Below are positions 1-64,000 of a stretch of 64,000 nucleotides of DNA, one piece after another. A program made the position numbers and the translations under genes. The notes under the pieces were generated by a model. The model was given only the letters and a program-made list of their open reading frames with translations, was not told the origin of the DNA and searched no databases. The stretch comes from Eledone cirrhosa (taxonomy: Eukaryota). The stretch is taken from the NCBI GenBank assembly GCA_964016885.1, contig OZ024742.1, forward strand, positions 79,422,001 to 79,486,000. Direction: 5' to 3'. Positions within the stretch are counted from its first letter, which is position 1. Every line of letters begins with the position of its first letter.

Positions 1-27591: not shown

Positions 27592-28078
27592 GTATGAGTT
27601 GGAAAAACGGTTTAAGTTATGATGTTTAATTTTCATCTAGGTCAATACACTTCTACAAGCGTTCATACCAGCATTTAAGTCCATTCGTGTAAAACTGAGG
27701 ACTATGCCATTTAAACCACGTCAAAACAGCTTTCTTTATATCTTCAACTGGGGATCAACTTCAACCTCATCTTTTCCACTTCTAACACGCTGTTTGTAGG
27801 TTGTTGATTTCTTCAGGGCATTGTCCCTATAGACTTGCTTCAGAGCGTCAATGATTTGGCTGTTCTTCCACCCTAGCTTCATCATCAACATGATGTTTTG
27901 ATGGAAGACATGTTGCTCGAGCGGGTGCTGAGATCCGACTGGCGGCGCCGCTTTGCAACATACATTTAAGGGTTCATGTTAGAACATCTTATGACACGTT
28001 AGTATGAGAACGTACATATCCCTGCATATGATTTTTAGCTATGTACTTTTTCCACGAAATGTTTGAAGGGCCCTCGTA
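27592..28078 (-). mobile_element. Mariner-derived remnant
   Basis: Terminal tacgagggcccttcaaacatttcgtgg on the minus strand. Degenerate HTH-region translation (MMKLGWKNSQIIDALKQVYRDNALKKSTTYK). Confidence 0.6.
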
Positions 28079-28128
28079 TTTATACCCCCCCCCCCCACAC
28101 ACATATATATATATATATAGAGAGAGAG

Positions 28129-29345
28129 AGAAGGCCTTTGATAGGGTACCCCGATCTGTCATCTGGTGGTCCCTAAGGAGACTAGGTGTAGAGGAATGGC
28201 TTGTGAGGACAGTGCAAGCTATGTACAGGGTGTTGTCAGTAAAGTGAGAATAGGAATGGAGTTTAGTGAGGAATTCCAGATACAAGTAGATGTACATCAG
28301 GGTTCGGTCTTCAGCCCGCTCTTGTTCATTAAAGTCCTCCAAGCCATAGCAGAGGAGTTTAAGACTGGATGCTGATAATCTGGTTCTTATAGCAGAATCA
28401 GTAGAGGTGCTAGAGAATAAATTCTGGCTATGGAAACAGCAGTTGGAATCAAGAGGGCTGAGAGTGAATATAGCTAAAACAAAAGTGTTGATAAGTAGAA
28501 GAGAGGACAATACTCCGATTCCATCATGGAAATGGCCATGCTCGATATATAAGAAAGGAACTGGCATACATTCCATAAAATGTACGCAATGCAGATCTTG
28601 GGTACACAAGAGATGTAGTGGGATAGCAGGCAAACTAACAGGTAGGGAAAACTACGTATGCAGTAGATGTACAGGGAAAGTTGGCAGTAGTATTCGCAGT
28701 GATAGACTCATTTTTCCAATGCAGGTGGGTTCTATAGAAGTGGTTGATAGCTTAGGGTACCTAGGTGATCAGATTAGCATGAGAGGGGGATGTTTCTAGG
28801 CCATAGTATCTACAATAAGGACAGGTTGGAAGAAGTTTAGGGAGCTGCTTCCTCTTTTGACAAAGAAGGGTTTCTCCCTGCGTACGAAAGGACGGTTATA
28901 TTATGCCTGTGTGAGATGCGCGATGCTGCTTGGTAGTGAGACAGGGGCAGCAACTGCAGAAGATATGTGACGGCTGGAAAGAAATAAAGCAAGTATGCTT
29001 CGTTGGATGTGCGTGATCGACCAAGCATAGACGAGTTGAGAAAGAAACTGGGTATAAGAGGGATAACATGTGGTGTGCAGGAGAGAAGGCATAGATGGTA
29101 TGGACATGTGATGCGCATGGAGGATGACCGGTGGGTAAACAAGAGCCAAGAAATCCCAGTAGAAGGAAGACGCAGTAGAGATAGACCACGAAAAACATGG
29201 TCGGAGGTGCTGAGAGCAGACCTCAGATCGCTGAAACTCACCGAGGAGATGACGAAGGACCGTAACAAGTGAAGAGATGCTGTGCTGAATAGGACCCGTC
29301 CAACCCTTGCAAGCAGGGAAAAGCGGACGTAAAATGATGATGATG
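28129..29345 (+). mobile_element. RTE-clade LINE, 5'-truncated and frameshifted
   Basis: EKAFDRVP, VHQGSVFSPLLF, NIAKTKVL, YLGD and RWYGHVMRM..RPRKTW motifs, with a (TGA)n tail. Confidence 0.85.
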
Positions 29346-30383
29346 ATAATGATGACGATGATGATGATTATGATGATGATGATATATCTGTATATATATA
29401 TATATATTAATAAAGACAATTGTTACGTCTTGAGTAGCTTTTATTATTCCAACCGTATGTTTACCCTATATCTCCTTCCAGGCACGACTCTATTATTCAA
29501 TATTTCCTTGGTATTCTAAGATAACATGATATGATATACAGTAATTTAGAATTTAGGGATTTTCTTAGCCGATATAACATCCCGTGACAGAAGAACAAAA
29601 CTTTATCTATTTCTAGACATGATTTGAATTGTTATCACTTACAAGATTACTATTTTTTGAAATTATCTTTTACTACCTATCAAACTATATTTCTGTCTCC
29701 CATCCATTGCATTTTTAACCATCTCTATCTGCCGCCTTTTCTAAACTTATCTCAACATCTTCTGTGTTTCTCTTTCCCCGTGTTTAACATTCCTTGAACA
29801 CATCTCATTTCTCAACATTTTTCTACAATATAAAATGATTTGAATACGACGCAGACACACTCATCTTTTGTATAGCATTTAGAGTCAATATGAATATCTT
29901 TACATCTATATATATAACTATCTGTATGTCTGGTTGGGTGTATGTCTCTCTGCAAGTTTGTCTGTCTCCCAGCAAGTTTGAATAGAAAGAAAAGTCATCA
30001 AAGACAAGCAACTCTAGAAAATAATTCAATACAATGATAGTATATTGTATTTTTCAATACTTCGAAAAGTGTCGTAATCTGATGTCAATGAGTAAGCTTA
30101 TGCCATCCTTCGTTCTTTCTAAGGTGAGAACTGACTTCGTTTATGTTCTGTTTTAATTGATTATAATTTTTAAATGTCTCTGAGGAAAGTGTGGTGAGTA
30201 ATTTTAAAAAAATTGTTTCATTTCATTTTTTGTATATATTTTTCGCTTATAGAAGTTACGCATAATATCCTTTCATTAATTCTCGGTATGAGGCACACCC
30301 TCTAACTACTCTCAAAACGTATTAAAATGCTTTAAAATTAATTTTCCATCTCCATATTTGATTATATAGAGGGAAAATTGGAT

Positions 30384-30476
<93 letters not shown>

Positions 30477-30500
30477 TATATGTATATGAATACATCTATA

Positions 30501-30554
<54 letters not shown>

Positions 30555-30555
30555 C

Positions 30556-30587
<32 letters not shown>

Positions 30588-30596
30588 AATATATAT

Positions 30597-30646
<50 letters not shown>

Positions 30647-30709
30647 CACATATATATATAATCCAATTTTCCCTCTATATAATCAAATATGGAGATGGAA
30701 AATTAGTTA

Positions 30710-31121
30710 TATATATATACATACATGCACACATATATATATATGTACGTATGTTACTTAAATATAAGTATGTATACGTACTTACATATATGTATACAGA
30801 CGCACAGTAGTATGTATATATATATATATACATACACAGATATATATATGGAATCACCAAACATTTATTATAATGCTCGGTGTATTTGTAAACAAACAAG
30901 CATCCCGTATTAAGCCGCAGTGTCTAGCAACCACCGTTGCTCGTTTGTTCAACACTGACTAAGGAACGCTGTACTAGTTTCAGCTTGTTAGCTATTGTAA
31001 GCAACGTATACTTTCCTGCCAGATTGTTGAACGTCCGAAAGTATATACTTTCCTTATGCATATTAACGGCTGAGTAGCCCAATTTGCATATCGAGCGGGT
31101 TAATCGGCCGGGGGTACCGAC
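30710..31121 (-). mobile_element. HHR family A monomer (core decayed to CTTACAA, 30966-31007)
   Basis: Reverse complement of about 8795-9165. Confidence 0.8.
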
Positions 31122-31421
31122 AATTAGTCATTTACCTTAAATTTATTTAAATATCCTTAATAATATCTCTTCTTCGGAGGGAAAGTAAAGTTTTTAAACC
31201 AGCGTTCTAAATAGCTTGGCAAACGTTTATACCTCATTACACAATGCTTCAAATGAACTATAACTTCCTCCATATATATATATATAAGTAATGCAATCGA
31301 TTTTGACGTTTTGTCAGATCTTCACACAAATAATACGTGACTGACTTTATTAACTAGAGCAAGTGTTCAAATAAGAAATAATTCGCTTACTAACGTGAGA
31401 ATGCATGACTTATACTCCCCG

Positions 31422-31466
<45 letters not shown>

Positions 31467-31702
31467 CCTCACTTTCTGTTGCCTCACCATTTTGTTTGTT
31501 TACCCTCGCGTCCCCTTTATTTACGTGTCCCAACGACTTTTTTTAGCCGTTGCTCGCACCAACCGGAGGTATATAGTCTTTAAAGCGATGAAATATCTAT
31601 GATAGTTGGAAGATCACTGATGAAGGACAAACTTTTTTCATATGTAACCCATTTGCAACTCCGCAGCGCCCTTATTATCATATATATATATATATACATA
31701 TA

Positions 31703-32374
31703 TCGCTCATATCGAATTTTGTTTATCGTGAACTCGTGCGCCAATTTTTCGATACTCGATTATTCTACTATATTTAGCTCTAGACCTAGCTATTGACCAG
31801 TTAATTTTATTGTTCATTTTTTGTCGATTTTATTAAATGATGAATAGCTCCTGTTTATTTTAACATGTCTATTGAGCACTCTTATTCGATATGTGTATTT
31901 CCACATTTTCCCGAATATTTTTCGCGGATATAGAGGTTATCTCCCTTGCTGAATTCCATGTGCGTATTTAGCCTGGGTTATGCCTTTTCATTCGTTTGGA
32001 CAAAGCTCGTTGAGGAAGTAAACTCCCGTCCGCTGGCACCTAGAAGTCTTATATATTTTTATGTGAGCTGATAGAGGACAGTTTAAGGATTTACAGAAAC
32101 CCAAGAAGCTAGATTTACCATCTTTCTAGCGGGTCCGGGTATGCTTTTTACATTCATTTGATTTATTGATTTATTGATTTTTTATCTGAGTGTCCCGAAT
32201 CTTCCAGATCGCAATTTTTCGGTTGTATGGTTGATTATAGACTTGTTCTATGTGTGACGGTATTTTAACGATAGTTATAGCTCTGATTTATCTAAATTAT
32301 TGAGCCCTCTGCCGCTCATATCGAATTTTGTTTATCGTGAACTCGTGCGCCGATTTTTCGATACTCGATTATTC

Positions 32375-32380
<6 letters not shown>
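31703..32380. mobile_element. TA-flanked element with ~67-bp terminal direct repeats (period 610 bp)
   Basis: cgctcatatcgaattttgtttatcgtgaactcgtgcgcc...tattctacta at 31703 and 32313. Confidence 0.7.
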
Positions 32381-32418
<38 letters not shown>

Positions 32419-32421
<3 letters not shown>

Positions 32422-32577
32422 GGAACAAGACCCCGACGGCTGAGCTCAAGCCGTCGAAACGGCTTGAGCTCAGCCGTCGGGGTCTTACTTGTTCCTATTA
32501 CCCACTCTACTACCCTAAGTATTGAGTACTTTGGTGCGTTATGGTCCACCTGCTTCCTTACCACATTTCCTTCTTTA
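32419..32577 (+). mobile_element. Family E fold-back mini-element with 3' half of an HHR; copies at 47586-47724 and 62823-62985
   Basis: GAAACGGC-ttgagctca-GCCGTC-gggg, then a shared tail cctattaccca..taagtattgagtact..ggtcca..cttaccaca. Confidence 0.7.
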
Positions 32578-32619
32578 TATACATATATATATAGATATAT
32601 ACATATATATATATATATA

Positions 32620-32828
32620 TTGTGTTTCTCCAGCGCAAGACGCATACAATAATCCACTGCGATGATAAAAAGGTAGGGAGCCAATCTCCCTGGAGCACAC
32701 CAGCCAGTATCACAAAGAACGCTGTCATCCCATCAAGTGTAATGACTTGATGTTTGGTGCTGGTGTAGAGCATTGATATCAGGTCTACTATCTTCTTGGG
32801 GGTTTCATAAGCCTGTAAGATCTTCATT
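32620..32828 (-). mobile_element. RTE-group RT fragment
   Basis: MKILQAY..GVLQGD followed by APYLFIIAVDYCMR. Confidence 0.7.
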
Positions 32829-32856
32829 ACACACACACACACGCACACACACGATG

Positions 32857-33278
32857 TAGCTTCATGCATAGCAGTATACATATATGTATTGGAATTTCGT
32901 ATTTCTAAAGAAATACGATACAGGTAAACATTTAGAAAGCCGTAGCTATGCAAAACAATGGGGCTAACGCCCTTTGGTGGTGTCCAACAGAAGCAAGGAG
33001 GACGTCAATCCTCGATGATTTCGAACTTAACTGGACCTCATCAGGACGATCCATCCCACACCTGCGACTGCTAGACTTGAAAACAGGCGAGAATATATGG
33101 TTTTCTCGTCTGTGTAAATGAGGTGATTAATCTCATTTGCATATGAAGCAGCATAAGTTTGCACAACTTATAATAGATTAGAACTAGGATTTAGCTTTAT
33201 GCATAGCAGATATGTATTGGAATTTCGGATTCCTAAAGAAATACGGTATGTTTACAGGCAAACACTTAGGAAGCTGTA
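32857..33278 (-). mobile_element. Retrozyme-like unit (~335-bp period) with terminal direct repeats, HHR and octamer
   Basis: 32857-32944 is repeated at 33192-33278. HHR at 33003-33048 and ATTTGCAT at 33135-33142. Confidence 0.7.
33003..33048 (-). ncRNA. Type I hammerhead ribozyme
   Basis: cgtc CTGATGA ggtc-cagttaa-gttc GAAATC atcgag GATT gacg. Confidence 0.75.
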
Positions 33279-33404
33279 TTATAGGCGAAGAAATTATTCA
33301 GATAAAAAATACGAGTTTCTACGTATCCAAGGCTACGTACAATTTTATAGAAAAGTGTGAAATACCACCTTGAAGAATTATGAATTCACGTAGAGCAATG
33401 AATA

Positions 33405-33704
33405 CATTGAGAAATAAGCCAAACACTGCTAACTATATAACATTCCAATTTACTTGTATTTCATCCTTAATATTAAAAGCTTACATCAGAATTATGTAAG
33501 ATATAGTTAGTTGCCTTAAACATGCCATTATCTACAAAAATATAACACACCGGTGTGGTTTTGTTTACATTTAAAAAAACCCACACGGGTATGTTATATT
33601 TTATGTAATTTTGATGATTCCTAATATTAAGCTTTTGATATTAAGTATGAAACGCACGTAAATTAAAACTTGATATAGTTAGCAGTGTTTGACTTATTTT
33701 TTCA

Positions 33705-33707
<3 letters not shown>
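33405..33707. mobile_element. Fold-back element with HHR (plus strand, 33606-33665, core TTGATGA)
   Basis: Diverged inverted arms. Plus strand taatt TTGATGA...GAAAC gcac GTA aatta. The opposite arm retains CTGATG. Confidence 0.65.
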
Positions 33708-33794
<87 letters not shown>

Positions 33795-34431
33795 TCATGG
33801 GGGGATGTGGAAAACGTCGAACGCAGAAAATAATTGTGAACATAGTCGATGGCTATAGATAATAACTTAGAAAATCGGGTGAAATACTCCTTTAGACGCA
33901 AAAAAGTAGCCAACAGCTCAGACTCTTATCGGTAATTGGTGTCAAGGGTCATTTAGCTAAATTTGTGAGGTACATAGTGCATTTCTCTGTATCCGCTGGT
34001 GGCCACCATTTCCGTCTACTCATCTTCAGCTCTGTAAAATCAGTTGTTGCATATAGGCCTTCCCCATGTTGTGTTATCTTTGTCGATCTTGAGCAATTTG
34101 TGGGCAAAATTATTCAGTTCTTCTTGAGGCCAATTGGTTTCTCGTGTAACCATGTAGGGCTCAGTACTTGACGTGGGTGTGTCCGTTTTGCTTTGCTGAT
34201 GATATCTAAGATGTAGCGAAGTTTTGTTTTTTCTCGGACACATTCAGCGGTTTTTCAATCAAACTATATGATGGTTAACATGATCCTTTCGTAGGCTCCT
34301 TGCATTGTTCGTAGCCTTCTGTCATTAGGGATATCTTATCCGAATTCTAAGCTATTATTTATAGTAATCGACAGTGTTCACAGTTATTTTATTTGTTCGA
34401 TATTTGCTCATTTTCTAAGAATATATATATA

Positions 34432-34532
<101 letters not shown>

Positions 34533-34806
34533 GAGGTTATATTTAATTTGTTGGGATACAACAAGCAAAATATTTTTATGACTCATATAAAGCACTCAAC
34601 AAATGATTGGAGTAAATATACAATATATTAACAAATGGAAACTATATTTATAAAACCATATTTATTTCATTATACATATTTCAAGGGCCACTAGAGCAAA
34701 CTATGGTGCGCATTCATCAGATAAAATATAATATAGGTTAGTTTTATAAATAAATATTGACATACCCTTAAAAAATGCAAACAATGGTTGCATTTTTAAG
34801 GGTATG

Positions 34807-35587
34807 TCAACGTATACCTTCCTGCCAGATTGTTGAACGTTCAACAATCTGGCAGGAAGGTATACGTTGCTGACGATAGCTAATAAGCTTGAAACTAGTA
34901 CAGCGTTCCTTTGTCAGTGTTGAACAAACGAGCAACGATGGTTGCTAGACACTACGGCTTAATACGGGATGTTTGTTTACAAACACACCGAGCATTATAA
35001 TAAATGTTCGGTGAATCCATACGTACATATATATATGTGTGCATGTATGTATATATATATACATACTACTGTACGTCTGTATACATATATGTAAGTACGT
35101 GTACATACTTATATTTAATTAACAGGCGTACTAAGAGTGGGAAATGAAATTTCGTTTCAGTTTTCCCGTTTATCGTTGTCGGTGCACCCGGCCGATTAAC
35201 CCACTCGATATGCAAATTGGGCTACTCAGCCGTTAATGTGCGTAAGGTAAGTATATACGTTCAACAATATGGCAGGATGGTATACGTTGTTGACGATAGC
35301 TAATAAGCTTGAAACTAGTACAGCGTTCCTTTGTCAGTGTTGAACAAACGAGAAACGATGGTTGCTAAACACTACGGCTTAATACGGGATGTTTGTTTAC
35401 AAACACACCGAGCATTATAATAAATGTTCGGTGAATCCATACGTACATATATATATGTGTGCATGTATGTATATATATATACATACTACTGTACGTCTGT
35501 ATACATATATGTATGCACGTGTACATACTTATATTTAAGTAACAGCCGTACTAAAAGTGGGAAATGAAATTTCGTTTCATTTTTTCC

Positions 35588-35591
<4 letters not shown>
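34807..35591 (+). mobile_element. HHR family A tandem (period 420 bp) with 5' fold-back palindrome
   Basis: Perfect palindrome at 34808-34869. HHRs at 34864-34906 (intact) and 35284-35326 (C3>T). Confidence 0.9.
34864..34906 (+). ncRNA. Hammerhead ribozyme (family A)
   Basis: Identical to 8904-8946. Confidence 0.85.
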
Positions 35592-35656
<65 letters not shown>

Positions 35657-36903
35657 TATATATAATTTTAGAAAATGTAGAAATTTCATTCGCAGAAATA
35701 AATGTAGCCAATAGTTGGTTGCTATAAAAAGTAACTAAGAAAATCGGGTCAAATACAACTACCGATGTATTTTCTAAGCTATTATATATAGCAATCGACT
35801 GTGTTCACAGTTATAATCTGCGTTCAATGTTTTCTACATTCGATGCTCCGATCTTTTGTTTAGAAATGTTATATTTAATGTTGATATTAGCCTCTATTTT
35901 AGAGAGTAATTATCGTCATGTATCATTTAGTTCAGTGGTTCGGAGTAATCAATGTTCGATTCACTGTAGCATCTGCTGGACCCTTATTTACTTTTATGGG
36001 GGTATTACATGATATTCTAATCTATTATTTATCTCAGTCGACTGTGTTCACAGATATTTTCTATAAATAACAACTTAGTATCTTGTAGGTCTGGGAACAA
36101 AGTCATTACAGTCAATACAACCCTGTCTTTTTCCTATGCGCCTTAATACTCAAGACAACATTATCCAAGCCGGCATTGTGTGATTTGAAGGAAATTCAGC
36201 TGCTATTTCTAGCAGATCGTCTGTACATGTAGATGCTTCCTCTAGAGCGGAAGTCTTTAAAATCACTCATTAGCCAGGTAAAACGTTAAAGTAGGTGATG
36301 GATTAATTCTATAGCTCTATCACATTAAAAAACTTAGCTACAGGCTACTTGTCAGCATTTTTAAAGTTTGAAATACGGCTATGTATATTGTATCTCATTT
36401 AAGTATCTCATTTATCAAATGCTATATTTAAATTTTTATCTTTTCCTTTGATATTCGACTTCATATTTTCTTTCACTTCAAAACGTTGATATTCGTTAAA
36501 CCAAAAGGATTTTCCTCTGCTTAATGTAATTTTTGTTTCTTTGGTGATATGTTTTACTTTTGTGTGTGTTTGTGTGTAGATTATTTTCTAATAGATACAG
36601 AACTCTCAATTTTTCTTTCTGTCTTCTTCAAGTACTTGCTATGACACTTTCATCTGAGAAACATATTTTGTTGTTTAAAATGTTTTTCTTTTGAGTATTA
36701 AACATTAGGTGCATGTTGTTCCTTGAGGTGTCTTTATGGATATTCAATGGTGATATTCAAAACACACCCGAAATATTATAATTTCTTTACACATATCATT
36801 CATTCGTTGTTTTAATAGATACGTATAGAGGGTTGTGTAGTGTAGTTTAATTTTATATCTATTTTGTATTACGCTTCGAGGAGTTTATCTCTCGCTCTCG
36901 CTC

Positions 36904-36963
<60 letters not shown>

Positions 36964-37004
36964 AAATGAAAATCCGAAGGCAAGGTAAAATTCCAATCAT
37001 TTAA

Positions 37005-37078
37005 TCACGACACATGTTTCAATAAGAGATAGATCGATTGTGAAGCCACGATCAATTATCACTGATCTCATCAGGTGA
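37005..37078 (-). ncRNA. Hammerhead ribozyme in PLE pLTR
   Basis: tcac CTGATGA [long stem II] GAAAC atgt GTC gtga. Confidence 0.85.
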
Positions 37079-38753
37079 AAATGAATTGTCTTCAAATTTC
37101 TTGATATGAGGGAGAAAAACGATGTTACCACACATAATTCATTCCCTCATATGGAGACACATCAGTCAGTCAGAGACGAGGCGACTGCTATTAGCTTAAA
37201 ATTGAGGTCACAAAAGTTTTCAGACTTCCATCGCTGCAAAAGACGCTGGACATCGACACAAATCCGTAGGGATGCAGTCAGTCACAGTTAGAAGTAAGTG
37301 GATACACACACACTCCACACACGCATACATCGGCTCGAGGTCAAATAAAAATAAAAATAAAAATAAAAATAAAAATAAAAATAAAAATAAAAATAAAAAT
37401 AAAAATAAAAATAAAAATACAAATAAAAATAAAAATAAAAATAAAAATAAAAATAAAAATAAAAATAAAAATAAAAATAAAAATAAAAATAAAAATAAAA
37501 ATAAAAATAAAAATAAATACATGTACACACAACAACACAGTATTAAACCCGCGGAATTAGCGTGGGTGGGCACACATACACCCCAACACACACCGAAGCG
37601 ACATTCGAGAAAAAGCATATATAAGAATGTACCAACACAGCAATCACCGAAAAGTTAGTTCGTAAAGCAACAGAAATTATGGCGGTCAAATCTCAATTTG
37701 ACGATGTAAATCGGAAATGTTAAGTTAACCAACGCTACACACACATACACAAGCGCGTGCGCGCAAGTAAGTTCAGTTCAGTGTTCTGCTGTACGTGTAA
37801 AGACCCAACTGCAACATCAATATCTTCAAGTGTGGGTTATGGCAAAAGCTATATACACCCGAATCAGCCAAAAAATGGAAGTCTGGGTATATACACACCC
37901 ACGTGAAGAGCTCAATTTGACAATGCAGATTGGAAACATTGGGTCAACCAACGCTACACACATATACACACACACACGTGCGTGCGCGCAAGTAAGTTCA
38001 GTTCAATGTTCTGCTATACGCGTATACATCCAATTGTATCCGGATCGTCCCCCCCCAAAAAAAAAGGGGGTGGGGGTATATACACATCCATGTGAAGAGT
38101 AAGCATTCAGCTCATGTCGAACTCCTTGTGTACCGCTGTCCAGTTGAGAAGCAAAATAACCAAATCCGTGCGTGCAAGCAACTGCAGTGTGGGCCGGCAA
38201 AGGGCTCTATGTAGGGTTGGGTATAGGGTAAATGAGTCCGCAAGTGCGATCTCCCGCCACATGGGCCAATGGGCTTTTAAGATAGTTGGTCGAGTGGTGG
38301 AGGTGTGTTATTCAGCATAGAAGGTGAAGTAAGAAAATACAGGACAGTGCATGTGTGTAGGCCCATTAATCGTGTGTCAGTATCAATGTTCAATCCGTAA
38401 CAATGAGTCCTCCATGGCTAGATGATCACGCATCAAAACCTGGTGTAGAGTTCAGTCGGTAGGAACGTGACATTCGTAAATGTTGGAGCTCAATGTCTAA
38501 AGGAAGCGGGTACTGTGTGTATAGCTATGTATAGGGAGCGTAATCGGTCCTAACTAAGTGTGTAATCAATCTAACTATTTACTAGCTAGGTATTCTAAAA
38601 GAGAGCACTCAGCTATGAGAACTCCGTGGAAACATGCCGAGTATCTTTGCAAGTGCGCAAACAATCTTAGCCGTCTAACTACCTAAGTGTGTGACTGTCC
38701 GTTTATTGAGAGAACTCTAGGGCTTAATTAGAGAGGGAAGAGTTATTGGTAGG

Positions 38754-41186
38754 TTACCTTCCAAAAATCCTGCAGAAGGTTTTAGAGGTTCTATGTTGAC
38801 AGTTGCTGAAAAAATCCGCTCTTCTATTAATTAACAAGGGGCCGCCTCTAATAATATTGAAAGTTTCAGCTATACATAAATTGCAGACGCCAGTGCTGCC
38901 GTTATAAGGTTGGGGTGAACAAACTATGGACCAAGATAAGGAGCGCTCTATATTCTGAAGTTTAAGCTTCCAGACTAATTCCGAAAGTGCCGTGCTATTT
39001 TTCTTATCTAATCTATTAAAGGTATGGCGGTGATTATACCATCTATCCTTAAATTCAGTGGCAGTTGCTCCAACATACCTAAAAGTTCTATCAGGAGTGG
39101 AGACCTTACAGTCCTAGACTATGTGTTTGGTAAGGAATTCCCCAGCCAAGGGGCAGGTGGCGGTACTTCTGCAGTTGCAATTTCTGCTATCGATCTGGGT
39201 GGTTCGGGAAGGACCACGGTACCTTTGGGGTCGGGTCTCAGTTCCAGTCTGCTCTATGGGTAAATTCCCCGGGGTAGGGGCGACCCGACTCGCCTCACGT
39301 GTATGAGTCAGTTCCTCAATAGAGCTGCCATTGTTCCTGCCATGCCTAAATCCCTCATTGGCTGTCTTAAGTCTACTAAAATTCATCTTAGCTATATTCT
39401 GAGCTATGTTACTAGTTGTGGAGTAGGACAACTTGATAGTATTTCTATTGAATATTTCATAATATCTGTGCGATCTGGGGAAGCAATTGTCTAAGGCCCT
39501 AAAGAAAAGCTTAGCTATACTAGTGGTCAGGCCAGTGGAGTAAGGGGGATTAAACCACATGAATTTTCTGGTCCGATGTCTCCTGTTCCTACTAACTATA
39601 TTAGAATTACCACTCACCCTAGTAGTATCCAGTCTATTGTAACTGGAAATTACCTGTGAGTCGGAGGTGTCCAGGGGTGTCACGATTGTGTTCAGAATCG
39701 TCCCAAGTCTCCAGGACGGTGTAACCCCCGTGCGGCTATTGGGGTTACCCTCGATAGCTAGGGTTGTATCAGGTATGTGTCTGCTACACCTGTCCCAATT
39801 CCCCCTACTTGACCCTCGTTCCATACAACGTTCAACGGAAGTTCTATCGGTTCCACAATTAAGGTTACTACTAGAGTTTCCGCTGGCGTTACGTTGCTCA
39901 GACCCAGTGTTAGTACCTGGGTGGATGTTTCTATTAGTACTTACAGCATTGGAACTATGCGGCAGTACAGCATGAAGACTATGTGAAACCTCCCTCGTAT
40001 CCCGCCTGCTGTTAACTAGAGTGTCACCATAAAGGCCTAAGCTATCGCGAACAAAGTTACTACTACTATTTAATGGACGTTTGAATGAGATTCCCTCGCT
40101 ATGTCCTGCGCGTTCCAGGGCGCTATTATAGTAATTCGAGATCTTATTAAAGGTATCTACATTGTAAGAAAGCCCTGAAATTCTACTAGAGACGCTTTTG
40201 GTAATACCGTTAATGACTATTCTAGGGTGGTTCGATTTTGCGTTGATATAGTTTAGATTCTCGTTAGGTTTGTGGTAAGGTTGGAAGAGTCCTGAATTGA
40301 GGTCAAGTGTAACATCTAGAAAATTAACTATTTTTAAATTCTCTTCAAATACTATACTTAGGTCTATGCTCTTGAAGAATTTGCTAAGTTTTTTCCTCAC
40401 CCTCTCTACCATACTATTACTGTGGAACGACACAGTAAACAAGACGTTGTCGCGGTAAGCGCCGCCTCCCAAGTGGGGCATCTCAGCTCCGAGACTGTCA
40501 AGGATGTAAAGGCCCATCAGATCAGTCACCTGTGCCGAGTCCGAGGATCCCATGGTGATGTCGAAATTATCCGGCCAATCCCTCCTAGTCCACAGGTCAC
40601 CGTTGAACTCAATTAGGGTTTTTCTAGCTAGGAGGATAATGCTAATTTCCTCGGATGTAAGGTCGGTGTGTAAGCTAGCAAAATTAAGGGCCCTACCTAG
40701 GAGAGTTGGAGAGATTGAAGAGTAGTAATTGGAGATATTGAACTGTATAAACTTAGTGCTATTCTTATTCTGCGATTTCTCAAACCAGTTAATTACCTCA
40801 CTAGTTCCTGACCACAACTTGAGCTTCGATCTCCTAACTAGGGTGGGGATTATCTTATCAGGGATGTTTTTACTTACGATTCCTATGTCCCACTTCGAAG
40901 GGACTATCAACCTGATAGGTCTTAATGATTCTAAGTTCAATTTGTGGTCCTTCAGCAAAATCCTCGGGGTTCTAGGATGGAAGGGTTCGGTTTTATCCTC
41001 AATACCCAGTTTAATCATGACGCCATTGGCCTCCGTGTTAATTAAATCCAGGTTGGCGCGCGTAGTTTTTCTGTAGTTTTTTCTAAGTTCTCTGGTTATC
41101 AAATCATCATAAGTTACTCTATCCATATCGTACAGGTTGCTAGTCTTATCTGCGTGCACCAAAATGCCGGTCGAGTTCTTCAATTT
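38754..41186 (-). pseudogene. PLE reverse transcriptase / GIY-YIG endonuclease polyprotein (5'-truncated, one TAG)
   Basis: ADKT, RLIVP, FDITMGS, YRDN (YRDD mutated), NFLDVTL, WFNPPYS and CNCR..CPL. Beyond the TAG at 39114-39116 the frame continues YVGAT..FKDRWYNH..CNLC..CQHR to TAA at 38754. Confidence 0.9.
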
Positions 41187-42234
41187 TGCAGTTGCTTGCA
41201 CGCACGGATTTGGTTATTTTGATTCTCAACTGGACAGCGGTACACAAAGAGTTCGACATGAGCTGAATGCTTGCTCTTCACATGGATGTGTATATACCCG
41301 GATACCCCCCCCCCCCCCTTGGGAGGGGGGGGGGGGGCGATTCGGATGTATGTATACCTTTTGCCATAATACACACTTGAAGATATGGATGTTACAATTG
41401 GATGTATACGCGTATAGCAGAACATTGAACTGAAATTACTTGCGCGCACGCACGTGGGTGTGTGTATATGTGTGTAGCGTTGGTTGACCCAATGTTTCCA
41501 ATCTGCATCGTCAAATTGAGCTCTTCACATGGATGTGTATATACCCAGACTTCCATTTTTTGGCTGATTCGGGTGTGTGTATAGCTTTTGCCATAACACA
41601 CACTTGAAGATATTGATGTTGCAGTTGGGTCTTTACACGTACAGCAGAAAACTGAACTGAAATTACTTGCGCGCACGCGCTTGTGTATGTGTGTGTAGCG
41701 TTGGTTAACTTAACATTTCCGATTTACATCGTCAAATTGAGATTTGACCGCCATAATTTCTGTTGCTTTACGAACTAACTTTTCGGTGATTGCTGTGTTG
41801 GTACATTCTTATATATGCTTTTTCTCGAATGTCGCTTCGGTGTGTGTTGGGGTGTATGTGTGCCCACCCACGCTAATTCTGCGGGTTTAATACTGTGTTG
41901 TTGTGTGTACATGTATTTATTTTTATGTTTATTTTTATTTTTATTTTTATTTTTATTTTTATTTTTATTTGACCTCGAGCCGATGTATGCGTGTGTGGAG
42001 TGTGTGTGTATCCACTTACTTCTAACTGTGACTGACTGCATCCCTACGGATTTGTTTCGATGTCCAGCCTCTTTTGCAGCGATGGAAGTCTGAAAACTTT
42101 TGTGACCTCAATTTTAAGCTAATAGCAGTCGCCTCGTCTCTGACTGACTGATGTGTCTCCATATGAGGGAATGAATTATGTGAGGTAACATCGTTTTTCT
42201 CCCTCATATCAAGAAATTTGAAGACAATTCATTT

Positions 42235-42308
42235 TCACCTGATGAGATCAGTGATAATTGATCGTGGCTTCACAATCGATCTATCTCTTATTGAAACATG
42301 TGTCGTGA
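42235..42308 (+). ncRNA. Hammerhead ribozyme in inverted PLE pLTR
   Basis: tcac CTGATGA gat...att GAAAC atgt GTC gtga. Confidence 0.85.
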
Positions 42309-42488
42309 TTAAATGATTGGAATTTTACCTTGCCTTCGGATTTTCATTTTGGTACTTATAATCCGTTTTAAATCATCTAGCTGTTCCCTCGAATGGAATT
42401 GGAGATATACAAAAGCGTTGAGAACTTAATATTGCTAACATAAAATTATTGGACCTTTTTACACAACCAATATTGCACCTTACTATAT

Positions 42489-42530
<42 letters not shown>

Positions 42531-43932
42531 TATAAACTCAATATATAACTGGTTGTATTATTGTATGTATCTTTATATATATGTAAAATAGAAAGTCTAT
42601 TGACAAATAGAAAATAAAAGAGACGCTGACAGGCGCCAGGTACCAATGAAAGTGATACCCTATAGTGAACGCCCTTGTAGTATCATGTCAATGATACCAA
42701 CCACTTCAGTGTTTCTTCGCCTTCTAAAAGAAAAGTCATCTTTCGTTTTCTTTTCATTGAATTAACTCTTGACGACACAGACCATTACTAGTTTTCTCTA
42801 AATCTAGTAATTGTATTTGTTTCTGATTGTACGTGATATTGTTTTAATTGGATTCCTAATCTTCTGAATAGTTCCAGGGAATGAAGCAGCGCATATCAAG
42901 CGACTGATTGCTTGTTGAATTCCAAACACATTGCAATATTTCACGTTATTTGCGAGTGGAAATATTGAACTGATATGTTGATATGACTGAGAACAAAAAA
43001 CAAAAACCAAAAAAAAACAAAAACTACAACACAAATTAATATTGCTTGCCAGGACTCTTAATTAAAAGAAAATACGCTTAAACCTCAAAACAATGTTTTT
43101 TGATTTAGTCCCAAAACAGTTCCTATAGAGCAAACTTATGATCAGCATCATTCCATTCCATCATTGTTTTCGTATATAGGACCACATTAATGTACCTTAT
43201 ACGTAAAATATTTAAATGTAATTTCAGGAAAATGTTCCAATATCTAGTACTTTGAACGGTTATATAGGGGTAAGCTCTTTGTCACAGTCTCCCCCCTCAC
43301 TCGCGCTCACCTAGGTAATAACTAATGTTTAACATAGGGTAGAGATGACAGAAAATGATGCAATACGATGACTTGATCTTTTTGTGTTCAATACAGTCGA
43401 ATGAATTGTACATCACTGACATGTATTGTACTAAGAATAGCAGAATCGTTGGAGTGCCAGATAAACTGTTCCATGGCCTTTCTGACTTCACTCTGCACAC
43501 TGAATTCAATGCGTGCCGAAGTCAACATTTCTTTTTATCATTTAAGTATTGATAAAAAAAGGTACATTTCAGTACTGGGCCGATACTTCTTCTCTCCCCT
43601 CTCTTTCTCTGTGGCCCCGCATTTTAAATAAAATATTCAACGTTACGTCATTGTATCATATCAGTTACACGCTCGTTTGTAGCCGGACAGCCAACATCGA
43701 GTTCCATACTACGATGAACAACAAAAAAACAACAACAAAAAAAACAAAAAAAAAACAAAAACAAACAACAAACAAACATTACAACTAAATACCTGTTTGA
43801 TGACAACTCATTAAATAATTGTTTCACAACGAATTCAATATCTGAAATGTGCATACCAGGATGATGTATAAGCAGACGATCTATACCTGATACCATCTCT
43901 TTTCTTTTTTTATAATGTACCTCTCTCTCTCT

Positions 43933-44157
<225 letters not shown>

Positions 44158-44171
44158 TATATATATATACC

Positions 44172-44646
44172 ATGGAAAAGAATGAACTGAAATTCCATTT
44201 CTCACTCTTAGTACGGCTGATACTTAAATATAAGTATGCATACGTACATACATATATTTATACAGACGTACAGTAGTATGTATATGTATACATACATGCA
44301 CACATATATATATGTTCGTATGGGTTTACCGAACATTTATTATAATGTTCGCTTTGTTTGTAAACAAACAGCCCGAATTACGCCGTACAGTGCTCGGCAA
44401 CCATCGTTGTCCTTTTGTTCAACACTGACAAAGGAACGATGTACTAGTTTCAAGCTTATTAGCTATCGTCAGCATCGTATACCTTCCTGTCAGATGATTG
44501 AACTTTTGAAAGTAGATACTTTCCTTATGCATATTAGCAGCCTAATTTGCATATCGAGTGAGTTAGTCGGTCGGGCGTACCGAAAACGATAAATGGAGAA
44601 GAATGAAATGAAATTTCATTTCTCACTCTTAGTACGGCTGATACTT
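44172..44646 (-). mobile_element. HHR family A, ~1.1 units
   Basis: Reverse complement of family A, with terminal repeat catttctcactcttagtacggctgatactta at both ends. Confidence 0.85.
44436..44478 (-). ncRNA. Hammerhead ribozyme (family A)
   Basis: acgatg CTGACGA tagctaataagctt GAAAC ta GTA catcgt, with a perfect stem I. Confidence 0.9.
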
Positions 44647-45742
44647 AGTAGTAGTTTGTTAACTTAGAACGATCAGACCTATGATGAACGGAGTTTCGGA
44701 AATGGCGCTTGTATTATTATCCAAGTGTAGTATACCCTGAATACATTATACTATATGTTCAGTTAAAAAAAAAATGATTGGTTTGAAAATATCACTCGTA
44801 TTTCAAGCAGGTTGGACCTTTGTGTCGAAGCTCCTTTGATGTATCGTTAATACATTTATTCGATTACGTCAGAGACAACTAATATCCAATGGTGTTCTAT
44901 AACAGAAGGTGAGCGCAGATCAAACAGTTCAAAAAGTATTCTAGGTGTGACTATCCTACATTATCCCAGGTGCCACAAACGTAGGACTAGATTATCCAGT
45001 GTGTGCTTCATTTTTATTTCTACAAAAATAGGGTGCAATTTAACAGGGATCTGGTTAGTATATCTAGCAGTTTCAGTAATGCGTAGAAGCTCTCTTATTG
45101 TTCCTATTATTGAATGATCTTTGAATTCAAATCCCGCCGATCTCAGCTTTGCCTTTCATCCTTACGAGCTCGATAAAATAAAGCACCAGTTATGAACTGG
45201 GGTAGATTTAATCGAAATTCACCCCCCTCCAAAGATTGTTAGTCGTGTGCCTAAATCAGAAACTATTATATAATGATCTTCATATATGTCGAACAGCAAT
45301 CATGCGACAATTTAATGAAAATTTGACTGTTATTTCTAGGAGGATGATTGACAGTATTGAAACTGTCTCCTTGGCTCATATTTAATGTTCTTTGCATATC
45401 TCGAACTGCAATCATGTGATCGTTCGTAGAGCGATGATAAAATCTAAGTAAGTCATCAAACCATTTTTTTTTCATTGCTCCTATTGCAATATCTGAACAC
45501 ATTTGTCATTTAAGCATTAAATTATATATCGTGTAATAGAGTATATATTTCAAAACATTTACCAAACTATATCGACTAGTTTTCTTTAGTTTTATTAACA
45601 TTAATTTCACGTTGTATATTGTAACGTTTTTCTGCTTATTGAGTAAGTGTTGCACACGAAAAGAGATGTTTGTAATGCCAAGTATATGTCACATCCATCA
45701 TTCTACCTACCACAGTAACACACACACACACACACACACACA

Positions 45743-45818
<76 letters not shown>

Positions 45819-46232
45819 TCAATGGACTGACTGTACTATTGTGATAAGGACACAAAACTATCGATCGATTTATGTCAGAAGTACAAGAGAATTTGACGGA
45901 ATTTGGCTAGTTGCTTTAAATCATAGATAGTCTGTATCGGTGAATTGTTCTAAATATTTAGTTATTGTTGTTGTTTAGCTCGAGGTCCGAGGCGAGAATG
46001 AACAAACCTACAATCATATCTTTTATAATCAGATAGGACAACATTATCCAGTAGGTTATTGTTATAACATTGTAAGGCATAATCCGAGGGGCAGTTCACT
46101 GTCATTTCTAGAGAGGGAAGCTATCATTTACCGGGTATATCGTATCTCGTTATTGTTGCTGGTGGCCATATATTCTTGTTAATGGAATTATTATTTCACC
46201 GTCCTATTTCGTCGATTGAAAGTGATCATATA

Positions 46233-46289
<57 letters not shown>

Positions 46290-46992
46290 TTAGCGAGAAT
46301 CGCATTTCGGCGAGTAGAAATTAGCGAAACGCAACTTCCGAATTGTGTTGGCAAGCGCTCAATGGATATGAAGATACCAGAGCTATAAACATAAGTTTAA
46401 AAGGCCATACAAAACCGAGACGATGGTTAAGAAGCCATTAACCACCTAAGCCAAAAAAGCGAGCAAGCTAAGCGGTTAAAAAAAAATAAGATATGATTTA
46501 AATATTTATCCGGATCCCGGGGATGATGGTAAAATCCGATATAGGGTTTCTGCGACACCTAAATCAATAATACTGTCTGCTTATAAAAAATAATAAGCTT
46601 TTCGTATAATGATCGAACAAGGATATCACTTTCTCAACAGGCAGTTTGTTCTGCATGCGCCAGGATCTCACAGTTTTCGAAAGCACATGTGAACTCCAAA
46701 GGGCAGAAAACCCTCAGTTTGGGCAAATGAATTCAGTATGTGTAGTCATTGCAAACATTTGCAAAAGTAGCACAAAACGAATAAAGCGAATATATAAACG
46801 AATATATATATATATAAATTGAATAGAATGTAACGAAATTTCATTTCTCACTCTTAGTACGGGACTTACTTAAAACAAACCGAGCATTATAATAAATGTT
46901 CGGTAAACCGATACGTGCATATATATATATGCGTGCATGTATGTATATATATACATATTACTGTACGTCTGTATACATATATGTATGTACGT

Positions 46993-47063
<71 letters not shown>

Positions 47064-47130
47064 TATATATATATATAATATATATATATATATTTATTTA
47101 TTTATGTAATAAACAACATAAGATAATTAT

Positions 47131-47191
47131 TTCATTTACCAGTGGTTTCTTGAAGCCAGATGTTGTGTCTGTCTTCAGTCGTCAGTATGAA
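47131..47191 (-). ncRNA. Type I hammerhead ribozyme
   Basis: ttcata CTGACGA c-tgaag...cttca-a GAAACC act GGTA aatgaa. Confidence 0.8.
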
Positions 47192-47719
47192 TAAAAAACA
47201 TGGTGTTTTTATTAAATATGGATTTGAAAAGAAAATTTAGGAAATATGAAAGTGAGGCTGAAAAAACGGGCGAAAAGGAAATAGGGGAAAAAAAAATATA
47301 TATATATAAAAATATAAATAACCAGAACGTAAACATACACAAACTGAACTACGCGCATATACTAAAAAGTACGTAGACTCACATAAGTGTATTTGTGTCT
47401 ACAAATAAATACAGGACAGGTACATAAATACATACACATACATATACACAAATATATACATAAATACAGACACATCTATATACACAGATATATATGCATT
47501 CAAATATGTACACACAGATACGGGAAGTAGTTAGAAAGCAGGAATAACTAATTAAATAAATAAGGACAAAAAGTACAATATATATATAGGAGAGAGTATG
47601 ACTCCGACGACAGGGCTCTGCCGTCGGGGACATACTCTCTCCTATTACCCACCCTACTGCCCTAAGTATTGAGTACTCTGGTGCGTTATGGTCCATCTGG
47701 TTCCTTACCACAACTCCTC

Positions 47720-47766
<47 letters not shown>

Positions 47767-47849
47767 AGAAAGTAAAAATCAAAATCAAAAACAAAATAAA
47801 GTAAAAAAAGGTGGGGACGTGTTGACAACGATAGGTGTGAGTGTGTGTG

Positions 47850-49160
47850 GGGAGCTTTAAATTTCGCTAGAAAGTTTACCAATATCTCTGATATTGAAGA
47901 GAATGTCATCTTGCACGCTAGAAACACTCTACTCTTTACTGATAATGACACTTGGGTAAAAATATCTAACCCAGAGAGCCCATTCGATGTCTCAATGGGC
48001 TCTTTTGACAGTGCTGATGTTTGTGATTTAGTCGGCCTATTCCTCCTACACACACTTAAACAAAAATTCCCTAACCATATTTTTGGGCTTTATCGCGACG
48101 ATGGTCTAATACTTTCCCATACCACCATAGGCCATAACTTAGATAGATTAAGGAAAGACCTAATAAAAACCATTGCTAGTTTTAATCTTAAAATTACTAT
48201 TGACACTAACCTTTCCAATGTTCATTTTCTAGATATAAACCTAGGTTTGCCTACTGCTTCTTATAAAGCATACCATAAACCTAATGAAAATTTAAAATAT
48301 ATAAATAAAGGCTCTTGCCATCCTCCTATAGTTTTTAAAAACCTTATCCCTAATATTAGCCGTAGGATCTCCACACTCTCTTCCTCAGAAGCTATTTTCA
48401 ATAAGGCATCCCCCTACTATAATAAAGCCCTTCAAAATAGCGGATTTAGCGAACCGATTAAGTACATACCCAATTATACTAACTCTTTTAAACATAAAAA
48501 TAGGAAAAGAAAAATAATCTGGTTCACACCCCCCTACTCTCTAGCAGTTAAAACTAATGTAGGCAAAAAATTCCTAGAGCTCTTAGATAAACATTTCCCT
48601 AGAACACATAGATACTATAAGATCTTCAATAGAAACTGTGTCAAAATTAGCTACTCCTGCGGTCCCCCTAAAAAATCTTATATCATCAACAAGAAATCAT
48701 CCAGAGAACATCAAAATTGCTCCTGTAGAGTCAAAAGTGAATGCCCATTACAAGGTAAATGCAACACCAAAGCCATTGTATATGCGGCTAAAGTGAAAAC
48801 CATCAGCAACAACCAACCAGCCACCAGCGAACGATATGTGGGTATGGCACAAGACAAATTCAAAACGCGTTATTACTCACATGTATCTTTCCGACATCCA
48901 GAAAAAAGATTCACAACAGCTCTGGCTAGCAGTATATTGGATTTGAAAGACTAAGATATGAAATATAAATTGGATTGGTCAATTTTGAACTAATCTAAAG
49001 AATATGCAAGAGGAACAAGAAGATGCACACTCTGCATAAGTGAAAAGTATTGGATTTTACAAAACCTTAAATCACTAAAAACTTGCCTAAATACAAAAAC
49101 AGAAATTTTTACCAGTTGCCCACACATGAAATCACACTTGCTTTCCAGCTCATATAAACT
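47850..49160 (+). pseudogene. PLE (Naiad-like) RT + GIY-YIG, 5'-truncated
   Basis: FDVSMGSFDSA, LYRDDGL, FLDI, WFTPPYS, CSCR..CPLQGKC..IVY..YVG. Continues past stops to CTLC..CPH. Confidence 0.9.
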
Positions 49161-49796
49161 TAACTCACTTTCAGATACTTATACGCCATAAGCTCTTATT
49201 CTTCACTTAAATTATTCTCTTTACAGATTTCTCTTTCTGATTTACTTTCATTTTTACCTTTATTTTTAATTTTATTTTTATTTTTACTTCACATCCACTA
49301 GTAACCCCCCCCCTCTACTCTTCGATTCACTTACCTAATATCTTCACATTCCACATTTTACTTCCCTATTTTCTTTACTACCTGATTAAAGGGGTCACTT
49401 GCGTTTTCCACTCCAGATATTTTCTGTTGTTTCGCAGCCGATTTTATATTTGTAATCTTTTATTCATAAGGCTGCTTTATACTCTGTATCTATGTGTCTA
49501 AGTGTCTTTACGTGTGTATACGTTCTGTATATGTACACGAACGCCTCCGTATGTGCGCGTGCGTGAGTGTATATATATATGTGTGTATGTGTGTTTTTAT
49601 ATCTATGTTTTTACATCTGTTTTTTACATTCTTATTTTTATGTGTGCGTGTGTAAACGGGTGAATGTACGTGAATGTGTATGTGTGTATGTGTGTATATA
49701 TGTATTGTATGTATGGGTGTGTATGTGTATATGTATATATATATATATATGTATATATATAGTCGCGTACGTACGTGTGATTAGATATACATGGGG

Positions 49797-49844
<48 letters not shown>

Positions 49845-50412
49845 GTGCATCGTGTGTATGTATGTACGCATGCATGCGCTTTTGTCTGTACGTATTTGCG
49901 TGTATAAATATTTTTTTTATAGATATATGTGTATGTACGCGTGTACCTATGTTTGTTTTCTTTTCTCTAGTGTTAATTGACTACTTTCTCTTTCATTTAA
50001 CATTTTTTTCTTTCTAATATATTGTTTCATTTTTATACATATATCGAGAATGACACTTTCTTTTAACTATTACACTCCGTTCCCTCTTTATCTTCCGCAT
50101 ATAAGTGCTTTCATACTCGTATGTGTATCCAATACCTGTATCTGGATACGTGTCAACTATATTATCATTTTCTTTTTCAACTCATATTATATCCGTATTT
50201 GTGGTCACATATACACAAATATACTTGCCCTCATATATGTACTTACGCACACATTTTCACCATACACATGCATTTGTACATACATACATATAACTATATT
50301 TCCTTATATTTTTTTATATATTTTATATATCTCTTGTATTACTTTTATTTATATATATATATATTTTTTTATTTTTTGAGGAGACTTTCCAAATATTTCA
50401 CTATGTTTTATA

Positions 50413-50488
50413 TTGCCTTGTCCGACGAACGAATGAGGACGTTTTTTTCGTATTCGTCTTATTCGGGAAACCTCTGGTAATGAGGTAA
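50413..50488 (+). ncRNA. Hammerhead ribozyme (CCGACGA core) downstream of the 47850 PLE ORF
   Basis: ttgccttgt CCGACGA a-cgaatgaggacg..cgtcttattcg-g GAAACC tct GGTA atgaggtaa. Stem I is 9 bp. Confidence 0.8.
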
Positions 50489-51079
50489 TTATATTGTATT
50501 GTTTATTATACATTAAATTTTGCTCTAGTACTTACATAGAGCACTCTTCACTCCTATGACTTTTTCAATTTTCAACGGAAACTTCAATACTTATATATAT
50601 ACATACACACACATATAAATATAAAAAGACGTATATATATTAGTACACATAAGGCTGTCTGCATATGCGTTCACATACAACCTTATGTGAGTACACTTAA
50701 AAACTTAGTGGGTAAGTAAGGACAAAGAGGAGTAAAACTGAAATAAAATAATAAAACAATTATTAAGAAGAGGTAAGGGAGACAAGTGGTGTAAAAGTTG
50801 TAGTAGAGACTAAGTGGTTGTGATGAGATCTGGATCAGGGTATTTAGTTAAAAAGTGATCTGGGTAAAGGATAAAGGTGGTGGGTGTGTATGTATTAAAG
50901 GTGTGGTAGATAGTAGGAGGTGAGGGTATATAAGTCAAATGATATATAGAAAGAGATGAGGGAGAAAAGGTATATATTGGTAGAAAGCATGTGTTCATAA
51001 GGTAATGAAATTGGTAGTGAGTGGAAGGCGTGATAATTAAAGAAGAAGCTCAAGGTGGTTGAGTTAATCCAGTTAAAAA

Positions 51080-52452
51080 GTAGATGCGATTTCAGGTGCG
51101 TACAACATCTACTTATCTTGGTCTTAGAGTGGTATGGGTTTTCAAGTTTTGGAGAATTCTAAATTTTTCCATAGTACACAAAGAACATTTCTTTGTACCC
51201 CTCTGGTATTCTCTGGAATGGGCTAAAATAGACCAATCAATAGTGTACGGAATGTTTTTGTCTTTAAACTCCCACACTTTATTTGCCAGCGCCATTGCTG
51301 TTCTTTTTTCAGGGTGTTTGATAGACGCGACATGTGCATAATACCTGGTTTTAAATCTGTCCTGAGTCATGCCAACATATCGTTCACTCCTGGCTGGCTG
51401 GTTATTAATCATTGGTGTCAATTTGGCCTCATACACACTAGATTTGGTATTACATTTACCATGTAATAGGAATTCTTCCGGCTTCCTGCAACTGCATCGT
51501 GGATTTACTCTAGTACCATTAGAGTTGGTAATTTTAGATTTCATTGATGGGCAGCAAGAGTAACTGATTTTAACTATATTTCTATTGAATATCTTATTAT
51601 ATCTATGATTAGGGGAAAAATATTTGTCAAGGATGTCGAGGAATTTTCTTCCTACGTTAGTTTTAACAGTTAGAGAGAAGGGGGGGGGGGTCTAAACCAA
51701 ATAATTTTTATTTTCCTGTTATTGTGTTTAGTGTTAGAAAGAGGAGTAGGTGAATATTTAATTTGTTCGGTGAAGCCGCTGTTACTAAGGGCTTTATTGT
51801 AATAAGGGGCGGCTGTGTTAAAATGTCTATAGACGAAGATAAGGTAGAAATCCTACGGCTAATATTAGGAATAAGATTTTTAGAGACTATAGAGGGATGG
51901 CCTGACTCTTTGTGTATATATCTTAAATTTTCATTGATAAGGTTTAAAAGAGGCGGTAAGTAGGTCAAGATTGATATCAAGAAAGTTAGTATTAGTAAGA
52001 TTCGTATCTATAGTAATTTTAAGGTTTAGGTTAGCAAAGGTGTTGATTAAGTATTTACGGAATGTATCATGGTTATGGCCGTTGGTGGTATGAGAAACTG
52101 CCAAACCGTCGTTTCGGTATAAACCGATATTATGGCAAGGAAATTCTCTTTAAGGGTGTGGAGGAGGAATAATCCTACTAAGTCGCACACATCGGCATTA
52201 TCATATGAGCCCATTGTAATATCAAAAGAGTTTTCAGGGCTTGATTTTTTAACCCAAGTACCTTCATTAGCAAAGAGTAGTGTTTTCCTAGCATGAAAGA
52301 TAACGTCTTCTTCTAATTTAGAAATATTAATGAAAAGTCTAGCAAAATCTAAAGCTTTTGTTAATAAGGATTCAGTGATAGAGGGGTACACTATTGATTG
52401 GTCTATTTTAGACCATTCAAGAGAATACCAAAGGGGCACAAAGAAATATTCT
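51080..52452 (-). pseudogene. Degraded PLE (Naiad-like) RT + GIY-YIG with short inverted 5' segment
   Basis: FDITMGSYDNADVCDLVGL, CSCR, YVGMT..FKTRYYAH and CSLC. 52385-52452 is an inverted copy of about 51175-51245. Confidence 0.85.
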
Positions 52453-52477
52453 ATATTTATATATATATATAGTAATA

Positions 52478-52658
52478 CTAATTGTTTCTATGTTAGGCAC
52501 AAGGCCAGCAATTACCCAGTGCATTACTGGTACTTTATTTTATAGACCCCGTAAGGATGAAAGGCAAAGTCAACCTCGGCGGGATTTGAACTCAGATCGT
52601 AAAGGGACGTAACTATGCTGGAAAGCATGGCGCCCGACCCTCTACCGACACTGCCAAT
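52478..52658 (-). mobile_element. tRNA-derived SINE (same family as 3138)
   Basis: Same head, central domain and tail. Confidence 0.8.
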
Positions 52659-53409
52659 TAATCTACAGTTTCAGATGATCATGCTTAGGGTGAAAGCAGA
52701 AATGTATGTTTTATTAACATGTTGATAATTTGAGTAGCTCAGAATTTTAGAATTTCCAGCTTCGAACTGAATGTAATAATTATAGGACCCATCGAAAACA
52801 ATATCTATTGGGGCTCTTCTCTTCTGTAGATGCGTGTAGGGATGACGTTCTTTTCACCTCAGTTTGGAATGCTCATAGACTTCTGGGGAAAATGGGCAAA
52901 TTAGAACTACAAGTGAATTAAAGGGTTATAAAAAATTGAACTGGTTAAATTCTTAGTTGGAAAGAAGCAATTAAAACTGGAAAGGAAAATAATATACATA
53001 CAGGCTAATAGTTATGAAATATCACGTTATGGAGAAGGAAGAAGATACAATATAAAATATATTTATTAAATAGCCAATTTCTTTGCATACACTTTCCACA
53101 CTAACAAAGGGCTGTGTTTATTTCCATATAATGAATTTATGTATGTGCCTACATTTTCTGAAAAACTAAGATTCAACATTAAACATATAATTCTGATGGT
53201 AGAGTAAATTTCAGATTGTTTCTCCGTTTTTTTTTACTACGATTTCCACAAGTCGTTGAAGCACGACCAGGTATAAATAGCAGGCTGTGTAATATCATTT
53301 TGGTTGCACCTCTAGTTACTAAATGAGCAGTCCAGCAAGCAAAACCTTTGCTAAATTTAATCGATAAATGCTACCTCACTAGTATTTATAGGAAACTGTC
53401 GTAACAGAC

Positions 53410-54361
53410 TTAAAACCATAAAAGGTGTTTTAGCTGTACTGCTAAAATCAAGAACATTATATGCCTACCACACGCACTGAGAGCCTTCTCGTTTGGTATA
53501 ATCACCAATGGAATAGACCGGGCAAAGCACACATATTTCCATGATTTCAGTAACTCCAAACACAAAGCCAAGGACAACAGCTTACTGTATGTATCCAACT
53601 TTAATCCCAGAAATATTCAAACGTTTGACCACCTCCGCAAAAACTCCCCCTTCCTACCTGAGCGTGATAAAATAAAAAAGTCCTGGAAACATTCGAAATC
53701 ATCAAAGGTAAAAGCAGCCCAAATCACTAAAACATATTCGCAATGGAACAAATATACATAAACAAATCACTATCCCTACTGTGACAAAATGGAGACGAAG
53801 AAAATGACATGCCTATCATTAACCGAGGGACGAAATTTCATATTTAAAGACGGCCAAAAGTTTACAGTAGAAGCTAATTTCACCTGTAACAAAGAAAACT
53901 TAATTTACCCAGTAACACGCAGTAGATGACAGCAAAATTACATAGGACAGACGTTGGTCATTCTCTTACGCAAGAGAATGACCAACCATAACCCACGCCA
54001 ACAAATCAACTAGAAACATGCCCCCCCCCCACACCTAAGTAGCCACATTGCAGGTTGTGTAGGCATGAACTTGCCCAACTTTAAAATGGTCCCCCTTTCA
54101 TATGTTCCGACTCTTTCACACAAATACAGAACATAAATAAATAAAACAAATGAGCAAATACACACCAGAACTATATATGTAATTACTCCAGGAGATTATA
54201 CATAGGGAACCATGCACCAAACACACATATACAAGCAGATATTCTTATTACACAGAAATGAAGAGACATTTTTCAATTTCCAATTTTTCACATTTTAATC
54301 TTTGACGTTTTAAAATTTGATATTTGATAAGATTAATTTACTTACCGAAACCGGTAGTATT
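53410..54361 (+). mobile_element. Degraded PLE 3' end (Neptune-like Cys linker + GIY-YIG) with decayed HHR at 54319-54361
   Basis: NFTCNKENLIY...NYIGQT at about 53876-53953, and gatat TTGATAA...GAAAC cg GTA gtatt. Confidence 0.65.
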
Positions 54362-54559
54362 TTATAAACACCCCTATTTAAAAAAAACGTACTCTGTCGA
54401 ATTAAAGAAAAAAGAAAGAAAGAATGCTTTAAATACACTTCCATACTGTTTCCACTTTTACTTTTTACATATATATTTTCGATCGACTTTCATCAAATCA
54501 GACCGAGAAAACAATGTTTTCATTGGTCGTTCCAATTGCTATCTATCGGTCGCAACTCA

Positions 54560-54661
54560 AGGTAGAAGGAGCAACGTGAAATAAAGTGTCATGCTCAAGG
54601 ACATAACGCATTGCCCGGTCCGTAAATCGAACTCACAACCTTACGATTGCCATGCGCCTTC

Positions 54662-54664
<3 letters not shown>
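54560..54664 (-). mobile_element. CORE-type SINE fragment
   Basis: Minus strand gagttcgattt B-box, then gttatgtccttgagcatgacacttt CORE-like block. Confidence 0.5.
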
Positions 54665-54717
<53 letters not shown>

Positions 54718-54831
54718 TTGACCTCCAGTGGTTGATTTGGTCGGTTGGAAGTGACCACAGCTTCATAAACTACAGCGGGTGTGTTGCATTGCTGTTGAAG
54801 GGGACAAGCTTCGGGCTTATGGCAAGGTGCT

Positions 54832-54889
<58 letters not shown>

Positions 54890-54996
54890 TATTTACACAT
54901 ACACCAATTAAACAAAGTCACAGGTATATATGTGTTTTTGCAACTTTTCACGATATGGCTCAATGGAGAATTTATAAATTAATAAGAGCGAAATAC

Positions 54997-55520
54997 TATA
55001 GCGTAAAGCATGTTCGGAGAATTATTTGATAATATATATACATCATCTCTACTCCCAATCAGCATAATTAACGACACAAAACATCAAATAGACCAGGCTA
55101 TAAGAATAAAAGGCATCTATGAAGAAACAGTAAATAAATACGCTATCGTGGCGTCTTCACGTGCAACCGCTATAGAATATTTACCCAACATTTCAACAGC
55201 ACGTGGAAATTAATTAAATATACGGTCAACCATACATAATTAGGTAAAAATTAATGTTAGAAATGCTTATATACATACCAGGATTAAATCACTAAATCCC
55301 GACCCTTTGGTTTCGCTCACTTTTGAGATACCTTATTTAAGGTTCATACTCGAGTTTAGAGCTCATCAGTGGATAAACTCACTAGGACATATTATTTTCT
55401 GAAGTGGCCCCCGCCAAACACGAATTCAAAATGGTTGTGTGGTTAATTATGCTGATTGGGATTAGAGATGATGTATATATATTATCAAATAATTTTCTGG
55501 ACATGCTTTACTCTATAGTA
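54997..55520 (-). mobile_element. Fold-back HHR element
   Basis: 54997-55075 is inverted at 55436-55518. HHR at 55296-55374. Confidence 0.75.
55296..55374 (-). ncRNA. Type I hammerhead ribozyme
   Basis: atcca CTGATGA gctc...gagc GAAACC aaag GGTC gggat. Confidence 0.85.
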
Positions 55521-56245
55521 TATATATATATACATATATTAATACAAACCTAATTATGTGAGTGAGTAAGAGACGACCCAAGCTGTACCGATTCCCTTCG
55601 ACTAGCTTCGTATACCTATATATATAATCTCTCAGGCGACTAACCTGCATTTGAAATGAAGTTGAATTTTATTTATTTATTCTACTTCGTTTCTGCATTC
55701 TCTACAGAAGCATCCTGGTTGAGTTCAATTTTGAAATCCTGCAATTGTGTTCCCTAAAAATCATTAGGTCTGTCTTACCTACGCTTTTATGAAAAGTCAC
55801 GTGTTACTAAAAGTCTAGGTTTACTACTACATATATTGCTGACTACCAATGACTTATACTAGCCTACTAAATGGACCTTTACATTCGTGAGTGGCTTACA
55901 TCCGTTGAGCAAACAATTTCGGACCAAACTACGTAATGTCTCTTGATATAGCTATTGTTTATAAACGGTGATTCCAGTCGGAGTATTCTTAACATATCTA
56001 TCAGAATTGCAGAAACCAAGTCTTGGCTCCGGATTTTGATATATTAATGTCAAACCCACAGGAAGTCATTTATCTTACTGATTAACGTATGTGCACTTTG
56101 AGTAATGGGTTTGCAATCCTAATTATATCATTGGGTGATTAAGGAAACGACCGACTCTGTGCCGATTCTCTTCGACTAGCTTCGTATATATATATATATA
56201 GTAATAATAATAAATTCTTTGCTTAAACATTAATCTGTTATTTTA

Positions 56246-56292
<47 letters not shown>

Positions 56293-56293
<1 letters not shown>

Positions 56294-56864
56294 TTATTAA
56301 AATAACAGATTAAAGTTTAAGCAAAGAATCGCTGCTTTCACCCTTAACGGGATCTTCTGAAACTAACAAAGTCAATCTGTGAACGCAGAAGTGAATCTTT
56401 AAAAAAACGTTGCAACCGGAAGAAGAGAGGAATACGATACTTTGGTTCGTGGAAACGTTCCCGGGCAAAGAACGGGAAAAAAGGAATATAATACCTCATT
56501 ATTTGGAGCGGTGAAAAACAATTACACGCAAAAATATTAGTCTATGACTTCTTTTATGCCATAAACGTGGTTTTGTCTTTGCGTATAATTGTTTTTCACC
56601 GCGAACCAAAGTATCGTTTCCACGAACCAAAGTATCGTATCCTGTCTTCCCCCGGTTGCAATGTTTTTTGAAGTATTCACTTCTGCGCTCACAGATTGAC
56701 TTTGTTAGTTTCAGAAGATCCCGTTAAGGGTGAAAGCAGCGATTCTTTGCTTAAATTTTAATCTGTTATTTTAATAAATATTTGCTCTACGGTTCTTATA
56801 TATTTGATATATATTTATCCTTTTCGAACCCTCTTTGGATTTTAGTCTTCAAATTTATTATTAT

Positions 56865-56868
<4 letters not shown>
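56293..56868. mobile_element. Family C fold-back element with variant HHR (plus strand 56707-56757, minus strand 56313-56363)
   Basis: Inverted arms 56293-56460 / 56610-56780. TA-flanked. Confidence 0.85.
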
Positions 56869-56899
<31 letters not shown>

Positions 56900-56907
<8 letters not shown>

Positions 56908-57430
56908 ATAACAGGAGGCTGGACTGGTGTAAATCCCTGAAAGGTTTATTATACTATGATCATTTCAATGACAGTGTTCCATATGAATCCGGTGACATCA
57001 TCAGGTATTCGAAATATAACAAAGGAATATGTAAAAACCATGGGAACGAAAAATCAAAGACAGAGAGGACGACTGACCAATTAGCTGCTTTCACCTCGGC
57101 CAGTCGCCCTCAAAGCGTCTTCTCCGTCTTTGATTTTTCGGAAGCATGGTTTTTACATATTCTTTGTTATATTTCGAAAACCTGATGATATCACCAGATT
57201 CATATGGAACCCGGTCATTGAAATGATCATAATATAATAAACCTTTCAGGGATTTACACCAGTCCAGCCTCCTGTTATTTTATTTATAATTAACTCCGTA
57301 TTCGCACGACCAACTACACAAACGAAGACAGGTGAACTGCACTACGTTGAGTACTCTCCAGAATATTACACCAAGATTGACCATACGGAATGACCAATTC
57401 TATCCAGTGGTGAACCTACAAACCTAAAGA
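56900..57430. mobile_element. Fold-back HHR element (minus strand 56951-57008, plus strand 57178-57235)
   Basis: Arms 56900-57072 / 57116-57287. atac CTGATGA...GAAAT gatc ATA gtat with a palindromic stem III. Confidence 0.75.
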
Positions 57431-57632
57431 TATATATATATATATCTTTAGGTTTGTAGGTTGTCCCCTTTGCTTCTGCTGGACATCACCAGAGGTTTTA
57501 GTATCTTGTTTTATTTCAATTTGTAAAAAACCCTCCCTTTCTAATATATATATATACTTATATGTGTATAGATTTACAGACGTACACTATTGTAATTATT
57601 TCTCGTAAAATATTCTACACACGCACACCTAA

Positions 57633-57737
<105 letters not shown>

Positions 57738-58026
57738 GTGTGCGTGTGTAGAATATTTTACGAGAAATAATTACAATAGTGTACGTTTGTAAATCTATAC
57801 ACATATAAGTTATTACTTTAGAAACATATTAAAGATGTGTAGAATACATCAGTTAGAATGTTTCTTCATTTAATGAAACAATTCTTCAACATATCACGTC
57901 TGCAAAGCCTATTTCATATTCTGTCCTCACAACATTTGAAAAATGATTTGCACGGGAATTAATATAAATTTATGGTATTAATGACTTTTAGGCGAAGACA
58001 TGTATTATTTCATGATATTATTGTCA

Positions 58027-58340
58027 CCGCCGAGGTTAACTTTACCTTTCATCCTTACGGGGTCGATAAAATAAAGTACCAGTAAAATAAAGTACCACTG
58101 AAATTGCTGGCCTTGTGCCAAAAGTAGAAACAATTATTGTCACAAAGGTCGCTGGATTGGCAGTATCAGTAGAGGATTAGACGCCATGCTTTGGAGTATG
58201 GAGTTACGGGCCTTTACGGTCTGAGTTCAAATTACGCCGAGGGGAACTTTGCCTTTCATCCTTACGGGGTCGATAAAATAAAGCATTAGTAATGCACTGG
58301 GGCAATTGCTGGCCTTGTGCCAAAAGTAGAAGCAATTATT
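58027..58340 (+). mobile_element. Tandem tRNA-derived SINEs
   Basis: A truncated copy followed by a full copy of the 3138 family. Confidence 0.8.
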
Positions 58341-60524
58341 GCCACAAAGCCATACAGTTAAAGGCGATGTTATTTAGTAAATTAAATAGACAACAGTGTT
58401 ATATTTTTATTGCTTAGTAAGTAATTGAAAGGCATTTCTGATCATTTTCATGATGTTAAACCCTGTGACAAATTATGTTTATTCTCTAAACATTAAGTTT
58501 ACTACCATAGTGGCTTTTCTAGAGCATTCTAACCCTCGTGATGCCCACCCCCGCCAGGTCTTAACACAGCAGATTGCTTTCAGAGAAAGATAGAAAGTAA
58601 AAGAGAGAAAGTGACACAGAAATATAGAGGAAGAATCTACCCCAGTACTGGACTGGTATCTTTTTATCTACCTCGAAAAGATGGAAGGGAAATTTGATCT
58701 CGGCGCAATTTGAACGCGGAGAGCAGAAAGTCGAATCGAATCCGCAAACCATTCTATCACATGTACTAACGATTCTGTCAATTCCCAGCCTTAACACCAA
58801 GTAAAAATACCAGTAACACTTTCTTTCAGATACTAAAATTTGATCGAGTCTCAAGTAAAACAACTGAATACTAGGAAATTAGTGATGAGCTGAGTCAGAA
58901 ACTAATAACCAGCCAATGTACACGATGTGGAGCAAATTAATTTACCATGAGGAAAAGAAGTTACCTAACGTATTGGGTAGAATTTATCGTTGGAAAATTA
59001 TGATTTTTCTTGGAAGAAGATTTCTGCTTATCTCACAGCAAAATAATTCACTTCACCCTGTGAACGTTTTCCACCTACCGATAGCTGGATAATAGTTCAA
59101 ATCGTCTTTCCTGTACCATGAGATCCATGGACATAACATTCAACTTCAAGTGGTTAAACTGCCTGACTCTAAATCTGTATGCTTCGACAGATATACTGAT
59201 CAAAGCGGACGAAACAAAGCAGAATTCAACTGTTTTGGTTAAGTAGGGATTTGATATAAAAAAAAAAATCAACAACACAGTTTGCTATTTTCTCTTAGAC
59301 TCCGCTTGCTGCTTTCTACTACATGTAGACGTTATAATTAAGCTTTAGGGACCATTCCATTTTATTTTCAGAGATAGTCTAAGACAGTGATTCTCAACCA
59401 GTGTGCCACGAAATTTTGAACGGCACACTAAGAAAATGCGAAAAACCACGTGATCCCAATTGAATATTCACAGTCTTTGGTGCAACATGTTGCACCACAT
59501 AGCTTTGTTCATTTGGGATGAGTGAAATGTTTCCAAATGTCGCAATGCTAAAAATTCTATATCTTTTATTGTTTCGTTTGTCATTAGTATTGATCATATG
59601 AATGGATATTGGTCAATACTTGTTTTAAGGTGGGACCCCCGCCCGGAAGAAAAAAAATTATTATATCATGCATCTTTTTTCACTTTTATGGTAGAATCTT
59701 CCTCTAAAACTGAGACAAATGATATATTTCTTTTTTATCTAGTCCTAATTTTTGCTGAGATATGCCCCAAAATGGTTAAAAAATAGCGTAATTTTCAGAC
59801 TTCTTTTGAGAAAATCGAAATAAGCTATGAAGATGATTTTTACATTTTAGAATCAGAAAACCACTCATTGTATGGTAACAGAAGCCTTTTTTTTTGATAT
59901 TTTGGAAAACAAAATGTTATCGTCATTAGTGTGCTGGACAGTAAAAAAATTGAAAAAAAAAAATCACATTTTTGGGGGATAAAAGTGACTATAACATTTT
60001 TTCAAGGCAGAATTTAAAGCAAAGGCTTCTGTTACGATGAAGCTACTATTATAAGGAAGGTCTCCTCAAAATTTCAAGCAAATCTATCGTTAGAACGTCA
60101 GACAAAATACTTTGCGGCGTATGTTTCAGCACTCTGCTCTCTGAGTTAAAAATCTGCCGAGGTCAACATTCCTTTTCAGCAATTCGAGGTCTATAACAAA
60201 ATGTACCAGTCAAGAACTGGGGTAAATTCCTCTCCTTTCTCACTTTCATCCTTCTCTGGAAGAAATCTGTAGTAGTCAGGCCTGGAGTGGGATGGGCTCC
60301 ACCAGGCTGAAAATGTGGAAGAAACGCCGTATTTCACTACGACGCTCCAAAGACTCAGCCAGGAGTTACAGGATAGACAGAAAGAAATAAAAGCTATATT
60401 TCAAGCATGTCGAGTGAACGTCAGGCTGCTCCCGTGTTGGCCCGTGTAAACAGAGCTATTGTTGTTTTACTCCAGGTCGATCAAATCTACCATCAAATAT
60501 ATTCCATTAATACGTTATAGAAGG

Positions 60525-60740
60525 ACCGTGGTTTGGCAGTATCGGTATAGCGTTGGACAACATGCTTTGCGGTATATAGTTATGTCCCTTTACGTTCTGA
60601 GTTCAAATCCCGTCGAGGTAAGCTTTGCCTTTCATCCGTACGAGGTCGATAAAATAAAGTACCAGTAACACACTGGAATCGATTTAATTGACTTTCTCCT
60701 CTCCTACAATTATTGGCCCCGTGCTTAAATAAGAAACCAT
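60525..60740 (+). mobile_element. tRNA-derived SINE, older subfamily (related copies at about 45115, 58620 and 60100)
   Basis: tggcagtatcggta, gagttcaaatccc and gcctttcatcc..gtcgataaaataaagtaccagt. Confidence 0.7.
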
Positions 60741-61833
60741 TTTTACGCTGTAGAAGACGATGTATTTAATTCACCTTTTCCTTTCTTAAGATAGTAGTGT
60801 GTTATTTAAGATACTACCATACTTTATATAGTAAAATAATACGACCATAACTCCCGGTGGATTAAAAGAGGCGCCGTTCTAACACACAGTACATCTTGGG
60901 CGCTTTTAAACGCGATAAAGCCCAGATCGGTACACATCCAATTTCCTCCAGAGAAAGAGAGAATCAATTCTAGCAAGCAAAGTTGTACTCGGTGTTATTA
61001 GAACTCAGAGCGCAGTAAATCGGAAGAAATAACGAGGTATATTTAATTCAACGCCATAACGACTCTGCCAAATCGCCACATTGCCTTATATGACTCACTT
61101 CATATGGAGTTTAGGATTTCAATGAAATTATGAGATCTAACAGACTTCTTTCAGTATTAGATCAGTTCAATAACGGACATTTAATGACGCAATAGATCTA
61201 CGTTTATGTTTTCCCTATTCAATACAACATAGAAATAATGTGCGCTTGTGTGTGTGAATATTTTTTAAATTTTGAGTATATGTTATTTTTCAGCAAGTAC
61301 ATTTAGATGACTGCATTAGCCAATAAATAATGTGTGGCTATGATCGTGTACATTTATATAGCTATGACGGACTGTGTGTTGTTATGAATGCAAAATATGT
61401 TTTAATGTATACAATTGTAATAGAGACAACTTCGGTCATAAAAAAATTCTATGTACATTGGTTAAAAATAGCACTCTTTCCAATTCATGTAATATAAACA
61501 CGTGTGTGTTTGTGTAGCTGAACAGATAAATTGATAGAGAAAATGTATATAAATATATAATCAAACGGTTTGAATAGAATAAATAAATAAATAATATGTG
61601 CGTGTATGTATGTATGTATGTATGTATGTATGTATGTATGTATGTATGTATGTATGTATGTATGTATGTATGTATGTATGTATATGTATGTATGTATATG
61701 TATGTATGTATATGTGGGTGTCTCTGTGTGTGTATGTGTGCACTAGATAGATAGTTGGGAGATAGAGAGGAAACAGAAAGTTCATTGGGCGAATGTTATA
61801 AATTTAGAAGTTACGTTGATCATCGTAGTCATC

Positions 61834-61876
<43 letters not shown>

Positions 61877-61914
61877 ACATACACACATACACACACACAC
61901 ACATACACTACACA

Positions 61915-62109
61915 CAGCTTATTTTCATCATTGTTATCGTTCATTGTTCTTCATTTTCTCCTTCATATCCTTCACTTAAAACCCACGCTTCTTCACGACT
62001 CTTATGAGAACGATTCTCATAAGAGTCGTGAATAAGCGTGGGTTTTAAGTGGAGGATATGAAGGAGAAAGTGAAGAACAATGAACGATAACAATGATGAA
62101 AATAAGCTG
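61915..62109. repeat. Near-perfect ~195-bp hairpin
   Basis: Arms of about 96 bp with a 3-nt loop (gagaa-cga-ttctc). Confidence 0.9.
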
Positions 62110-62322
62110 ATATAAATTTGAGGAGAGGAAAACAGTACATGCGCACACATACGTATTCGCAAGCCCACAGAGTATAGGCGCTGGTTCTTTTACAACCTCA
62201 TAGTTTCAGTTTCGTTCCCATTGTTTGGGAGGGACCTTGAGCATAGAACTGTTACAAGATGGAAACTATGTGCAAGGCTTTCGTGTGCGTCTGAATACAT
62301 ACACACATACATACACACATAC

Positions 62323-62461
<139 letters not shown>

Positions 62462-62789
62462 TAGTAAAAGGAAAAGAAAATGCTGACAAATTTTTCCCAG
62501 TGAAAAATAGTTTAATTAGGAATAAGCAAAAATTAGTAATAAGTATTGGTTAGTATTCAGTTTTAGTTTTAAGTTTTTGCAAACATCACGGGCGCTCTAA
62601 AATTATTTTTGAAAAGCATTAGAAATGCGCAACCGGTAAAAACTTAAAACTAAAACTGAATACTAACCAATACTTATTACTCATTTTTACTTATTCCTAA
62701 TTAAACTATTTTTCACTGGGAAAAATTTGTCAGCATTTTCTTTCCTTTTACTAATATATCACAACTCGTGTGTTACACCTCTTTTCTTT

Positions 62790-62827
<38 letters not shown>

Positions 62828-63495
62828 AAAAGAGTCAGTACCCCGACGGCTGAGCTCCGGCTGTTTCGACAGTTAGATCCGAGAAGGCGAGGTCCTAACT
62901 CTTTTCCTATTACCCACTCTACTACTCTAAGTATTGAGTACTCTGGTGGGTTTTGGTCCACCTGCTATCTTACCACATCCTCTTTGACGTAATGAGGTTT
63001 ATTTTTCAACAGAGTTCCTGGAAAGACACAACCCAATTATCAACATGAAGCGTTGAAATTAATGCATGCAAGATTTCACAGCTCCAGCAGAACTCATTCA
63101 TAGGCAGCCTATGAACTCTTCAGCCCCACCCTCTCTCTCCATACACACACACACACACAAATATATATATATATATATAAAGAAAATTTCGCTCTACATG
63201 GCTGAATATAATAAATGTAATCTGAGCTTTTCGAATGTTAATAATAACATACGATTCGTTTACAATTTTGCAAACAAACCTCAATTTTATAGCCATGTCA
63301 GTCGAATGAACACTTCATTCTTGCTCTTGGGTTGGCATGCGAACAGAACTGCAGACACTAATGTTTCTGTGTATTACCCTTCACCAGAAGAGCTCACTGT
63401 TCACCTGCCAAACTGTCAGAGCTAGTGAGAATATATGCTATTATCAAAAATACACAGTGACTGATCGGCCTGACAGTTTGGCAGCTGAACAGTGA

Positions 63496-63541
63496 GCTGT
63501 ACTGATGAAGGGTGATACCCAGAAACATTAGTGTCTGTAGT
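63496..63541 (+). ncRNA. Hammerhead ribozyme (family B)
   Basis: gctgta CTGATGA a-gggt-gat-accc-a GAAACA ttag TGTC tgtagt. Confidence 0.85.
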
Positions 63542-63769
63542 TCGGTTCGTATGCCAACACAAGAGCCAGAATGAAGTGTTCATTCTACTGACATGGCTAT
63601 AAAATTGAGGCTTGTTTGCAAAATCGAATGTTATTATTAATATTCGAAAAACTCAGATTACATTTATTGTATTCAGCCATGTAGAGCGAAATTTTCTTTT
63701 TTATTTAAATTTGGCACAGCCGGCCATTTATCACTCGTATACAGGAAACTGACTGGCCAGTCTGCTGAT

Positions 63770-63843
63770 ATGCAAATCTCGCTGAGCAGTGGATCTGTTA
63801 ATATGCAGATCTGACTGATCAGCCAGTCTGCTAATATGCAAAT
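63770..63843 (+). promoter_or_regulatory. Octamer cluster (ATGCAAAT x2, ATGCAGAT x1) upstream of the family B HHR
   Basis: Motifs at 63770, 63803 and 63836, spaced 33 bp apart. Function is inferred. Confidence 0.45.
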
Positions 63844-63920
63844 TAGACAGATCAGTCACTGTGTATTTTTGAAAATAGCATATATTTTCACTAGCTCTGA
63901 CAGTTTGGCAGGTGAACTGA

Positions 63921-63966
63921 GCTGTACTGATGAAGGGTAATACCCAGAAACATTAGTGTCTACAGT
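63921..63966 (+). ncRNA. Hammerhead ribozyme (family B)
   Basis: gctgta CTGATGA a-gggt-aat-accc-a GAAACA ttag TGTC tacagt. Confidence 0.9.
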
Positions 63967-64000
63967 TCTGTTCGCATGCCAACACAAGAGCAAGAATGAA

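Follow-up and report, generated by a model that had tools for sequence, protein, structure and literature searches.

Insertion ends of a hammerhead-bearing repeat family in the Eledone cirrhosa genome suggest mobilisation by Penelope-like elements

The region around position 34,807 of a 64,000-nucleotide stretch of Eledone cirrhosa DNA (assembly GCA_964016885.1, contig OZ024742.1, positions 79,422,001 to 79,486,000 of the forward strand; hereafter the window) carries a head-to-tail repeat with a hammerhead ribozyme motif, and no open reading frame across it reaches 150 aa. This raises the question of how such a unit is copied and inserted. For the metazoan non-LTR retrozymes, RNA circles and ribozyme cleavage have been demonstrated and Penelope-like elements (PLEs) proposed as the mobiliser (PMC7229834; reviewed in PMC7761336). 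The link between retrozymes and PLEs in the papers found consists of co-occurrence, phylogeny and shared ribozymes, and among titles and abstracts (subscription papers and supplements being outside the scope) we found none on retrozyme insertion ends or on the present family. Both the element class and the idea of PLE mobilisation are already known.

Family A and its copies in the window

The original prediction placed five loci and a fragment of a 420-428-bp unit in the window, and all of them were found where it had located them. The repeat is referred to here as family A, and positions within its unit are numbered from the base after the predicted cut, such that u1 is 34901. The 34807 locus contains the following features.

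34808..34838, minus strand: fold-back of the arm's 5' end, an inverted copy of 31 bp
34839..35593, plus strand: forward arm of family A, comprising 1.8 head-to-tail units (unit length 420 bp), 5'-truncated, with its 3' end at site B
34849..34917, plus strand: first type I hammerhead of this arm, core CUGACGA at 34870, predicted cut after 34900
35104..35117, plus strand: site A of unit 1 (the short 3' end, about 217 nt past the cut site)
35173, plus strand: site B of unit 1, where loose ends occur in DNA run X1
35210..35217, plus strand: octamer ATGCAAAT, 98% conserved across copies and common to family B, a candidate promoter element
35269..35337, plus strand: second hammerhead, with damage to the core (C3U, 35290) and at two positions of the outer helix I 5' strand
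35524..35537, plus strand: site A of unit 2 of the same arm
35538..35593, plus strand: tail of about 56 nt from site A to site B, ending at B
35591..35664, no strand: (TA)n tract bordering the 3' end and probably the insertion target

The two units of the forward arm are 96% identical to each other, and the fold-back together with the start of the arm (34839-34869) forms a perfect 62-bp palindrome, 34808-34869, centred on ACGT. This palindrome and a head-to-head hammerhead-like repeat upstream of it go beyond what had been described for the locus. The first hammerhead combines GAAA and a U.U at the base of helix II with a 1-bp helix III closed by a CUAG loop, and its helix I is in three parts with a 3-nt/1-nt internal loop. 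The remaining copies in the window are listed below.

8781..9217, plus strand: 1.04 units, intact hammerhead at 8910, B end, TA on both sides
16992..17820, plus strand: 1.9 units of a 428-bp subfamily, A end
30710..31123, minus strand: about 0.9 unit, core broken (31001), end rearranged
44172..44647, minus strand: 1.1 units, intact hammerhead at 44472, B end
46821..47000, no strand: two-armed fragment lacking the ribozyme, minus arm ending at B and plus arm at A, both in TA

The copy at 16992..17820 bears the marks of its subfamily, a G.U pair, a C.A at the base of helix II and a GUU site, and its first hammerhead (17135) lacks the helix III palindrome while the second (17563) is intact. The 5' end of 30710..31123 is fused, in the same orientation, to sequence resembling the 3' region of another Penelope-like element. 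Intact hammerheads number four of seven in the window (8910, 17563, 34870 and 44472), the defective ones being 17135 (palindrome lost), 31001 (broken core) and 35290 (C3U). No locus in the window carries two intact cores and none, therefore, fits a model of monomer release. Two consecutive complete ribozymes, by which Li, Clavereau and Pollet define an 'active' element (10.64898/2026.07.22.740005), are present elsewhere in the family, L244 and L247 being examples. The 34807 locus itself is a daughter copy, rather old and damaged, and is unlikely to act as a source.

A 30-letter pattern for the family A core has 12,319 exact matches across the 3.0-Gb genome and its reversed control has none, so the pattern is not due to chance. 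A 23-letter word lying just past the cut site yields 29,011 matches and one young subfamily 1,849, each again with zero for the reversed control. Units are spaced head to tail at 420-433 bp, with one at 453, and the non-repetitive part of the unit has a GC content of 42%. No open reading frame for a reverse transcriptase (RT) with a GIY-YIG domain occurs in the unit, and the PLE coding matches found at family A loci lie outside the repeat.

These properties resemble those of the metazoan non-LTR retrozymes, which are described as tandem non-coding units of 150-450 bp, each with one type I hammerhead, a GC content below 50% and thousands of copies (PMC7229834). The elements of that study are characterised by RNA circles and cleavage, and family A by the analysis of its insertion ends in DNA. 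Considered as a family, it has all those defining features of the metazoan non-LTR retrozymes that can be read from DNA, and it is an additional member of that class.

Hammerhead anatomy and the case for dimers

The type I order, CUGAYGA, helix II, GAAA, helix III and GUH, was recovered with a descriptor. Rfam yielded no hammerhead over the window at the gathering score, nor over 34700-35700 at E values up to 10, and its miRNA-like matches, all under the gathering score, were discarded as low-complexity or palindrome artefacts. Anatomy was compared in 170 natural instances, tandem units being counted singly, of which 158 retain the full 5' strand. The pairs of helix I (6 + 4 + 6) are interrupted by a bulge of 2 nt and by the 3-nt/1-nt internal loop. 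Loop II reads UAAUAA or UAACAA, helix II has U.U at its base in 163/170 instances, and CUAG forms the helix III loop in 160/170.

The variants of stem I and the ACTAGT palindrome that had been predicted are both present, and the variation is confined to base pair 2.3-1.3, which is mainly U-G (76 instances), G-U (46) or A-U (27). This pair is formed in 151 of the 158 instances, whereas 2000 shuffles gave a mean of 79 and a maximum of 101, in a test that ignores relatedness among copies. The pattern is a real compensatory one, yet it reflects only a few evolutionary events at the subfamily level.

Helix III can form only one pair in cis, at -10.2 vs -15.6 kcal/mol for the fold without it, a cost of about 5 kcal/mol, and two ACUAGU palindromes pair with each other at -6.8 kcal/mol. 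Folded alone, the first ribozyme is no better than shuffled sequences (z -0.86), while the monomer fold scores z -4.6, a value that is probably inflated by AT palindromes. The family A ribozyme joins the 1-bp palindromic helix III of HHR_Amex1 to the U.U helix II base of HHR_Amex2 (PMC7229834). Since these same two weaknesses occur in two axolotl ribozymes that are reported to cleave well only as dimers (PMC7229834), it is sound to infer that cleavage of the family A hammerhead is probably dimer-dependent. A type I hammerhead in a tandem repeat, dimer-dependent in that case, is also described for newt satellite 2 (PMC6155905, PMC2220036). The anatomy and the likeness to the axolotl and newt ribozymes (PMC7229834) support the retrozyme reading of the original prediction, with a type I hammerhead that is weak and probably acts as a dimer.

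One could argue that the hammerhead is a chance match within an ordinary SINE- or MITE-like repeat, as the lack of an Rfam hammerhead and the shuffle-like fold of the isolated first ribozyme would allow. This is very improbable given that all core positions and three helices occur in order, that the 16-bp helix I carries compensatory and wobble changes, and that the two weak features recur in the characterised axolotl ribozymes (PMC7229834).

The octamer lies in a module common to families A and B, which aligns with a score of 55 against a shuffle maximum of 45 in 200. Regional estimates of conservation were set aside, since they are biased for the core and post-cut stretches by whose words the loci were chosen. 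A possible internal promoter of the snRNA type has been discussed for newt satellite 2 (PMC6155905, PMC2220036). Such a promoter is unsupported in family A, because the octamer, present in the unit, is absent within 320 nt upstream of four U2 loci, which also share no other convincing element with the unit.

Family B itself is represented in the window at 63460-64000 (plus strand), with an inverted arm at 63314-63466 and hammerhead cores at 63502 and 63927. It has a longer and more stable helix III, a GUC site and several octamer-like words in the module homologous to that of family A, and further copies occur in L094/L126 and L123.

Insertion ends and Penelope-like elements

Insertion ends were examined at 100 listed places for the core pattern and 100 for the post-cut word, spanning the first 37 Mb and 21 Mb of contig C1, respectively, and merging to 106 places. 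These yielded 124 insertions, after two were dropped at locus edges. By its selection, the sample favours copies extending as far as the ribozyme region. The 3' ends fall into two narrow windows that together make up 14% of the unit but receive 150 of 175 ends. Site A extends over u190-222 (mode 217) and site B over u250-275 (mode 273), about 56 nt apart. A (TA)n run abuts 131 of the 150 ends at A or B vs 5 of the remaining 25. Low-complexity sequence lies next to site A, but its junctions show the same end word followed by TA; site B is unique sequence and is seen again as loose ends in run X1, which may derive from the assembled sample. Since the insertion ends lie in (TA)n, target-site duplications, which exceed 4 bp in non-LTR retrozymes that have them, are unreadable.

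In contrast to the fixed 3' ends, the 5' starts are scattered from u50 to u391, and TA is less frequent there (27/73). Two fixed 3' ends combined with random 5' truncation produce an apparent circular permutation, so the permuted units of the original prediction are apparent ones, and a random circular permutation is unsupported.

Of the 124 insertions, 50 consist of two back-to-back arms and 73 of a single arm, with one complex case; the count of single arms is inflated if chains in the longer-unit subfamilies have been split. Every classifiable two-armed insertion pairs one A end with one B end (36/36, p 3e-11 against 0.5), with 14 more having one unclassified end, and among young arrays the same holds for 7/7 further two-armed insertions, two being unclassified. 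Among the 100 listed cores, neighbours closer than 1.5 kb are divergent in seven cases and convergent in one.

The 5' truncation, partial tandems, inverted 5' copy (50/124), (TA)n target and one-sided tail of family A together constitute the footprint recorded for PLEs, for which 5' truncation, partial tandems, an inverted 5' copy, an often one-sided tail and (TA)n targets are described (PMC8557442). In vitro, moreover, PLE reverse transcription is reported to begin at either of two internal sites, between which the tail lies (PMC11167929). Family A is thus like the Neptune/Nematis-type PLEs and Naiad in its truncations, partial tandems and inverted 5' copies, as well as in its one-sided tail, two internal start sites and AT-rich or (TA)n targets. 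It is unlike them in lacking an open reading frame, in a tail of about 56 nt rather than 30-40 (PMC8557442, PMC11167929), and in the lack of a clear homology to an autonomous pseudo-LTR in our comparisons.

Autonomous elements with such ends are present in the same genome. Among 150 GIY-YIG loci scored of 10,595 candidates, several contain RT and GIY-YIG open reading frames with a Neptune/Nematis-type cysteine linker. The end word of one autonomous PLE, the L126 type, has 11,554 matches; its divergent pairs combine a short and a long end in 7/7 cases, and 28 of 30 ends run into TA. As family A copies end exactly like the genome's own Penelope-type elements, it is most likely the enzymes of the latter that paste them, and we consider mobilisation by PLE machinery very likely. 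Reverse transcription had been foreseen as the source of the copies, and the end footprint supports this and supplies the driver that had been left unnamed.

A non-coding family of more than 12,000 copies thus combines short with long ends as strictly as does an autonomous PLE of the same genome. Li, Clavereau and Pollet (2026) likewise conclude that retrozymes depend on PLEs, on the basis of co-occurrence and pseudo-LTR phylogeny in vertebrates (10.64898/2026.07.22.740005), whereas the present argument is built on the insertion footprint. The end rule also predicts exactly where priming should occur, in a form suited to the in vitro assay already available for one PLE, and it makes the choice between circular and linear RNA testable.

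The short end of the L126 type shares a pyrimidine-rich word, 13 of 14 letters, with site B of one subfamily. When the tail was aligned to PLE 3' regions at 50 of the 150 listed GIY-YIG places, the scores were mostly near shuffle level and no autonomous partner could be named among them. A match to the L115-type 3' region (z 3-8) was rejected since it consists of a short AT-rich stretch.

The polarity of the ends also bears on the reading of family A as a satellite or foldback element that is spread at the DNA level, by recombination or extrachromosomal DNA circles, with the ribozyme as a relic. Such a process would account for L245, with its higher-order repeats and patchwork units, and DNA repair can create fold-back palindromes. 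The strand-specific fixed 3' ends, scattered 5' ends, pairing of A with B and TA targets match an RT-encoding element of this genome instead, and the DNA-level reading is already largely refuted and, in our judgement, improbable.

Several other PLE-related sequences were noted. In an autonomous family (L117, L118, L121, L129 and L113), a small motif resembling a hammerhead lies 3' of the open reading frame, some 200 nt from the 3' end of the element, while a scan of the L126-type pseudo-LTR detected no such motif. Pseudo-LTR ends of the L126 type occur in the window at 25327 (plus strand) and 62490 (minus strand), together with coding fragments of two other PLE families at 20180-20865 (minus strand) and 53477-54097 (plus strand). 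The region 36953-42360 contains a 699-aa open reading frame (39114-41213, minus strand) without a Pfam match, flanked by inverted repeats of about 1.2 kb; its look-alikes in the Atlas (score 0.94-0.96) carry HTH_animal and RVT_1, and the region is likely to represent a Penelope-like element that is divergent and two-armed and whose RT motif has degenerated.

Templates, mixed junctions and neighbouring repeats

Sequence upstream of the cut site is retained in 74 of 75 distinct contexts, in two of them for only about 10 nt, and 5' starts do not pile up at u1, which excludes a cut linear monomer as the template. Because the inserts run across the cut site, the template must be either a circle or an uncut multimer.

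The young loci L244 and L247 are two-armed arrays of nine units with only one and three variable sites, respectively. At L244, two variants occur in every covered unit of both arms and are missing from the closest siblings, and one of the two is also found at a more distant locus; L151 and L163 provide similar cases of variants common to all units. Overall, 14 locus-private variants are common to all units vs 148 confined to one unit, and those that are locus-wide could come from a homogeneous source array. At L034, units 2 and 4, and units 3 and 5, agree at the shared sites, and L151 alternates as well. This alternation could reflect a circle of two units, a linear template of mixed composition or a duplication of DNA. 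Variants specific to one arm are found at L254 and L182. We consider that the near-identical nine-unit arrays favour a circle modestly, with two-unit periodicity and mixed-family junctions complicating the picture.

L245 is a patchwork of 28 units indicative of turnover at the DNA level. With L246 (C1:53354000-53373000) it forms a satellite-like family A array of at least 28 diverged units, having a three-unit higher-order repeat in which units 5 and 8 are alike, as are units 6 and 9. RNA-editing scars were sought and rejected, there being no A-to-G excess (83 vs 87 T-to-C; one vs one among shared private variants), and runs X4 and X5 of other organisms gave 14 and 11 short contigs only, too few to interpret. 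No RNA run was listed as containing the sequence, which counts neither for nor against transcription.

Weighing these results, we regard a circular RNA as the somewhat better supported template, and family A as most likely a non-autonomous non-LTR retrozyme that is mobilised by PLE proteins, probably from circular RNA. Tandem source loci would be transcribed, and two hammerheads, base-paired at their ACUAGU palindromes, would probably cleave after GUA, releasing pieces of one unit, sometimes two, that may be ligated into circles, as work on axolotl and newt suggests. A PLE GIY-YIG endonuclease would likely nick both strands of a (TA)n tract, the TA being observed and the enzyme presumed. An RT, similarly presumed from the fixed ends, would start at internal site A or B of the RNA. 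Copying passes the cut site, as observed, and would continue for a variable length to leave 5'-truncated partial tandems. Priming of both target strands, at A for one arm and at B for the other, could generate the back-to-back arms that are seen.

In the competing explanation the same PLE machinery copies an uncut linear multimer transcribed from tandem arrays, and the hammerhead is slow or serves another step. The autonomous PLEs of this genome leave the same two-armed footprint, and for an anole PLE the dominant substrate is reported to be uncut RNA (PMC11167929), with ribozyme mutants inserting equally well and no RNA reads ending at the cut site in the experiments described (PMC11167929). 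Furthermore, the ribozyme of family A combines two weak features, 105 of the 124 insertions carry only one or two ribozyme sites, and both the two-unit periodicity and the arm-specific variants fit heterogeneous linear templates. For Xenopus, 8 of 9 dimers are reported not to cleave (10.64898/2026.07.22.740005). Linear copying with 5' truncation can, however, only shorten arrays, whereas young insertions reach nine near-identical units with locus-specific variants in both arms; the single very long array seen, L245, is too heterogeneous as a source, and the compensatory change suggests that the fold is maintained. We therefore rate the uncut multimer as possible but distinctly less probable than the circle.

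The sequence of monomer release, circularisation and rolling copying that was originally proposed thus stays plausible, and slightly preferred, for the family, and does not apply to any locus within the window. It is weakened by the two-unit period of some arrays and in that PLEs, which are not known to need a circle, leave partial tandems as well.

Upstream of the 34807 locus lies a second repeat, which introduces the question of mixed junctions.

34533..34810, minus strand: family C repeat, different from A, running into (TA)n near 34532; its own core, which resembles a hammerhead, lies at 34720-34673

Family C has at least 230 genome matches with up to one mismatch. Its 28-bp fold-back on the plus strand (34783-34810) overlaps that of family A by three bases, and the rest of the family C plus arm was not found downstream. 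The layout of 34533-35593 is therefore a family C arm, two fold-backs and a family A arm, with TA at both outer ends. Among 65 single-armed family A copies screened, two (L026 and L082) are joined head to head to autonomous pseudo-LTR ends, and PLE-type neighbours occur in 8/65 of the 3' flanks. Such junctions may be single events involving two RNAs or later insertions that deleted target DNA.

A more tentative reading, to which we give rather low credence, is that priming at a (TA)n break is asymmetric: a dimeric PLE protein would use site A for one strand and site B for the other, rolling round circles of one or two units made by the ribozyme, and the arms could be drawn from different RNAs. 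Arms could then mix retrozyme families, or a retrozyme with an autonomous element, and 34533-35593 would be one mixed event. If this were true, the genome would record a guild of hammerhead circles that parasitise PLE enzymes.

Family C (34533-34810, and also at 27322) has an AT-rich stem I, a two-armed layout and two 3' ends in TA, and at L211 a piece of it is joined to an L115-type pseudo-LTR. In the 3' flanks of single-armed copies, other hammerhead-like repeats, including several further families, lie tail to tail across the TA (11 toward, 3 away), which suggests repeated targeting of the TA runs beside older insertions. Isolated hammerhead-like descriptor matches with short stems occur at 33044 and 57004, both on the minus strand. 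The window also contains LINE-like fragments at 565-2640, with endonuclease and zf-RVT matches, a 200-base assembly gap at 12377-12576, and two inverted 1.15-kb stretches (47853-49004 and 51207-52356) that are 70% identical and each carry an open reading frame without a Pfam match.
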